Origin: a virus
Taxonomy: Duplodnaviria > Heunggongvirae > Uroviricota > Caudoviricetes
Strand: one strand, 5' to 3'
Virus record (IMG/VR): IMGVR_UViG_3300043410_001642
Span: 105,120-141,368 of that record
DNA: 36,249 bases
Part shown: piece after piece, positions 1 to 36,249 of the stretch
How the letters are laid out: each line of letters opens with the position of its first letter
How positions within the stretch are numbered: position 1 is the first letter of the stretch
Program-made: the position numbers and the translations under genes
Notes under the pieces: model-generated
The model's input: only the letters and a program-made list of their open reading frames with translations
Told to the model about the DNA's origin: nothing
Databases searched by the model: none

Positions 1-117
1 AGAGGTAGGAAAAGAGATGAACAAATTTCACAAGGAATGTATGATGGTCGTTTCCGAAACAAAGTAGTGCCGGATAAGAAGAAACAACAAAGTAAAAATT
101 GGTGTAGACAAAAATAA
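1..117 (+). CDS. 3' end of a small basic hypothetical protein (partial)
   Basis: Open frame from base 1 (RGRKRDEQISQGMYDGRFRNKVVPDKKK...) to TAA 115-117; not in ORF track. Confidence 0.5.
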   Translation, partial: RGRKRDEQISQGMYDGRFRNKVVPDKKKQQSKNWCRQK

Positions 118-121
118 AGTT

Positions 122-229
122 ATGAAAAAAGAAAAAACATATTTTGATGGTATTATCATAGGATTTGTAGTAACTCTCATAGGTTATTCAATCTTATTAG
201 GTATCGTAATTAGAATGCTAACACAATAA
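122..229 (+). CDS. 35-aa single-pass membrane peptide
   Basis: MKKEKTYFDGIIIGFVVTLIGYSILLGIVIRMLTQ; hydrophobic core; fills the gap between neighbours. Confidence 0.55.
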   Translation: MKKEKTYFDGIIIGFVVTLIGYSILLGIVIRMLTQ

Positions 230-240
230 CAAATAAAGTT

Positions 241-840
241 ATGATTAACAATATAGAACTTATTAAACCATTATTAAATTTCTCCGAAGTGGGGGATTTT
301 TATATGTTGTACATCTTTAAACGAAAGAAAGACCAATCAACTGATAAAGCAAACCATCAATCGGTAAGAACAATCAAAACTTATTGTATTGGAGGTATTG
401 AACAATTGGAAGAAAGGTATGATGAAATTAAGCAATTATGTGAGATGTTCAAAGCAAGAGCATACATTCATATTCAGAAACAAAACCATAAGGATGTTGC
501 GATGAATATGATTACTGAAATTGTAACTCGTATTCAATCGGGTCAAATCAATCAGAAAAATGTATTTGATTCAGTAGTTGGACAATTGAAGACAAGTGAA
601 AAGAGATGGATTGTAGATATTGATACAAAGGATTCTAACTATGTGAATGATGTAATCAATTTTATCAATTCTATTAGACCGGAAGGTGATAATGTAGAAA
701 CAACTATTCCAACCCCGAATGGAGTTCATATCATCACAAGAAGATTTGATGTAATGGAATTTAGAAAGAAATATGCTGATGTTGATGTTCAGAAAAAGAA
801 TCCAACATTATTGTTTTACCCAAATAGTTTAGATATATGA
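241..840 (+). CDS. Putative archaeo-eukaryotic primase (AEP)-fold protein
   Basis: WIVDID (hhhDhD) and TPNGVH (sxH) motifs in AEP order. Confidence 0.5.
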   Translation: MINNIELIKPLLNFSEVGDFYMLYIFKRKKDQSTDKANHQSVRTIKTYCIGGIEQLEERYDEIKQLCEMFKARAYIHIQKQNHKDVAMNMITEIVTRIQSGQINQKNVFDSVVGQLKTSEKRWIVDIDTKDSNYVNDVINFINSIRPEGDNVETTIPTPNGVHIITRRFDVMEFRKKYADVDVQKKNPTLLFYPNSLDI

Positions 841-1415
841 AAGTAATTTTTTTAGATCATGATGGTGTGATATGTTTATCATCAGAGTGGGGAGGAAGAC
901 ATAAGAAACAACGAAGATACGGCAGAAAGATGTCTCAAAGTATTATGGAAATGCCAGTTGATGTTAGATTTGATAATTTTAATAAGAAAGCAATTGATGT
1001 ATTAAATGAAATATTGGAAGAAACAAATTGTAGTATTGTTGTCTCATCTGATTGGAAAAGATGGGCAAGTGTTGAGGAGATGGGTGAGTATTATGAATCA
1101 CAGGGTATCAAAATTAAACCAATAGGATTTACTAAATCAATTAATGATTGTGAAGTGCCAGAAGATTTCAGTTTCTCTCGTCAATTTGATTTAGAACAAC
1201 AAAGACACTTTGAAATTCTACAATATCTTAAAGATAATCCACAAATTACTCATTGGGTAGCAGTGGATGATTTGAATATGGGTAAGATTCAGAGCAATAC
1301 ATGGGGAGATATGGAATTGGATTGGGGTTTAGATAACTTTGTTCTAACACCAAGAGGAAGTGAAGGAATTAAACAAAGTGGAATTAAAGAAAAGATTATA
1401 GAATTCTTAAAATAA
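837..1415 (+). CDS. HAD-superfamily phosphatase, Swiss-Army-Knife RNA repair type
   Basis: VIFLDHDGVI motif I, IVVSSDWK motif II, WVAVDD motif IV; ATGA overlap with upstream gene. Confidence 0.8.
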   Translation: MKVIFLDHDGVICLSSEWGGRHKKQRRYGRKMSQSIMEMPVDVRFDNFNKKAIDVLNEILEETNCSIVVSSDWKRWASVEEMGEYYESQGIKIKPIGFTKSINDCEVPEDFSFSRQFDLEQQRHFEILQYLKDNPQITHWVAVDDLNMGKIQSNTWGDMELDWGLDNFVLTPRGSEGIKQSGIKEKIIEFLK

Positions 1416-1420
1416 GAGTT

Positions 1421-2071
1421 ATGAAAATTATATTAAACAAAGGGCAAAAGTTATTCTTTACAAGTGATACACACTATAACCATGCTAACATTTGTTCTGC
1501 TACAACGAAGTGGAAAGACCCGGTTACATTAAGAGAGTTCAAAACATTAGAACATATGAACTCACATTTAGCCGGTAATATCAACGAAGTAGTTAGACAA
1601 GATGATATCCTAATTCACTTAGGTGATTGGAGTTTTGGTGGATTTGAAAGTATAGAACAATTTAGAAATCAAATCGTTTGTCAAAACATCCACATCGTAA
1701 CCGGTAATCATGATCATCACATTGAAAACAATAGAGGTGATTGCCAAAAGTTATTCAGTTCAGTGAGTAAATATATGGAATTGAATGTGAAATGGCCGGT
1801 AGGGCCTGAAATGCACGATGCTAATTTTGTATTGATGCACTTTCCGATAGCAAGTTGGAACAATATGGCAAGGGGAGCAATTCATTTGCATGGACATGTT
1901 CATTTCAATCCTAATATGAGATTGCAAGAAGGTAAGATGATGGATGTGGGATGTGATGGTAATATGTTATATCCAATTGGAATGGGTGAAGTATTACACA
2001 TAATGAAAGATAGACCTATTAAATCTTTATTCAAACAAGACCACCACGAAATTGTGGAAAACTATAAATAA
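1421..2071 (+). CDS. Calcineurin-like metallophosphoesterase
   Basis: SDTH, LGD, GNHD, MHFP, HGHVH motifs. Confidence 0.9.
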   Translation: MKIILNKGQKLFFTSDTHYNHANICSATTKWKDPVTLREFKTLEHMNSHLAGNINEVVRQDDILIHLGDWSFGGFESIEQFRNQIVCQNIHIVTGNHDHHIENNRGDCQKLFSSVSKYMELNVKWPVGPEMHDANFVLMHFPIASWNNMARGAIHLHGHVHFNPNMRLQEGKMMDVGCDGNMLYPIGMGEVLHIMKDRPIKSLFKQDHHEIVENYK

Positions 2072-2077
2072 AAAAAT

Positions 2078-2272
2078 ATGAAATTAGGTTTATTTGATTT
2101 ATTTGATGGGGCAATTGCGGAATTATTAGAAGTAGATGTAGAAACATACATCAGAATAATTGAAGATGAGAATACTACCGATGAGGAGCAAGAGCAAATC
2201 ATTATGGGTATATTAAGCGAAGATGAAGAACAAAAGGTAAAAGCAAAAGAATTATTTAAAAGTAAGTTATGA
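2078..2272 (+). CDS. Small acidic hypothetical protein
   Basis: ORF track 64 aa, D/E rich, operonic spacing. Confidence 0.65.
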   Translation: MKLGLFDLFDGAIAELLEVDVETYIRIIEDENTTDEEQEQIIMGILSEDEEQKVKAKELFKSKL

Positions 2273-2682
2273 AAAATTTAATCTTATTAAGGGGATTGCC
2301 AGGTAGTGGTAAATCTACATTCGCTAAAACTATGTGGAGTGAGTTAGTAGTTTGTGAAGCCGATGATTACTTTGTAGATGAAGAAACTGGTGAATATAAG
2401 TTCAATGCGAGAGATTTACCCAAAGCACACAATTGGTGTAAGTTTAGAGTAGAAACATTTATGAAGGATAATCAGGTGAATGACCAATTCTATCCAAACA
2501 TTGTAGTATCTAATACATTCACACAAGAGTGGGAGATGGAAGACTACTTTAAGTTAGGTGAAAAGTATGGATATAAAGTATTTACCCTAATTGTTGAGAA
2601 TAGACATGGGGGTCTAAATGGACATGGAGTACCAAAAGAAAAGTTGGAGCAAATGAAAGAAAGATTCAATATTAAATTATAG
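2269..2682 (+). CDS. P-loop kinase, polynucleotide kinase-like (AAA_33 type)
   Basis: LRGLPGSGKST Walker A, EADDYF, VSNTFTQEWEM. Confidence 0.8.
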   Translation: MKNLILLRGLPGSGKSTFAKTMWSELVVCEADDYFVDEETGEYKFNARDLPKAHNWCKFRVETFMKDNQVNDQFYPNIVVSNTFTQEWEMEDYFKLGEKYGYKVFTLIVENRHGGLNGHGVPKEKLEQMKERFNIKL

Positions 2683-2685
2683 TAT

Positions 2686-2886
2686 ATGACACTAAAGGAA
2701 TTAAAAGATTTTATCAATAAGTTACCCGATAGGTTCAACGAATATGAAGTAGAGAATGCTGAATATATGGGTGGTGATGAAGAAGATGTAAAATATCGTT
2801 TGGATAAACCCATAATCGCTATATATGTTAGAGAGGATACCAAAGAAATTTTAATAATGAATAAACCAATGGAGGAATATAAATAA
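2686..2886 (+). CDS. Hypothetical protein
   Basis: ORF track 66 aa, tight spacing. Confidence 0.65.
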   Translation: MTLKELKDFINKLPDRFNEYEVENAEYMGGDEEDVKYRLDKPIIAIYVREDTKEILIMNKPMEEYK

Positions 2887-2889
2887 GTT

Positions 2890-3324
2890 ATGACAAACCA
2901 TATAGATGAATTTTTCAATGATGATTTTGTTCCAAATTTTCCACCTAATCAATCCTTTGAATATACAATGATTCCAACACAAAAATTAGAAGCATATAAA
3001 CGATTGTTAGATGATACCTTTCAACTACAATTAAATGCAGGTGATTTTTTCTACTATGCTTGTGCTCAAATGTTGAATGTAGTTTCGGAAGATGTTGATT
3101 GGGTAGTGGAACATATTCAACAATTTGGTGATGAAGGATTATATTCAGCCATGGCGTATATTCAAAACCAACAACCAATCAACCCATATTTAACGATTAA
3201 GTTTACCGATGCAATGAAAGTATTGGTGGATAGAAAGCAAGAGGTCTTTGGTGATATTGATTGGGAATATCATGGATACAAAGAAGATGGCCCATATAGA
3301 ACTATAAACGAAGAATGGTTATGA
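2890..3324 (+). CDS. Hypothetical protein
   Basis: ORF track 144 aa. Confidence 0.7.
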   Translation: MTNHIDEFFNDDFVPNFPPNQSFEYTMIPTQKLEAYKRLLDDTFQLQLNAGDFFYYACAQMLNVVSEDVDWVVEHIQQFGDEGLYSAMAYIQNQQPINPYLTIKFTDAMKVLVDRKQEVFGDIDWEYHGYKEDGPYRTINEEWL

Positions 3325-3740
3325 AACAATTCAATAATAGATACGAAGCAATAAAGGAATTCCGGAACTATCAACCAATGAATGAGGAAGTTGTAGATTT
3401 CTGGACTAAATACGATTGGGGTAAATGGAAAATGGGAGATTGGGTATTGTTTCAGTATATCAAATGTAGAGAGAATAAAATCAGTAGACCTATCTATGGT
3501 ATGTTTGTGGATTTTACAATATGGGATCAGGCATTAGTAGTTCATATAATTGAAAAACAAAGAGCAATGAGATGGCATACTGATATACTAACTAATCCTG
3601 AATTGGATATAACAATGAGATTAGGTGAGTTAGACCCGGAAGTAGAAGCATTTGAATTATGGACTGGTAATATTAAAGTGTTAGGGCATTGGAAAACTAA
3701 ACCAAGAATATCTGAATTAAAAGAGGCATTAAATAAATAA
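3315..3740 (+). CDS. Hypothetical protein (start may be 3321)
   Basis: ORF track 141 aa. Confidence 0.7.
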   Translation: MVMKQFNNRYEAIKEFRNYQPMNEEVVDFWTKYDWGKWKMGDWVLFQYIKCRENKISRPIYGMFVDFTIWDQALVVHIIEKQRAMRWHTDILTNPELDITMRLGELDPEVEAFELWTGNIKVLGHWKTKPRISELKEALNK

Positions 3741-3743
3741 GTT

Positions 3744-4145
3744 ATGAACCCACAATTAGAAGCATTAAAGAAACATTTGGAATCCGATGAGGGTAAAGCA
3801 TCTATGAAACGATTTGTTGAAAAGATGGCTAATAGATATACTGTCAGACAACGATGGGTTGAAAAGATTCATACCTACTATGGTAATGATATTGATTCAC
3901 TAACTGAAAAGTTGATGGATAAGTATTATTCAAAAGAGTATAGTGATAGGGAACATTTTAAATGTAACTGCGAACCAAGAGAACCTCTATTATGGGTGTT
4001 AATGGAATATGCAGAAACTTATGGTAAGAAATGTAAGAACAAAAAGTATTACAATATGTTTACCGGAGTTGCATATTATTTGGGTTCGTATGTAATTCAA
4101 ACAATGCACGGACAAGGTTCAGTAATTAGAATAGATAAAAAATAA
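3744..4145 (+). CDS. Hypothetical protein
   Basis: ORF track 133 aa. Confidence 0.7.
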   Translation: MNPQLEALKKHLESDEGKASMKRFVEKMANRYTVRQRWVEKIHTYYGNDIDSLTEKLMDKYYSKEYSDREHFKCNCEPREPLLWVLMEYAETYGKKCKNKKYYNMFTGVAYYLGSYVIQTMHGQGSVIRIDKK

Positions 4146-4177
4146 TTTGGAAAATTCAATAATTTTTCATATATTTA
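4146..4177 (+). promoter_or_regulatory. Bacteroidota-type sigma-A promoter (-33/-7)
   Basis: TTTGG 4146-4150 and TATATTTA 4170-4177; ATG at 4185. Confidence 0.7.
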
Positions 4178-4184
4178 CAAAGTT

Positions 4185-4478
4185 ATGACACAACAAGAAT
4201 TCAATACAAAATACAAACAATACATACCTGAAGGTTGGGGTGGATTGGAATTCGGTATACCAGAAGTTACTGATTATTTGGATAGTATTATGGATTATGG
4301 ATTAGTGAATCTACCTAATTTCAAATTACATCAAATCAAATTAAAGTTTGGTATGTGTAGATTCTATTTTGAAACATCTATGGAAAATAAAAAGCTAGAA
4401 GCGATTATTGAATTTGGAATAGAACAACAAGTGAATAATATATTAATGAAAATATTAAAAGATGGAAAACTTAAATAG
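4185..4478 (+). CDS. Hypothetical phage protein with QIKLKFGxxRFY motif
   Basis: ORF track 97 aa; motif resembles a common phage QxKEKFGxLRFY family. Confidence 0.65.
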   Translation: MTQQEFNTKYKQYIPEGWGGLEFGIPEVTDYLDSIMDYGLVNLPNFKLHQIKLKFGMCRFYFETSMENKKLEAIIEFGIEQQVNNILMKILKDGKLK

Positions 4479-5589
4479 TGTTTGTTACATTGCGGTAATC
4501 AATGAGATTAGAGCAATTGATGGTGCTGATAACATTGAATTAGCAGTAGCAGGTGGATGGAATTGTATTACTAAAAAAGGAGAACAAAAGGTTGGTGATA
4601 TGACTATGATTGCCACAACTGATGCGGTAATTCCTTTTGAACTTTCCGAAAAGATGGGAGTTACTAACTATTTGAGAAACGGAGGAAGAGTTAAGACTGT
4701 AAAGTTGAGAGGTGTATATTCAGAGTGTTTAATCATTCCTATGAAACATATTCCATTTATGGAAAATTACTATGAAGGTAAGGATATGATGTATGCAATG
4801 AATATCTACAAATATGAACCACCTGTTAAGACCGTTCAATTAGCAAGTGGTAGAAAGATTCGTTATCAAGATAATCCAAACTTTCATGTCTATTACAAAT
4901 TCCCCAACTTAAAGAATGTGCCAGGAATGTTTAATGAGGATGACATGGTTGAAATCACTCGTAAGATTCACGGAACAAATGCCAGATATGGAATTGTTAA
5001 GAAAACTAAATTATCCTTATTTGATAAGATTAAGAAATTCTTACGATTAGCAGATAAGTGGATTGATTATGAATTCGTAGTTGGTTCTCATAATGTAGAA
5101 AAGGGTTCTGATTCACAAGGTTTCTATGATACTAATGTATGGTATGAAATTGAAAAAAAATATGACATCAAAAACAAATTATGGAAATATGTACGAGCAT
5201 ATGAACCAGCGGTAATAGGTGATGGTGTTACCCTATATGGTGAGATTTACGGAGCTGGAATTCAAAAGGGATATGATTATGGGTTGAAAGAGATTGAGTT
5301 CGTAGGATTTGATATAAAGGGTAATGGTGAGTATTTACCTACTTACAATGCTTGGGCAATAATTGAAAAACAATTAGAATTACCATATGTGAAGGTTTTA
5401 CATTATGGCGATTGGTCACAAGAAGTTCAAGATAAGTTTGTATTCAACAACTTCATCAAAGGAACAAAAGTACCACATGAAGGTATTGTAATCAAATACC
5501 ATACAGGTGAAAGACAAAAGATTGCTAAAGTAATCAACCCAGATTATTTAATCTATGGTGAGAAACATAACATTGGGGATTCACATTGA
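4462..5589 (+). CDS. ATP-dependent RNA ligase, Rnl2/DRB0094 family
   Basis: N-terminal ADNIELA..GWNCITKKG module; motif I RKIHGTN, III GEIYG, IIIa FVGFDI, IV EGIVIK, V AKVIN. Confidence 0.88.
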   Translation: MENLNSVCYIAVINEIRAIDGADNIELAVAGGWNCITKKGEQKVGDMTMIATTDAVIPFELSEKMGVTNYLRNGGRVKTVKLRGVYSECLIIPMKHIPFMENYYEGKDMMYAMNIYKYEPPVKTVQLASGRKIRYQDNPNFHVYYKFPNLKNVPGMFNEDDMVEITRKIHGTNARYGIVKKTKLSLFDKIKKFLRLADKWIDYEFVVGSHNVEKGSDSQGFYDTNVWYEIEKKYDIKNKLWKYVRAYEPAVIGDGVTLYGEIYGAGIQKGYDYGLKEIEFVGFDIKGNGEYLPTYNAWAIIEKQLELPYVKVLHYGDWSQEVQDKFVFNNFIKGTKVPHEGIVIKYHTGERQKIAKVINPDYLIYGEKHNIGDSH

Positions 5590-5594
5590 TAATC

Positions 5595-5620
5595 AATGGG
5601 TTAGAAATAACCCATTTTTT
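5595..5620 (+). terminator. Intrinsic terminator
   Basis: AATGGGTT-agaaat-AACCCATT followed by a T run. Confidence 0.75.
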
Positions 5621-5621
5621 A

Positions 5622-5653
5622 TTTGGAAATGTGAGCACTTTTTCGTATATTTG
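5622..5653 (+). promoter_or_regulatory. Bacteroidota-type promoter for the Prs/Nampt/NDT operon
   Basis: TTTGG 5622-5626, TATATTTG 5646-5653. Confidence 0.8.
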
Positions 5654-5672
5654 AATATAATAAAAAGATAAA

Positions 5673-6551
5673 ATGCAGATATTAAATCTAACAAACTTTG
5701 AAGAATCTAACATTAAGTTCTTCATAAATCAATTCCCCGATGGGCAACAATCTATTACCATTGATTTCAAATCGGACATTACCTTAAAGCTAGATAAAAC
5801 AATTCGTATAAAATCCAGAATGAATTCATTTAAGGATGTTGAATTGATTATTTGTGCTAATCAATCTCTGAAAGATTTGGGAGTTGAGAATGTAGAATTA
5901 TATGTTCCCTATTTTTTAGGAGGTAGAAGTGATAGAAGATTTCTAGCCGGTCAAACTAACTATCTTAAGAATGTTATTTGCCCGATTATTAATTCACAAG
6001 GATTCTCAAAAGTTTATGTAGTGGATCCTCATAGTGATGTGTTGGAAGCGTGTTTGAATAACTTTAATAAATTTACTAATAATAGTATAGTTGAATATAC
6101 ATTGGATAAACTTAATGGTCGTTCCTCTCAAACTATGTTAGTATCTCCCGATGCCGGTGCATTAAAAAAGATTTATGATATTGCTAAAGATTTCAATATC
6201 AAAAATGTAGTAACTGCATCAAAGGTTAGAGATATTGAAAGTGGTAATATTGTTAGAACCGAATTACCAACGATGGATTTAACTGATATAGAACAAATTA
6301 TTATTATTGATGATATATGTGATGGAGGTAGAACCTTTATTGAATTGGCTAAAGTAATTAAAGAACAAACGGATAAGCCGATTTATTTGGTTGTTACTCA
6401 TGGTATATTCAGTGGAGGATTTGAAAAGTTAAGTGATGTATTAGATGGTATCTTCTGCACGAATAGTATTAAAAATATTGACTTTGATATTGTTAAAGTT
6501 CAATCAAGACAAAATAGTTCAGATTTCGTAAAACAATTAAATATATTCTAA
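5673..6551 (+). CDS. prs: Ribose-phosphate pyrophosphokinase homolog (candidate NARP1 Adps)
   Basis: FPDGQ, YVPYFLGGRSDRRF, VDPHS, VSPDAGA, PRT motif IIIIDDICDGGRTF. Confidence 0.88.
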   Translation: MQILNLTNFEESNIKFFINQFPDGQQSITIDFKSDITLKLDKTIRIKSRMNSFKDVELIICANQSLKDLGVENVELYVPYFLGGRSDRRFLAGQTNYLKNVICPIINSQGFSKVYVVDPHSDVLEACLNNFNKFTNNSIVEYTLDKLNGRSSQTMLVSPDAGALKKIYDIAKDFNIKNVVTASKVRDIESGNIVRTELPTMDLTDIEQIIIIDDICDGGRTFIELAKVIKEQTDKPIYLVVTHGIFSGGFEKLSDVLDGIFCTNSIKNIDFDIVKVQSRQNSSDFVKQLNIF

Positions 6552-6554
6552 AAT

Positions 6555-8018
6555 ATGAACCCATTATTATTAACCGACGGTTACAAAACAGGTCATCATC
6601 AGCAATATCCTAAAGGAACAACTTTAGTATATTCAAACTTCACACCCCGTTCTAACAAATATGCACCGAAAGGATGTGATGAAGTAGTATCATTCGGGCA
6701 ACAAATGATTATGAAACAAATTCATGAAGCATTTGAAACGGAGTTCTTCTCTAAACCAAAGGATGAAGTATGTGGTGAGATGAAGAAAGAGTTAAGTTTA
6801 TATTTGGGAACTGAATATGATGTTACACATTTTGAGAAGTTACATGATTTAGGATATCTACCTATCAATGTTAAAGGTATTGAAGAAGGAACATTAGTTC
6901 CAATGAAAGTACCTGTATTAACAATCTATAATACATTGCCAGAGTTCTATTGGGTAACAAACTACTTAGAAACAATCATTTCTAACCTATTATGGAAACC
7001 AATGACATCTGCTACAATTGCACACACATATCGTAAGGTATTGACTAAGTGGCAAGAAAAGACAGATGCTGAAAAAGGTTGGTTTGTTGATTGGCAAGGG
7101 CATGATTTCTCTATGAGAGGAATGGATAGTATTGAAGCGACTATTGCAAGTGGATTGGGACACTTAACATCATTTAGTGGAACGGATTCATTACCTGCAA
7201 TTGGTGGAGCAAGAAAATTCTATGGAGAAGAAGGATTCGTTGGAGGTTCAGTAAATGCTACCGAACATAGTGTAATGTGTGCAGGTGGTAAAGAAGATGA
7301 AATAGAAACATTCCGTAGATTATTAAACACATATCCAACTGGCATCTTATCAGTGGTAAGTGATACATGGGATTTATGGAAAGTATGTACCGAACATATC
7401 GTAACTCTTAAAGAAGAAATCTTAGCAAGAGATGGTAAATTGGTTATACGACCTGATAGTGGAGACCCGGTTGATATTCTTTGTGGTAAGATGTTCCCAT
7501 TAGGTGCAACATTGACAGGAAGACAAATCAGCGAAAGTAAAGGTGTTATTCAATTACTATGGGAAGCGTTTGGTGGAACAACAAATGAGCAAGGATATAA
7601 AGTATTAGATTCTCATATCGGTGCAATCTATGGTGATAGTATTACAATTGATAGAGCAAATGAAATTTGTGAAAGATTAGAAAGAAAAGGATTTGCATCT
7701 ACTAATGTTGTATTAGGTATTGGTTCATTCACTTATCAGTATAACACAAGAGATACATTTGGATTCGCAATGAAAGCAACATATGTTGAAGTAAATGGTG
7801 AAGCAAGAGAAATCTTCAAAGACCCAATTACCGATGATGGTACAAAGAAATCTGCCACAGGTTTATTGGCTGTGTCAAGAGATGCATTTGGCAACATTGC
7901 TCTTAATGATAAAGTTGGTTGGGATTTAGAATCATTAGGATTATTGAAACCTATCTATGTGGATGGTGTATTCGGAGAACAAACAACATTAACTGAAATT
8001 AAAAACCGATTAAAATAA
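6555..8018 (+). CDS. nadV: Nicotinamide phosphoribosyltransferase homolog (candidate NARP1 Namat)
   Basis: LLTDGYKTGH, HDFSMRG, ATEHSVMC, SVVSDTWD, VIRPDSGDP, IYGDSIT, FAMKAT, KDPITDDGTKKSATG. Confidence 0.92.
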   Translation: MNPLLLTDGYKTGHHQQYPKGTTLVYSNFTPRSNKYAPKGCDEVVSFGQQMIMKQIHEAFETEFFSKPKDEVCGEMKKELSLYLGTEYDVTHFEKLHDLGYLPINVKGIEEGTLVPMKVPVLTIYNTLPEFYWVTNYLETIISNLLWKPMTSATIAHTYRKVLTKWQEKTDAEKGWFVDWQGHDFSMRGMDSIEATIASGLGHLTSFSGTDSLPAIGGARKFYGEEGFVGGSVNATEHSVMCAGGKEDEIETFRRLLNTYPTGILSVVSDTWDLWKVCTEHIVTLKEEILARDGKLVIRPDSGDPVDILCGKMFPLGATLTGRQISESKGVIQLLWEAFGGTTNEQGYKVLDSHIGAIYGDSITIDRANEICERLERKGFASTNVVLGIGSFTYQYNTRDTFGFAMKATYVEVNGEAREIFKDPITDDGTKKSATGLLAVSRDAFGNIALNDKVGWDLESLGLLKPIYVDGVFGEQTTLTEIKNRLK

Positions 8019-8494
8019 TGGTAGTAGTTAAACCCGGAAACGATAACTTATATTATAGTAAGAATAATGTCAAAATATTTTTAGCAGGTTCTATTGAGAT
8101 GGGAGCAGCTGAAGAATGGCAGAAAGTAATTGAAGATACATTTAGACATAAATCTGAATTAGTGATATTCAATCCTCGTAGAGATGATTGGGATAGTAGT
8201 TGGGAACAAAAAGAATCAAATGGGCAATTCAACTATCAAGTTAATTGGGAGTTGGATAGATTAACCGAATCAGATATCATTTTTATGTATTTTGCACCGG
8301 ATACTAAATCACCTATCAGTTTATTAGAATTAGGATTATATGCTGGAAGTAAGAAAATGATTGTAGTTTGTCCAGATAGTTTTTGGAGAAAGGGTAATGT
8401 TGATATTGTATGTAATAGATATGATATTCCTATTTATGAAACATTGGATAAAGGAATTGGTGCTTTGAGAACCAGATTGAAAGATGTAAGATAA
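8018..8494 (+). CDS. Nucleoside 2-deoxyribosyltransferase-like (NDT superfamily) protein
   Basis: IFLAGSI, FNPRRDDW, QVNWEL, SPISLLELG; ATG overlaps the upstream TAA. Confidence 0.85.
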   Translation: MVVVKPGNDNLYYSKNNVKIFLAGSIEMGAAEEWQKVIEDTFRHKSELVIFNPRRDDWDSSWEQKESNGQFNYQVNWELDRLTESDIIFMYFAPDTKSPISLLELGLYAGSKKMIVVCPDSFWRKGNVDIVCNRYDIPIYETLDKGIGALRTRLKDVR

Positions 8495-8495
8495 A

Positions 8496-8527
8496 TTTGG
8501 AAATGTAAAATAATAATAGTATATTTG
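8496..8527 (+). promoter_or_regulatory. Bacteroidota-type promoter for the DIP1984-like gene and RNA
   Basis: TTTGG 8496-8500, TATATTTG 8520-8527. Confidence 0.75.
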
Positions 8528-8548
8528 TAAAAATAAAATCATAAAACA

Positions 8549-8977
8549 ATGAATGTAAAACAGGCATTAAAACAAAAGAACAAATTAGTAACTGAATTGA
8601 AAGCTAGTTATGAGATTTTGAAAAAGTATAACTCAATTGAGGAAGGTAATCCTCGTAGATATTCAATGAATGATACATTGGATAAAATTACTAACTTATC
8701 AAATGAGTTAGTAGAGTTAAAAGCACAAATTCATAAAGCAAATCAACCGGTGTATGATAAAATCTTTGCATTGGCAGAGTTGAAAGGATTGGTAAAGGAA
8801 TTAAAGAAAGTTCCAACGGATGAAGGAAAGCAAGTGGAAAGATATGGAAGTGTTGCTTCAGTAAAAGAAGTAGAATTAACTATTGTAGATATCCAAAACA
8901 AAGTTGATATCTTAACTACGAAAATTGAAGAGTTGCAAAATGAATTGGATATTCATAATGCGAATACTCAAATCTAA
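8549..8977 (+). CDS. DIP1984-family-like coiled-coil protein
   Basis: All-helical; N-terminal ALKQKNKL...NSIEEG, central IHKAN, C-terminal KIEELQNELDIHNANTQI resemble that family. Confidence 0.6.
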   Translation: MNVKQALKQKNKLVTELKASYEILKKYNSIEEGNPRRYSMNDTLDKITNLSNELVELKAQIHKANQPVYDKIFALAELKGLVKELKKVPTDEGKQVERYGSVASVKEVELTIVDIQNKVDILTTKIEELQNELDIHNANTQI

Positions 8978-8982
8978 AAATA

Positions 8983-9186
8983 TTGAGTGAGTGGGGTTTG
9001 AAACTGATTGATTAGTTTATTCTTACAATTCTACTATGATACCAAATAGCGGATGAACGAATAAGATAATGAATAATTAACAAACTTCAACAATATTAGG
9101 GTCATTTGTCGCGTAATTTCAATACCATCAAACCTCTTTGAAACCTGGATAACCTTTTTAATCCGAATCATTCCTCACAAACTCAA
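8983..9186 (+). ncRNA. Candidate ~204-nt structured RNA
   Basis: No ORF; ends pair (TTGAGT-GA-GTGGGG 8983-8996 with CCTCAC-AA-ACTCAA 9173-9186); inner helices 9005-9009/9166-9170, 9012-9022/9071-9080, 9147-9150/9161-9164. Confidence 0.6.
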
Positions 9187-9213
9187 ACTTATTAAACCAC
9201 TAAAAATTAAAAT

Positions 9214-9477
9214 ATGAACGCATTAATCGTTTATTACATCATTTGTATTATTTATTGTTTCTATCAACTGAATAAGAAATATAATAATAGAGGTGTTGAA
9301 TATGGAACATCACCAGAGTTGGATTCAATTATGGTATTAGTTATGGCATGGGTGTTAGCACCTATTGATGTATCTATTACTTGGATTAGAATGGTGAAAA
9401 ACGCTGAAGAAGCTAGAATTAAACATAGTAAAATAGATACAACTGATTTCAAAACTGAAAAAAGTAATATCTATTAG
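9214..9477 (+). CDS. Small membrane protein
   Basis: Two hydrophobic segments. Confidence 0.7.
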   Translation: MNALIVYYIICIIYCFYQLNKKYNNRGVEYGTSPELDSIMVLVMAWVLAPIDVSITWIRMVKNAEEARIKHSKIDTTDFKTEKSNIY

Positions 9478-9485
9478 AATAAAAT

Positions 9486-9571
9486 AGAGAGGTGGTAGAG
9501 TTGGTTGAATACACCGGTCTTGAAAACCGGCAGATGTAAAAGTCTCGGGGGTTCGAATCCCTCCCTCTCTG
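9486..9571 (+). tRNA. tRNA-Ser (anticodon TGA), type II; CCA not encoded
   Basis: Acceptor AGAGAGG/CCTCTCT, anticodon arm CCGGT-CT TGA AA-ACCGG, long variable arm, GTTCGAATCC T loop, G73. Confidence 0.95.
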
Positions 9572-9579
9572 CACTTAAT

Positions 9580-9786
9580 ATGTTAGAGTTTAAGAAACCA
9601 ATACCAGTAGTAGTAGAAGGAAACAAAGATGGATATGCAATCTATGTTACTGATAGCGGAATGTTTGAAAATGATATTTGGTGTGTGGTACTATGTGAAG
9701 GTGGTGTTGTAAGACATTATCGTAGTGACCAAATCAGAATATTTTTCAATGCGACTTTTGATATAGAAAAGGATAAAACATTGTAA
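9580..9786 (+). CDS. Hypothetical protein (true start after the tRNA)
   Basis: MLEFKKPIPVV...; the track start at 9505 lies inside tRNA-Ser. Confidence 0.7.
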   Translation: MLEFKKPIPVVVEGNKDGYAIYVTDSGMFENDIWCVVLCEGGVVRHYRSDQIRIFFNATFDIEKDKTL

Positions 9787-9951
9787 TGTGTTGGAATAAG
9801 CTCGATAAAAAGAGCTGTGGCAGACAAGCCCTCCTGTCTCGGGGGTGGTGAGAACGAAATAGATTAGTAATACGGGGGATGACCACCAGCTTGCAAGCAC
9901 TTTGTTACTAATTGAATCGCACCGTGGAGTGTTCGAATCCTCCCATTACAG
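9782..9951 (+). tRNA. Oversized 170-nt tRNA-Asp(GTC)-like RNA
   Basis: Acceptor TGTAATG/CATTACA, G73, D stem TTGG/ACAA with 29-nt loop, anticodon arm CCCTC-CT GTC TC-GGGGG, 80-nt paired variable arm, T arm GGAG(T)G-TTCGAAT-CCTCC. Confidence 0.7.
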
Positions 9952-9972
9952 CAATACCTAAATAAAAAACAA

Positions 9973-10491
9973 ATGGATTACAAAGAATACATTTCCGATG
10001 TTCCCGATTTCCCTAAGAAGGGTGTAATGTTTAGAGATATAACTCCATTATTGGCTTCTCCTAAAATTTTTAATAATGTAATTGATGACCTTTCTTTATT
10101 ATTAGATGAATCTTTTGATGAAGAGGTTAAGTTATTGGCGGGGATTGAAGCGAGAGGATTCTTAATTGGTGCTGCATTGGCATCTTTGAATGGCAATGGG
10201 TTTGTACCAATCCGTAAAGAAGGAAAACTACCTCCACCTAAAGTAGCAACATATTCTACAAAGGAATATGGTGTTGATATGTTAGAGGTGAAAGAGAGTA
10301 TTGTTCAGCAAGATATTATTTTAGTTGATGATGTATTGGCAACCGGAGGAACATTGAAAGCATCAGAGAAGTTGTTAAATAGTGCTGGATACAATGTAGT
10401 GGGAGCAATCACACTAATAGATTTAACTTATTTACATTCTGAAGATATACTTATAGGAGGAAAGAAGGTTATTAGTTTGATACAATACTAA
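9973..10491 (+). CDS. apt: Adenine phosphoribosyltransferase
   Basis: VPDFPKKGVMFRDIT, GIEARGF, IRKEGKLP, KEYG, LVDDVLATGGT. Confidence 0.92.
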   Translation: MDYKEYISDVPDFPKKGVMFRDITPLLASPKIFNNVIDDLSLLLDESFDEEVKLLAGIEARGFLIGAALASLNGNGFVPIRKEGKLPPPKVATYSTKEYGVDMLEVKESIVQQDIILVDDVLATGGTLKASEKLLNSAGYNVVGAITLIDLTYLHSEDILIGGKKVISLIQY

Positions 10492-10502
10492 ACAAATTAG
10501 TT

Positions 10503-10781
10503 ATGGCTGAATTTAGTAAGCAATATTGTGAGATACATCAACCTGAAATGGGTTGGGATTTTGATATTGAAGAAATCGCTGAAGGTATTCCTAAAGGTCA
10601 TTACAAACCTATCATTTGTGAAGGGTTTGGATTCAGTGGAATAGGCGTAAGATTGGATGGAACTATTCAATTATTATTCAGAGATTACATTGAGGAAGAT
10701 ATTCAAAATGATGGATTATATAAACAAATTGATTACAAAAAGTTTATAGAAAAACAAAGATTAAAATCACAAGGAATCTAA
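10503..10781 (+). CDS. Hypothetical protein
   Basis: ORF track 92 aa. Confidence 0.7.
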   Translation: MAEFSKQYCEIHQPEMGWDFDIEEIAEGIPKGHYKPIICEGFGFSGIGVRLDGTIQLLFRDYIEEDIQNDGLYKQIDYKKFIEKQRLKSQGI

Positions 10782-10782
10782 C

Positions 10783-10947
10783 ATGGGAAAATTCTATGAG
10801 GATTTAGATACTCTTAATGAGTTAGTAAAAAAATTAGATAAGAAAGACAAACTAAGTGAATTCATCATCAGAGCAATACGAAAGATGAAGGATAATCCAG
10901 ATAAATCAGTTTCAGATGTCATCAAAGAGACAAAAAAAGAATTCTAA
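10783..10947 (+). CDS. 54-aa hypothetical protein
   Basis: MGKFYEDLDTLNELVKK...; fills the gap, below track cutoff. Confidence 0.6.
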   Translation: MGKFYEDLDTLNELVKKLDKKDKLSEFIIRAIRKMKDNPDKSVSDVIKETKKEF

Positions 10948-11158
10948 ACCGGATATAAATCCAGGACACTATTTAGAATTAATGGATAGATTACATATAG
11001 TAGCATGTAATTTAGACCATCACTGCCTACAACATCCATTATCAGAAGCTCACCCTGAAATTGCTATTACAATAGAAGAGGCATTGGGTAGAGTATTAGA
11101 AGCATACCAAAGAGTGGGTGAAATGGAAAATTATTCAAATTATTTAGAGGAAAAATAA
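10916..11158 (+). CDS. Hypothetical protein (start uncertain)
   Basis: ORF track 80 aa. Confidence 0.6.
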   Translation: MSSKRQKKNSKPDINPGHYLELMDRLHIVACNLDHHCLQHPLSEAHPEIAITIEEALGRVLEAYQRVGEMENYSNYLEEK

Positions 11159-11159
11159 A

Positions 11160-11191
11160 TTTGTAATTATCACAAATTATTCGTATATTTG
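11160..11191 (+). promoter_or_regulatory. Bacteroidota-type promoter upstream of groES
   Basis: TTTG 11160-11163, TATATTTG 11184-11191. Confidence 0.75.
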
Positions 11192-11210
11192 TAATCACAA
11201 ACAAAAATAC

Positions 11211-11251
11211 TGACAATCTGTCAATATCAATGAGTTGGTATGACAATTGTA
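11211..11251 (+). promoter_or_regulatory. TGACA-N3-TGTCA dyad plus sigma54-like -24/-12 element
   Basis: TGACA atc TGTCA 11211-11223; TGGTATG-ACAA-TTGTA 11236-11251 has the spacing of TGGCACR-N4-TTGCW. Confidence 0.5.
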
Positions 11252-11290
11252 TATAGTATATCGTTAAACTAAAAAAATAAAATTTATATT

Positions 11291-11566
11291 ATGAGCGTAA
11301 ATGTTAAACCATTACACGACAGGGTTATTGTAAAACCTGCAGAAAAGGCGGAAAAGACAGCAGGAGGTATTATCATTCCTGATACCGCACAAGAAAAACC
11401 TCAAAAGGGTGAAGTAGTAGCAGTTGGAAATGGGACTAAAGATTCTCCAATGACTGTGAAAGTTGGCGATACTATTCTTTTCGGAAAGTTTAGTGGAACT
11501 GAAATTGAAATTGAAGACCAGAAGTATCTTTTGATGAGAGAGAACGACATCTTCGCTATTATTTAA
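11291..11566 (+). CDS. groES: Co-chaperonin GroES
   Basis: [33 protein letters not shown]. Confidence 0.98.
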
Positions 11567-11571
11567 CCTAA

Positions 11572-13218
<1,647 letters not shown>

Positions 13219-13244
13219 CCCCAAAATAGGGTAAAAATAGTGTG

Positions 13245-13283
13245 AAAAAGGCTTGGTAATTCAAGCCTTTTTTCGTATATTTG
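13245..13283 (+). promoter_or_regulatory. Promoter embedded in a terminator-like hairpin
   Basis: AAAAAGGCTTG-gtaatt-CAAGCCTTTTT stem containing TTGG; TATATTTG 13276-13283. Confidence 0.75.
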
Positions 13284-13304
13284 GGTATGAAAAAGAGTCA
13301 AAAT

Positions 13305-14198
13305 ATGAACTTAGGTTATGCCTGTATTAATATGAGCATGGGTAAGAATGTATCTACCAACCGAACAATGGTTAAGAAAACCTTTGATTTGAAAGGATTA
13401 GATTATGTATCCGAACTTGCTCTTAAAAATGCTTCCGATATCATTAAGATATTAGAATGGAATCGTATGAATGGAATTAAGTTATTCCGTTTATCATCCG
13501 CTTTAATTCCTTGGGGTGATAAGTTAGATTTAACGCAACTCAAAGATTACAAAGAGATTAAGAGTGAGTTAAAGAAAGCCGGTGATTTCGCTAAGTTTTG
13601 GGGTATGAGAATCACATCTCACCCAGGCCCTTTCAATGTATTAGTATCTCCAAATGAAAATGTTGTAGAGAATACCATATCGGATTTAGAATTGCATGGT
13701 AAGATATTTGATATGATGGGATTAGAAAAATCTCCATACAACAAAATCAACATACATTGTAATGGTGTGTATGGTGATAAACAATCTGCTATGGATAGAT
13801 TTTGTGAGAACTTTAAACGATTATCACCATCAGTTCGTAAGAGATTAACAATAGAGAATGATGATAAAGGTAGTATGTATTCAGTAAGTGATTTGTTTTA
13901 TATTCATGATAAGATAAAGATACCTATTGTATTTGATTACCATCATCACCAATTTTGTACCGGTGGTTTTAGTGAAAAAGCGGCATTAGAGTTGGCAATA
14001 ACAACATGGCCTGAAGGTATTAAACCTATTGTTCACTATTCAGAATCAAAAGCATTGCATGAAAACAATAGTAAAGAAAAACCTCAAGCTCATTCTGATT
14101 ATATTAATTCATTACCAAATACTTATGGGTGTGATGTAGATATTATGGTGGAAGCTAAAGCTAAGGAATTGGCAATATTACCTTTTATTAATAAATAA
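13305..14198 (+). CDS. uvsE: UV DNA damage endonuclease (start may be 13287)
   Basis: MNLGYACIN, LFRLSS, ITSHPG, IHCNG, IENDD, FDYHHH, HYSES, QAHSDY, MVEAKAKE. Confidence 0.95.
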   Translation: MNLGYACINMSMGKNVSTNRTMVKKTFDLKGLDYVSELALKNASDIIKILEWNRMNGIKLFRLSSALIPWGDKLDLTQLKDYKEIKSELKKAGDFAKFWGMRITSHPGPFNVLVSPNENVVENTISDLELHGKIFDMMGLEKSPYNKINIHCNGVYGDKQSAMDRFCENFKRLSPSVRKRLTIENDDKGSMYSVSDLFYIHDKIKIPIVFDYHHHQFCTGGFSEKAALELAITTWPEGIKPIVHYSESKALHENNSKEKPQAHSDYINSLPNTYGCDVDIMVEAKAKELAILPFINK

Positions 14199-14202
14199 TT
14201 GT

Positions 14203-15039
14203 ATGAGATTTCTATATGTAAGAAAAATAAATGTTTCGTTCCTATTCTTCAATAAATCAGGTAGTTCACTCTATCTATGTTTCATTGAGAGCTGGTTGAA
14301 ATGGTTAAAATTGGATTATGAGATTCTAAACTTAAATGAAGTGTATGAAAACTGTCCGACTGTTTATATGTTTGTTCGTAATCCATTGGAAAGAGCAGTA
14401 ACATCTTTCTATTGGACTAAAACATTTGATATTAAATCTCAAGCGGATAAATTCCCAATTGATAAGTTTACAAAATATGTGGAGAATCTATCAAATGAAA
14501 TGAATTCATCCGAAGATATGCATTTATTGCCACAATTGTGGGAGTTAATGAAACATCAGAGAGTTATAGATAATGATAGAACTAAATTGACCTGTGAAGA
14601 ATATATCAATTATGATTACCGAAAATTCTTTCCAAACGCTAAAATCAAATTCGTACAAGTAGAACCATTCAAACAAAACTTTCAGGCATTGAGAAGTATG
14701 TGCACACAATTGATGTTCTATCCATACTATCAGAAATTAGATATAGATATTCCGGAAGGGATTTGGTATAAAAAAACTATGGGGCAATTCACTGAATTAG
14801 ATGAGTTGATGGATCCATATCAAAAATTGTATGTGGTATTCTTATATAATTTTATTGAGAATTCATTTGATACGAACAATCATCATAATAATTTGTGGAG
14901 AGATATGATGAGTAACTTACGACAAAAGCCAGAATATGTTGATTTGTTGATAAAGATAAATGAAATAGTAAAAAGAGAAGCAACATTCTTAGGGTATAAA
15001 AATGATAACTACATTAATAAAAACAAATTCGTAGAATAA
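14203..15039 (+). CDS. Sulfotransferase family 2-like protein (paralog 1)
   Basis: KSGSS (5'-PSB-like), FVRNPLERAVTSFY (3'-PB-like), HLLPQ. Confidence 0.65.
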   Translation: MRFLYVRKINVSFLFFNKSGSSLYLCFIESWLKWLKLDYEILNLNEVYENCPTVYMFVRNPLERAVTSFYWTKTFDIKSQADKFPIDKFTKYVENLSNEMNSSEDMHLLPQLWELMKHQRVIDNDRTKLTCEEYINYDYRKFFPNAKIKFVQVEPFKQNFQALRSMCTQLMFYPYYQKLDIDIPEGIWYKKTMGQFTELDELMDPYQKLYVVFLYNFIENSFDTNNHHNNLWRDMMSNLRQKPEYVDLLIKINEIVKREATFLGYKNDNYINKNKFVE

Positions 15040-15248
15040 TGAAGAACAACAACGATGCTAAAATTTATAGAAGACAAATTATAGAATCAGCAGAAGAAGC
15101 ACAAACTTACTTTAAGATACCAGCTGATATAATAAAGGAAACTTCAAATGATGCTGAATTGGGACATAAGATTAGAATAATGTATTGGGATATGTGTGAT
15201 AAATTAAATGAACATATTAGACACATTAAATCATTAGATAGTGAATAA
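15039..15248 (+). CDS. Hypothetical protein
   Basis: ORF track 69 aa. Confidence 0.65.
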   Translation: MKNNNDAKIYRRQIIESAEEAQTYFKIPADIIKETSNDAELGHKIRIMYWDMCDKLNEHIRHIKSLDSE

Positions 15249-15507
15249 GACAGATACATTAGAAAAGACAAGTGAAGAAACTATACAACAATCATCTATA
15301 ATCTTATGGAATGATGAAGTGAATAGTTTTGATTGGGTAATAGATTGCTTAGTTAGAGTATTGGGACAGAACAAACTTCAGGCAGAGCAATGTGCTTATA
15401 TGGTTCATCATAAAGGTAAGTGTGATGTTAAGAGAGGTTGGTATGAAGAGTTAGAACCATATTCACAAAAGTTAAAAGATTTAGGATTAACAACGACAAT
15501 AGAATAA
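15241..15507 (+). CDS. clpS: ClpS N-degron adaptor
   Basis: ILWNDEVNSFDWVIDCL, QAEQCAYMVHHKGKCDVK; GTG start. Confidence 0.85.
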   Translation: MNKTDTLEKTSEETIQQSSIILWNDEVNSFDWVIDCLVRVLGQNKLQAEQCAYMVHHKGKCDVKRGWYEELEPYSQKLKDLGLTTTIE

Positions 15508-15508
15508 T

Positions 15509-15808
15509 ATGGCTCATTTAAATAATGTGATAGGGGCTAATAACAATCCACTACCATTTACACAATGGCAAATGCATAAACCTATATTCATAGTTAGATG
15601 TCCGAATAACTTTGATCATGAAGAAATGAATGAAGTTCATAAACATTTCTATGGTAGAATAGGAGATGAATTAAAAGACCAATATAATGTTATTGTAGTT
15701 AGAGATGGAAATAGAGCCGGCGATATTAAGTTTGAATGTTATGGTTCGGTGTATGAAGAAAAAGAATTTTTAGAATTAAAACAACAAATATTATCTAAAC
15801 TAAAGTAA
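15509..15808 (+). CDS. Hypothetical protein
   Basis: ORF track 99 aa. Confidence 0.7.
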   Translation: MAHLNNVIGANNNPLPFTQWQMHKPIFIVRCPNNFDHEEMNEVHKHFYGRIGDELKDQYNVIVVRDGNRAGDIKFECYGSVYEEKEFLELKQQILSKLK

Positions 15809-15810
15809 GA

Positions 15811-16050
15811 ATGAAAAACCCATTTTGTCATTTTGGTATTCATCGTTGGGAATATCGTAGAGAGAAACATAATGTAAAAGGGCATCCAACCGGAAGAGAT
15901 TGTATAAGAGTGATAGTGAGAGAATGTAAATGGTGTGGTCATAGAGAACATCATATGTTACCAAGAGTAAATGGTAGATTCAATGATTGGAGACCATTTG
16001 ATGATGTTAAGAAAGAAGATGAGGTGGAATTTAGTAGAGTTTGTAAATAA
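15811..16050 (+). CDS. Small Zn-binding protein (DUF1660-like)
   Basis: CxxxxHxW...CxxCG pattern. Confidence 0.6.
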   Translation: MKNPFCHFGIHRWEYRREKHNVKGHPTGRDCIRVIVRECKWCGHREHHMLPRVNGRFNDWRPFDDVKKEDEVEFSRVCK

Positions 16051-16062
16051 AAAACTTAATAT

Positions 16063-16359
16063 ATGGATTTAGAAAAACAATGGCTTGAAGCTATGAAAGA
16101 AGCAGTTGATATGGAACCCGTAAATAATATGGGCAAGTGGGGTAAACAAACAAAGTTAGAATCAATTGCAGAAAAGTTAGATTGGATTGGTAAAGTTAAG
16201 AAGCAGGCCGAAGGCGGATATGATACCGAATCTGGCATTGATAAAGATGCATGGATTAAAGGATATATCTATGGTTTTGCTGAAGCGGCAGAAGCTCTTA
16301 ATAGTTTAGCTGAAAATGAAGAGAATGAAGAAGGAGAAGAAGAAACTGAAGGTGAATAG
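16063..16359 (+). CDS. Hypothetical protein with acidic tail
   Basis: ORF track 98 aa. Confidence 0.7.
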   Translation: MDLEKQWLEAMKEAVDMEPVNNMGKWGKQTKLESIAEKLDWIGKVKKQAEGGYDTESGIDKDAWIKGYIYGFAEAAEALNSLAENEENEEGEEETEGE

Positions 16360-16438
16360 TATATGTCCAAAATGTCAATCGGTAATAACTGATAAGGATG
16401 GACTATGTTGGAAATGTTTAATAGAATCAAATAAATAA
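16352..16438 (+). CDS. 28-aa micro zinc-finger
   Basis: GTG start: MNSICPKCQSVITDKDGLCWKCLIESNK (CxxC...CxxC). Confidence 0.5.
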   Translation: MNSICPKCQSVITDKDGLCWKCLIESNK

Positions 16439-16442
16439 AGTT

Positions 16443-16712
16443 ATGTCAAAAGAAGAATTAGTAGAAAGTTTGAAGCAAGGTGAAGTTGTAGTAACCTTTA
16501 AGAAAAAAGATGGTAGTGAGAGAGTGATGAAATGCACTAAATCGTTTAACATCATTCCAGAAGATAAACAACCAAAAACGGAAACGAATGTAGAACCTAA
16601 ATTAGATGAGAATGGTAATCCTATCGTATCTGATTTAATTACTGTTTGGGATGTTGAATCAAATGGATGGAGAAGTTTTGATTTCAAATCATTAATAAAA
16701 GTTGGAGAGTAA
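16443..16712 (+). CDS. WYL_2/DUF2693-like SH3 beta-barrel protein
   Basis: VTFKKKDGSERVMKCT...VWDVESNGWRSF. Confidence 0.75.
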   Translation: MSKEELVESLKQGEVVVTFKKKDGSERVMKCTKSFNIIPEDKQPKTETNVEPKLDENGNPIVSDLITVWDVESNGWRSFDFKSLIKVGE

Positions 16713-16885
16713 TGTGTGATATGATTGTGATGGGAGAAACTCTTATGTTGATTGGAGCAAACGACCCAATGAGAGCAGAAGAATTATTCAGACAAGCAAA
16801 TGGAGAAGTTAAGGAAACTAAAAATGGTATAAGATATATTATTATTAAAGATAAAACTGAAACAAATGACAGAGAAACAAATTGA
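16712..16885 (+). CDS. 57-aa hypothetical protein
   Basis: Open frame coupled to the upstream TAA; below track cutoff. Confidence 0.5.
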   Translation: MCDMIVMGETLMLIGANDPMRAEELFRQANGEVKETKNGIRYIIIKDKTETNDRETN

Positions 16886-17366
16886 GTTCATTGAGCAACT
16901 CAAACAATTAGACAAAGGTGATGTTGATACTCAAATTATCATAAATCTTAAAAAATGGTCTTTAAGCGAAAGAACCGAACATTATGGAACATATGATGGT
17001 AGTGAGTTTACCTTCACTGCATACACTAATTGGAAGAGAGCAAGTTTAGAATGTGGAATGCCTTTAGAAGATTTTATTGAAGCGATTGAGAAAGAATCAA
17101 TTGAAACAATGGAAGCGGGACACTTTTATGACCTATGGTGTAATGAGATGAGTGATGGTGATACGGATTTTGAAGATGAAACATTTACTCCTGAACTGAC
17201 AGAAGAGCAAGAAGAAGGATTGAGTTTGAGTGATTTATATTTTGATAGTGAAATCAATGATTCAGAATATATCTTTGATGCTGGTTCAATATGGAGTATT
17301 GAAGTGAGCGGAGTAGTGGATGTGAAGAGCGGGACAATTCAAACAATAACTTACGAAACTGAATAA
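16866..17366 (+). CDS. Highly acidic protein
   Basis: Hand count about 41 D/E versus 10 K/R in 166 aa. Confidence 0.75.
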   Translation: MTEKQIEFIEQLKQLDKGDVDTQIIINLKKWSLSERTEHYGTYDGSEFTFTAYTNWKRASLECGMPLEDFIEAIEKESIETMEAGHFYDLWCNEMSDGDTDFEDETFTPELTEEQEEGLSLSDLYFDSEINDSEYIFDAGSIWSIEVSGVVDVKSGTIQTITYETE

Positions 17367-17376
17367 AATTTAGTAT

Positions 17377-17574
17377 ATGGATCAAATAATTGGTGGATAC
17401 AAAGAGTTCATAGTAATAGATAGGGTAACGATTAGAGACCTACAAGAACAGGCAGATATATTAGAACATAGTGATGAAGAGTTTTCAACACTAAGAGCTT
17501 TGGAGATACGAAGAGTGATAGATTTCATCAAAGCCCGAAACATATACAACAACGAGTTTAAGATTAAGAACTAA
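17377..17574 (+). CDS. Hypothetical protein
   Basis: ORF track 65 aa. Confidence 0.65.
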   Translation: MDQIIGGYKEFIVIDRVTIRDLQEQADILEHSDEEFSTLRALEIRRVIDFIKARNIYNNEFKIKN

Positions 17575-17766
17575 ATGAAAAAATGGATTTGTAAAATATT
17601 AGGTCACAAATACTCATACAACTTTGGGTGGATGCCTAATAAGTGTGTGTGTAAAAGATGTGGTATGAAATGGAAAACGATTAACAACCCTAATTATGAT
17701 TTCCGAACATCAAATCCATTATCAGAAGATATGCATATTTGGGTTGAAGACAATGAAAATAAATAA
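17575..17766 (+). CDS. Small Zn-binding protein (DUF1660-like)
   Basis: ICKILGHKY...CVCKRCG. Confidence 0.65.
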   Translation: MKKWICKILGHKYSYNFGWMPNKCVCKRCGMKWKTINNPNYDFRTSNPLSEDMHIWVEDNENK

Positions 17767-17767
17767 T

Positions 17768-18076
17768 ATGGAATATAGATACGATGTAAACCAATTTCGT
17801 TGGAGAAAAGAAGATAATACATTCTACGGAGAAGCACCTCATTTAGAATGTATAATGCCTGATGGTAATATTCATCCCGAAGCATTCCCCAACCAAAAGA
17901 AACAATTCTACATAGATAATAGTGAGACGGGAGGTTTTCGTAGATTTCAGTTTATGAAAGAGGAAATCGTTGAAGGAGTATCATTTGTAGAAGGAGTAGA
18001 TGGCCCACAATACTTATTTACCCAATGGTGGTTTGAAAGTGAAGATGGGATTAAATGTTGTATATCAATAGATTAG
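17768..18076 (+). CDS. Hypothetical protein (start corrected from 17696)
   Basis: ATG one base after the upstream TAA. Confidence 0.65.
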   Translation: MEYRYDVNQFRWRKEDNTFYGEAPHLECIMPDGNIHPEAFPNQKKQFYIDNSETGGFRRFQFMKEEIVEGVSFVEGVDGPQYLFTQWWFESEDGIKCCISID

Positions 18077-18099
18077 GGTATATGATAACTATTACCTAT

Positions 18100-18172
18100 A
18101 ACCGATTCGCGGGGCGGGGGTAGGGGGTATCGTTCTCCCTTTGTCCTCCGGTCCGAAAAAAATTTCGGAGAT
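18100..18172. other. GC-rich intergenic element with G tracts and a hairpin
   Basis: GGGGCGGGGGTAGGGGG followed by TCCGAAA-aaa-TTTCGGA. Confidence 0.6.
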
Positions 18173-18207
18173 AAGATTTTTTGATAGTTATTTTAAAATA
18201 AAGTTGT

Positions 18208-18936
18208 ATGAAAGTATTAAGTTTACCACATAGTAGTAAGAGTTTAATCGTTTTTGAAAAGAGCGGTAGTTCTCTTATTAGTACCTTAATGAAAGCGGTA
18301 TGTGATTGGAAAGGAATACAAATAAAAAGTGGTGTAGATTTAAGACACGGAGACTTGGTATTAGTAGTAAGAGACCCAATAGATAGATTCATTTCATCGT
18401 TCTATCATAGTAAAGTGAGTAGGGAGGTGAGCATGAAAACACATATCAATTTAATCCTTAATCAGTTCAAAGAATTTCTAACCCATTATGAAAAATATGG
18501 GGAGGGTATAGAAGACCCTCACATTTACTCACAACTATGGCAGTTTCAAAAATATGGGATAGATATAAGAGAGAATCCCAATTGTAAAATTTATCATTTA
18601 GAAGATATACACATTGGGTTTAATCAGTTGAATAAAAAGTGGAAGGGAACGGATAACATAGATTGGAAGGGGATGGCTCACAATTTCTTCGAAGGTGGAG
18701 AGTTCAATGAGCAATTACCCATATTCAAAGATTTGGGAATAGATTTGGAAAAATGGGATAAATTTCATATCATTGCATTATATTCGTTCATCTTAGTAGG
18801 ATTAACACAACATCATAGGAATGAAGCGAGAGGATTTAGAGACTTTCTAAAATCTGATCACGGAGACCTATACAATAGAATGATAAAACTTCTTTATGAG
18901 GAGAACTATACATTAGGATACAAAATGGATTTGTAA
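18208..18936 (+). CDS. Sulfotransferase family 2-like protein (paralog 2)
   Basis: KSGSS, VRDPIDRFISSFY, HIYSQ. Confidence 0.65.
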   Translation: MKVLSLPHSSKSLIVFEKSGSSLISTLMKAVCDWKGIQIKSGVDLRHGDLVLVVRDPIDRFISSFYHSKVSREVSMKTHINLILNQFKEFLTHYEKYGEGIEDPHIYSQLWQFQKYGIDIRENPNCKIYHLEDIHIGFNQLNKKWKGTDNIDWKGMAHNFFEGGEFNEQLPIFKDLGIDLEKWDKFHIIALYSFILVGLTQHHRNEARGFRDFLKSDHGDLYNRMIKLLYEENYTLGYKMDL

Positions 18937-19178
18937 TGAAAAGGAAAAAAGACAAATGGGTTCAGCCCGAATGGGATTGCCACAATAAAACCTACGATGT
19001 AGTAGAGAGTGAGTTGGCAAATTGGATATTGATTAAGCAAGAGAACCTACCTCTACATATTATCACCGGAAACTCAAAGGAAATGAAAAAGAGAGTTGTG
19101 AGTATAATAGAGAGTATAGGATTCGAATGGATGGAGAGTATTACCAATAGTGGTATGATAATAGTAACGAATGGCTAA
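18936..19178 (+). CDS. Hypothetical protein
   Basis: ORF track 80 aa; possibly Smr-like (HIITGNS) but weak. Confidence 0.6.
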   Translation: MKRKKDKWVQPEWDCHNKTYDVVESELANWILIKQENLPLHIITGNSKEMKKRVVSIIESIGFEWMESITNSGMIIVTNG

Positions 19179-19464
19179 GAAATTAACAATAAAAGGTTGG
19201 AAGAAGATAGAAGACTATTGGGATAGTAGAGAAGATGGAGGTTGGATTGCCGTAGAGACGGATACACAATATACTCTAATAGGAAAAAAGATGTCCATTA
19301 TCATTCATAGGATAATGAGAAAGGATGGTCTTTGGAACACCGATTTTGTAGTAAATGGGGATACGAAGAGGTTAGAACTACCAAAATCCGCATTTGGGTT
19401 AGAGAACCTATACCAATTATGGGATGGGGAAATAGATGCAATGATGATAAACCGAAACATATGA
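19171..19464 (+). CDS. LxI(E/K)N-family small domain, dispersed copy
   Basis: LTIKGWKKI start, IIIHR mid-motif. Confidence 0.6.
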   Translation: MAKKLTIKGWKKIEDYWDSREDGGWIAVETDTQYTLIGKKMSIIIHRIMRKDGLWNTDFVVNGDTKRLELPKSAFGLENLYQLWDGEIDAMMINRNI

Positions 19465-20213
19465 GAAAGGAAATAATACTATATAGGGATACCCTAACGG
19501 GAAAGATAACGGATAATTGGGGCTATGAGTATTCCCTACCTCAAAGGGAAGAGGCAGCCCAACACACCCCACCTTTCCGAATGGAGAGTGGAGATTTGAG
19601 CGGAGATTTGACAATCACCGGTAATTTGACGGTACAACAATCCCAATGGGTTTACCTTAGAGGACCAATAACGGGTAGTGGGGCTCTAATAAACGGAGCG
19701 ATAACTGCGAGTAACTTATGGGTTAGGAATAGAACGGGAGGAGAGAATGAGGCAATGGAAGGAATGGGATACCTCCGAGTGGATGAAGATATCCTATTGG
19801 GAGGTGAATCGGTTAAAGGAAGATTGGATGATTTCCATAAAGTAGGAGTATTAGAGGGAGAGTTGGGAAGATTAGAAAAGAAATTGAGTAGAGTAGAGTA
19901 TGAAGTGGGTGAGTTGAATATGAGGAAAGGAAATGATGGGGGTATGGAAGAGGTTAAGAATCGTTTATATGCTTTAGGGAATAGAATATCGTTTTTGGAG
20001 CAAGGTATGGATGCGGTGAAGAAAAATAAAGGGGATGAAGGTATGGATTCCCTAATGGGGGAGTTTAAGAGATTAGAAGAAGTGGTGATGAGAAGGTTAG
20101 CGGAAGTAGAAGATAGTGGAGAGAGTAAACCAAAGGTAGAAGGGGATGTAATGAGTATGATGCATCAACTTAGAGATGATGTGAATATAATAATGGGTAT
20201 GTTACATAAATAA
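19461..20213 (+). CDS. Fibre-like beta segment plus coiled-coil protein (start corrected from 19332)
   Basis: ATGA overlap at 19461; GDLSGDLTITGNLTV segment, heptad-rich C-terminal half. Confidence 0.6.
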   Translation: MRKEIILYRDTLTGKITDNWGYEYSLPQREEAAQHTPPFRMESGDLSGDLTITGNLTVQQSQWVYLRGPITGSGALINGAITASNLWVRNRTGGENEAMEGMGYLRVDEDILLGGESVKGRLDDFHKVGVLEGELGRLEKKLSRVEYEVGELNMRKGNDGGMEEVKNRLYALGNRISFLEQGMDAVKKNKGDEGMDSLMGEFKRLEEVVMRRLAEVEDSGESKPKVEGDVMSMMHQLRDDVNIIMGMLHK

Positions 20214-20222
20214 GAGAAAGTT

Positions 20223-20717
20223 ATGGATAGTAGAGAACTTAGGGAAATGAGTATTCGGAATGCGAAGATGGCATTGGAGCAAGCGAAGTGGAATAACGAA
20301 GCACACTTAACCCAATTGTATTATGATATGGTCTTAAAGGGAATAGACCCGACAAAGACCCGTAGAAGTGAAATAGTTGCGGAAACAAAAAATAATTCAG
20401 TGAAAAGACTTATTATAGAAGACCCTACTAAATTAAATAATATACATATAGAGTATGAAGGAAGGAATCTATTAGATAGTATGGATAACTACAGTTGGAA
20501 GGTAGTATTAGATAATAAGGTATGGAGAGTAATACTATATAGAGACTGGATAGATGGAGAGAGTGTAGAGGGAGAAGTACATCATAGAAGTAGAATAGAT
20601 AACTTAAGTGAATCACTAAGTAGAGAGGTATGGGTAGATAGAAGGATAGTAAAAGGAAGAGAAGGTTTTATAGAGTGGGTATATAAGAATACACTACATT
20701 ATGATAGAGTTAGATAA
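20223..20717 (+). CDS. Protein with C-terminal LxI(E/K)N-family domain
   Basis: LIIEDPTKL...VILYR...GFIEWV. Confidence 0.6.
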   Translation: MDSRELREMSIRNAKMALEQAKWNNEAHLTQLYYDMVLKGIDPTKTRRSEIVAETKNNSVKRLIIEDPTKLNNIHIEYEGRNLLDSMDNYSWKVVLDNKVWRVILYRDWIDGESVEGEVHHRSRIDNLSESLSREVWVDRRIVKGREGFIEWVYKNTLHYDRVR

Positions 20718-20943
20718 GGGAGTAGAGGGTAAGAGGTATAGAGTAGTAGGAGTAAGAGAAGGAGACCCATGCCAACATTGTACTCCGTGTTTAAGGCTGA
20801 GATTATTAGAATTTGGTTTCCTTATAGGGGAAGAGTTAGAGGTTAAAAGAGGAGGAGAGCCAATGGTTATTCTAATAGGTGGAGTATGGAGTATGGGTAT
20901 AAGAGGGGATGAAGCCGTTAGAGTTCAAATAGAAGAAATATGA
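20701..20943 (+). CDS. FeoA-like SH3 domain with CxxCxxC insert
   Basis: YRVVGV...RLRLLEFGFLIGEELEV...GEPM...IRGDEA; CQHCTPC insert. Confidence 0.7.
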   Translation: MIELDKGVEGKRYRVVGVREGDPCQHCTPCLRLRLLEFGFLIGEELEVKRGGEPMVILIGGVWSMGIRGDEAVRVQIEEI

Positions 20944-21074
20944 TTATAGAAGAAAAGATAGAGAAGTTAAAGGAGTTATTAAAGGTAATGATAGAGTTAG
21001 AAGAGTACCATATATGTGCTCAAATTAAGGGAATAATAGATAGATATGAGAGGTTAGAAGGGAGTGATACCTAA
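20940..21074 (+). CDS. 44-aa UVR (UvrB/UvrC)-motif-like peptide
   Basis: LKELLKVMIELEEYHICAQIKGII; ATGA overlap with the FeoA-like gene. Confidence 0.55.
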   Translation: MIIEEKIEKLKELLKVMIELEEYHICAQIKGIIDRYERLEGSDT

Positions 21075-21241
21075 TTCTTTTTTTAATCAAAATCCACCCC
21101 TATATAAGAAGAAATAAAGCGGTATCCGCCCTATTGTTTAAACCCATTTTATACGGATTGTTGAAATGGAGATTGAAAGCGAGAAAAGAGTGTAAAATGT
21201 AGATTTATACACTTTAGTGACTTATTGTTATAGATAAGAGA

Positions 21242-21277
21242 GGGGTGAAAAAGTGGGAGAAAGTGGGTAGTAGTGGG
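21242..21277 (+). repeat. 10-bp-phased AGTGGG repeats, G-quadruplex-capable
   Basis: G runs at 21242-45, 21255-57, 21265-67, 21275-77. Confidence 0.65.
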
Positions 21278-21317
21278 ATATACACATACACACATACGGA
21301 GAAATTTTTTTTACGCA

Positions 21318-21348
21318 CAAAGGTACGGAAAAAAATCCATATTTCAAA
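21318..21348 (-). promoter_or_regulatory. Consensus promoter with no credible downstream ORF
   Basis: Minus strand TTTG-N19-TACCTTTG. Confidence 0.7.
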
Positions 21349-21491
21349 GCCCTAAATACAAAATTTTATTCTCTTTTATACACCATATTCAGTAAAATAT
21401 TCTGCGAGGTGTCGGGCTGAGCAGAATAAAATTCGGTTTACAAATGTTTACAAATGGGTAGGGATACTACTGATGTATTCACAAATGTAAA

Positions 21492-21824
21492 CTACTCAAA
21501 CCATTGGTCTCTGCGAGTTTTTATATTCTTAATACCAGGGTCTTTCAACTTAGGGTCACCACCTAACTTCTCTGCCGCCTGACGGATAGAGTTAGAATAT
21601 TCTTCATCACCGATACGACCAATCTCTTTAGCTTTTTTTAATTCTTCAGTAGTAAGTGCTTCACCCTTAGTGATTGCAGCAAATTGTTTTGTGTGATAAC
21701 TACCTAACGGCTTAATAGTGTGAGTGGCTCTTAAGTGAGCGGCTTTGGCATCTAAGTATTTGAAAAGGTCATCATCGGATAAACCTTTTAGTTCTTCATC
21801 AGTAAGTTCTTTAAATGTACTCAT
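21492..21824 (-). CDS. Hypothetical early protein
   Basis: ORF track 110 aa, in a minus-strand operon. Confidence 0.75.
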   Translation of the reverse strand: MSTFKELTDEELKGLSDDDLFKYLDAKAAHLRATHTIKPLGSYHTKQFAAITKGEALTTEELKKAKEIGRIGDEEYSNSIRQAAEKLGGDPKLKDPGIKNIKTRRDQWFE

Positions 21825-21837
21825 AGAAAATAATTTT

Positions 21838-22104
21838 TTATTCTGAATCTAAACCTAACTCCATTAACTCCTCTTGGGCTTCTTTTGCTCCCTTAGAGAT
21901 TAACTTCTCTCCACATACTATATCGATTGCTCCAACCGCTTTAGCATAGTTGATGAACTTCTTACCGAATAGTTCCTTACCGAATGAAGGCCCTTTAGTA
22001 ATGATGACCATCTCTCCGAACTTCTCATGAGGGAATAACTCAATACGGAAGTTAGAATGTTTAGTGAAATACACACCCGCTTTGTCTAATTTGAAATCTT
22101 TCAT
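21838..22104 (-). CDS. Hypothetical early protein
   Basis: ORF track 88 aa. Confidence 0.75.
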   Translation of the reverse strand: MKDFKLDKAGVYFTKHSNFRIELFPHEKFGEMVIITKGPSFGKELFGKKFINYAKAVGAIDIVCGEKLISKGAKEAQEELMELGLDSE

Positions 22105-22126
22105 TTGTTTTATATTTTAAGTTTTA

Positions 22127-22339
22127 TTAATAAAAGAAACTATTCCAAGCAATAGAGTTAGGTACTGGATACTTAACACCTACAAGACCGGAGTCTATAA
22201 ACTTAGCATAGGGTGATGGTACTGATTCAAAAATTGAATACTCTTTACCTACTTTAATCAACTTACCTCTACAAGTTGGTGATTGGTTTTGAGAAGTCTC
22301 TTTCCCAATAACCGATTTTAATTCATTTATCTTATTCAT
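22127..22339 (-). CDS. Hypothetical early protein
   Basis: ORF track 70 aa, directly after a promoter-leader cassette. Confidence 0.75.
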   Translation of the reverse strand: MNKINELKSVIGKETSQNQSPTCRGKLIKVGKEYSIFESVPSPYAKFIDSGLVGVKYPVPNSIAWNSFFY

Positions 22340-22392
22340 ATCTTATCTCTTTGTTACATAGTAAAGGTAGGTAGTAGTTACGACATATCCAA
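22340..22392 (-). promoter_or_regulatory. Early-type promoter plus conserved leader (leftward)
   Basis: Minus strand TTGG-N19-TACCTTTA-ctatgtaacaaagagataagat-ATG. Confidence 0.8.
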
Positions 22393-22445
22393 GCATTTTC
22401 CAAACTTTTTTTAAAATAAAGTGAAAATAAAGTTATCCACATTGC

Positions 22446-22493
22446 TTGGATATATGATACTTTTTCCTTACCTTAGTAGGGCGGGCGGGAGGC
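22446..22493 (+). promoter_or_regulatory. Early-type promoter firing into a G-rich non-coding start
   Basis: TTGG-N19-TACCTTAG then tagggcgggcgggaggc. Confidence 0.65.
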
Positions 22494-22521
22494 TAGTATA
22501 TACCAATAGCAGCCGGTCATC

Positions 22522-22565
22522 GTAACTCACTGATAATCAATCCATTGTAACTCACTGATAATCAA
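22522..22565 (+). repeat. Two exact 19-bp boxes, 25-bp period
   Basis: GTAACTCACTGATAATCAA at 22522 and 22547. Confidence 0.9.
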
Positions 22566-22607
22566 GCGAGAATTTTGTAGGAAAAGTAAAAATAATTTAG
22601 TATATGC

Positions 22608-22662
22608 TTGGATATGTCCCAACTCCTTCCTATCTTTACTATGTAATCAAATGAGAGATACT
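22608..22662 (+). promoter_or_regulatory. Early-type promoter plus conserved leader
   Basis: TTGG-N19-TATCTTTA-ctatgtaatcaaatgagagatact-ATG. Confidence 0.85.
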
Positions 22663-22806
22663 ATGAAAAAGTCACTTCCTAAACATCGTAAGTTAATGAT
22701 GGAATCTTTAGAACTCCTATTCAATGGTAATAGAGTGGAGGCTAAGAAGAAGATTAAGAAGGCTAAAGTAGAGGTTGAGAAGTTTTATTCAGTAAAAAAT
22801 AAGTAA
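22663..22806 (+). CDS. 47-aa basic micro-protein
   Basis: MKKSLPKHRKLMMESLELLFNGNRVEAKKKIKKAKVEVEKFYSVKNK after the conserved leader. Confidence 0.7.
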   Translation: MKKSLPKHRKLMMESLELLFNGNRVEAKKKIKKAKVEVEKFYSVKNK

Positions 22807-22807
22807 T

Positions 22808-23029
22808 ATGAATATCAAGTTTTTAATTGAAAGGATGAGCGAAGAGAATGTAAAGAAATTGGAAAGCTATTGTGTTAAGTACCCTAATAGTGGCGGATGG
22901 TTAATGAATGAGTTAGCCAATCATTATTATTGGACGAACTTAACTTATGAGAGTATCGCTACCCTAAACGATGTATTGGATTGTGGGTGGAGACCTAACG
23001 ATATAGCTAACATCTTCAGCCGAAAATAA
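22808..23029 (+). CDS. Hypothetical early protein
   Basis: ORF track 73 aa. Confidence 0.7.
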   Translation: MNIKFLIERMSEENVKKLESYCVKYPNSGGWLMNELANHYYWTNLTYESIATLNDVLDCGWRPNDIANIFSRK

Positions 23030-23052
23030 TCAAAAAATAATTGAGAAAAGGC

Positions 23053-23106
23053 TTGGATATGTCAGGCCTATTCCCTACCTTTATTGAGTAATAAAAGATA
23101 AGAGAT
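23053..23106 (+). promoter_or_regulatory. Early-type promoter plus conserved leader
   Basis: TTGG-N19-TACCTTTA-ttgagtaataaaagataagagat-ATG. Confidence 0.85.
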
Positions 23107-23685
23107 ATGAAAAACAAAATGAAATTTAGTTATGCGGGTATGGAGTTTGAAGTTCCTGCCGCTTGTTTAAAGACCACTGATTATTGGGGTAAACCTTTAG
23201 AAACCCCTTACATCTCCATCGGTCGTAAAGAGGTTGCTTCTATTAGTAAGGCCTTTGTTAAAAAGAACTTTCCCAATGTGTTAGTGTGGGCTAGTTCAGA
23301 GGTATTTGCTAATGGTAACTCCGTTTCCGTAAATGTTTGTAATTCAGATGGTTCAGATTTGGATTACGAAAGCAAGGAATGGAAAACTATTGCTGGTTTC
23401 GTTAATTCTCTTTCCGGCGGTAAATACAACGGATGGGAAGATATCTATGAGTATGGACCGGCGGGTGAAACCGATAATGGTACTAAGTTAGAAAGTTATG
23501 CGAAGTATGTTCATATTAACAATTCTGCTCCGCATGGAAGTTGGCCTTCAGCAGTTAAGTGTTTGAAAGGATTGATTGCTGGTGAGTATGTGTTCGGTCC
23601 CCTTTCAGTTGAGAAAGCGATTGAGAAGGCTAAAGGGTATGGTTATTCAGAGAGTAATATTGAGAAAGCATTAAACTTAATTTAA
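23107..23685 (+). CDS. LPD29-like (large polyvalent protein-associated domain) protein
   Basis: KKNFPNVLVWASSEVFANGNSVSV...GGKYNGWEDIYEY resembles the LPD29 pattern. Confidence 0.55.
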   Translation: MKNKMKFSYAGMEFEVPAACLKTTDYWGKPLETPYISIGRKEVASISKAFVKKNFPNVLVWASSEVFANGNSVSVNVCNSDGSDLDYESKEWKTIAGFVNSLSGGKYNGWEDIYEYGPAGETDNGTKLESYAKYVHINNSAPHGSWPSAVKCLKGLIAGEYVFGPLSVEKAIEKAKGYGYSESNIEKALNLI

Positions 23686-23686
23686 T

Positions 23687-23929
23687 ATGAGAGCTACAAT
23701 CAAAAGAGAGAAGTTATTAAAGAATTCAGCCGGTCAGTACCGATATCTATTCAATTGGGTAGGTGGAGGGTTCAATGATGTGTGGGCTAAGAACCTTAAA
23801 GAGTTCAAAGCGGAGGTAAAACGCCAGTTTGGTAACTCCAATTTGAAGGTAAATTACGATACTCTCCATAAAGCTACGGCGAGTGGGAGTAATGAATGGG
23901 ATAAAGCCGGCAATATGATGTGCTGGTAA
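23687..23929 (+). CDS. Hypothetical early protein
   Basis: ORF track 80 aa. Confidence 0.7.
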   Translation: MRATIKREKLLKNSAGQYRYLFNWVGGGFNDVWAKNLKEFKAEVKRQFGNSNLKVNYDTLHKATASGSNEWDKAGNMMCW

Positions 23930-23932
23930 TTC

Positions 23933-23994
23933 ATAACTCATTGATTATCAATTAGTTGGATTTTCCAATCTATTAAGAATTTTTCTTAATAGAC
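23933..23994 (+). repeat. Dyad box plus two hairpins
   Basis: ATAACTCATTGATTATCAA 23933-23951; TTGG-atttt-CCAA; TCTATTAAGA-atttt-TCTTAATAGA. Confidence 0.75.
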
Positions 23995-24004
23995 TAGAAA
24001 ATGC

Positions 24005-24058
24005 TTGGAAAATTCAATTTATTTACATATCTTTACTATGTAATAAAAGATGAGAGTT
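24005..24058 (+). promoter_or_regulatory. Early-type promoter plus conserved leader
   Basis: TTGG-N19-TATCTTTA-ctatgtaataaaagatgagagtt-ATG. Confidence 0.85.
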
Positions 24059-24304
24059 ATGATAAACAGAAACAACAACGGAAACCTTAACGGAAGATAC
24101 CCAGAAGGGTACAAACCAAAGATTGAGTATTGGGAAGCTAAATACTATATGGCGTTAGAGGAAGGTATTAAGAGTTATAGAGCAGGTAATAGGAAAGGTG
24201 GGATGTATTGGAATGAGAAAGCTGCCTATGCCAGTGAGAAGATGAACTACTTTAAGGGGAAAGAGAAGGAGAGAATGGTAGGAGTTGAGAGTAGTATTTG
24301 GTAA
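24059..24304 (+). CDS. Hypothetical early protein (start corrected from 24050)
   Basis: Leader homology places the start at the second ATG. Confidence 0.7.
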   Translation: MINRNNNGNLNGRYPEGYKPKIEYWEAKYYMALEEGIKSYRAGNRKGGMYWNEKAAYASEKMNYFKGKEKERMVGVESSIW

Positions 24305-24327
24305 TTAAAAAAAATATTGAAAAAGAT

Positions 24328-24358
24328 TTGGAATATTGAAAAAGTTTCCTTATCTTTA
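24328..24358 (+). promoter_or_regulatory. Early-type promoter
   Basis: TTGG-N19-TATCTTTA. Confidence 0.75.
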
Positions 24359-24459
24359 CGAAGTAAAAAAAGGGAAGAATAGAGGCTCCCTAATATAAGA
24401 CCTCTAAACTTTAACAAACCCTCCCATCAGTAGGGATAATCAAACTGATAAACAATAAC

Positions 24460-24648
24460 ATGGCAAGAATGTCAAAAAAGAAAGCAACAACAATGTATGA
24501 GACAGTATCTCACAACATTCAAAAAATCACTTCTCCTTCTGGTACTATCAACTACCGTGTAAGAGTAGGATTCAATGGTGAAGTATTATCTCAATATGCT
24601 CCTTCTTTGAAGAAAGCTAAGGCTGTTAGAGCAGAATTATTGGGTTAA
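24460..24648 (+). CDS. Small basic protein, AP2/Arm-type DNA-binding-like
   Basis: NYRVRVGFNGEVLSQYAPSLKKAKAVRAEL: three strands plus helix pattern. Confidence 0.5.
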   Translation: MARMSKKKATTMYETVSHNIQKITSPSGTINYRVRVGFNGEVLSQYAPSLKKAKAVRAELLG

Positions 24649-24656
24649 TCCCACTC

Positions 24657-24692
24657 AAATAGGGGGAAACCTTTGGATTCTCCCTATTTTTC
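24657..24692 (+). terminator. Intrinsic terminator
   Basis: AAATAGGGGGAA...TTCTCCCTATTT 12-bp stem plus T run. Confidence 0.8.
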
Positions 24693-24744
24693 TTAAAAAA
24701 ATACAATTAATTTTAATATTTATATAAAACAAAACAACTAAAAC

Positions 24745-24912
24745 ATGAAAAAAGTATTAGCAATCGTAGCAATCGCTACATCATTAGTGGCTTGTGGTGG
24801 TGCTTCAACTGAAGTAAAGACAGATTCAACAGCCGTTTCAACCGATTCAACAGCAGTAGTAGCTGATTCAACAACTGCACCAGCAGCTGCTGACACAATC
24901 GCTACTAAGTAA
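24745..24912 (+). CDS. 55-aa lipoprotein with DST repeats
   Basis: MKKVLAIVAIATSLVAC lipobox (Cys17), then DSTAVSTDSTAVVADSTT...ADTI; not in ORF track. Confidence 0.85.
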   Translation: MKKVLAIVAIATSLVACGGASTEVKTDSTAVSTDSTAVVADSTTAPAAADTIATK

Positions 24913-24931
24913 GATAATAAAGATTACTTTA

Positions 24932-25018
24932 AGGGTGGGTAAGTAGGAAACATCTTCAATTGCAGTTCTATTCTCTCTTTTACTCTTTTATTACAATAAA
25001 GTTTCTTACATTATACCT
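24932..25018 (+). ncRNA. Candidate antisense/3'UTR RNA element
   Basis: GTAAG..GGAAAC pairs with GTTTCTTAC, closing a pyrimidine-rich loop complementary to early leaders. Confidence 0.45.
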
Positions 25019-25050
25019 AACGGAGGTTGAGAAGACAGCCTCCGTTTTTC
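25019..25050 (+). terminator. Intrinsic terminator
   Basis: AACGGAGGTTG-agaaga-CAGCCTCCGTT plus T run. Confidence 0.85.
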
Positions 25051-25087
25051 TGTGTCCCATTCTATTTATAGAGGAACAAAGATAATT

Positions 25088-25118
25088 TTGGTTTTTTGGT
25101 TGTTTTTTCGTATCTTTG
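25088..25118 (+). promoter_or_regulatory. Promoter
   Basis: TTGG-N19-TATCTTTG. Confidence 0.8.
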
Positions 25119-25138
25119 TAGAGTATAAACCTATTATT

Positions 25139-25549
25139 ATGAGCAGAATATACCTTAAAACACCGGCACAACCATTAGGAAGGAGAACATTGGGTAGAAT
25201 TGCTCATATGACAATCACTTGGTGCAAGAAAAACTTAGGAATTAACCAACGAAAGGCCTATCAGCCCATCTGGTCCCTATCATCATACAACGGAGATTCT
25301 AAACTTTGCGGAGATTATGATGATGTAGAGAATGAAATTACTATATACTATAAGAACATAGATGATGTCAGAGAATTAGTAGCAACTATTATACACGAAT
25401 GGACACATCAGAACCAACCTTGTCGTTCCAAATACAAAAAGTGGAAGGGTTCATATAAGACCAACCCATTAGAGGTGGAGGCCTATGCAGCAGAGAGATT
25501 ATATACCTCCCATTGTTGGAATGAGATAAAGGGTAAGGTTAATCGGTAA
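25139..25549 (+). CDS. Zn metallopeptidase-like (HEXXH) protein (start corrected from 25052)
   Basis: IIHEWTH plus NPLEVEA third-ligand motif. Confidence 0.75.
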   Translation: MSRIYLKTPAQPLGRRTLGRIAHMTITWCKKNLGINQRKAYQPIWSLSSYNGDSKLCGDYDDVENEITIYYKNIDDVRELVATIIHEWTHQNQPCRSKYKKWKGSYKTNPLEVEAYAAERLYTSHCWNEIKGKVNR

Positions 25550-25567
25550 AAATAAATCGGTTTTCTC

Positions 25568-25617
25568 TTGGATTTCTCATACTTTTTTATTACCTTTATA
25601 GGGCGGCAGGGCGGGAG
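25568..25617 (+). promoter_or_regulatory. Early-type promoter firing into a G-rich non-coding start
   Basis: TTGG-N19-TACCTTTA then tagggcggcagggcgggag. Confidence 0.65.
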
Positions 25618-25639
25618 TAGATACCCATTAACCCTTTCC

Positions 25640-25683
25640 ATAACTCGCTGATTCCCAACAACTTGTAACTCGTTGATTCTCAA
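25640..25683 (+). repeat. Two degenerate 19-bp boxes, 25-bp period
   Basis: ATAACTCGCTGATTCCCAA and GTAACTCGTTGATTCTCAA. Confidence 0.8.
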
Positions 25684-25724
25684 TCGAGTTTTTTTGTTTT
25701 TTCCAAAGATTTTTACCTATATGC

Positions 25725-25779
25725 TTGGGTTATGTTACCTTTTGCCCTATCTTTACTATGTAATCAAATGAGAGATACT
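25725..25779 (+). promoter_or_regulatory. Early-type promoter plus leader identical to the 22629 copy
   Basis: TTGG-N19-TATCTTTA; 39-nt identity 25746-25784 versus 22629-22667. Confidence 0.85.
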
Positions 25780-25890
25780 ATGAATGAGACAATAACAATC
25801 GGAGAGACATTATTAGTTACCTTATTCACCTTTGTGTGTATTATAGGGTATGTGTTCGTTAAAACAATTTTAGAATCAAAAAATAAGTAA
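25780..25890 (+). CDS. 36-aa membrane micro-protein
   Basis: MNETITIGETLLVTLFTFVCIIGYVFVKTILESKNK. Confidence 0.7.
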   Translation: MNETITIGETLLVTLFTFVCIIGYVFVKTILESKNK

Positions 25891-25891
25891 T

Positions 25892-26068
25892 ATGAGTAAG
25901 AAAATAACAAAAGTAGTAAAAGAACCCAAAGTATCTAATGCCGGCAGTGATGCTATCTTTTTTGCCGGTCAATACCCCGATTGGATGACTAAGAAGACAG
26001 ACTTAGAGTGGGTAAAGTATATGAATAAGAAGTATGGGTTTGAATGGAATGGTAAAGACACTAAATAA
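25892..26068 (+). CDS. 58-aa hypothetical protein
   Basis: MSKKITKVVKEPKVSNAG...; below track cutoff. Confidence 0.65.
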   Translation: MSKKITKVVKEPKVSNAGSDAIFFAGQYPDWMTKKTDLEWVKYMNKKYGFEWNGKDTK

Positions 26069-26074
26069 CATTAT

Positions 26075-26182
26075 ATGAGTAGAGCAATTAAGGCTTATGT
26101 GGAGGCCATATATCCACAACAACCTTCTTTTTCCGAAATCTTTTTTGAGAAAATGCTTGGTTTATTCAAACTTTTTTCGTAA
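26075..26182 (+). pseudogene. Short ORF running into a promoter (possible truncated gene)
   Basis: MSRAIKAYVEAIYPQQ then reads through promoter sequence and stops in the -7 box. Confidence 0.35.
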
Positions 26183-26204
26183 TATTACAATGTACTAAGA
26201 GATA
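26157..26204 (+). promoter_or_regulatory. Variant early promoter plus leader
   Basis: TTGG-N19-TAATATTA-caatgtactaagagata. Confidence 0.6.
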
Positions 26205-26432
26205 ATGATTATGGAAAGTTTAGTTGATGTGAGAGGTATGAGTGTTAATGAGTATTGTGACTTCGTAGTGAGTCGGGCAATGCATTTGAGAGTTTCTCCA
26301 TTTGAGTTGAATATGGAGTATTGCTTCGAGCGAGGTTTGATTTCTGATGAGATGTATGAGAAGGCGAAGTGGGAGATGAATGCCAGAAGAAATGATTCAT
26401 TTTGGTTAGAGAGAGGTGAGGTGGTTAGATAA
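26205..26432 (+). CDS. Hypothetical early protein
   Basis: ORF track 75 aa. Confidence 0.7.
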   Translation: MIMESLVDVRGMSVNEYCDFVVSRAMHLRVSPFELNMEYCFERGLISDEMYEKAKWEMNARRNDSFWLERGEVVR

Positions 26433-26466
26433 TCAAAGCGGACACAAAAAATAATTTAGTTAAAAT

Positions 26467-26760
26467 ATGAGTAGTATAAGAGAAAGGTTACAAGAAGGTA
26501 GAGATAGAGTAGTAAGAGAGTTAGAAGAGAATACACCAGTATTAAACATATGTGATGTAATGGATTGGATATATTGGACATGGGAGAAAGAACCCTTCAG
26601 TATGCCCTATGAGTGGGAGAGTAAGAAGATAGAACAATTTTGTAAAAACTTCCAATTGTACCTGTATGAGGAGAGTAGAGAAAACTTTTCCCCATATGTA
26701 GGAGCAGATAGAGTGAGTAGAGGAAGGTATAAGGGGGTAGTATTAGGTGATTTAAGTTAA
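26467..26760 (+). CDS. Hypothetical protein
   Basis: ORF track 97 aa. Confidence 0.7.
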   Translation: MSSIRERLQEGRDRVVRELEENTPVLNICDVMDWIYWTWEKEPFSMPYEWESKKIEQFCKNFQLYLYEESRENFSPYVGADRVSRGRYKGVVLGDLS

Positions 26761-26771
26761 AAACCAATTAT

Positions 26772-26954
26772 ATGAGTAATGTAACAATTGAGGTATTAGA
26801 GAGAGTGGAGGCCGAGAGGGCAGAAACTATGTCTAAGGCCGAATTCGTAAAATGGATGGCAGAGTTAAATGTGGGTAGACTGTATGAAGACCCTACCGGC
26901 AGATTAAAAGCAAGAGAGATTATGAGTGAGTATGTATTCAAAAAGAGGGGTTAG
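26772..26954 (+). CDS. Hypothetical protein; probable paralog of 33901..34086
   Basis: EFVKWMAELNV..YEDP versus EFNNWCKAVGV..YNDP. Confidence 0.6.
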   Translation: MSNVTIEVLERVEAERAETMSKAEFVKWMAELNVGRLYEDPTGRLKAREIMSEYVFKKRG

Positions 26955-26984
26955 GTTTTATGTAAACGCTAAATGCTTTTTGGT

Positions 26985-27050
26985 GGTGAGAGGGCGTGGG
27001 GGTGACAAATATATTTGGGTTGATCTTTCCCACATACGGAAAAAATATAT
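26985..27050. other. G-tract plus CACATACGGAAAAAA intergenic element
   Basis: GAGAGGGCGTGGGGGTG...CCCACATACGGAAAAAATAT; CACATACGGA also at 21291-21300. Confidence 0.5.
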
Positions 27051-27083
27051 ATTATCCCTCCAAAGGGAAATAAAAAACACTAT

Positions 27084-27401
27084 ATGGTTATGAAACTGAA
27101 GATAGAGAACTTAGATAAGATGGATGGGATGGAAAGAGGAAAGTATGAAGTAGATATTACTGTAGAGACATTAGATTCATATCGTTTCTATATTAGAGAT
27201 AATGAAATTAGAAGAGGATTCCAAATAGATTTGATGAAGGAAAGCAGAGAGGGAGGATTGATTTGGGAACTAAGATATTCTCCAACAAAGATAAAGGGAG
27301 TATCATGGGGTACTATCAGTAATATGAACCTATTACTATCAGATATAGCACATTTGATTTCAGTATATAGAAAACCTTTACCACATAAGAATAAACCATA
27401 A
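27084..27401 (+). CDS. LxI(E/K)N-family paralog 1
   Basis: MKLKIENLDKM. Confidence 0.75.
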   Translation: MVMKLKIENLDKMDGMERGKYEVDITVETLDSYRFYIRDNEIRRGFQIDLMKESREGGLIWELRYSPTKIKGVSWGTISNMNLLLSDIAHLISVYRKPLPHKNKP

Positions 27402-27429
27402 AATTTCTGGCAAAAAAAATTTACTACAT

Positions 27430-27780
27430 ATGAGATTAAACATAACACAAACGGCTAACATCCAAATGGAGGATTGGGATGCATACGATAGAACATACTA
27501 CGATGGGGATATTACAACATCAAATGAGGATTGGAAGTTGGATTGGTATCTATACTTCTTAAGACCTAAAGAGGGAGGATATAATAAGACGGTCGGTATT
27601 GCGATTCACCGAAACCCTTCACCACTAACTATGAAGGTTGAGGTTTGTTTTCCCGTTCGGATTTTGAGTGGGACGATGGATAATATAATCTATAAAGAGG
27701 ATGTATCTCTATCTACACTAAAGGATGGAGAACTATTTTGGGAGAGGGTAAATGATTATTTAAATGAAAATGTAAAGTAA
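27430..27780 (+). CDS. LxI(E/K)N-family paralog 2 (divergent)
   Basis: MRLNIT, IAIHR, SLSTLKDGELFWERV. Confidence 0.65.
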   Translation: MRLNITQTANIQMEDWDAYDRTYYDGDITTSNEDWKLDWYLYFLRPKEGGYNKTVGIAIHRNPSPLTMKVEVCFPVRILSGTMDNIIYKEDVSLSTLKDGELFWERVNDYLNENVK

Positions 27781-28085
27781 TGAAATGGCTAAATATAAAA
27801 GGGATTGAGAAGGTATCGGGGCGGACGGCACATTGGTTGTGGTTGGTAGGGTTTGTGGAAACTACGGAGAATCACTACATCCTTAAGATATGGAGGGGAA
27901 GTGAACACAAATACATCTATATAGAAAGGAAGAAATGGGGTGATGGTTATAGAATGTTTTTAGAGAGATGGGATGAAACATATGAGGGAGAACTTTACTT
28001 TTGGGAAGCGGATATTCAAAGACCCGAAGGACTCTTATTGATAACATCGGAATTAATAGATAATTGTGATAATGATAACGATTGA
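27780..28085 (+). CDS. LxI(E/K)N-family paralog 3
   Basis: LNIKGIEKVSG, IYIERK..GDGY. Confidence 0.75.
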   Translation: MKWLNIKGIEKVSGRTAHWLWLVGFVETTENHYILKIWRGSEHKYIYIERKKWGDGYRMFLERWDETYEGELYFWEADIQRPEGLLLITSELIDNCDNDND

Positions 28086-28359
28086 GAACTTAGATAAGAT
28101 TGTTGGCTCTCCGTTTAGAGTTGGGGAGATAGAGTATGAATTCTATTCGTTTAATGATTATCCTGGCCGTTATCAATATTGGTTTTGGATTAGGAATCAA
28201 AGGACGGGGAGAGAATCTCGCCTCACATTAGATAGAAGGGATTTAACCCTTAGTATGGATAAGATGGCGGGGCAACTCTTTCTTCTTAATGAGGAGAGTG
28301 TAAGGAGTTTCTCTTCTTTTGTAGAAGCAGTAGAAAGAATATTAAATTATCACACTTAG
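28066..28359 (+). CDS. LxI(E/K)N-family paralog 4
   Basis: ITIENLDKIVG, LTLDR. Confidence 0.75.
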   Translation: MIMITIENLDKIVGSPFRVGEIEYEFYSFNDYPGRYQYWFWIRNQRTGRESRLTLDRRDLTLSMDKMAGQLFLLNEESVRSFSSFVEAVERILNYHT

Positions 28360-28361
28360 AT

Positions 28362-28694
28362 ATGTTAAAAATAAAAGAATATGATAAGATAGTAGGTGAA
28401 TCCTTTCGTATAGATAAGGGATTAGGGAAGGGTTCACCCACTTTATATTCTATAATAGAAAGAATAGATGAGCATAAAAACTTCTATGATTTCATTATTA
28501 GGGATGTAGAAACGGGTTATACGGCAGTAGTCGGTCTTCATCGCCATTCTAAAGACAAATTTAAGGGTGAACGAACATATGATTTACTTTGGAATGGAAT
28601 AGATAGTAGGGTTTCGGTTACGGCGGGTTACATTAGTGATAAGAATAAAATGATTGAATCGATAAAAAGTGTGATAGATGATAATTGGTTTTAA
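28362..28694 (+). CDS. LxI(E/K)N-family paralog 5
   Basis: MLKIKEYDKIVG, VGLHR. Confidence 0.75.
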   Translation: MLKIKEYDKIVGESFRIDKGLGKGSPTLYSIIERIDEHKNFYDFIIRDVETGYTAVVGLHRHSKDKFKGERTYDLLWNGIDSRVSVTAGYISDKNKMIESIKSVIDDNWF

Positions 28695-28719
28695 TATGAA
28701 AAAATTAAATAGATAGTAT

Positions 28720-29118
28720 ATGTTAAAAATAAATGGTACGGATAAAATGGTCGGTAAATCCATCACTCTCTACAATCCAAAGGGAGTTATTCCTTCAGAT
28801 TGGAATTGGTGGGTATGTGATAGAGTAATAGAGTATCCTGGCCAATTTGATTCTGCCTACCCTATGGAAGAGGCTTATCGTTTTGAATTCTCTTCTACTG
28901 ATAAAGAAAATGATTTACCTCTATGTATCTACCTTTATAGAGAGGAGAGAGAAGGGGGTAGGTATTTAATGCAGAATAACCTTATGGATGGTGATTGGTT
29001 TTCCACAAAGGGAGAGATGAGTGATATGGGAGTTTTCACATCCGCTCTTACTATGTATTCCACCAAAGTTATCATTGATTGGTTAGTAGATAATGGAACA
29101 ATAGAAAACCCTTATTAA
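28720..29118 (+). CDS. LxI(E/K)N-family paralog 6
   Basis: MLKINGTDKMVG, IYLYR. Confidence 0.75.
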   Translation: MLKINGTDKMVGKSITLYNPKGVIPSDWNWWVCDRVIEYPGQFDSAYPMEEAYRFEFSSTDKENDLPLCIYLYREEREGGRYLMQNNLMDGDWFSTKGEMSDMGVFTSALTMYSTKVIIDWLVDNGTIENPY

Positions 29119-29121
29119 TCT

Positions 29122-29454
29122 ATGCTAACCATTGAGAATATAGAAAGATTATTACAAAAAAGAATTTGCGACCCGAATGGCAAACCCGAATACTATGTAA
29201 AAAATATTCGTGAGTTAAAAGACCATTATCATATTATCTTGCGTTGTATGGGTGGGTGGAGAAGTGATGAGATATTGATATTGTTGAGAGAAAAAGAAGT
29301 GGGTAACTCCCAACCAATTTGTAATGGTTGTTATGCTCTATATGATAATAGCAATCCACAAAACCGAGTTTATTTGCCAACCGCCGATATAAGGGATATG
29401 ATAAACTTTGTTGGTTCAATACAATTTTTAATGCAAAAAGATTTAGTATGCTAA
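29122..29454 (+). CDS. LxI(E/K)N-family paralog 7
   Basis: MLTIENIERLL. Confidence 0.75.
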   Translation: MLTIENIERLLQKRICDPNGKPEYYVKNIRELKDHYHIILRCMGGWRSDEILILLREKEVGNSQPICNGCYALYDNSNPQNRVYLPTADIRDMINFVGSIQFLMQKDLVC

Positions 29455-29753
29455 CGATTGAGAATATAGAAAAGTTGATGGGGTATCCAATTGTCATAAA
29501 GGGTTATCCTTTCCGAATCCAAACCGTCATCACCCATCCAAACGAATATCTAATTGGAATAGAAAATGATGTGAGAGTAACGGCTCATGCTCCGATAACC
29601 GTCATATTAAGTAGAGTGGATGTGAATGGGATGTATAGATTACAAAAGGCAAAAGGATATTATGATTATATAGAATTGTATATGGAGGAAATGGAAACCC
29701 GTAGTGAGTTTGTAAGTAGATTAATGATGTATCTAAATAGTATAGGGGTTTAG
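29448..29753 (+). CDS. LxI(E/K)N-family paralog 8
   Basis: MLTIENIEKLMG, VILSR. Confidence 0.75.
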   Translation: MLTIENIEKLMGYPIVIKGYPFRIQTVITHPNEYLIGIENDVRVTAHAPITVILSRVDVNGMYRLQKAKGYYDYIELYMEEMETRSEFVSRLMMYLNSIGV

Positions 29754-29809
29754 GACTCAAAACATTTAATCTATCAAAAAATTTTAGTGACGGGACAAAT
29801 TAAACACTT

Positions 29810-30133
29810 ATGTTGAATATAGAAAATTATTTACGAATCGTTGGAATGACACTTAGTCTGAAGAATGGAGAATGGAAGATTACCGATGCGAGAAAATCCG
29901 TTGATGGATTCCATTACATCATTGAGAGATTTAAATCCAATGGTAAGATTGATTATTGCACCCGCTTTTCAATTCGTAGGATGGGAAGGATGGTGTTGGG
30001 TGAAGAAACTACATACTATGATATTCTATTTGAATATAATATGTTTGGGAGATTAAGTATGGAACAATTGGTAAATCCGAATGCCTTTGTTGATGTTATA
30101 TGTGATAAAATAAGATGGATACCGCAATGCTAA
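29810..30133 (+). CDS. LxI(E/K)N-family paralog 9
   Basis: MLNIENYLRIVG, FSIRR. Confidence 0.75.
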   Translation: MLNIENYLRIVGMTLSLKNGEWKITDARKSVDGFHYIIERFKSNGKIDYCTRFSIRRMGRMVLGEETTYYDILFEYNMFGRLSMEQLVNPNAFVDVICDKIRWIPQC

Positions 30134-30438
30134 CAATTAAGAACATAGAAAAAATATTAAACACCCGATATGGTAGGGTTGATGAGCATTTTGATGAGTG
30201 GGAACTTATTAATATAAACGATATGAGTGAAACGGAATATGTTTTTCATTTCAGAAGAGAATATAAGGATAGGGGCAATCTTGTCCAAAGGAGGCAGATT
30301 ACAATGAATAGAGTTGGGAAGTTTCATACCCATGTGATGGAAAAAGTATATGAATGTGGGGGTGGATTATTTACAATGGGGTATTTGGAAAATAAGGATA
30401 ATATGAAACGAATATTTGAAGACCGATTAAACCATTAG
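30127..30438 (+). CDS. LxI(E/K)N-family paralog 10 (start corrected from 30115)
   Basis: MLTIKNIEKIL, ITMNR. Confidence 0.75.
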   Translation: MLTIKNIEKILNTRYGRVDEHFDEWELININDMSETEYVFHFRREYKDRGNLVQRRQITMNRVGKFHTHVMEKVYECGGGLFTMGYLENKDNMKRIFEDRLNH

Positions 30439-30439
30439 T

Positions 30440-30754
30440 ATGTTAGTAATAAAAAACTTCATAAGTATAGAAGGCCAAGAGTTTGAATTGACTGGTGGTA
30501 GAAGGTTCTTAATTGGTATTGCTAAAGATGAGGGTTTACACTATACCTTTGGAGTGTTTCCCCTAATAAACAATATAGCAAGTATCAAAGATGCTATTGT
30601 ATATAAATTGAATAAGGCTTTATTGAATAGGAGGGGATATGTATTGACATCGACATCAATGAAACACGATGTTTATGTAAAGCCGGCAAATTTGACACTA
30701 AGGAATTTTATATTGGAACTACACATACAAACCGCAAAGATATGCTCACAATAA
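30440..30754 (+). CDS. LxI(E/K)N-family paralog 11
   Basis: MLVIKNFISIEG. Confidence 0.75.
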   Translation: MLVIKNFISIEGQEFELTGGRRFLIGIAKDEGLHYTFGVFPLINNIASIKDAIVYKLNKALLNRRGYVLTSTSMKHDVYVKPANLTLRNFILELHIQTAKICSQ

Positions 30755-30777
30755 AAAATATTTGGAATATTCAATAA
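30742..30777 (+). pseudogene. 11-codon stub of a 12th paralog
   Basis: ATGCTCACAATAAAAAATATT = MLTIKNI, then promoter sequence and TAA. Confidence 0.55.
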
Positions 30778-30792
30778 TTTTTCGTATATTTG
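30761..30792 (+). promoter_or_regulatory. Bacteroidota-type promoter in an AT hairpin
   Basis: TTTGG 30761-30765, TATATTTG 30785-30792. Confidence 0.8.
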
Positions 30793-30816
30793 AAGATAAA
30801 TAAAACATAAAAGAAA

Positions 30817-31095
30817 ATGAAAAAAGTATTAGGATTGATGATTGGAGGGATAACATTAATGACCCTTTTATATGGCTGCACTGAAAACAATAGAGCAAGA
30901 GTTTGGGGTGGAACGGAAACCATTCAATTAGAATCAGGTGTTCGTTTAGTAAATGTAACTTGGAAAGGAGATAAGGGTTCAACCTCTTTATGGGTGCTAA
31001 CTAAAAAAGATACAACTAAACCATCAACCTATTCATTCAAAGAGAAATCTAGCTTTGGGGTAATGGAAGGTGAAGTAATCATTATAGAAAAATAA
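30817..31095 (+). CDS. Small lipoprotein
   Basis: Signal peptide with LYGC lipobox. Confidence 0.75.
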   Translation: MKKVLGLMIGGITLMTLLYGCTENNRARVWGGTETIQLESGVRLVNVTWKGDKGSTSLWVLTKKDTTKPSTYSFKEKSSFGVMEGEVIIIEK

Positions 31096-31100
31096 ACCCT

Positions 31101-31292
31101 ATGTTAAAATTTTTAGTAATAATAGTATTCTCACTTTTAATTTCATTTGGAATGTGGTATCTAATATTCGCATTTGTATCCGGTGAATGGAATCCACTTA
31201 ACTGGCATTGGATAGCCCGAATAGCTTATCTATGGATTGGATTATCCGCATCAACTGCTGTTAGTGAAGGAATGACAGATAAATTTTTATAG
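31101..31292 (+). CDS. Small two-TM membrane protein
   Basis: Two hydrophobic segments around WNPLNWHW. Confidence 0.7.
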   Translation: MLKFLVIIVFSLLISFGMWYLIFAFVSGEWNPLNWHWIARIAYLWIGLSASTAVSEGMTDKFL

Positions 31293-31293
31293 T

Positions 31294-31482
31294 ATGAAGA
31301 ATCCACATTTAGAAATGCTTTCCGATATGGTTAGAAGGGGAGAACCCGTTTCAATGCAAGAAGCGTTGGATGTTATAGAATATCAAACGGAATTAAAGAA
31401 AAAAAGAAAAGAGAGAGGATGGTTCTCCTTAATATTTTCAGGCACCCCGATAGGGCAATTAATAAATCTATTCAAACAATAA
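31294..31482 (+). CDS. Hypothetical protein
   Basis: ORF track 62 aa. Confidence 0.65.
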   Translation: MKNPHLEMLSDMVRRGEPVSMQEALDVIEYQTELKKKRKERGWFSLIFSGTPIGQLINLFKQ

Positions 31483-31485
31483 ATT

Positions 31486-31785
31486 ATGAAACATAGAATC
31501 ATTGAGGCAACTTATATGGATGATTATGGTAATCGGAATCATAAAGTATATCACGTACAAACAAAGAAGAGTTTCTTATCCTTTCCATATTGGAAGTATG
31601 AAACCCGTTTAGAGTGTGGGTATGGTGATTGTTATGATGTAAGGTTAGAATTCAAAACATATGGTGAAGCTCTTAAGTTCATAAAGGATAACCTATGTGG
31701 TAAAGATTTCAAACCAGGATGGAGTTACAAAGTAATGAGAGAAGTTGATTGTAATCCTAATCCAACATACCCAGACACATTATAG
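31486..31785 (+). CDS. Hypothetical protein
   Basis: ORF track 99 aa. Confidence 0.7.
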   Translation: MKHRIIEATYMDDYGNRNHKVYHVQTKKSFLSFPYWKYETRLECGYGDCYDVRLEFKTYGEALKFIKDNLCGKDFKPGWSYKVMREVDCNPNPTYPDTL

Positions 31786-31786
31786 T

Positions 31787-32995
31787 ATGAGTAATATAAA
31801 AACATTAGATTTAGATTCTACCGAAGAATTATCAAGTGAGCAAATCCGAATATTAAAGGAAGAACATTTCCGTTATTCAGGTAATAGTAGTAACCCTCCA
31901 TTAAGTGGGCAACCATATCGTTTGGTTGATGTTGAATCTTTTCCTCACGCACATTATGTTTTGACCACCACTGGCAATCCAATCAATAAAGTGTTTGAAG
32001 TTTCTCAAAATGTATATGAGATAGATGTAACTTCTATAATGAGTATCATAGACGATTTTAGTTTTGAAGAAATCCATAAAAGAGATTATTATGGTTCGGA
32101 TTATCATTCAACATCTAAAATATTTGAGAAAAGAGATAGAGATGGGGTAACACTTTTGACGATATATAATATATTCAATGATTGGGCTAAAGGAAGTAAG
32201 AGCAAATATCATGAAGGAATCAACATTGCTATTCATTCAAATGGTAATAATGTTACATACAAAGAAATTACGGAGAAGATAATAAATGCTTGCAAACGAA
32301 AAGTTCTCAAATCAAACAACATTGCATTAGTAATCCAAACACAAAGAGGATATGAAACTCAAACATTTGAATTACCAAAGCAGAAGTTGGATATTGAATT
32401 AAACTATGGTAAGGATTTCAAACCTATTCACGAAAAAATCATTGGGCAATTAAACAAACAAAAGAGTAAAGGATTGGTTTTATTACACGGAACTCCTGGT
32501 ACTGGAAAAACTCACTACTTAAAATATCTTGCTTCAAAGATTAAAGATAAGAGAGTTCTATTCATTCCACCTTACTTAGCAGATTTCATTACATCTCCAC
32601 AAATGACTCCGTTCTTAATTGAGAATGCTAATTCAGTGTTATTCATTGAAGATGCGGAAAATGTTATTACGGATAGAACATCAAATGGTTCTACCGGTGT
32701 ATCAAACATTCTTAACTTAACTGATGGTATCCTAAGTGATATTCTTAATATTCAAATTGTCGCAACATTTAATATGGATAAGAAGAAGATTGATACTGCC
32801 TTACTAAGAAAAGGTAGATTGATTGCCGAACATAAATTTGAAGCACTACCTTTAGATGATACTAAAGCATTACTTAAACATTTAGGAAAAGATGTGGAAG
32901 TAAAAAATGGAATGACACTAACCGAAATCTACAACATAGATGAAACGGAATATAAATCAGAAGAAAAATATTCACCAATAGGTTTTAATAGATAA
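31787..32995 (+). CDS. AAA+ ATPase, BCS1-like (start corrected from 31745)
   Basis: LLHGTPGTGKT, LFIEDAE, LNLTDG, ATFN, IDTALLRKGR. Confidence 0.9.
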   Translation: MSNIKTLDLDSTEELSSEQIRILKEEHFRYSGNSSNPPLSGQPYRLVDVESFPHAHYVLTTTGNPINKVFEVSQNVYEIDVTSIMSIIDDFSFEEIHKRDYYGSDYHSTSKIFEKRDRDGVTLLTIYNIFNDWAKGSKSKYHEGINIAIHSNGNNVTYKEITEKIINACKRKVLKSNNIALVIQTQRGYETQTFELPKQKLDIELNYGKDFKPIHEKIIGQLNKQKSKGLVLLHGTPGTGKTHYLKYLASKIKDKRVLFIPPYLADFITSPQMTPFLIENANSVLFIEDAENVITDRTSNGSTGVSNILNLTDGILSDILNIQIVATFNMDKKKIDTALLRKGRLIAEHKFEALPLDDTKALLKHLGKDVEVKNGMTLTEIYNIDETEYKSEEKYSPIGFNR

Positions 32996-32998
32996 TAT

Positions 32999-33529
32999 AT
33001 GCCACATATACCAATGCCACCACCACTACAAAGAGATGCTTATTATGGAAATTATAGTGGTGGTTCTATTCAATTACCACCACCTCCACCTAAAACTAAA
33101 ACTTTGAAACCATTAACAATATCAAATTATGAAAGGTTAGAACACAACGAAACTCCTTTGGGATGGGTTTGTAGAGTATCACTTGAGCAACCGGATTCAT
33201 ATCGTTTCTTATTTGATAAAATTATGTGGAGTAAAACGGGCAAAGATTTTAAGTGTTCCGTTGAAATGAAGTTGGATAGAGATGGAGTTATGTTATATGA
33301 CCCACAAACATTTAATTCAGATGTGTATCATACGGTCTATGTAATGAATGATGATAACATATGGGTAAGGTTGGGTAAGATTAGTAAAACTGATATTGGA
33401 TATAAAAATATATTCTTAGTTAGAATGGAAAAGATATGTGAAGAGTATAAAGAAATTGTATTAAAGAGCATATATGATTCATTACCCTGGTATAAAAAGT
33501 TAATATATAAAACCCTTAAGATAAAATAA
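32999..33529 (+). CDS. Pro-rich N-terminus fused to LxI(E/K)N-family domain
   Basis: PMPPP...PPPPP then LTISNYERL...MKLDR. Confidence 0.65.
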   Translation: MPHIPMPPPLQRDAYYGNYSGGSIQLPPPPPKTKTLKPLTISNYERLEHNETPLGWVCRVSLEQPDSYRFLFDKIMWSKTGKDFKCSVEMKLDRDGVMLYDPQTFNSDVYHTVYVMNDDNIWVRLGKISKTDIGYKNIFLVRMEKICEEYKEIVLKSIYDSLPWYKKLIYKTLKIK

Positions 33530-33858
33530 TGAAAGGATATTATTGTATATACGAATGTTCAAAGAATGAATGGTTGTATGAAGGGGTGATGTGGGTGAAG
33601 GATAGGGATTATCATTCACGAACAATTGGAACAAAGCATGCAATTCAAATAAGTCAAGGATATAACTACAATCCAAATTTACCACAAATAGAAGTGATAG
33701 ATACTGAACATGAAATACTATTAACTCCTGGTAGTCAAAAAGTAGATCCAAATCAGTTAATGAAATTTGAAACAATGAATGAAGCTGAAGATTATCTATT
33801 AAAAACATTTTCATCTACAAATGGGCAATTTTATTCAATTCGTAAAATTTACTTCTAA
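33529..33858 (+). CDS. Hypothetical protein
   Basis: ORF track 109 aa. Confidence 0.7.
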   Translation: MKGYYCIYECSKNEWLYEGVMWVKDRDYHSRTIGTKHAIQISQGYNYNPNLPQIEVIDTEHEILLTPGSQKVDPNQLMKFETMNEAEDYLLKTFSSTNGQFYSIRKIYF

Positions 33859-33864
33859 ACTATA

Positions 33865-33896
33865 TTTGGAAAATCCAATAATTTTTCGTATATTTG
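33865..33896 (+). promoter_or_regulatory. Promoter in a hairpin, near-leaderless start
   Basis: TTTGG-aaaat-CCAATA; TATATTTG 33889-33896; ATG 4 nt later. Confidence 0.8.
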
Positions 33897-33900
33897 TTTT

Positions 33901-34086
33901 ATGACAGAATTTAATAATTGGTGTAAGGCGGTGGGAGTATCAACCTTATGCGACTACAATGACCCAAAGATTCTCCGTTGGATTGATAGAATTCAGGCAG
34001 CGAAATCAGTTGAGTTAGTGAATTATCAAAAGAAGTTTTCCGCAACAAACGGAATGATTAAAGAAAATGTAAAATATAAAATCTAA
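33901..34086 (+). CDS. Hypothetical protein
   Basis: ORF track 61 aa. Confidence 0.65.
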   Translation: MTEFNNWCKAVGVSTLCDYNDPKILRWIDRIQAAKSVELVNYQKKFSATNGMIKENVKYKI

Positions 34087-34550
34087 TGGGAGAAAAACAT
34101 ATAGAGGAGTTGTTTAATAAAATGGGATTGGATTACAATTCAATATATGATAAATATGGTCAAAGTATTGCATGGGAAGATATGATTAAAGAAATTGCCG
34201 TATTATTAAACGATGATAAGATTAAAGCTTCTCCTCACTACTTAGTTATTCAAAACTATTCAAAGTTATTGGGTAAATACATATTAGCAGATTCAACTGA
34301 TTATCAAATCACTCAAGTAGAAGAGAATGTTAGAACTTATGATATAGAAGGATTATATAATTCTCAAATGTTTAAGATTTATATTGAAAGAAGCTTTGAT
34401 GAAGGTTGGAATGGATACTTAATCACTTTTGAAGCAGGATTGATAAAAGATAGAAGGCATGTTAGTAAAAAATCTTTAGCTTCTCCATCTGATTTCACAA
34501 CACTTATAGAAACATTTATTACTAATAATTTAATTTCATTACCTTTTTAA
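34086..34550 (+). CDS. Protein with C-terminal LxI(E/K)N-family domain
   Basis: LVIQNYSKLLG...IYIER...SDFTTLI. Confidence 0.65.
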   Translation: MGEKHIEELFNKMGLDYNSIYDKYGQSIAWEDMIKEIAVLLNDDKIKASPHYLVIQNYSKLLGKYILADSTDYQITQVEENVRTYDIEGLYNSQMFKIYIERSFDEGWNGYLITFEAGLIKDRRHVSKKSLASPSDFTTLIETFITNNLISLPF

Positions 34551-34552
34551 TT

Positions 34553-34720
34553 ATGGAAACATTAACAATTGGAGATTTACAAAGTATTGAACTAATTTTA
34601 ACCGAAGCATCAGCTTGGGGATTGAGAGTAGAAGTAGAAGAAACTGCTCAAAAGTATATTGATGAAGGAACTCCGGCAGTTGAAGCATATGAATGGGCAT
34701 ATGGTGATTGGATTAAATAA
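34553..34720 (+). CDS. 55-aa acidic hypothetical protein
   Basis: METLTIGDLQSIELIL...; below track cutoff. Confidence 0.6.
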   Translation: METLTIGDLQSIELILTEASAWGLRVEVEETAQKYIDEGTPAVEAYEWAYGDWIK

Positions 34721-34731
34721 TATTTATTAGT

Positions 34732-34971
34732 ATGAAAATAACTCAACAGCAATTAAACGAAGAGGTTAATCAAACCTTAATTCCATACTTAATGGATTCG
34801 GATATTGCACTTAAGGAAATCATCAAACTCGTTCATTTATATGCAACCGAAAGATTGAATGATTATGAGTGGCAAGAGAACGATAGAGTTATGGGTATTA
34901 TTAAAGATGAAGTTGATAAATTATTACATCCATCATTTGAAGACCGCTTCGGTCCAATATGCTTAAACTAA
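34732..34971 (+). CDS. Hypothetical protein
   Basis: ORF track 79 aa. Confidence 0.65.
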   Translation: MKITQQQLNEEVNQTLIPYLMDSDIALKEIIKLVHLYATERLNDYEWQENDRVMGIIKDEVDKLLHPSFEDRFGPICLN

Positions 34972-34974
34972 GTT

Positions 34975-35100
34975 ATGAAAAGAATTTGGAATTGGATAAA
35001 AGGATTATTTAAGAAAGATGAAATCTTCACATTCATTGTCACCAATAAAGAAGGTGTAGATGAATTGTGGATATATAAAAACGGAAAGCGAGTAAAGTAA
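34975..35100 (+). CDS. 41-aa hypothetical protein
   Basis: MKRIWNWIKGLFKK...; amphipathic N-terminus. Confidence 0.55.
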   Translation: MKRIWNWIKGLFKKDEIFTFIVTNKEGVDELWIYKNGKRVK

Positions 35101-35103
35101 GTT

Positions 35104-35361
35104 ATGCAAAAATTCAAAGTGATTCAATCGGAAAAATGGATTGAATTTTTAGAAGGTTTCGGAGTTGCAATGCGAATATTCTCATTTGGGATGTTGGCAA
35201 TAATGGGCAAAGATACTCCACTATTAACTATGTGGGTAATCAATTCAGTGGATGCGATTATCTTAACATGGTGTGCATGGGAAAGACATAACCGACCATA
35301 TATGATGTTAAACTTCTTTTGGTTGGTAGTAGGTGTAGTTGGAATATTTAATAGTTTATGA
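35104..35361 (+). CDS. Three-TM membrane protein (CBU_0592-like)
   Basis: Three hydrophobic helices, YMMLNFFW motif. Confidence 0.6.
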   Translation: MQKFKVIQSEKWIEFLEGFGVAMRIFSFGMLAIMGKDTPLLTMWVINSVDAIILTWCAWERHNRPYMMLNFFWLVVGVVGIFNSL

Positions 35362-35543
35362 TGTTAAATAAAGAATTGGTTAAATACAATGATGAACTCT
35401 ATTGGGTTTATCGTAAAGTGAAAGTAGAACAGGTTGCAGATGCTACCGCACTAAAAGAATTTTGGATGTGTGATGTGGCGTTACGACAAAGTGAAATCAT
35501 ATTATTTTGCAGACACATACCAAACGCGGAAATTGTAGAATGA
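35358..35543 (+). CDS. Hypothetical protein
   Basis: ORF track 61 aa. Confidence 0.65.
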   Translation: MMLNKELVKYNDELYWVYRKVKVEQVADATALKEFWMCDVALRQSEIILFCRHIPNAEIVE

Positions 35544-35692
35544 GATTTATACAATTAGTAATAATTTATTTGATGTATATGTTATTAACAATCACTTTGT
35601 TACTCGCATACATATTAGGTATATCGGTATATTTTGTAATTTGGCTTTTCGCTAAAAAACTTTTGATTAGAAAAAAATTATTAAAAAAATAA
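35540..35692 (+). CDS. Small membrane protein (start corrected from 35507)
   Basis: ATGA overlap; long hydrophobic stretch. Confidence 0.55.
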   Translation: MRFIQLVIIYLMYMLLTITLLLAYILGISVYFVIWLFAKKLLIRKKLLKK

Positions 35693-35695
35693 AAT

Positions 35696-36037
35696 ATGTG
35701 TTGTAATAACAAAAGAGTAAAGGATGTGGGAACTATTCTTACCGCAAAACATTATGGAACAAAAATATCAGTTGAGTTTGATCATGATGATACTGATTTG
35801 GATGAAGTAATGGAAGGAGTGCAAACTTTAATAATTGGAATGGGGTTTCATAAAGATTCTCTTACCGAATGGATAATGAATAAGGCTTCTACAATTCAAG
35901 ATGAGAGAATTGAGAATGGTGAATTAATGTTTTCAATTGAGGATTTAGATGAGGCAATTGCTGAACATAATTCTATTGAAGAGTTAGATGAAGATGAATT
36001 TGATGATTACGGAATGAGAACACACAACCATGATTAA
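35696..36037 (+). CDS. Acidic hypothetical protein
   Basis: ORF track 113 aa. Confidence 0.7.
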   Translation: MCCNNKRVKDVGTILTAKHYGTKISVEFDHDDTDLDEVMEGVQTLIIGMGFHKDSLTEWIMNKASTIQDERIENGELMFSIEDLDEAIAEHNSIEELDEDEFDDYGMRTHNHD

Positions 36038-36249
36038 ACCTTTCTCAATATTAGATAGTAGAACAAAAGAATGGCAAGATAGAAAGAGATGGTGGATTAA
36101 TACCTACAAAATACAATCAGAGTTAGGTAGAGAGAACACAATATCTAAATCTCGCTTTTGGGATACTGAAGAAAATACCGTCTCCATTTTTGATGCAACT
36201 CTTACTGAAAAAATGTATGAGTGGTTTTGTATCAAAGGGGGTAAAGTAT
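36030..36249 (+). CDS. DNA methyltransferase, N-terminal part (runs off the window)
   Basis: PFSILDSRTKEWQDRKRWW...SELGR...SIFDATLTEKMYEWFC..GGKV precedes the SAM-binding motif in phage MTases. Confidence 0.7.
   Translation, partial: MIKPFSILDSRTKEWQDRKRWWINTYKIQSELGRENTISKSRFWDTEENTVSIFDATLTEKMYEWFCIKGGKV

Follow-up and report, generated by a model that had tools for sequence, protein, structure and literature searches.

GOLLD, ROOL and the T4 'species 1 and 2' RNAs are structured phage RNAs of obscure function that lie in or beside tRNA clusters. Type III toxin-antitoxin systems (ToxIN and relatives) pair a protein gene with a neighbouring non-coding RNA that shares its promoter. The closest described arrangement is that of Ro60 (Rsr/TROVE) and Y RNA, in which a protein gene stands beside a structured RNA (~100–200 nt) whose ends form a closing stem, and the locus adjoins an RNA ligase and end-healing enzymes; jumbo phages are reported to carry modules of the Ro/Y RNA type in their RNA-repair loci (PMC7824862). 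All of these general features recur in the locus described here. Its protein is a divergent member of a large family, DIP1984/DUF6847, which has a solved structure and whose phage branch alone comprises ~1,500 clusters at 50% identity; in the literature we met DIP1984 solely as an annotation label, 'septicolysin', with no function given. Our literature search for a described equivalent of the protein–RNA cassette found none, and this cassette of large freshwater phages, made up of a promoter, a protein gene and a knotted RNA, looks like a new protein-plus-RNA unit.

The window analysed is a stretch of 36,249 nucleotides of low-GC (33%) phage DNA, part of a 141-kb freshwater virus record. From this sequence an earlier note had proposed a DIP1984-like gene with its own promoter, followed by a structured RNA. 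The cassette and its neighbours are arranged as follows.

837–1412, plus strand: HAD_SAK_2 RNA-repair phosphatase
1421–2068, plus strand: Metallophos phosphoesterase
2269–2679, plus strand: AAA_33 kinase
4462–5586, plus strand: RNA ligase (PHA02142 OB fold and RNA_ligase)
5673–6548, plus strand: PRPP-synthetase-like gene
6555–8015, plus strand: NAMPT
8018–8491, plus strand: Nuc_deoxyri_tr2
8496–8527, plus strand: promoter of the Bacteroidota −33/−7 type, consisting of TTTG, 20 bases and TATATTTG
8549–8977, plus strand: ORF of a 142-aa DIP1984/DUF6847-family protein (three long helices and a beta-hairpin, prefoldin-like, predicted homodimer)
8978–9213, plus strand: ORF-free stretch of 236 nt
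about 8978–9190, plus strand: structured non-coding RNA of ~210 nt, its ends placed from contig starts and end-to-end junctions
9214–9477, plus strand: ORF of a predicted membrane protein of 87 aa
9486–9572, plus strand: tRNA-Ser(UGA)
9973–10488, plus strand: phosphoribosyltransferase
beyond 10488, plus strand: GroES/GroEL and UvdE

Both the 142-aa ORF and the 236 ORF-free bases behind it were confirmed at these coordinates; the gap is the 6th largest of 73 in the window, where the median distance between ORFs is 11 nt. As had been claimed, the cassette sits between NAD-salvage genes and a tRNA. The 87-aa membrane ORF is the commonest downstream neighbour among relatives, yet an inconstant one, and probably lies outside the cassette unit.

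The promoter that the earlier note had assigned to the gene withstood comparison. A TTTG/TAnnTTTG pattern, which we take to be the Bacteroidota −33/−7 consensus, matches exactly at 8496–8527. Nine copies of TTTG-N17–21-TAnnTTTG occur in the window against 1.55 expected (0/100 shuffles reached nine), and six of them precede plus-strand genes and have an extended form in common. Among 75 distinct regions upstream of the homologous gene, 59 contain TAnnTTTG at −27 to −36, in most cases with a TTTGG block before it, and the promoter block is kept although the preceding genes differ between relatives. About eight of the 16 remaining regions come directly after a tRNA, and most of the others hold sequences close to the consensus, for instance TATATTTA. 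At the cassette nothing resembling a sigma-70 site is conspicuous, no intrinsic terminator was detected in 8300–9700, and neither a second promoter nor a terminator was found between gene and RNA. A single transcript probably carries the gene and the RNA together with the small ORF and the tRNA, with tRNA-Ser(UGA) apparently inside the transcription unit of the cassette.

Assignment of the protein to the DIP1984 family was upheld through its relatives. On its own the window protein matched NF038048 at E=0.001 (19.2 bits over a full-length alignment, below the curated cut-off of 70 bits) and gave no match to PF20935 (DUF6847) at E≤0.01, so that it stays under both curated cut-offs, whereas its relatives match both models: 34 of 39 spread-out relatives matched NF038048 (best 3.6e-14) and 17 of the 39 matched PF20935/DUF6847 (best 7.1e-11). 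With a profile built from 13 relatives, 1,537 cluster representatives passed E≤0.001, almost all of them 140–150 aa long, and many profile matches carry a precomputed PF20935 label. The AlphaFold (AF2) model (pLDDT 85) consists of helices at residues 3–27, 41–86 and 112–139 and a beta-hairpin at 93–108. Its best fold matches in the PDB were 3kdq_A and 3kdq_C (TM 0.71–0.76, probability 1.00, Foldseek E 0.02–0.09), with prefoldin subunits ranking after them, and the AFDB fold search returned uncharacterised proteins and prefoldins. Judged by the transitive HMM matches and the modelled fold, the protein is a divergent member of the DIP1984/DUF6847 family. Searching PDB sequences with the family profile gave coiled-coil noise only, PHROGs gave nothing meaningful and a protein search of plasmids gave no match; GTDB genomes yielded relatives neither of the window protein family nor of P0270, and no host or prophage copy was found.

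A homodimer was predicted with a score of 0.56 (best of three controls, 0.00), 100% contact agreement between runs and a partner pLDDT of 91. This mark is reached by 20/30 solved one-chain pairs and by 1/23 solved single chains, and the pass, obtained with a custom alignment, may be memory, since the similar structure 3kdq has been solved with several chains. The protein probably forms a dimer or a larger assembly. Invariant residues cluster at three places: the N-terminal helix, which is basic (KxxxKxKNK), a loop reading NSIEEGN-RRY, and ANxPVY. The protein as a whole is neutral (pI 6.75, with K+R and D+E at 22 each).

The fold and the gene order bear on the suggestion, made in the earlier note, of a toxin/antitoxin-like pair. 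In a type III-like system the protein would be a toxin and the RNA its neutralising partner, and a small protein gene with an adjacent structured RNA under one promoter is what such a system would present. Type III systems, however, place a tandem-repeat RNA upstream of an endoribonuclease toxin with a terminator between the two, and the cassette differs in each respect. Its RNA has no tandem repeats and follows the gene instead of preceding it, no terminator intervenes, and the protein is a helical coiled coil without a nuclease-like fold, for which PADLOC returned only marginal matches (E 0.002–0.007) to parts of large coiled-coil proteins. With order, repeats, terminator and fold, each of the defining features open to testing, all at variance, we consider the toxin-antitoxin reading very improbable.

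The RNA model matched directly after the gene in 22 IMG/VR loci (L001–L022) and in all 80 metagenome loci with sequence remaining, and L023 carries a divergent closed RNA at the same place (z −4.2). Searching IMG/VR for the invariant block of the RNA gave 21 true copies, none of them on a contig that lacks the gene (confirmed in 20; one lies at the locus edge). A 22nd pattern match, in L024, was discarded, since it falls by chance within the coding sequence of an unrelated gene. More than 100 loci each contain a single copy of the RNA. Both upstream and downstream, the flanking genes that are not tRNAs come from more than seven families unrelated to one another, and the RNA is tied to the upstream gene always and to the downstream gene never.

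The association extends to distant homologs (32–43% identity), every one of which, where downstream sequence is present, has an ORF-free gap of 230–570 nt after the gene. Where the gap was folded, it opens with a closed structure formed by long-range pairing, in which UCAA-type repeats occur. The RNA model still matches L138 (E=1.6e-7); closed RNAs follow the stop codon in L144 (z −4.76) and L135; in L147 and L148 a closed RNA is succeeded by tRNAs; and L150, from the 462-kb 'uncultured phage' LR756500.1 (a published megaphage), has the GAUAAUGAAU block in common. The model, R1, is too narrow for RNAs of the L144, L147 and L135 types, which were judged by fold, position and motifs. A DNA search of GenBank phages returned tRNA matches only. 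Retention of the pair down to 32–37% protein identity with changing flanks argues that the pairing is old and has been maintained while sequence and surroundings changed. To this extent the proposed protein–RNA system stands, as one inherited unit with its own promoter.

The structure drawn in the earlier note came from one sequence. Folding that sequence alone gives a modest result on the plus strand (z −1.79, 10/200 shuffles as good), and the minus strand folds worse than its shuffles (z +1.29). The support for RNA structure thus comes from comparison with relatives rather than from the single-sequence fold. The ~225–235 nt after the stop codon are ORF-free and alignable across 23 IMG/VR and 80 metagenome loci, which encode relatives of 52–94% protein identity, and in some blocks of this stretch conservation exceeds that at the gene's synonymous positions. 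A MAFFT alignment folded with RNAalifold yielded 28 pairs; compensatory changes were present in 14. In alignment A5 (74 distinct sequences), which was fitted to the RNA model and with whose helices the independent MAFFT alignment agrees, 96.9% of cells are paired and 21 of the 28 pairs show changes on both sides. None of 500 shuffles reached any A5 covariation measure, and the covariation score was 0.226, compared with 0.02–0.06 for slid partners. G-U pairs fit the plus strand only. The conserved elements are listed below.

8983–8988 with 9181–9186 and 8991–8996 with 9173–9178, plus strand: closing stem P1, consisting of 6 bp, a GA/AA purine 2x2 loop and 6 bp
8999–9001 with 9168–9170, plus strand: P2, its register ambiguous with 9005–9009/9166–9170 and its pairs nearly invariant
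9014–9022 with 9147–9155, plus strand: P3, both-side changes in 7/8 pairs
9034–9037 with 9046–9049, plus strand: hairpin P4, whose loop enters a pseudoknot
9040–9043 (P4 loop) with 9112–9115, plus strand: pseudoknot with matched changes
9049–9068, plus strand: nearly invariant unpaired core, AGCGGAUGAACGAAUAAGAU
9087–9131, plus strand: UCAA-repeat region, with UCAA at 9087, 9119 and 9128 and an invariant UAGGGUC at 9097–9103

A conserved downstream fold with covariation was looked for among the homologs and found, closing stem included. P1, which the note had drawn at 8983–8996/9173–9186, is present and covaries in ~100 related loci (both-side changes in 8/11 pairs, 94.9% of cells paired). The inner helices proposed there fared differently. 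Pairing of 9012–9022 with 9071–9080 forms in this sequence but is lost in relatives, where covariation joins 9014–9022 to 9147–9155 to give P3 (for example AU:33/UA:31 and UA:36/AU:17/GC:11). The helix 9147–9150/9161–9164 likewise forms in the window sequence and is not kept among relatives, and 9005–9009/9166–9170 is one of two possible registers, of which the comparative fold prefers the other, 8999–9001/9168–9170; covariation supports none of these three helices. Matched changes in the pseudoknot comprise AUGCC/GGCAU, CGCC/GGCG, CAC/GUG, UAC/GUA, GGC/GCC and AUUGC/GCAAU; in a permutation test the observed value was reached by 41/2000. UCAA, the repeat that is conserved from one subfamily to another, is over-represented in nine representatives (40 seen, 17.5 expected; 0/500 shuffles), and the six (C/G)AAAC(C/T) motifs that had been noticed in the window are present where they had been placed, against 0.54 expected (0/2000 dinucleotide shuffles reached six).

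No conserved ORF was found in the gap among relatives. A reading of the gap as a small-protein gene was rejected, since the longest ORFs agree in neither strand nor frame nor length. In the Rfam search the tRNA alone reached the gathering score; at E≤10 no family matched the RNA, the best matches in 8900–9300 having E values of 1.7–9.6. The stretch GGAUGAACG resembles the 5′ region of 16S rRNA, a likeness expected by chance. The RNA would be a complex family new to Rfam, with a pseudoknot and an invariant core.

Position and structure together bear on a cis-acting role. On this account the RNA would be a 3′-UTR element, a processing site and stabiliser through which the gene becomes independent of the messages downstream; its own protein might bind it in a feedback loop, and the RNA that accumulates would be a by-product. 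It fits that the RNA starts immediately behind the stop codon and accompanies the upstream gene in every case and the downstream one in none, that processing would be needed where no terminator is nearby, and that the long interrupted stem resembles what we take to be phage RNase III sites (T7). A simple processing hairpin, however, needs no pseudoknot, no invariant unpaired core of 20 nt and no conserved repeats, and the gene's synonymous sites are less tightly conserved than the RNA. We judge this reading rather unlikely.

Twenty-one river and lake metatranscriptome runs contain 40–45% of the sampled words of 8970–9215; two of the 21 matched a 1.2-kb stretch as well, with 7–8% of its words, the same absolute number. 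When contigs (not reads) of four RNA runs were mapped on 8300–9700, the summed contig depth was 20–138 over 8958–9192 and 0–4 over the gene and the downstream ORF, in runs chosen for containing the RNA and by exact words that favour the conserved RNA over a coding gene. Two contigs begin exactly at 8978, and low-depth contigs that bridge gene and RNA, or RNA and flank, represent precursor or DNA; parts of the stretch that no contig covers need not be silent. The ends so placed fall at 8977–8982 (5′) and 9184–9190 (3′). These contigs indicate a discrete, abundant RNA, and we conclude that its ends lie at the base of P1.

The same data speak to whether the element acts as DNA, for instance as a recombination boundary or a replication or packaging site. 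Gene content changes immediately after it in many relatives, as would suit such a boundary. A DNA-level role sits poorly with compensatory changes that keep the pairs, including G-U pairs specific to one strand, and with over-representation of the stretch in RNA libraries; we give it hardly any credence.

A stronger competitor makes the RNA alone the active part: a stable decoy or sponge in which the conserved core and the unpaired UCAA repeats titrate a host RNA-binding protein or a defence nuclease, with the protein as a co-expressed helper (such as a chaperone) or of separate function. UCAA is enriched in unpaired parts across the subfamilies and SAAACY in the window, in the RNA libraries the gene's mRNA is far outnumbered by the RNA, and the protein is not basic, all of which this explanation accommodates. 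Unless the two depend on each other, however, it hardly explains why gene and RNA are kept so strictly together across deep divergence and among reshuffled neighbours. We regard it as unlikely, but ahead of the other alternatives.

In two runs, contigs were found in which the 3′ end of the RNA is joined to its 5′ end. The joints read 9187-T-8977, ...CACAAACTC followed by 8978 and ...CTCAAATTA followed by 8982, and the junction contig sequence ...CCTCACAAACTC joins 8978/8982 in the two RNA runs. Junction sites vary by a few bases, junction depth is ~3.4 compared with 20–50 for the RNA body, and both junction-bearing runs probably stem from one campaign. Joints of other kinds in X41 (9190 to 8649, and a strand switch at 8983) were set aside as library artefacts or fragment ligation. 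The joined form is absent from IMG/VR DNA, where all nine pattern matches are due to chance.

The joined contigs, the absence of that form from DNA together with a single RNA copy in each of more than 100 loci, and the frequent adjacency of an RNA ligase are what would be seen if the RNA were made circular, whether through an RNA ligase of phage or host that seals the ends brought together in P1 or through self-catalysis. Variable, low-depth junctions also fit template switching by reverse transcriptase on an abundant linear RNA, however; the two runs share a probable origin, one complete relative lacks the ligase, and no ribozyme family was matched. We put the chance that the RNA is circular at roughly one in three, and that the circle is the active form seems to us distinctly doubtful, a little more so than the cis-acting role. 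Should the junctions reflect true circles, the cassette would provide a rare instance, among bacterial viruses, of a circular RNA encoded by a gene. A Neo-like endless ORF, as in DRT2, was rejected: every frame of the circularised unit has 6–14 stops per two units. Nor does the phage record contain the RVT_1 domain of a retron- or DRT-type template RNA system.

The surroundings of the cassette may point to RNA repair. An RNA ligase gene ends 61–820 nt upstream, most often 61–69 nt, in 25 of the 76 loci with enough upstream sequence, and in these ligase-adjacent loci a kinase and a phosphoesterase precede the ligase; in the window, the NAD-salvage genes separate ligase and cassette. tRNAs are neighbours too. 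A tRNA directly precedes the gene in L014–L016, and in L021 the cassette lies inside an array of 24 tRNAs, with the RNA ending one base before tRNA-Glu, so that RNase P would make its 3′ end there. Three of four complete relatives encode the ligase 4–14 kb away. The fourth, a genome of 209 kb with the cassette, has no PF09414 RNA ligase. Given this relative and the many loci with unrelated neighbours, the tie to RNA repair, as read from gene neighbourhoods, would be frequent and not obligate.

Our preferred explanation, which is tentative and which we place slightly short of an even chance, is a cassette with a processed RNA whose ribonucleoprotein serves the RNA-repair/tRNA module. A Bacteroidota-type promoter would drive the gene of the DIP1984/DUF6847-fold protein, with the ~210-nt RNA starting right after its stop codon. 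Cleavage at the foot of the closing stem would release the RNA from a polycistronic transcript, after which it would accumulate as a stable pseudoknotted molecule. Protein and RNA would then form a ribonucleoprotein, the most likely working model given putative binding, in which the unpaired core and the UCAA repeats may provide the surface that contacts the protein or a target. Its role would lie with the RNA-repair/tRNA counter-defence module of the phage, in a placement like that of Ro protein and Y RNA beside RtcB in the RNA-repair operons of bacteria. Of all this, the RNA structure, the promoter, the genetic coupling of gene and RNA and the occurrence of the RNA in RNA libraries are shown, and co-transcription, processing, binding of the RNA by the protein and the tie to RNA repair are inferred. 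Against the ribonucleoprotein model stand the neutral charge of the protein and the chance that gene and RNA are linked because the RNA acts in cis on the mRNA of that gene. The observations in the earlier note are confirmed in part, and its interpretation is in part supported.

A bolder version can be drawn, which we consider improbable, on a par with the cis-acting role: a widespread, undescribed ribonucleoprotein of large phages, combining a dimeric or oligomeric DIP1984-fold protein with the pseudoknotted ~210-nt RNA, excised and then circularised by the adjacent RNA-repair ligase, that would act as a nuclease-resistant decoy or adaptor in protecting or repairing phage tRNAs under RNA-targeting immunity. 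A constant RNA partner is a concrete lead on DIP1984/DUF6847, and the bolder version, if true, would give the family its first function. Many freshwater and river metatranscriptomes contain enough of the RNA for it to assemble, although Rfam has no entry for it. Location beside ligase, kinase and phosphoesterase genes and in tRNA arrays suggests a new component of counter-defence against RNA-targeting immunity.

Set against described systems, the protein resembles C. diphtheriae DIP1984 (PDB 3kdq; NF038048/DUF6847, often annotated 'septicolysin') in having equal length as well as the same fold. Like GOLLD, ROOL and T4 species 1 and 2, the RNA is a structured RNA of tRNA regions, and such RNAs are processed from transcripts of this kind. 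GOLLD and ROOL are ~3–4 times longer and have no dedicated protein gene, and the cassette RNA, unlike them, has no match in Rfam. GOLLD and ROOL are reported to assemble as RNA-only cages (10.1101/2024.12.08.627333).

Ro60 and Y RNA offer the nearest parallel in layout, and the components differ. The protein has the DIP1984/DUF6847 fold, and the phage record holds no TROVE gene, no RtcB and no reverse transcriptase (RVT_1). The RNA matches no Y RNA or YrlA model of Rfam even at E≤10, and ARAGORN finds no tRNA-like gene in it. The ligase of these loci is of the ATP-dependent Rnl type, not RtcB. By this comparison the cassette would be an analogue, and not a homologue, of Ro/Y RNA beside RtcB.

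The gene most frequently found 3′ of the RNA belongs to the family of an 87-aa predicted membrane ORF (9214-9477 in the window), and is present in the window itself and at the loci of the relatives L002, L004-L008, L012 and L013. The ORF is preceded by a conserved flank, CTTATTAACCACTAAAA, and might be a third, optional component of the cassette.

In the distant relative L138 (2655-2852), approximately 140 nt of additional predicted structure extends beyond the RNA and is accompanied by a strong intrinsic terminator, consisting of a 17-bp hairpin and a U run. In contrast, no intrinsic terminator was found in the window when 8300-9700 was scanned. In the 595-kb phage L151 (LR756511.1; ∼2985-3075) a tiny lysine-rich ORF follows the homologous gene, and is itself followed by a closed RNA that repeats GUUAAA in place of UCAA. 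This arrangement may represent a further variant of the gene-RNA unit.

Some relatives carry tRNA genes next to the cassette. The relative L021 encodes 24 tRNA genes within 4.7 kb (1072-5820), with the protein-RNA cassette located between tRNA-Ser and tRNA-Glu. Directly 3′ of the RNA in the distant relative L147, ARAGORN called a tRNA (3074-3153) with a two-base, undetermined anticodon, which may be an intron-containing or otherwise unusual tRNA.

Upstream of the cassette, the window contains a complete set of end-healing and sealing genes, in which the Rnl-type ligase has a PHA02142 OB fold at its N-terminal side.

Genes upstream of the cassette
837-5586: HAD_SAK_2 phosphatase, Metallophos phosphoesterase, AAA_33 kinase and Rnl-type RNA ligase
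2890-4475: four ORFs without annotation, between the AAA_33 kinase and the RNA ligase

Neither ARAGORN nor Rfam returned a match in six other large window stretches lacking ORFs of at least 60 aa.

Further large ORF-free stretches
25550-26204
24649-25138
22343-22807
20944-21494
15249-15508
9787-9972

Besides the cassette's own promoter, the extended form TTTGG...CGTATATTTG occurs in five additional copies in the window, all intergenic.

Extended promoter copies
5622-5653, + strand, intergenic
11160-11191, + strand, intergenic
25087-25118, + strand, intergenic
30761-30792, + strand, intergenic
33865-33896, + strand, intergenic

These copies resemble a Bacteroidota-type class of phage promoters, and point to a Bacteroidota host.

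What the first reader, a model, noticed from the sequence alone, without database searches (positions are those of the whole stretch)
8496..9186. DIP1984-like protein with its own promoter followed by a ~200-nt structured RNA: candidate protein-RNA system
Seen: a dedicated promoter (8496-8527), a 142-aa coiled-coil gene, then 236 ORF-free bases in an otherwise gap-free region. The ends of the gap pair as 6 bp + 2x2 loop + 6 bp (8983-8996/9173-9186), with further helices at 9005-9009/9166-9170, 9012-9022/9071-9080 and 9147-9150/9161-9164. Six (C/G)AAAC(C/T) motifs recur (9000, 9081, 9129, 9140, 9178, 9184), as in RNAs with repeated protein-binding sites. The DIP1984 family has no settled function that I know of. 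Inference: the protein and RNA form a co-transcribed ribonucleoprotein, either a toxin/antitoxin-like or protein-sponge pair or a scaffold, placed between the NAD and tRNA counter-defence genes.
Basis: partly seen in the sequence, partly recalled or inferred. Interest (0 to 1): 0.85.

Follow-up and report, generated by a model that had tools for sequence, protein, structure and literature searches.

The report
Phage protein gene with partner RNA
A small phage gene of the uncharacterised DIP1984/DUF6847 family is always followed by its own conserved, folded ~205-base RNA that is in no RNA catalogue, and bacterial members of the family carry a comparable downstream RNA, which points to an unrecognised protein-plus-RNA module.

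Summary
The core observation is real. Window 8983-9186 (+) is a conserved structured RNA. Its closing stem and a second long-range helix covary across three phage clades: 87-95% of cells are paired against 24-46% when the partners are slid, and 0 of 500 shuffles reach the observed values. G·U pairs place it on the + strand. It matches no Rfam 15 family. The conserved repeat is UCAA(A), not (C/G)AAAC(C/T).

The RNA starts right after the stop codon of the 142-aa gene in every related locus that could be tested, while both flanks vary. There is one copy per complete jumbo-phage genome. In 19 of 63 loci a terminator closes the unit.

The protein is a distant DIP1984/DUF6847 relative (hhalign 96%; 3kdq Z 12.9).

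New result: canonical DIP1984 genes in Actinomycetota also carry a conserved, covarying ~220-nt downstream element. Acinetobacter and Enterococcus plasmid copies have comparable unannotated tails.

Best reading: a co-transcribed protein plus cognate RNA. Physical binding and function are not shown.

The parts
8497..8526 (+). Promoter-like site TTGGAA-N17-TATATTT in front of the gene
   Evidence: The same bipartite motif occurs 6 times in the window, all on the + strand and in front of genes, against 0.14 expected. It is conserved upstream of the orthologous gene in most clade-1 loci although the upstream genes differ. Promoter function is inferred.
8549..8977 (+). Gene for a 142-aa helical protein, a distant DIP1984/DUF6847 relative
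   Evidence: ORF. AF2 model with pLDDT 85: three helices plus a beta-hairpin. Best structural match is 3kdq, at TM 0.76 and Z 12.9, rmsd 3.4, 138 residues aligned. hhalign against canonical DIP1984 proteins gives 96%, E 4.7e-9. 1537 representative clusters match at E<=1e-3.
8983..9186 (+). Whole structured RNA element (about 205 nt), starting 6 nt after the stop codon
   Evidence: Covariance models R1 and R2 score 205-240 bits here and hit the same position in all related loci. No Rfam family matches. G·U against A·C cells are 77:18 and 27:3, which fixes the + strand.
8984..8996 (+). P1, 5' strand of the closing stem (pairs with 9173-9185)
   Evidence: 11 pairs. 9 of them (A8) and 11 of them (A11) show changes on both sides with pairing kept.
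9173..9185 (+). P1, 3' strand of the closing stem
   Evidence: As for the 5' strand.
8999..9001 (+). P1 extension, 3 bp with 9168-9170
   Evidence: 96-100% of cells paired, with compensatory changes in the wide alignment.
9014..9022 (+). P2, 5' strand (pairs with 9147-9155; 8 bp with one mismatch)
Evidence: 5 of 8 pairs carry double changes, for example GC/AU at 9:7 and AU/UA at 9:8.
9147..9155 (+). P2, 3' strand
9034..9049 (+). P3 hairpin (4 bp: 9034-9037/9046-9049)
   Evidence: Compensatory changes in L006 and L021, and in 4 of 4 pairs in the wide alignment.
9050..9078 (+). Conserved purine-rich single-stranded block; family consensus GAUAA-nn-GAU-nn-UGAUAA
   Evidence: Near-invariant columns in A2 and A6 and in the family-wide consensus. 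It shows no excess complementarity to the UCAA block (mean z about 0).
9081..9136 (+). Array of UCAA(A) repeats ending in the conserved AAA(A/C)CUC word. TCAA lies at 9087, 9119 and 9128; a small hairpin forms at 9128-9130/9139-9141.
   Evidence: TCAA occurs 4.6 times per 215 nt in 64 non-redundant loci, against 1.5 in the flanks. The repeat positions are conserved columns.

Best explanation
Window 8497-9186 is a self-contained two-part module: a promoter, a gene for a small helical DIP1984/DUF6847-like protein, and, on the same transcript, a dedicated ~205-nt structured RNA.

The RNA is a long imperfect rod (P1, its extension and P2). The rod closes a ~125-nt loop that holds one small hairpin and otherwise presents conserved single-stranded words: a GAU-rich block and four to six UCAA(A) repeats spaced 7-10 nt apart.

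I propose that the protein, probably as a dimer or higher oligomer, binds these repeats, so that gene product and 3' RNA form a ribonucleoprotein. The rod would define the RNA domain and stabilise it, and may serve as a processing site.

Shown: the RNA is real, lies on the + strand, is under structural selection, is inseparable from the gene, and is often bounded by a terminator. Also shown: canonical bacterial family members carry a comparable downstream element.

Inferred: co-transcription, protein-RNA binding, and any downstream activity.
For: RNA reality
- Among 17 clade-1 sequences, 31 consensus pairs were predicted and 14 have compensatory changes.
- On the model-fitted alignments, 94.8% (A8) and 87.1% (A11) of cells are paired, against 24-46% with slid partners. 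17 and 28 pairs carry double changes, and 0 of 500 shuffles reach the observed values.
- G·U exceeds A·C by 77:18 and 27:3.

Linkage to the gene
- All 17 IMG/VR matches to a core RNA word lie in contigs that also carry the gene, except one contig that ends inside the RNA.
- The models hit directly after the stop codon in loci whose proteins are only 46-63% identical.
- Flanking genes differ on both sides.
- There is one copy in each of three complete 287-309 kb genomes.
- Where a ~63-aa ORF is inserted (L109, L111, L112), the RNA follows it.
- 19 of 63 non-redundant loci have a hairpin plus T-run 165-200 nt after the stop, against 1 of 63 control windows.
- The only GenBank phage hit (LR756500, 32% identity) shows the same layout by eye.

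Protein
- DIP1984 fold and profile homology.
- A homodimer model scores ipSAE 0.56 against 0.00 for the best of 3 controls. That mark was reached by 20 of 30 proteins solved as pairs of one chain and 1 of 23 solved as single chains. The runs agree in at least 98% of contacts and pLDDT is at least 90. My own alignment was used, so the counts hold only roughly. The relative 3kdq is a solved multi-chain entry, so the pass may come from memory.

Family-wide pattern
- Actinobacterial DIP1984 genes are followed 10-35 nt after the stop by a conserved ~220-nt element in 9 of 9 loci by nhmmer.
- That element has 26 predicted pairs, 12 of them compensatory, including long-range closing helices, and it carries repeated GCACA words.
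- Acinetobacter and Enterococcus plasmid copies have 150-320 nt unannotated tails. The Enterococcus tail ends in a terminator.
- Two Acinetobacter plasmids share the gene plus about 290 nt downstream, and similarity then stops.
Against: - No tool here tests protein-RNA binding.
- The protein is roughly neutral in charge by my own residue count and has no recognised RNA-binding domain.
- The phage RNA model does not detect the bacterial elements. The bacterial and phage RNAs may therefore be analogous rather than homologous.
- In the window's own clade no terminator follows the RNA, so the transcript may run on into downstream genes.
- The alignments used for the strongest counts were fitted to the model and lean towards the structure.
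- The central 100 nt shows no covariation, so its conservation could reflect something other than protein binding.
- The Acinetobacter and Enterococcus evidence rests on single or near-identical sequences.
Confidence: 0.55

Rival explanations
1. Cis-acting 3' UTR. The structured element only stabilises, processes or regulates the mRNA of the DIP1984-like gene, for example as a barrier to 3' exonucleases or as a site of autoregulatory feedback. It has no life as a separate RNA or RNP.
For: It starts 0-10 nt after the stop codon in all clades. It is often followed directly by a terminator. A long terminal rod is a typical protective feature.
Against: About 100 nt of near-invariant single-stranded sequence with ordered repeats is far more than a stabiliser needs. 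Linkage survives insertion of an extra ORF between gene and RNA. At the DNA level the RNA is as well or better conserved than neighbouring sequence (A2 mean column identity 78%).
Confidence: 0.2
2. Decoy or sponge for a host factor. The repeat array titrates a host RNA-binding protein or ribonuclease (of the Hfq, Rho, RNase or toxin-RNase kind). The protein is a helper or is functionally separate.
For: Arrays of short single-stranded repeats inside a stable scaffold are how known sponge RNAs are built; this rests on established knowledge of CsrB/RsmZ and CrcZ. The repeats are enriched 3-fold. The module sits in phages and plasmids.
Against: Strict co-inheritance with one particular protein family across phages and bacteria is not explained. 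The repeat word differs between lineages: UCAA in phages, GCACA in Actinomycetota, UACA-like in Enterococcus. This fits co-evolution with the adjacent protein better than a conserved host target.
Confidence: 0.12
3. Toxin-antitoxin-like or addiction pair. The protein is harmful and is held in check by its RNA, working like a type III system.
For: Patchy distribution: 8 of 201 and 12 of 401 actinobacterial genomes. Strong presence on small plasmids, with 369 records of which 339 are Acinetobacter, and in phages (287 IMG/VR loci). Neighbours in Corynebacterium are unrelated housekeeping genes.
Against: Gene order is the reverse of known type III systems. There are no tandem repeats. There is no ToxN/AbiQ-like nuclease fold or Pfam hit and no PADLOC family beyond a chance coiled-coil hit. 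Toxicity is untested.
Confidence: 0.08
4. DNA-level element. The conserved inverted repeats and short repeated words act as a DNA site (origin, iterons or a recombination or packaging site), not as RNA.
For: Repeated short words flanked by an inverted repeat can resemble iteron regions. The Acinetobacter module boundary lies just after the element.
Against: Helices tolerate G·U but not A·C (77:18 and 27:3), which is strand-specific and RNA-like. Only the + strand folds better than shuffles (z -1.79 against +1.29). The element always has the same orientation relative to the gene.
Confidence: 0.03

Closest known systems
DIP1984 family / Pfam DUF6847 ('septicolysin' in older annotation; structure 3kdq from Corynebacterium diphtheriae)
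   Same: Same length and single-domain build. Same fold (Z 12.9, TM 0.76). Full-length profile-profile match (96%). Related phage proteins reach or approach the family models. Canonical members also have a conserved downstream non-coding element.
   Different: The window protein scores far below both curated cut-offs: 19 against 70 bits and 13 against 27 bits. Identity to canonical members is about 14%. The family has no established function; 'septicolysin' is an inherited label.
Type III toxin-antitoxin systems (ToxIN, CptIN, TenpIN)
   Same: One protein gene plus one adjacent non-coding RNA with repeated words. Found on plasmids and phages, with a patchy distribution.
   Different: In those systems the RNA precedes the toxin, consists of 34-36 nt tandem repeats, and is cut by a ToxN-type nuclease (established knowledge). 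Here the RNA follows the gene, has no tandem repeats, is a single folded domain, and the protein has a different fold.
Ro60 (Rsr) with Y RNA / YrlA
   Same: A protein gene with a neighbouring ~100-200 nt RNA whose ends form a long stem closing a large loop. The actinobacterial DIP1984-linked element even carries a T-arm-like hairpin (GGGGTTCGACTCCCC).
   Different: No match to any Rfam family, including Y RNA families, in any locus. ARAGORN finds no tRNA-like gene. The adjacent protein is not of the TROVE/Ro type.
Protein-sponge RNAs (CsrB/RsmZ for CsrA; CrcZ for Hfq/Crc)
   Same: Several copies of a short single-stranded word displayed on a structured RNA; may work in a similar way.
   Different: The words are UCAA(A) and GAU, not GGA or A-rich CA motifs. 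The candidate partner is encoded in cis on the same transcript. There is no Rfam match.
6S RNA and phi29 pRNA (other ~170-200 nt protein-binding RNAs of bacteria and phages)
   Same: Similar size. A long terminal helix. Function through protein binding rather than base pairing.
   Different: No Rfam match. There is no central-bubble rod as in 6S, and no link to packaging genes or genome ends as for pRNA.

Membership tests
DIP1984 family (NCBIfam NF038048) | Score at or above the curated cut-off (70 bits) | tested here: not met
   19.2 bits, E 1e-3, but full-length (5-140 against 4-147 of 149). Relatives score 19-39 bits. Canonical actinobacterial proteins score 174-188 bits.
Pfam DUF6847 (PF20935) | Score at or above the gathering threshold (27 bits) | tested here: not met
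   The window protein scores 13.3 bits, E 0.08. The 40%-identical relative P0190 scores 27.3 bits, just over the threshold. Canonical proteins score 122-168 bits.
DIP1984/DUF6847 superfamily (remote homology) | Full-length profile-profile similarity to canonical members | tested here: met
   hhalign A5 against A16: probability 96%, E 4.7e-9, 141 columns. In a PDB profile search 3kdq is the top hit over its full length, E 0.014.
DIP1984/DUF6847 superfamily (remote homology) | Fold of 3kdq: three long helices with a beta-hairpin between helices 2 and 3 | tested here: met
   AF2 model pLDDT 85. Foldseek TM 0.76/0.71, probability 1.0. VIA-align Z 12.9, rmsd 3.4, 138 of 142 residues aligned; the next hit has Z 8.7.
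Any Rfam 15 RNA family | Covariance-model match to the element | tested here: not met
   No match up to E = 10 in 8400-9600 apart from the tRNA and chance rows. No match in 11 divergent phage loci or in 9 bacterial loci.
Type III toxin-antitoxin (ToxIN-like) | Antitoxin RNA made of tandem direct repeats, placed upstream of the toxin gene | tested here: not met
   Tandem Repeats Finder finds nothing in 8900-9300. The RNA lies downstream of the gene in all loci.
Type III toxin-antitoxin (ToxIN-like) | Toxin is a ToxN/AbiQ-type endoribonuclease | tested here: inconclusive
   No such Pfam or PADLOC hit, and the fold matches 3kdq instead. Nuclease activity was not tested.
Ro60-Y RNA module | A Y RNA or YrlA match and a neighbouring Ro60/TROVE gene | tested here: not met
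   No Rfam match. The neighbours scanned are NAMPT, a deoxyribosyltransferase-like protein, a PRTase and GroEL.
Intrinsically terminated stand-alone transcription unit | Promoter before the gene and a terminator after the RNA | tested here: inconclusive
   A promoter motif is present. A terminator follows in 19 of 63 related loci, but none follows in the window itself.

The most novel reading that the evidence does not exclude
DIP1984/DUF6847 ('septicolysin-like') proteins are the protein subunits of a previously unrecognised, ancient class of small ribonucleoproteins. In phages, plasmids and bacterial chromosomes alike, each gene comes with its own cognate ~150-250 nt structured RNA encoded immediately downstream. 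The RNA's lineage-specific short repeats (UCAA, GCACA, UACA) co-evolve with the protein. The phage version in this window would be one branch of that class.
Probability: 0.4. Interest if true: 0.85.

Novelty: categorically new. Interest (0 to 1): 0.78.

Why it matters
Three things would follow.

1. It would add a new, widespread structured RNA class. At least 287 IMG/VR loci carry the gene, and every locus tested carries the RNA. The class is absent from Rfam.

2. It would give the first functional handle on a domain-of-unknown-function family. That family is common on clinical Acinetobacter plasmids (339 PLSDB records) and carries a probably wrong 'septicolysin' label.

3. It offers a compact, easily testable system of about 700 bp: a promoter, a 142-aa protein and a 205-nt RNA. 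Because phages, plasmids and sporadic chromosomal loci all carry it, the module is likely to matter in conflicts between mobile elements and hosts or in RNA metabolism. The comparative pattern makes the question "what does DIP1984 do?" directly testable.

Tried and rejected
- Rfam, at gathering and permissive thresholds, on the window, on 11 divergent phage loci and on 9 bacterial loci: nothing.
- ARAGORN on the bacterial elements, despite the T-arm-like hairpin: no tRNA or tmRNA.
- Pairing between the GAU block and the UCAA block as a hidden helix: no excess complementarity, mean z about 0.
- Phage RNA model R2 on bacterial and plasmid loci: no hit, so homology of phage and bacterial RNAs is not established.
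- R2 with filters off on the most distant phage loci gave only weak rows, although some lie at the expected place. There the shared layout was judged by eye.
- tRNA linkage as a general feature: true only for the window's clade.
- A tie to NAD-salvage neighbours: those genes lie upstream in only one other locus.
- PHROGs and PADLOC: no informative family.
- phmmer against PDB with the single sequence: only coiled-coil noise.
- Scan of bacterial genomes for the phage-type protein: none found. Scan of IMG/VR with P0190: none.
- GenBank phages: a single uncultured huge phage, so no cultured system is available.
- Literature searches for DIP1984, DUF6847, and septicolysin together with RNA terms: no study of function or of a linked RNA.

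Full report
**What is in the window.** The region is AT-rich phage DNA from a 141-kb IMG/VR record. A 142-aa ORF lies at 8549-8977. It is followed by 236 bases with no plausible ORF, then an 87-aa ORF at 9214 and tRNA-Ser at 9486-9572. Upstream are NAMPT and a nucleoside deoxyribosyltransferase-like gene. As a single sequence this is only marginal (z -1.79); the minus strand folds worse than shuffles (z +1.29). No Rfam family matches, even at E = 10.

**The RNA is real.** I fetched 23 IMG/VR loci encoding relatives at 52-85% protein identity. All but the most distant (L023, 52% identical) keep a well-aligned stretch of about 205-215 nt directly after the stop codon. RNAalifold on 17 sequences gave 31 pairs, 14 of them with compensatory changes. 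I built a covariance model from these (R1) and then a broader one (R2). They find the element at the same place in further clades whose proteins are 46-63% identical to the window's.

Pair counts on the model-fitted alignments:

| Alignment | Sequences | Cells paired | Paired with slid partners | Pairs with double changes | Shuffles reaching observed |
|---|---|---|---|---|---|
| A8 | 22 | 94.8% | 24-44% | 17 of 31 | 0 of 500 |
| A11 | 33 | 87.1% | 32-46% | 28 of 31 | 0 of 500 |

These alignments were fitted to the model, which favours the structure. However, the MAFFT alignment gave the same helices. G·U cells outnumber A·C cells 77:18 in A11 and 27:3 in A2. The structure is therefore an RNA structure on the + strand.

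**Architecture in window coordinates.**
- P1 is 8984-8988/9181-9185 plus 8991-8996/9173-9178, extended by 8999-9001/9168-9170.
- A variable, individually paired stretch follows (about 9005-9014/9159-9170).
- P2 is 9014-9022/9147-9155.
- Together these form a long imperfect rod that closes a ~125-nt loop.
- Inside the loop lie a 4-bp hairpin (9034-9037/9046-9049) and two very short helices.
- The rest of the loop is near-invariant sequence without detectable pairing: a purine-rich block (family consensus GAUAA-nn-GAU-nn-UGAUAA), then four to six UCAA(A) words 7-10 nt apart, ending in AAA(A/C)CUC.
- TCAA occurs 4.6 times per 215 nt in 64 non-redundant loci, against 1.5 in the flanks.
- The two blocks are not complementary to each other.
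- The six SAAACY words exist and are locally dense. Half of them lie in paired, covarying strands, so they are not the conserved motif.

**Linkage to the gene.**
- A core RNA word finds 17 IMG/VR contigs. Sixteen also hold the gene, and the seventeenth ends inside the RNA.
- Neighbouring genes differ on both sides between loci.
- tRNA arrays surround the module only in the window's clade.
- Three complete genomes of 287-309 kb hold exactly one copy, next to the gene.
- An alignment-based scan found 287 IMG/VR loci with relatives.
- In L109, L111 and L112 a ~63-aa ORF is inserted after the gene, and the RNA follows it.
- In 19 of 63 non-redundant loci a GC-rich hairpin with a T-run sits 165-200 nt after the stop, that is, at the RNA's 3' end. 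Only 1 of 63 control windows has one.
- The promoter-like TTGGWA-N17-TATATTT at 8497-8526 recurs six times in the window, all on the + strand, against 0.14 expected. It is conserved before the orthologous gene.
- Promoter, gene, RNA and (often) terminator thus form one unit. Co-transcription is inferred, not measured.

**The protein.**
- Direct family scores are weak: NF038048 at 19 bits against a cut-off of 70, and DUF6847 at 13 bits against 27.
- The matches are nevertheless full-length. Intermediates score higher, and P0190 just reaches the Pfam threshold.
- A profile of 52 phage-type sequences aligns to canonical proteins with 96% probability.
- The AF2 model (pLDDT 85) matches 3kdq with TM 0.76 and Z 12.9, well above the next hit.
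- The ESM Atlas places it among viral clusters, some with DUF6847, and near a bacterial 'putative septicolysin' cluster.
- It is a divergent phage branch of the DIP1984/DUF6847 superfamily, not a member of the curated subfamily.
- A homodimer model passed: ipSAE 0.56 against 0.00 for the best of 3 controls. That mark was reached by 20 of 30 proteins solved as pairs of one chain and 1 of 23 solved as single chains. The runs agree in at least 98% of contacts and pLDDT is at least 90. My own alignment was used, and a related multi-chain structure exists, so this shows likeness at most.
- No function for the family turned up in the literature that could be searched.

**Canonical bacterial members.** Using a Corynebacterium genome as centre, NF038048 was found in 8 of 201 (class sample) and 12 of 401 (phylum sample) actinobacterial genomes.
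- Downstream of these genes lies a conserved ~220-nt element. Its features are an invariant GGTAGCC, a T-arm-like hairpin, CAGCYCAGCA, repeated GCACA words and GGTGAGGGYGGG.
- RNAalifold gives 26 pairs, 12 of them compensatory, including long-range closing helices.
- An nhmmer profile finds the element 10-35 nt after the stop in 9 of 9 loci. It hits a tenth locus partially, and three more show the element by eye.
- Rfam and ARAGORN find nothing there.
- In one Corynebacterium the neighbours are menC- and menB-like genes.
- In PLSDB, 369 plasmids carry the gene, 339 of them from Acinetobacter.
- An A. baumannii copy is followed by 320 unannotated bases.
- An E. faecium copy is followed by ~150 nt with UACA words and a strong terminator.
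- Two Acinetobacter plasmids share the gene plus about 290 nt downstream, after which similarity ends.
- The phage model does not detect these elements. Common descent of the RNAs is therefore not shown; common layout is.

**Interpretation.** The simplest account of a protein family that carries a structured, repeat-bearing RNA at its 3' end, in phages and in bacteria, is that the RNA is the protein's partner. I put this at about 0.55.

| Rival | Confidence | Main objection |
|---|---|---|
| Purely cis-acting UTR | 0.2 | Does not explain 100 nt of ordered, invariant single-stranded words |
| Decoy for a host factor | 0.12 | Does not explain the strict tie to one protein family or the lineage-specific repeat words |
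| Toxin-antitoxin-like pair | 0.08 | Distribution fits, but order, repeats and fold do not match type III |
| DNA site | 0.03 | Contradicted by the G·U bias |

**Limits.**
- There are no expression data and no binding data.
- The host is unknown.
- Only one GenBank phage relative exists, and it is uncultured.
- The strongest covariation counts use model-fitted alignments.
- Evidence outside phages and Actinomycetota is anecdotal.

Noticed in passing
L004:4408-4782 and L013:4404-4749: ARAGORN calls tmRNA genes, with tag peptides, in two related jumbo-phage loci. They sit just downstream of the module and of tRNA-Ser.
   Followed up: no
L021:1072-5820; L006:18-4025: Large tRNA arrays (24 and 15 genes) surround the module in relatives of the window's clade. 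In L014 and L016 the gene directly follows a tRNA-Ser, and in L021 a tRNA-Glu starts at the RNA's 3' end.
   Followed up: partly
window 4147-4176, 5623-5652, 8497-8526, 13253-13282, 30762-30791, 33866-33895: A phage-specific promoter-like consensus, TTGGWA-N17-(C)GTATATTT. Six copies, all on the + strand and in front of genes, against 0.14 expected.
   Followed up: partly
L109, L111, L112: about 190 nt directly after the DIP1984-like gene: A ~63-aa ORF with paired Cys motifs (zinc-ribbon-like) is inserted between the gene and the RNA in one subclade.
   Followed up: no
window 4462-8494, 9973-10491 and 11584-14198: A cluster of auxiliary genes: RNA ligase, a PRPP-synthetase-like gene, NAMPT, a nucleoside deoxyribosyltransferase-like gene, a PRTase, a phage GroEL (11584-13218) and UvdE. 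In L043 a GroEL gene lies directly upstream of the DIP1984-like gene.
   Followed up: no
window 9214-9477: An 87-aa hydrophobic ORF follows the RNA. It recurs after the RNA in about 11 clade-1 loci but is absent from others, so it is not an obligate part of the module.
   Followed up: partly
L267-L275, about 100-140 nt after the DIP1984 stop codon: The actinobacterial downstream element holds a hairpin with the tRNA T-arm consensus (GGGGTTCGACTCCCC), although no tRNA or Rfam family is called.
   Followed up: partly
window 9473-9600: A sub-threshold Rfam match to sX4 (32 bits against a gathering score of 70) overlaps tRNA-Ser. It most likely just reflects the tRNA.
   Followed up: no

Follow-up and report, generated by a model that had tools for sequence, protein, structure and literature searches.

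An apparently uncatalogued family of tRNA-Asp-like RNAs with a large branched variable arm in phages and Bacteroidota

The locus studied here raises the question of what function can be served by an RNA gene that has the cloverleaf and the anticodon of a tRNA-Asp at a length of 170 nt. It lies at positions 9782..9951 of the window, by which we mean the whole stretch of 36,249 nucleotides that was analysed and which forms the end of a 141-kb virus record that is about 74% complete and contains 24 tRNA genes and one copy of the element. An initial annotation had described a tRNA-Asp(GUC)-like RNA with aspartate identity marks, a U at position 37 and two structured insertions, one in the D loop and one in the variable arm, and had proposed that it was an anticodon-nuclease decoy or nuclease-resistant tRNA, a tRNA-shaped regulatory RNA, or a precursor to be trimmed and sealed by phage enzymes. 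Inspection of the sequence recovered each of the features described, in place; the aspartate marks turned out to be invariant, and the insertions recurrent, in a family of related RNAs.

The element is encoded on the plus strand and extends from U1 to G73 (9951), with C74 encoded at 9952 and CCA not encoded; it scores 171.1 bits (E 4e-42) with R1, the covariance model of the family described below. It forms a full 7/5 cloverleaf with a 3-bp D stem of the class II type and all of the nucleotides that make the core tertiary contacts, and a 77-nt branched domain replaces the variable loop. The 5' strand of the acceptor stem (9782..9788) pairs with 9944-9950, and across the family these 7 pairs are 100% paired, with double-sided changes in 6 of them; U1-A72 and G2-C71 are near-invariant and the inner pairs covary. 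The D region (9789..9828) contains U8 and G9, the 3-bp D stem (9791-9793/9825-9827), which covaries (U-A, A-U, G-C and C-G in different members), A14 and A15, an inserted D-loop hairpin (AGCTC 9799-9803/GAGCT 9812-9816), G18 and G19 at 9819-9820, and position 26 at 9828; U8, G9, G12, A14, A15 and the GG are invariant. In the anticodon arm (9829..9845), a 5-bp stem (9829-9833/9841-9845), all five pairs of which covary, closes the loop CUGUCUC (9834-9840), that is C32, U33, G34 U35 C36 (9836-9838), U37 (9839) and C38 (9840). The T arm (9926..9943) has the stem GGAG(U)G 9926-9931/CCUCC 9939-9943, with U9930 bulged, and the loop UUCGAAU (9932-9938); its stem covaries, U54 U55 C56 G57 A58 are found in 100/100 members, and the one-base bulge is common to a subset of them.

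The branched variable arm (9847..9923) is built on a base helix, GGTG 9847-9850/CACC 9920-9923, followed by a bulge (9851-9854), a second helix (9855-9857/9917-9919) and an internal loop in which AAUA (9858-9861) faces GAA (9914-9916), the letters of this loop being 95-100% conserved. Beyond it, a long helix (9863-9872/9903-9912, which extends to 12 bp at 9862-9873/9902-9913) leads to a three-way junction with a small conserved hairpin (9874..9887, present in 96-98/100 members) that consists of GGGG, a 4-nt loop ending in GA, and CC-A-CC with a bulged A; GCTTGCAAGC of the variable arm, at 9889-9898, forms the tip. In all, 17/19 pairs of the arm (helices 4-6) show double-sided changes. The minimum-energy fold of the single sequence gives the proposed shape with z = -1.6, which is not significant alone, so that it is the comparison across copies, and not the single fold, that places the structure above chance.

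Standard detectors do not see this gene, as the initial annotation had suspected. ARAGORN makes no call over 9782-9951, nor in any of 100 family members, and Rfam gives no match over 9782-9951, RF00005 included, even with E up to 10, and likewise misses the members at three other loci (L007, L024 and L043). Near the element, both programs report only the canonical tRNA-Ser(UGA) at 9486..9572 on the plus strand. There is no Rfam intron or ribozyme family at the element, the tmRNA (RF00023) and YrlA models do not match it even with E up to 10, and ARAGORN finds no tmRNA in the 141-kb record. The element thus escapes detection as a canonical tRNA while retaining the four-arm cloverleaf and its core nucleotides, with U8, A14, G18G19 and T54-A58 each 99-100% conserved across the family.

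An exact scan of IMG/VR with the 20-nt anticodon arm returned 29 contigs with identical architecture in all. Two further IMG/VR scans, which left the anticodon arm unconstrained and used either a 14-mer of the variable arm (GGGGTAGACCACCA; at least 120 matches, mostly due to chance, of which only those with a nearby T loop were retained) or the internal-loop motifs together with the T loop, added many more copies among the matches listed. The R1 model, built from 22 distinct copies, scores at least about 145 loci in uncultured phage contigs at 80-184 bits and the ordinary tRNAs of the same loci at 20-48 bits, giving a clean split. The window copy has the family's U1-A72 pair, its GUC-Y-C loop and its branched arm with the conserved GGGG..GACCAC hairpin, and an R1 score above the 80-bit limit used for membership. 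In 100 distinct members, 98.0% of paired cells are in fact paired (43-53% in controls with slid partners) and 34/43 pairs change on both sides, values reached by 0/500 shuffles; the covarying helices are those of the acceptor, D, anticodon and T stems and all three of the arm. The D-loop hairpin is optional, occurring in 57/100 members with 47 different sequences, 50/57 of which fold to at least 5 bp. The initial annotation had taken the compensatory pairing as an argument against simple decay, had called for a search of phage genomes with a test of covariation, and had held that inserted helices not conserved in homologues, in an RNA neither expressed nor processed, would point to a pseudo-tRNA. 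The pairing, the compensatory changes and the recurrence of the D-loop hairpin exclude simple decay and, taken across the copies, indicate that the element is a real, intact RNA gene and not a decayed tRNA. The family is large and under strong purifying selection, in phages and, as described below, in Bacteroidota. A blastn search of 50,697 phage records with the locus and a typical member did not find the element in cultured phages, matching only the tRNA-Ser and the small ORF of the locus, which leaves no annotated example to draw on, and full-text searches of the literature gave no description of this RNA family, which does not prove that none exists; the family is apparently uncatalogued so far.

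The conserved positions of the family say much about what it may have been selected for. Five strong conserved determinants of aspartate identity, G73, G34, U35, C36 and C38, have been described, together with the conservation in bacterial tRNA-Asp of G1-C72 and G2-C71, the first of which is said to be strictly conserved and to help in placing the tRNA 3' end in E. coli AspRS (PMC9976931, a review). All five determinants are present in 100/100 members and G2-C71 in 98/100; pair 1-72, however, is U-A in 100/100, where the 12/12 canonical tRNA-Asp genes of the same loci have G1-C72 and the loop YUGUCAC. The tRNA-dependent amidotransferase recognises its substrate by U1-A72, a pair that confers Asp-tRNA-Asn amidation, whereas G1-C72 blocks amidation in tRNA-Asp (PMC9976931). 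The rest of the core is near-invariant (U8, G9, G12-C23, A14, A15, G18G19, U48, the T loop UUCGA and C74), whereas the marks of a decoding elongator, U33 and a purine at position 37, are not kept: position 37 is U in 89, C in 10 and A in 1 of the 100 members, and position 33 is U in 72, C in 19, A in 8 and G in 1. Among 354 distinct canonical tRNAs called by ARAGORN at the same 100 loci, U33 was found in 353/354 and a purine at position 37 in 354/354. The window copy departs from these marks by its U37 and has kept U33, and the argument against decoding therefore rests on the family. Judged by these positions, the family keeps the marks of AspRS, drops those of the ribosome and fixes a first pair that is foreign to tRNA-Asp.

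It is very unlikely, in our view, that these RNAs are odd but working tRNA-Asp species that decode GAC and GAU, with insertions that are tolerated or regulatory. The invariant GUC, the complete cloverleaf and core, the tRNA-like flanks and the U33 of the window copy would all suit such a tRNA, but U33 has been lost in 28 members and purine 37 in 99, both of them near-universal in the neighbouring tRNAs, and the strict conservation of the arm loops implies a function for the arm. The same phage, moreover, has a normal tRNA-Asp(GTC) among its 24 tRNA genes (C1:101644-101718), so the element is not needed for decoding aspartate codons, and it is not this phage's aspartate decoder. A canonical tRNA-Asp occurs within 4 kb at 15/100 family loci.

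Comparison with known systems places the family between several of them. With tRNA-Asp(GUC) (RF00005) it shares the 7/5 cloverleaf, G73, G34, U35, C36, C38 and G2-C71, as well as the canonical T loop, U8, A14, G18G19, the tRNA-gene setting and the flanks; it differs in U1-A72, in pyrimidine 37, in the variable position 33 (at the level of the family), in the 3-bp D stem and in having a 77-nt branched arm and an optional D-loop hairpin instead of a variable loop of 4-5 nt. The helical arm between positions 44 and 48, the 3-bp D stem with 13-22 unpaired and the A15-U48 pair are shared with the class II tRNAs (bacterial Leu, Ser, Tyr and Sec), and these give the best non-family scores with R1 (37-56 bits). 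Class II arms are, however, simple hairpins of roughly 10-25 nt, whereas the family arm is branched, 70-140 nt long, conserved in sequence and tipped with a palindrome, and its anticodon is of the Asp type. The allo-tRNAs, which were proposed to be suppressors or regulatory RNAs, are also long-armed, also come from metagenomes and phages and often have GUC (Mukai et al. 2017, PMC5389517). What defines them is an acceptor/T geometry of 8/4 or 9/3, in contrast to the 7/5 geometry of the family, in which both stems covary, and Bacteroidetes are mentioned nowhere in that paper (PMC5389517).

These resemblances bear on a reading in which the element derives from the neighbouring tRNA-Ser and serves as an allo-tRNA-like substrate of seryl-tRNA synthetase, an enzyme that recognises long variable arms and ignores anticodons. 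G73, G2-C71, the long arm and a D stem of the class II type would be compatible with recognition by SerRS, a tRNA-Ser lies directly upstream at 28/100 loci, and a GUC anticodon is frequent among allo-tRNAs (PMC5389517). We nevertheless regard this reading as highly improbable, as it leaves the invariant G34, U35, C36 and C38 unexplained, and the branched arm exceeds that of tRNA-Ser 3-4 times in length, on a geometry that is neither 8/4 nor 9/3. Two further comparisons concern phage and bacterial RNAs with tRNA-like parts. T4 rnaC and rnaD (species 1 and 2) are stable RNAs of 119-139 nt with no known role, encoded in a phage tRNA cluster, and rnaC ends in a tRNA-like T arm; they have neither a cloverleaf nor a GUC loop, and homology was rejected on the basis of the R1 score (12 bits for rnaC, compared with at least 80 for members), but by analogy they are the nearest functional parallel to the element. 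The tmRNA and YrlA (PMC4201824) similarly join a tRNA-like module to a large functional domain and are in some cases phage-encoded, but lack a complete anticodon arm and have other topologies.

The tip of the variable arm has a feature of its own in the phage copies. In the window it is the perfect 10-nt palindrome GCUUGCAAGC (9889..9898), a candidate dimerisation site, and a perfect palindrome of 8-12 nt is found there in 96/100 members, in more than 20 different sequences that include GCCGGCCGGC, GCAUGCAUGC and GCUCGCGAGC; all of these palindromes have a self-complementary centre of 4 nt, and shuffled tips reach a palindrome of at least 8 nt in about 4/100. Since a hairpin has no need of a self-complementary loop and an intermolecular duplex does, this pattern suggests that the phage copies homodimerise through their arm tips. 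When two copies were cofolded, the whole palindrome paired between the molecules in 8/8 members tried, a calculation we use only to show this pairing, the RNAcofold energies of -15 to -20 kcal/mol being inflated, as long hairpins in general can also be represented as extended duplexes. The unpaired loops of the arm (the AAUA/GAA loop and the small hairpin) are as conserved as the tRNA core, which argues that the arm, 70-140 nt long across the family, has a function of its own. Two tertiary contacts within the molecule were considered and set aside. A codon-anticodon kiss between GUC and the conserved GAC of the arm was rejected because this GAC belongs to the small hairpin or to its closing pair, and because the base 5' of GAC has not been kept complementary to position 37. 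A pseudoknot in which ACCACC would pair with the GGUGG of the arm base was rejected on the grounds that the base helix shows covariation with its 3' strand and ACCACC is constant. In the window copy, the base 5' of the arm GAC is U.

Relatives of the element are also encoded by bacteria. A motif scan of the genome_contigs collection gave 17 matches, 12 of which were ordinary tRNAs or chance hits. The other 5 belong to the family and come from very small contigs in Bacteroidota bins (Algoriphagus, Flectobacillus and a Bacteroidia MAG) that are probably phage fragments. Among 151 sampled Bacteroidota genomes, however, about 14 have relatives that score 78-125 bits and are 109-212 nt long, and many of these lie on megabase contigs and are chromosomal. 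In two other phyla (those holding Bombella and Ligilactobacillus, 151 genomes each), nothing scored above the level of ordinary class II tRNAs. In common with the phage copies, the cellular ones have the cloverleaf, the CCCUC-YUGUCUC-GGGGG anticodon arm and a GGGGUUGACCAC stretch related to the small conserved hairpin of the phage arm; they differ in having another internal loop and an extra hairpin, and the long palindrome is mostly absent. The divergent upstream gene encodes a regulator of the Lrp/AsnC family in 9/9 cellular copies tested, and this phage has no Lrp/AsnC regulator gene.

In the window, the element lies 209 nt past the tRNA-Ser, which is preceded by a gene for an 87-aa protein with two hydrophobic segments and no Pfam family (9214..9477, plus strand); this gene is the commonest neighbour of the family, at 32/100 loci and mostly upstream of the tRNA-Ser, and no protein gene is a universal partner within 4 kb on each side. 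At its 5' end the element shares bases with the stop codon that closes a 68-aa ORF (9580-9786), and the next gene (9973) begins 21 nt after its end, so that it is probably cut from a longer transcript. U is found at -1 in 87/100 members and C74 in 100/100; C74 is likewise encoded after 315/354 ordinary tRNAs of the same loci, if the final base of each ARAGORN call is counted as position 74, and these genes also lack an encoded CCA. These flanks would fit cleavage by RNase P followed by CCA completion, and the absence of an evident phage-encoded partner fits an RNA that works with host factors.

Further upstream are genes for a HAD phosphatase of the RNA-repair type (837-1415), a metallophosphoesterase (1421-2071), a P-loop kinase (2269-2682) and an RNA ligase (4462-5589), so that the kinase/phosphatase/ligase set noted in the initial annotation is real. 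The ligase gene is followed by genes for a PRPP-synthetase-like protein, NAMPT and a nucleoside deoxyribosyltransferase-like protein; an adenine-type phosphoribosyltransferase and GroEL are encoded downstream of the element. A block shared with RNA-repair and NAD-salvage enzymes, which are typical of counter-defence islands, gives some weight to the proposal that the RNA counters a host anticodon nuclease directed at tRNA-Asp, either as a decoy or as a resistant substitute. G34, U35, C36 and C38 would then be the bait, pyrimidine 37 would allow binding without productive cutting, or else the RNA would restore the supply, and the arm would add affinity or stability. The location of the gene among phage tRNA genes, the apparent selection for a pyrimidine at position 37 (99/100) and the palindrome, present in phage copies and mostly missing from cellular ones, would be in keeping with such a role. 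We nonetheless consider it unlikely. Bacteroidota chromosomes encode relatives that have this loop, beside an Lrp/AsnC regulator, which implies a design that predates any use in phage counter-defence; homologues of the repair genes occur in the fetched flanks of only 3-8/99 other family loci; and a decoy has no need for an invariant G73, C74 and U1-A72 or for a full tRNA core. It also counts against a decoy that we know of no nuclease of Bacteroidota specific for tRNA-Asp.

What goes beyond 'conserved structured RNA' in the interpretation we favour is what we infer from sequence comparison. The element would be a stable non-coding RNA that has the shape and the biogenesis of a tRNA and is not a routine decoder. 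More specifically, we propose, with about as much confidence as doubt, a non-decoding tRNA mimic that is processed as a tRNA and recognised by AspRS, with the arm as a handle for a partner and with homodimer formation in phages. Enzymes of tRNA processing would excise the RNA from its longer transcript and CCA addition would complete it, as suggested by flanks like those of the neighbouring ordinary tRNAs (U-1 and the encoded C74). The host aspartyl-tRNA synthetase would recognise the RNA, and probably charge it, given that all five strong determinants are invariant. The freedom of position 33 to vary, pyrimidine 37 and the huge arm would keep it off the ribosome or make it a poor substrate there. 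The invariant U1-A72 and the conserved arm may be read by a further partner, the phage copies may act as homodimers joined via the palindromic tip, and through this RNA the phage may draw on, or interfere with, the host pathway of the cellular relative, which adjoins an amino-acid-type (Lrp/AsnC) regulator. This interpretation agrees with the broad option of a tRNA-shaped regulatory RNA put forward in the initial annotation, the RNA being intact, selected, and provided with Asp marks and structured insertions. Two points count against the recognition by AspRS. One is the U1-A72 pair, which departs from the G1-C72 of bacterial tRNA-Asp. The other comes from the yeast AspRS-tRNA-Asp structure, in which, as is the case for class II synthetases, the enzyme faces the variable-loop side of the tRNA, with which an 80-nt arm might clash.

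A bolder version of the same interpretation, possible but doubtful, is that of a dimeric, aminoacylatable tRNA look-alike that acts off the ribosome, in the cell and in phages that would have taken it over, as an aspartate-charged, non-decoding carrier, its giant arm recruiting a second enzyme or sensor. The arm partner could be an amidotransferase or other enzyme that reads U1-A72, or a protein of another kind; the aspartate/asparagine status of the cell would be tied to a regulatory or biosynthetic output, and the homodimers made by the phage would capture or saturate the partner during infection. In a narrower form, the RNA would be an off-ribosome carrier that is loaded with Asp by AspRS and on which GatCAB, reading U1-A72, converts the Asp to Asn, the anti-decoding features serving to keep Asn off Asp codons. 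The combination of Asp determinants with the amidation mark (PMC9976931) and the Lrp/AsnC-family regulators adjoining the cellular copies would both accommodate such a carrier; we find it decidedly improbable, as the surroundings of the phage copies showed no gat, asn or aspS gene and a need of the phage for it is not apparent.

Few RNAs are known that have the shape of a tRNA and are charged, yet take no part in decoding, the known cases being tmRNA, the tRNA-dependent routes to Asn, Gln, Sec and Cys, and the tRNA-like ends of viral genomes, and each of them has opened a field. The RNAs described here would add a large and easily assayed family, entirely missed by standard annotation, with a clean sequence signature in which the determinants of aspartate identity are retained and those of decoding dropped, a conserved domain of 70-140 nt and, in phages, a putative built-in dimer site. 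They bear on the true content of phage 'tRNA clusters' and the use by phages of host enzymes that handle tRNA, and on the coupling of amino-acid regulators to RNA in Bacteroidota. Even if the element were only an odd tRNA-Asp, it would show that an entire class of large-phage genes escapes the tRNA detectors.

The last proposal of the initial annotation was that of a precursor, in which the variable arm, and possibly the D-loop hairpin, would be excised and the halves sealed by the phage repair set to yield a tRNA of 75-90 nt. The presence of this set 4-9 kb upstream and the much shorter arms of one member (L017) and of some cellular members could be accounted for in this way, but the proposal was not supported and we give it hardly any credence. 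No intron or ribozyme matches the element, the insert is in the variable region, its removal would leave Y37 and the variable position 33 in the product, and the repair genes are rarely linked to other members (the 3-8/99 loci mentioned above). The unpaired arm loops are among the best conserved positions, as would be expected of a working part of the mature molecule and not of an insert that is discarded. An apparent splice joint from 9848 to 9923 in a low-depth RNA contig (X21) was rejected as coming from a relative with a different arm; the match has 88% likeness, a 30-nt side and undetermined letters between its two sides. The arm is uninterrupted in other RNA contigs. Two metatranscriptome libraries from different studies contain 59% and 35% of the sampled words of the element, and a 320-nt contig from an RNA library (depth 20), identical to the window over 9818-9942, spans the arm without interruption and reaches into the upstream ORF. 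A 90-nt contig from the second RNA library is identical over 9854-9942. We take these contigs as showing the presence of the element in RNA libraries and the continuity of its arm, with DNA carry-over possible and ends and strand unreadable, and give no weight to the stretches they leave uncovered. Other family members are also found in RNA libraries, as short contigs of high depth.

The commonest neighbour of the giant RNA family, found at 32 of the 100 loci compared, is a protein of 87 aa that has two hydrophobic segments and matches no Pfam family; in the window it is encoded at positions 9214-9477. At such loci the usual gene order is the 87-aa-type protein, followed by a tRNA-Ser and then by the giant RNA. 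A 68-aa ORF (window 9580-9786) runs into the 5' end of the RNA gene, its stop codon (9784-9786) lying just inside it; at the DNA level this ORF is 77% identical to a hypothetical gene in MW202828, an uncultured Caudoviricetes record, and it was matched by tblastn in 3 of 99 family loci. The co-oriented gene block at 837-8494 opens with RNA-repair-type enzymes, namely a HAD_SAK_2 phosphatase, a metallophosphoesterase, a P-loop kinase and an RNA ligase that carries a PHA02142 OB domain, and continues with a PRPP-synthetase-like protein, NAMPT and a protein resembling nucleoside 2-deoxyribosyltransferases. Taken together, the block has the look of an island for repair and NAD salvage.

On the phage contig, 23 tRNA genes that together serve most amino acids are clustered upstream of the window (G000:C1:96327-104635). 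About 89% of the tRNA genes in these phages are followed by an encoded C74, but hardly any by CCA, a pattern which implies that the tRNAs depend on a CCA-adding enzyme. Two related phage loci, L024 and L007, hold a second type of oversized tRNA-framed RNA, of 120-148 nt (L024:5065-5185 and 5270-5412; L007:7683-7830 and 6143-6262; all on the minus strand). These RNAs have in common the acceptor stem, a class-II D arm (UGGCGAAAUUGGUAGACGC) and the T arm; their middles are different and non-homologous, with no obvious anticodon arm, and just one of the four scores high enough to pass the Rfam threshold for tRNA (37 bits).

Among the cellular relatives of the giant RNA, a match on a large contig (L245:1501-1650, minus strand) scored 124.9 bits under the family covariance model. 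This nominally cellular copy has a tip palindrome of the phage type (UGCGCGCA) and may lie inside a prophage. One Bacteroidota chromosome (L256) carries two short tandem relatives of 109-110 nt (1279-1388 and 1501-1609), both with the loop CUUUCUC, in which a UUC (Glu-type) triplet replaces GUC while U37 and C38 are retained.

Follow-up and report, generated by a model that had tools for sequence, protein, structure and literature searches.

The window that we analyzed, a stretch of 36,249 nucleotides, is the final 36 kb of a 141-kb virus contig from IMG/VR, has a G+C content of 32%, and carries nearly all of its genes on the plus strand. Its sequence suggests an uncultured freshwater phage with a Bacteroidota-type host. 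Such a host is indicated by promoters of the TTTG-N19-TAnnTTTG type, by a Bacteroidota-style glycosylation motif on the tail of a lipoprotein, and by the relatives of the phage GroEL, which include many Flavobacterium and Bacteroides phages. The lipoprotein (55 amino acids; lipobox LVAC) is encoded by a plus-strand open reading frame at 24745 to 24912, with its stop codon at 24910 to 24912 and a terminator hairpin at 24659 to 24692 as the upstream boundary of the gene. The 3′-untranslated region (UTR) of this gene contains the RNA element described here (24937 to 25050, plus strand, as delimited by a covariance model), placed between the stop codon and a terminator at 25020 to 25050 that the gene and the element share. 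No promoter consensus was found between the lipoprotein stop codon and the terminator. The 5′ end of the element may reach back to 24913. Downstream lies a plus-strand gene (25139 to 25549) for a 136-amino-acid, zincin-like protein with an HExxH motif, which in the window has its own promoter (TTTGG at 25087 to 25091 and TATCTTTG at 25111 to 25118). The neighboring genes had no Pfam matches and no informative PHROG matches, and cultured phage records gave no match to positions 22000 to 27000 by megablast or to the HExxH protein by tblastn.

To compare the element among relatives, we obtained five viral contigs through the neighboring 192-amino-acid protein, fetched 80 metagenomic loci via the downstream 136-amino-acid protein (88 homologues), and added further loci by exact look-ups. 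A locus search with the 136-amino-acid protein alone had returned nothing; the 192-amino-acid neighbor together with protein alignments gave the loci. Since the loci were retrieved through a neighboring protein, retrieval was blind to the RNA. An exact scan of viral contigs for a 22-nt core returned only three relatives, all already known. We assigned to group 1 those loci whose HExxH protein is at least 61% identical to that of the window (47 loci, 33 distinct sequences) and to group 2 those with an HExxH protein about 50 to 57% identical.

The sequence TCTCTCTTTTACTCTTTTATTACA is present upstream of the HExxH gene in every group-1 locus, with two exceptions: an A>G variant (loci L061 to L063) and a deletion at the 5′ edge (L035 and L036). 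Mean column identity over the surrounding 148 nt of the alignment is only 63%, and DNA-level identity of the lipoprotein gene among relatives is about 70%. In every group-1 relative, the element follows an orthologue of the lipoprotein that has the same signal peptide and lipobox, and the layout of stop codon, element, and terminator is shared. The earlier note, which had been made from the sequence of the window, had let its reading depend on conservation of the loop in relatives. The core is in fact invariant while the flanks, stems, terminator, and neighboring genes diverge, and the unpaired invariant run measures 24 to 29 nt. This pattern shows that the element is under strong selection.

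The element consists of two stacked helices, a 49-nt loop, a pseudoknot, and an intrinsic terminator. The 5′ strand of the outer helix P0, GGGT (24937 to 24940), forms 4 bp with ACCT at 25015 to 25018. The 5′ strand of P1, GTAGGAAAC (24943 to 24951), forms 9 bp, one of them G·U, with GTTTCTTAC at 25001 to 25009, and an internal loop of 5 nt separates the two 3′ strands (25001 to 25018 in all). Within the large loop, TCTTC at 24953 to 24957 pairs with GAAGA at 25031 to 25035, which lies in the apical loop of the terminator. The terminator itself (25020 to 25050) has a 10-bp stem, the loop AGAAGA, and a T-run, and it operates on the plus strand only. The invariant pyrimidine core of the loop covers 24 nt (24972 to 24995) and includes a 12-nt complement to gene leaders at 24984 to 24995. 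We took the boundaries of P0 and P1 from a covariance-model alignment, A6. A stem and a terminator flanking a 49-nt pyrimidine-rich loop had been described in the earlier note; this arrangement was confirmed, with the stem redrawn as a contiguous 9-bp P1 plus the outer P0. Three other descriptions of the region were set aside. The minimum-energy fold of the single sequence, in which the 5′ part is paired differently, was dropped in favor of the comparative structure; an RNAalifold consensus on a four-sequence MAFFT alignment was rejected, as its stem arms were misaligned; and coding potential of the core on either strand was excluded by flank indels of 1 to 4 nt and by the covarying arms. Comparative analysis showed that the pseudoknot and stems leave the 24-nt pyrimidine tract unpaired in front of the terminator.

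From a hand-anchored structure we derived a covariance model, with which 45 elements were aligned. Standard pairs fill 95% of the pair cells, compared with 37 to 47% in slid controls; the alignment was fitted to the nested structure, which favors the nested helices, and the pseudoknot columns were unfitted. Changes on both sides were found in 23 of 23 nested pairs and in 2 of 5 pseudoknot pairs, and none of 500 shuffles reached the observed values. In P0, all four pairs change on both sides and 90% of cells are paired (variants in relatives include GAGT/ACTC, TAGTG/CACTA, and GGTA/TACC). All nine pairs of P1 change on both sides, with 94% paired, and complementary variants of its arms include GTAAGAAAC/GTTTCTTAC, GTTAGATTAT/ATAATCTAAC, GTAGATTAC/GTAATCTAC, and GTAGGG(t)TAC/GTACCCTAC. 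The terminator stem covaries at 10 of 10 pairs.

The pseudoknot is formed by the 5 to 7 nt that follow the 5′ arm of P1; these are complementary to the apical loop of the terminator, and the two change together. In the unfitted columns, 97.6% of pseudoknot cells are paired, and two of the pairs show, respectively, 18 UA and 14 CG and 19 CG, 9 GC, and 4 UA. The mean complement was 5.64 nt with an element's own terminator versus 4.07 ± 0.14 nt with permuted partners (reached in 0 of 5,000 permutations). There are more than 10 distinct compensated variants, among them TCTTCC/GGAAGA, TCTCC/GGAGA, TCTTTC/GAAAGA, and TCCTC/GAGGA in group 1 and TCTCGG/CCGAGA, TCTTGG/CCAAGA, TATCGG/CCGATA, TCTCGAA/TTCGAGA, and TTCCAT/ATGGAA in group 2.

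The same alignment assigns the fold to a strand. G·U pairs far outnumber A·C pairs (19 to 4 in P1 and 25 to 3 in the terminator), indicating that the fold belongs to the plus-strand RNA. The T-run is likewise present on the plus strand only, and the fold of the minus strand is no better than that of shuffled sequences (z = −0.7).

We searched the window and eight related loci against Rfam 15 and found no match to the element at gathering thresholds; with permissive E values, the best hits were SQ2397 (21.5 bits against a threshold of 100) and GibS (18.9 against 115). The group-2 element had no Rfam match either. A covariance model, R1, scored 149 bits at 24937 to 25050, the sole copy in the 141-kb genome. 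It found no copy in the records behind loci L003 and L004, which are about 30% complete and hence uninformative. We concluded that the element is very probably a real, new, and conserved structured RNA of the plus strand.

Group-2 loci have the same layout: a compensated stem, a loop-terminator pseudoknot, a terminator, and then the same HExxH gene. The group-1 covariance model detects group-2 elements at the same position, with 28 to 49 bits and E values from 3e-7 to 7e-3. Their loop differs from that of group 1 and is itself nearly invariant (GCATCTCG..TTACT..AATGGTTATTCTCCGATTT(T)ACTTTACA). The motif UAUUCUC...UUUAC is common to both subgroups and lies outside the 12-nt leader match. In five group-2 loci the element starts at the end of a bona fide tRNA-Gly(UCC) gene, and other group-2 loci retain only the T-arm and acceptor minihelix of the tRNA. 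The element thus follows an mRNA in one lineage and a tRNA in another, which indicates that the RNA is a unit in its own right.

The leaders to which the loop is complementary belong to a repeated promoter cassette, GCTTGG-N22-CTTTA followed by (c/t)TAtGTAATmAAA..GAGAgAT..ATG, with five copies in the window and three or more others upstream in the genome. The cassette of the 192-amino-acid gene (23051 to 23109, plus strand; leader 23084 to 23106, ATG at 23107) has the strongest predicted target in the window: a duplex of 11 plus 7 bp with one bulge and a cofold gain of −12.4 kcal/mol, ranking 2nd of 224 translation initiation regions. Here the loop is complementary over 11 nt (24984 to 24995 against 23088 to 23098), and TCTCTT at 24974 to 24979 faces AAGAGA at 23100 to 23105, as the earlier note had reported. 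The cassette of the 84/81-amino-acid gene (24003 to 24061, plus strand; leader 24036 to 24058, ATGs at 24050 and 24059) contains a perfect 12-nt complement at 24039 to 24050 and has a cofold gain of −11.4 kcal/mol; TCTTTTATTACA at 24984 to 24995 is, as claimed before, the exact reverse complement of this site (TGTAATAAAAGA). For these two best targets in the window, prediction gives an 18-bp duplex that has a single bulge and extends from about the first transcribed base to position −3.

The other three cassettes in the window are weak predicted targets. Those at 22606 to 22665 and 25723 to 25782 (both plus strand) share a leader variant, GTAATCAAATGAGAGA, and the divergent cassette at 22337 to 22394 (minus strand) has the leader GTAACAAAGAGATAAG. 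At the 22606 cassette the longest complement is 6 nt, with a duplex energy of −9.7 kcal/mol and a cofold gain of −5.4 kcal/mol. The partial pairing that had been proposed for the leaders at 22640, 25757, and 22340 (minus strand) is weak, with cofold gains of only −5 to −7 kcal/mol. Across the leaders, exact complements of 12 nt occur in three and one of 11 nt in a fourth. We concluded that about half of the leader family is predicted to pair strongly. The proposal that one RNA silences these leaders is moderately supported, to the extent that the top predicted targets in the genome are cassette leaders; its extension to the whole family was overstated, and "early genes" and "early-to-late switch" in the earlier note serve as labels only.

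The earlier note had warned that AT-rich matches arise easily. This is so: the 141-kb genome contains seven loop matches of at least 12 nt, four of them in coding sequence; the remaining three are cassette leaders, matched at the same position. A second warning, that the match runs into the untranscribed CTTTA of the −7 box, did not hold up among relatives, in which that part of the match is not conserved (CTTAT in locus L016), and the concern over an untranscribed match is thereby removed. Conservation extends as far as the complement of TGTAA and stops there, close to where transcription is expected to begin. The A>G variant of the core in L061 to L063 still pairs with the unchanged leader, as G·U.

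We compared the loop with 2,000 dinucleotide shuffles of itself against eight leaders. The mean longest match was surpassed in 2 of the 2,000 shuffles, a match of at least 12 nt appeared in 31, and the mean duplex energy was attained in 35. That energy was −14.0 kcal/mol for the observed loop and −13.3 kcal/mol for the reversed loop; the two are nearly equal, so that the energy reflects mostly generic pyrimidine:purine pairing and thermodynamic specificity is weak. Comparison with shuffled controls, which the earlier note had suggested, gives the exact matches P values of about 0.001 to 0.03 and leaves the energies barely above the reversed-loop control. The leader match was originally found by looking for it, and the shuffle P values are only 0.001 to 0.03. 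Ranked by duplex energy with the core among 224 start regions, the cassette regions take positions 1, 2, 6, 11, 21, 24, and 83 (Mann-Whitney P = 8e-5); the leaders are paralogues and therefore amount to roughly one independent target.

Complementarity also follows the two groups. Exact matches of at least 10 nt to the group-1 loop number 16 in group-1 and 0 in group-2 start regions; for the group-2 loop there are 7 in group-2 and 1 in group-1 start regions. Shuffled loops attained these own-group counts in 30 of 2,000 (1.5%) and 49 of 2,000 (2.5%) trials, respectively, and the swapped combinations of loop and gene group showed no enrichment over shuffled loops. Loop and start regions hence differ together between the groups, in only two independent comparisons, the core being invariant within group 1. 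The complementary sites in group 2 are the first codons of MSKSKVN-type genes (ATGAGTAAGAGTAAAGTAAAT), with two segments that are non-collinear; being at the start of coding sequence, they could be the product of codon constraints.

These observations are consistent with an antisense function. The folded plus-strand small RNA forms the 3′ end of the lipoprotein transcript, and a stable RNA derived from this end would accumulate, either released from the lipoprotein mRNA or left after its decay. In the sister subgroup, 3′ processing of the tRNA would free the RNA and set its 5′ end. The exposed loop would then pair in trans with the leaders, about 22 nt long, of some of the GCTTGG-N22-CTTTA cassette genes, in a duplex that would begin at about the first base of the transcript (GUAAUAAAAGA) and reach the purine tract immediately 5′ of the AUG. 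With the whole leader covered, initiation might be blocked, decay triggered, or both. Judged from sequence, the best single explanation of the element is that it represses some of the cassette leaders through base pairing, and we put this forward tentatively, at somewhat below an even chance. Other observations, too, count against it. An invariant run of 24 to 29 nt far exceeds what a seed would need against variable leaders, and the shared motif UAUUCUC is left unexplained by leader pairing. Tight linkage of the element to the zincin-like gene suggests another role.

In a second reading, the invariant loop acts in trans on a protein or on a host RNA. The protein might be the adjacent zincin, for which the RNA would be a cofactor, inhibitor, or sponge, or it might be a host RNA-binding or ribosomal protein. 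An unpaired, invariant tract longer than variable antisense targets call for would fit such a partner, as would the occurrence of UAUUCUC...UUUAC in both subgroups, the leader-matching 3′ part being specific to group 1. The HExxH protein is predicted with high confidence to adopt a minimal zincin fold (pLDDT 91.8), with the HExxH motif and a downstream Glu. Its nearest structures in a Foldseek search of the PDB are selecase, Wss1, CapP, and IrrE/PprI; several of these are proteases activated by single-stranded nucleic acid, which is in keeping with a loop that engages the zincin. All of these matches are weak, however (E > 0.01; TM score, 0.4 to 0.5), a profile search of PDB sequences with the protein gave nothing meaningful, and the partners named are candidates only. 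Moreover, a group-specific complementarity to the start regions of the phage's own genes is observed and is not predicted by this model. We regard action on such a partner as unlikely, at about one chance in a handful or slightly better.

A third reading makes the element a cis-acting 5′ leader of the HExxH gene, that is, a regulated terminator or attenuator or a protein-binding operator, with the complementarity to cassette leaders incidental. In about 77 of the 80 metagenomic loci, the element immediately precedes the HExxH gene, while the upstream neighbor switches from the lipoprotein gene to tRNA-Gly or its remnant. This linkage is partly a matter of ascertainment and ordinary synteny, because retrieval of the loci relied on the protein. 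Type-B and group-2 relatives have no promoter between the T-run and the ATG of the HExxH gene about 25 nt further on, and read-through of the terminator would be the only way to reach the gene there; and the terminator loop belongs to the conserved fold. In the window and in all type-A relatives, by contrast, a canonical TTTGG-N19-TATCTTTG promoter stands between the terminator and the gene, and the element is still invariant. Nor did we see an antiterminator pairing that is exclusive with the terminator stem, the pseudoknot touching the apical loop only, and the link to tRNA genes in group 2 argues for a small RNA that is released. A cis-acting leader is accordingly rather improbable in our judgment.

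An inverted cassette on the minus strand (a dead copy, a promoter whose transcript would be antisense to the lipoprotein gene, or an operator in double-stranded DNA that the cassettes also carry) is suggested by the similarity of the minus-strand sequence CTTTATTGTAATAAAAGAG...GAGAGAATAG to CTTTA-nnnn-GTAATAAAAGA-n-GAGAGATATG and by a TACTTTTA box and CTCGG at about the right spacing in type-B relatives, but it is highly improbable: the minus strand has the terminator stem in the place of a GCTTGG −33 element, which is absent, the −7-like box varies (AAACTTTA, AAACTTAT, TACTTTTA, and TACTTTA; consensus, TAnCTTTA), a short minus-strand open reading frame is not conserved, the core is invariant while its flanks diverge by about 35%, and the covarying stems and pseudoknot belong, by their G·U pairs, to the plus strand. 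A dead copy, which the earlier note had allowed for, would decay, and the invariance of the core amid changing surroundings led us to reject it. We also considered promoter mimicry by the TTTAC repeats of the loop, which resemble the −7 box on the same strand; their spacing does not fit TAnnTTTG.

Base pairing with cassette leaders, the reading that we prefer, has parallels in known systems. The c4 RNA of phages P1 and P7 is a structured phage antisense RNA whose loop tracts pair in trans near a ribosome-binding site (PMC12197685). The element resembles c4 in being phage encoded, structured, and chaperone independent, with complements to the phage's own mRNA exposed in a loop, and the tRNA-type processing of a longer transcript recalls the group-2 elements linked to tRNA-Gly. 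Maturation of c4 is by RNase P, as Hartmann et al. are said to have found in 1995. The two differ in that c4 shares an operon with its single target, icd-ant, and serves lysogenic immunity, whereas several dispersed candidate targets are found here; in addition, the element is placed at the 3′ end of a lipoprotein mRNA or in a tRNA trailer, has a loop-terminator pseudoknot, belongs to a phage of a Bacteroidota-type host, and has no relationship to c4 by sequence or in Rfam.

Small RNAs derived from 3′ ends provide a second parallel. CpxQ, SroC, and DapZ originate from the 3′ UTRs of mRNAs, and 3′ETS-leuZ originates from a tRNA trailer. Like these, the element shares the terminator of an upstream gene, has its candidate seed just 5′ of the terminator hairpin, and has the same two kinds of source, an mRNA 3′ UTR in the window and a tRNA 3′ trailer in group 2. 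Those RNAs are host encoded and Hfq dependent and have short seeds; here, the candidate seed is a 24-nt tract in a pseudoknotted loop, and release of the RNA is inferred. To our knowledge, Hfq is generally missing from Bacteroidota, and these bacteria rely little on Shine-Dalgarno pairing. The R1 region of GcvB is a conserved single-stranded tract of about 30 nt with biased composition that pairs with many leaders upstream of their start codons. A long, conserved, unpaired, and biased tract facing oppositely biased leaders is thus common to both; GcvB, however, is G/U rich and faces C/A-rich leaders, is host encoded and Hfq dependent, has a free-standing gene, and shows no homology to the element. 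In phage T4, RegA is a translational repressor protein and RegB is an endoribonuclease. If the antisense reading is true, a set of phage mRNAs would likewise be shut off at initiation regions, with the difference that the effectors in T4 are proteins and that here the effector would be an RNA.

It is possible, although we hold it with less than even confidence and a little more loosely than leader repression as such, that the element represents a new family of chaperone-independent phage RNAs in freshwater phages of the Bacteroidota type. In such a family, a pseudoknotted scaffold would display a pyrimidine tract that hybridizes with the 5′ leaders (in group 2, the first codons) of the phage's own genes and would switch off a family of promoter cassettes as an RNA counterpart of RegA and RegB, perhaps in connection with the zincin. 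Little is known about how Bacteroidota and their phages control expression after transcription. The RNA itself, with three helices, a covarying pseudoknot, and about 80 metagenomic instances in two subfamilies, is suited to structural work and to an Rfam entry. The antisense hypothesis is simple and falsifiable, the repeated leader being only 1 to 2 kb away. If it is true, one small RNA would coordinate a family of promoter-cassette genes in a phage, and phages would have recruited both mRNA 3′ UTRs and tRNA trailers for the same regulator. If the link to the leaders fails, linkage to the zincin gene would indicate an uncharacterized RNA-protein module.

Two studies together contributed six metatranscriptome runs, of freshwater or aquatic origin, that contain parts of the stretch; positions lacking contig cover, such as those from 25056 on, are uninformative. 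One 255-nt contig, from a relative, covers positions corresponding to 24789 to 25017, with the 3′ half of the lipoprotein gene and the element, runs through a variant of the terminator hairpin, and ends there. It is compatible with a plus-strand transcript ending at 25046 to 25050, as judged from assembled contigs, which carry no information on strand, 5′ end, or level. In both studies, contigs over an upstream gene for a 62-amino-acid protein also stop at the terminator of that gene.

In several loci of group 2, the sister subgroup whose RNA element has the same architecture but a different loop, the element starts exactly where a tRNA-Gly(UCC) gene ends (L078, 274 to 350; L082, 1100 to 1176; L096, 257 to 328; L102, 2794 to 2867; L103, 2799 to 2870; positions are those of each metagenomic locus). 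Only the T-arm and acceptor minihelix is left in other group-2 loci (e.g., L023, L025, L027, and L085), with a 3′ end of TCCA, TCTA, or TCAA; neither ARAGORN nor Rfam called this minihelix. Some group-2 loci have an extra hairpin, GGCGGTA...TACCGCC, upstream of the main element (L027, ~1200 to 1260; L099 and L107, ~2760 to 2800 in each). The loop of this hairpin again contains TGGTTATTCTC, a motif found in the main loop, and the hairpin appears to be a tandem copy of part of the element.

The gene for a zincin-like, 136-amino-acid ORFan (25139 to 25549, plus strand) always lies 3′ of the RNA element. Its HEWxH motif is invariant, and Glu residues are also conserved. The ORFan has no Pfam family. 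Its predicted fold is a minimal zincin (pLDDT, 91.8), whose structural resemblance to selecase, Wss1, CapP, and IrrE/PprI is weak.

A 62-amino-acid gene (24460 to 24648) is covered by RNA-library contigs from two studies. These contigs start at 24457, 24458, or 24500 and end at 24650 or 24683, with the ends falling at the terminator hairpin of that gene (24659 to 24692). A sigma-70-like sequence, TTAACA-N18-GATAAT, is located nearby (24411 to 24440).

Several leaders of the repeated promoter/leader cassette have an in-frame ATG 9 to 12 nt 5′ of the conserved ATG (e.g., 22651/22663 and 24050/24059), and the true starts of those small genes are therefore ambiguous. Further cassette copies were found upstream of the window (G000:C1 positions 92701, 93676, 96772, and 104722), and TGTAATAAAAGA, 12 nt long, is present in two of them. 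The phage also shares another conserved type of promoter, TTTCGTATCTTTACGAAGTAA, with the group-2 phages. Two cassettes are preceded by dyad boxes similar to GTAACTCACTGATAATCAA, in paired copies (22525 to 22565 and 25640 to 25690); these may serve as operators at which a DNA-binding protein regulates the cassette promoters.

Elsewhere, the window encodes a tRNA-Ser(UGA) (9486 to 9572), called by both ARAGORN and Rfam, and a phage GroEL chaperonin (11584 to 13218) that is ~62% identical to bacterial GroL and has close relatives in Flavobacterium and Bacteroides phages.

Follow-up and report, generated by a model that had tools for sequence, protein, structure and literature searches.

Diverged tandem paralogs of an undescribed phage protein family, the MLTIKN family, as a putative repertoire of binding proteins turned over at a shared start box

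Poxvirus-type gene accordions, tandem repeats of a gene with a presumed action on the host, are recent, near-identical and unstable amplifications. Lineage-specific expansions in large or jumbo phages comprise many diverged tandem copies of a small protein of unknown function in an accessory region, and tandem paralog arrays have reportedly been noted in phages 121Q and G. The T4 internal proteins IPI, IPII and IPIII are small and combine a conserved N-terminus with a variable body; IPI* is injected with the DNA and disarms host defences, and T4-type ip loci are hyperplastic. In bacteria, homogeneous polyimmunity loci have been described as tandem arrays of diverged immunity paralogs (PMC3482391), and DNA viruses recruit related superfamilies of immunity proteins (PMC3113570). 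Furthermore, modular shuffling in hyperplastic regions of T4-type phages is mediated by PeSLs, non-coding cassettes of promoter and stem-loop located between unrelated genes; these short conserved border sequences coincide with sites at which whole small genes are inserted, deleted or reordered between related T4-type phages (PMC2839356, PMC4122927).

The window analysed here, a stretch of 36,249 nucleotides, derives from a large uncultured phage with Bacteroidota-type hosts and carries at 27084-30754 on the plus strand eleven head-to-tail genes that profile searches assign to one family of about 100 residues (Table 1). The array is one co-directional block of tightly spaced or overlapping genes, with successive gaps of 28, -1, -14, 2, 25, 3, -7, 56, -7 and 1 nt. 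The family, here called the MLTIKN family, is defined by profile A2 together with an external-only profile of 96 proteins from other metagenomes, none of them from the window. The original prediction of a tandem array of eleven diverged paralogs of one domain, for which an HMM search had been proposed as a check, is borne out by this external-only profile, which matches all eleven copies end to end (from profile positions 1-2 to 97-101 of 105) with E values of 2e-21 to 1.4e-4. When leave-one-out HMMs were run on the full set of 662 ORFs in the genome, 8/11 copies were recovered at E<1e-3. Pairwise BLAST similarity between copies is weak, with 32% identity across 74 residues in the best pair. 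Copy 2, the most diverged of the eleven, is devoid of the canonical N-terminal motif and aligns by hhalign over residues 37-114 (P 4.7e-5), while copy 6 has insertions and a C-terminal extension.

Table 1. Coordinates of the tandem and dispersed MLTIKN copies and of adjacent features in the window
Feature	Coordinates	Strand	Length (aa)	External-only profile E	Leave-one-out E	Remarks
Array leader	26955..27083	+				non-coding; directly upstream of array; TATATTTG box and small hairpin
Copy 1	27084..27401	+	105	1.1e-12	1.6e-5	full-length match
Copy 2	27430..27780	+	116	1.4e-4	0.3	match over residues 3-115
Copy 3	27780..28085	+	101	3.2e-10	0.061	
Copy 4	28072..28359	+	95	6e-15	1.9e-7	length from ATG 28072; GTG 28066 possible alternative start
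Copy 5	28362..28694	+	110	2.2e-21		
Copy 6	28720..29118	+	132	2.8e-16	9e-4	
Copy 7	29122..29454	+	110	1.4e-20		
Copy 8	29448..29753	+	101	1e-20		
Copy 9	29810..30133	+	107	7e-13	1.8e-6	
Copy 10	30127..30438	+	103	5.6e-12	3e-4	length from ATG 30127; frame open from 30115
Copy 11	30440..30754	+	104	4e-9	0.27	final array gene
19171, candidate diverged copy	19171..19464	+	97			residues 1-37 align to family profile
20223, putative diverged fused copy	20223..20717	+	164			helical N-terminal leader; putative domain residues 60-153 (nt 20400-20681)
AAA+ unfoldase gene, classic clade	31745-32995					adjoins 32999
32999, fused copy	32999..33529	+	176	3.3e-10		domain residues 39-152 (nt 33113-33454)
34086, fused copy	34086..34550	+	154	5.3e-13		domain residues 53-148 (nt 34242-34529)

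The domain had been called unrecognised, and indeed no Pfam or PHROG family matches MLTIKN proteins; equally, no match was found among PDB sequences or GenBank phages, and at E<0.01 no two of 102 members hit the same Pfam family. Among 1.84 billion proteins, a threshold of E<1e-3 yields at least 113 cluster representatives of the family, nearly all of about 100 residues and covering the whole profile. This undescribed family was found only in metagenome and viral contigs. In bacterial genomes, no copy was found by a narrow start-box probe. The three spaced motifs recognised at the outset correspond to conserved columns of the family alignment, namely L2, T3, I4, N6, K9, I10 and G12, then I52, L54, R56, G61 and Y63, and finally V77, I82, F88, L92 and L96. 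Alignments A1 and A2 and their column statistics contain Y34, L54-x-R56, Y63 and the F88/L92/L96 helix besides the N-terminal L-T-I-x-N-h-x-K-h-x-G element, the best conserved part of the protein. The conserved columns consist of buried hydrophobics with strand periodicity and of the N-terminal motif, while N6, K9, R56, Y34 and Y63 are polar and nearly invariant. Surface columns in between reach a near-maximal entropy of 3.5-4 bits, in agreement with the diversified scaffold proposed originally. With a pI of 4.4 to 9.6, the net charge runs from acidic to basic across the family, and almost every exposed position varies freely.

AlphaFold2 models of copy 8 (pLDDT 90.6, pTM 0.82) and of copy 5 (pLDDT 86.6, from its own 14-sequence subfamily alignment) agree despite independent alignments, which answers the suggested check for a common fold. 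Both show a short helix, a meander of 6-7 strands and a C-terminal helix in like order, with the N-terminal motif modelled within the fold (pLDDT 80-81 over residues 1-10). The MLTIKN protein is thus predicted to be a soluble single domain, an antiparallel meander with the C-terminal helix packed on the sheet. The top structural neighbour of both models over the same chain range is 5mu3_D, with a Z of 6.6 (rmsd 2.5, 75 aligned) for the first and 5.6 for the second model, and 4g6t_A scores 6.3 and 5.2, all against a background of Z 7-8 stated by the tool; a confident structural relative was not found at a best Z of 6.6, nor by Foldseek (E >= 0.09). RWD domains (Ctf19/Mcm21) and class I type III secretion chaperones (SycH, SchA, Spa15) are the best neighbours of both models and share with them a small alpha/beta architecture in which a C-terminal helix lies over an antiparallel sheet. 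However, their scores (Z 5.2-6.6) lie within the range of chance arrangements, and MLTIKN proteins have neither sequence similarity to them nor a conserved RWD-type motif.

The analogy to gene accordions drawn initially does not hold. Each copy of the window is nearer to a protein of some other phage (24-67% identity) than to any paralog (at most 32%), and the analogy fails on exactly these grounds, as accordion copies are near-identical whereas MLTIKN copies are kept as separate subfamilies. Counterparts reach 63% in L020 and 40% in L016 for copy 1, 32% (P0108) for copy 3, 65% in L020 for copy 4, 67% in L020 and 49% in L016 for copy 5, 41-43% in L018 and L007 for copy 8 and 53% (P0075/L021) for copy 11. 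Since each copy has its counterpart in other phages, the expansion would predate the lineage, and the copies are, as judged from sequence, old and separately conserved subfamilies rather than a recent amplification. Such counterparts, together with the separate and undescribed family, also distinguish the array from other expansions in large phages. Related uncultured phages possess arrays of 6 to 16+ consecutive genes, with 14 consecutive copies behind a homologous leader in L016, 19 copies, 16 of them consecutive, in L018, where the array is cut by the contig end, and 6, 6 and 7 copies in L007, L008 and L020, respectively; in further records of related or large phages, the count is 0-2. The counterparts diverge faster than flanking genes, with 40-49% versus 62-75% identity in comparison with L016 and 29-41% versus 79% for UvdE in comparison with L018.

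Four dispersed copies had also been proposed, of which two stand, one is probable and one is reduced to a candidate. The membership of 34086 and 32999 is solid on sequence grounds. The domain of 34086, which follows a 52-residue N-terminal extension, is matched even by a profile of the eleven tandem copies alone (E 4e-6) and has a counterpart, P0069, at 60%. In 32999, a proline-rich N-terminus precedes the domain and a short C-terminal tail follows it, with counterparts P0005 (94%) and P0013 (56%). Probable membership can be assigned to 20223, as it shares 55-65% identity over its first 26-29 residues with the metagenome proteins P0014, P0036 and P0088, which carry a clear MLTIKN domain behind this leader; its residues 60-153 align colinearly by hhalign (P 0.004, probability 8.7%), with no HMMER match to the external-only profile. 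A diverged family copy is possible in 19171, in which only residues 1-37 align (hhalign P 3e-4, HMM E 0.17 with the external-only profile).

DNA repeats between copies measure only 25-45 nt and are located at gene starts, in a start box comprising the first 8-15 codons of each gene. The recombination at gene starts postulated before is supported by these sole repeats and by L020, which carries the same genes in the order 28066-like, 27084-like, 28362-like, with breakpoints at gene boundaries and DNA homology that crosses the junction and extends into the following start box. As had been noticed, the ATGCTAA starts of copies 8 and 10 provide the TAA stop codon of the upstream copies 7 and 9. 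More generally, the Leu2 codon is CTA in 26/46 genes compared to 12% at the other Leu positions of these genes (Fisher p 7e-11), and an out-of-frame stop lies inside the start heptamer in 42/46 genes. Most junctions have 0-3 nt between genes, and a -7 overlap is seen at seven. The box resembles PeSL cassettes as a short conserved sequence bordering genes that differ between related phages. In contrast to a non-coding early promoter with stem-loop, it forms the beginning of the reading frame in homologous genes (ATG-CTA-AC...), a coding sequence that apparently doubles as recombination site and universal stop for the upstream gene.

The explanation that we consider best, with about an even chance of being correct as a whole, sees in these ancient paralogs a putative repertoire of binding proteins turned over at the start box. 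A fixed hydrophobic core together with the N-terminal L-T-I-x-N-h-x-K-h-x-G element would carry variable surfaces that recognise partners, each subfamily of these small, intracellular proteins recognising a different one. The repertoire would change as recombination at the box common to every gene adds, removes or reorders whole genes; the out-of-frame stop codon of this box (ATG-YTA-A...) can terminate whichever gene lands upstream. The variable surface would bind diverse partners, and these would probably be host proteins that the infecting phage takes over, or defence or toxin proteins that it blocks. Dozens of old subfamilies that combine a fixed scaffold with a free surface and turn over gene by gene would be the expected trace of a long contest with host proteins. 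On the other hand, the near-invariant N6, K9, R56, Y34 and Y63 could reflect one ligand or partner shared by all members rather than purely diversified binding, and a variable surface can also arise by relaxed constraint on a protein needing only its core. The family showed no significant match to known anti-defence, immunity or host-takeover families, nor were its members found fused to domains of known function. Large uncultured phages of freshwater Bacteroidota give 3-10% of some genome regions to this so far unnamed family without structure or cultured representative, which, should the partners be defence systems, might constitute a ready-made inhibitor catalogue for a phylum with poorly known phage defence.

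That each copy is a dedicated inhibitor of one toxin or nuclease effector family, with host abortive-infection or toxin-antitoxin toxins or the toxins of competitors as proposed targets, is a special case of the binding repertoire rather than a true alternative, and an unlikely though not negligible one. Like bacterial SUKH and Imm polyimmunity loci, the array brings together paralogs of one small cytoplasmic domain, putatively for binding, that are old, diverged and conserved as separate lines; it is, however, carried on a lytic-type phage genome, with no match to SUKH or any Pfam Imm family, no toxin gene recognised among the neighbours scanned and the negative start-box probing of bacterial genomes. 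Capsid-packaged internal proteins of the T4 type, on which an N-terminal dodecapeptide would be a capsid-targeting tag on diverse cargo injected with the DNA against host defences, can be considered since the phage is T4-like, the N-terminus is the best conserved part and the locus is plastic as in T4. Nevertheless, this reading is improbable, as the models include the motif in the fold and it is internal to the chain in 32999, 34086 and P0014, while the bodies are mutually homologous instead of unrelated cargo. Furthermore, an L/I-x-E cleavage motif is missing from the first 25 residues of 10/11 tandem copies, no such prohead protease site is conserved across the 102 members and the ES[VI]NE linker of the phage is absent from all copies.

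The vicinity of the AAA+ ATPase, most similar to Afg2, Cdc48, Rpt and Bcs1, might also point to substrate adaptors or cofactors of this unfoldase, with an invariant N-terminal patch docking the ATPase and the variable surface picking the client. The start of copy 32999 lies 4 nt past the ATPase stop codon, the L016 array also has an AAA gene downstream, an AAA gene is located about 7 kb upstream of the L014 copy and some polar residues are invariant. The sole link is gene neighbourhood, though, and relatives that retain the ATPase (44-57% identity) have 0-2 family copies, with none in a 313-kb record rated 80% complete, which makes adaptors very improbable. A similarly small chance is given to a full client-adaptor library, with N6, K9, R56, Y34 and Y63 docking the Cdc48/Rpt-like unfoldase and the surfaces delivering host proteins for unfolding or removal; if true, bacterial viruses would have a counterpart to the F-box, BTB and ankyrin adaptor families that are expanded in large eukaryotic viruses. 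Highly unlikely, too, is that the copies are paralogous subunits of one hetero-oligomer, or that they resemble the class I chaperones of type III secretion, which bind unfolded partner peptides as dimers. A fixed assembly fits poorly because copy number ranges from 0 to >19 between related phages. SchA, Spa15, ExsC, SycH, SicP, InvB and SpcS are among the weak neighbours of both models (Z 4.1-6.3, 72-84 aligned), but every Z is below the informative level of the tool (8), and RWD and Mediator domains score equally or better. Where class I secretion chaperones place a middle helix, after the third strand and before the fourth, the MLTIKN models show a loop or strand.

The array leader folds into its small hairpin at about 27050-27072 no better than shuffled sequences. 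Its TATATTTG box at 27010-27017 fits the -7 element of the recurring promoter-like consensus of the window, the upstream half fitting less well, and the leader is 75% identical across 100 nt to the region preceding the 14-gene array of L016.

The array on the plus strand (27084-30754) consists of 11 ORFs of 95-132 codons each, separated successively by 28, -1, -14, 2, 25, 3, -7, 56, -7 and 1 nt. Since pairwise BLAST among the copies is mostly not significant, with a best match of 32% over 74 residues, profiles were needed to relate them. Leave-one-out HMMs, run against the full set of 662 genome ORFs, retrieved the missing copy at E<1e-3 in eight of 11 cases and at E 0.06-0.3 in the other three. 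A profile of the window copies identified at least 113 proteins at E<1e-3 among 1.84 billion cluster representatives, nearly all of about 100 residues, aligning end to end and starting with M-L-T-I-x-N. Equally, an external-only profile built from 96 of these metagenome proteins, with the window proteins left out, recovered all 11 copies at full length (E 2e-21 to 1.4e-4), which confirms the tandem array of 11 diverged paralogs recognized in the original prediction.

Four dispersed copies had been claimed in addition. Two of them stand, as the external-only profile matches residues 53-148 of 34086 (E 5e-13) and residues 39-152 of 32999 (E 3e-10), whereas 19171 is at most a possible copy, its match to the external profile and in hhalign being confined to the first 37 residues. 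The fourth, 20223, is without a HMMER match to the external-only profile; it is nevertheless probably a family member, because its leader is 55-65% identical over 26-29 residues to three metagenome proteins with a clear domain behind it and its residues 60-153 align colinearly to the family in hhalign (P 0.004). The leader of about 30 residues (20223-20400), M-D-S-x-x-L-R-x-M-S-x-x-N-A-K-x-A-L-x-Q-A-K, is the one shared with these three proteins (P0014, P0036 and P0088), and the leader-bearing proteins, which come from several phages, form a distinct fused subfamily. A 141-residue ORF at genome positions 100902-101327, 3.8-4.2 kb before the window start, has a weak full-length profile match (E 1e-3, positions 3-96) and may be another diverged copy.

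The domain had been called unrecognized, and no description of the family was found in the libraries searched. Pfam and PHROGs, applied to single copies and to 102 members, gave scattered single matches and no family; among PDB sequences nothing fell below E 0.14 with the family profile, and neither tblastn of a central member nor blastn of the array DNA matched any of 50,697 GenBank phage records. Members looked up in their source databases are named solely 'hypothetical protein' and derive only from ENA, JGI and Logan metagenomes. A word-index homologue search gave nine matches, and a search for longer fused forms, rated as weak evidence, found none. When 185,579 species genomes were probed with start-box DNA, the two matches obtained were due to chance and lacked the domain, which, as the probe is narrow, argues only weakly for absence of the family from bacteria.

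The AlphaFold2 model of copy 29448, based on a 102-row family alignment (pLDDT 90.6, pTM 0.82), starts with a short helix (7-10), continues with six strands and ends in two helices, a short one and then the long C-terminal one. Copy 28362, modelled from a separate alignment of 14 rows confined to its subfamily (pLDDT 86.6), is predicted to have its elements in that order too. In an all-against-PDB structural scan both models share weak neighbours, namely the RWD domain of Ctf19/Mcm21 (5mu3_D; Z 6.6 for 29448 and 5.6 for 28362), Mediator subunits and many class I type III secretion chaperones (Z 4.1-6.3), all below the background of Z 7-8 according to the tool. As the two models retrieve identical neighbours, the predicted structures show one common fold, in line with the shared fold anticipated for the family; with every Z under background and no Foldseek match to PDB or BFVD entries at E<=1e-3, no structural family is assigned. 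A homodimer prediction scored 0.00, which counts neither for nor against binding. In the 102-row alignment, low-entropy columns occupy the N-terminal element (L2, T3, I4, N6, K9, I10, G12), alternating strand positions (W22, I24, V27; Y34, F36, I38; I52, L54, R56; Y63, L65; V77) and the helix (I82, F88, L92, L96), while the intervening columns reach 3.5-4 bits; the pI of the window copies ranges from 4.4 to 9.6. This pattern is that of a constant scaffold whose surface varies freely, as the proposal of one diversified scaffold implied. The near-invariant polar residues N6, K9, R56, Y34 and Y63 would be compatible with a single site common to the copies.

Arrays of this kind also occur in other uncultured phages. 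Locus L016 carries 14 consecutive copies behind a leader 75% identical to window positions 26977-27075, followed by counterparts of the window lipoprotein gene (75%) and an AAA ATPase. L018, the end of a 149.5-kb contig with a UvdE 79% identical to that of the window, carries 19 copies, 16 of them consecutive, in an array interrupted by the contig end. Three short contigs (L007, L008 and L020) hold 6, 6 and 7 copies, and further related or large-phage records 0-2 each; since assemblies tend to break within arrays, as at the end of L018, copy numbers on metagenome contigs are lower bounds. Many members lie on contigs of just 0.6-3 kb, and the breaks suggest strain-level variation or repeat-induced breakage. 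The closest relative of every window copy lies in another phage, at 24-67% identity versus at most 32% to paralogs, so the duplications are ancient and each copy represents a separately conserved subfamily. Decaying duplicates are excluded on the same grounds. The analogy to gene accordions is therefore not upheld, as an accordion would not resemble an array of old, separately conserved subfamilies. Furthermore, within the same phage pair identity is lower between family counterparts than between flanking genes (40-49% versus 62-75% identity for L016; 29-41% versus 79% for L018), which points to a faster evolution of the family.

At the DNA level, repeats in the array are limited to 25-45 nt at the beginning of the genes, the start box, with 29121-29146 and 29447-29472 being 96% identical. 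Across 46 family genes from all loci, the Leu2 codon is CTA in 57% versus 12% at their other Leu positions (Fisher p 7e-11), an out-of-frame stop occupies bases 5-7 in 42 start heptamers, and a -7 overlap recurs in seven junctions. Codon bias, out-of-frame stops and start-only repeats together indicate that the start box is under nucleotide-level constraint beyond the needs of the protein. In L020 the gene order is 28066-like, 27084-like, 28362-like, whereas the window has 27084 in first place and 28066 next to 28362; DNA homology in the 28066-type gene does not end at the stop but reaches the start box of the next gene, whichever gene that is. These breakpoints support the start box as a putative recombination site, as had been proposed for the gene starts. 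Equally, ATGCTAA at the start of 29448 and of 30127 does supply the upstream stop, each being a -7 overlap whose TAA closes the previous gene, and we infer that the start box would also ensure termination of the upstream reading frame.

Of the readings considered, the layout best suits a repertoire in which small proteins inside the cell would bind diverse partners, most plausibly host proteins, a reading about as likely as not. It builds on a soluble single domain without enzyme motifs, on a fixed core with variable surface and varied charge, on many old subfamilies retained under selection, on copy numbers very unequal among related phages, and on the position in a plastic accessory region. 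Polyimmunity, in which the copies would inhibit toxins (PMC3482391, PMC3113570), falls under such a repertoire as a special case. That the copies are internal proteins like those of T4 is weakened on several counts, as the N-terminal motif belongs to the modelled fold, lies internally in the fused forms and is followed by no conserved L/I-x-E site, and the ES[VI]NE linker of this phage occurs in none of the copies. A role as adaptors for the neighbouring Cdc48/Rpt-like AAA ATPase is attractive, given that the family member at 32999-33529, with its proline-rich N-terminus, begins 4 nt past the ATPase stop; the ATPase is, however, kept by relatives without the array.

Expansion of orphan small-protein families in large phages is already known. 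What the window adds is the conserved array leader, the reordering relative to L020, the codon-level start-box test, an independent second fold model and a fused member directly adjoining the AAA ATPase.

The viral record, linear and 141,368 bp long (32% G+C; CheckV completeness 74%), ends with the window, which makes up its final 36 kb. Nearly all genes are on the plus strand, and other products of the window include GroEL, NAMPT, PRPP synthase, RNA ligase and a UvdE-type endonuclease. Outside the window, genome positions 33745-34938 hold a 397-residue ORF with four ES[VI]NE motifs. The lipoprotein shares 70-75% identity with its counterparts in L016 and L017, conservation far above that of neighbouring genes. 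The N-terminal part of the AAA ATPase, about 190 residues, is without assignment, and in six more distant phages this ATPase is the sole gene of the region in common with the window (44-57% identity). Loci found via the ATPase (L001-L006) or the lipoprotein (L017) share almost no further genes of the region.

Promoter-like sites and genes flanking the array, in window coordinates
Feature	Coordinates	Strand	Location	Remarks
Promoter-like consensus	5646	+	ahead of gene 5673	
Promoter-like consensus	8520	+	ahead of gene 8549	
Promoter-like consensus	11184	+	ahead of gene 11291	
Promoter-like consensus	13276	+	ahead of gene 13281	
Promoter-like consensus	30785	+	ahead of gene 30817	
Promoter-like consensus	33889	+	ahead of gene 33901	
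Predicted small lipoprotein	30817-31095		directly after array	signal peptide with Cys lipobox
Classic-clade AAA ATPase	31745-32995			best PDB relatives Afg2, Cdc48, Rpt, Bcs1

A promoter-like consensus recurs 20-100 nt upstream of gene starts and consists of TTTGGAA, a spacer of about 14 nt, TTTTTCG and then TATATTTG; TATATTTG is counted 33 times in the 141-kb genome. The array itself is free of such sites, its conserved leader has a weaker version (TATATTTG at 27010), and the next full site (30785) follows the last copy; as far as pattern matching goes, the arrangement fits a single transcription unit with translational coupling. The leader shows no complementarity to the small RNA encoded nearby (24932-25050). 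A 55-codon GTG ORF (26926-27093) overlaps the leader and is probably not a gene; this region is conserved with L016 as DNA, including blocks rich in G or in A/T and also a small hairpin, which is retained with an altered stem sequence.
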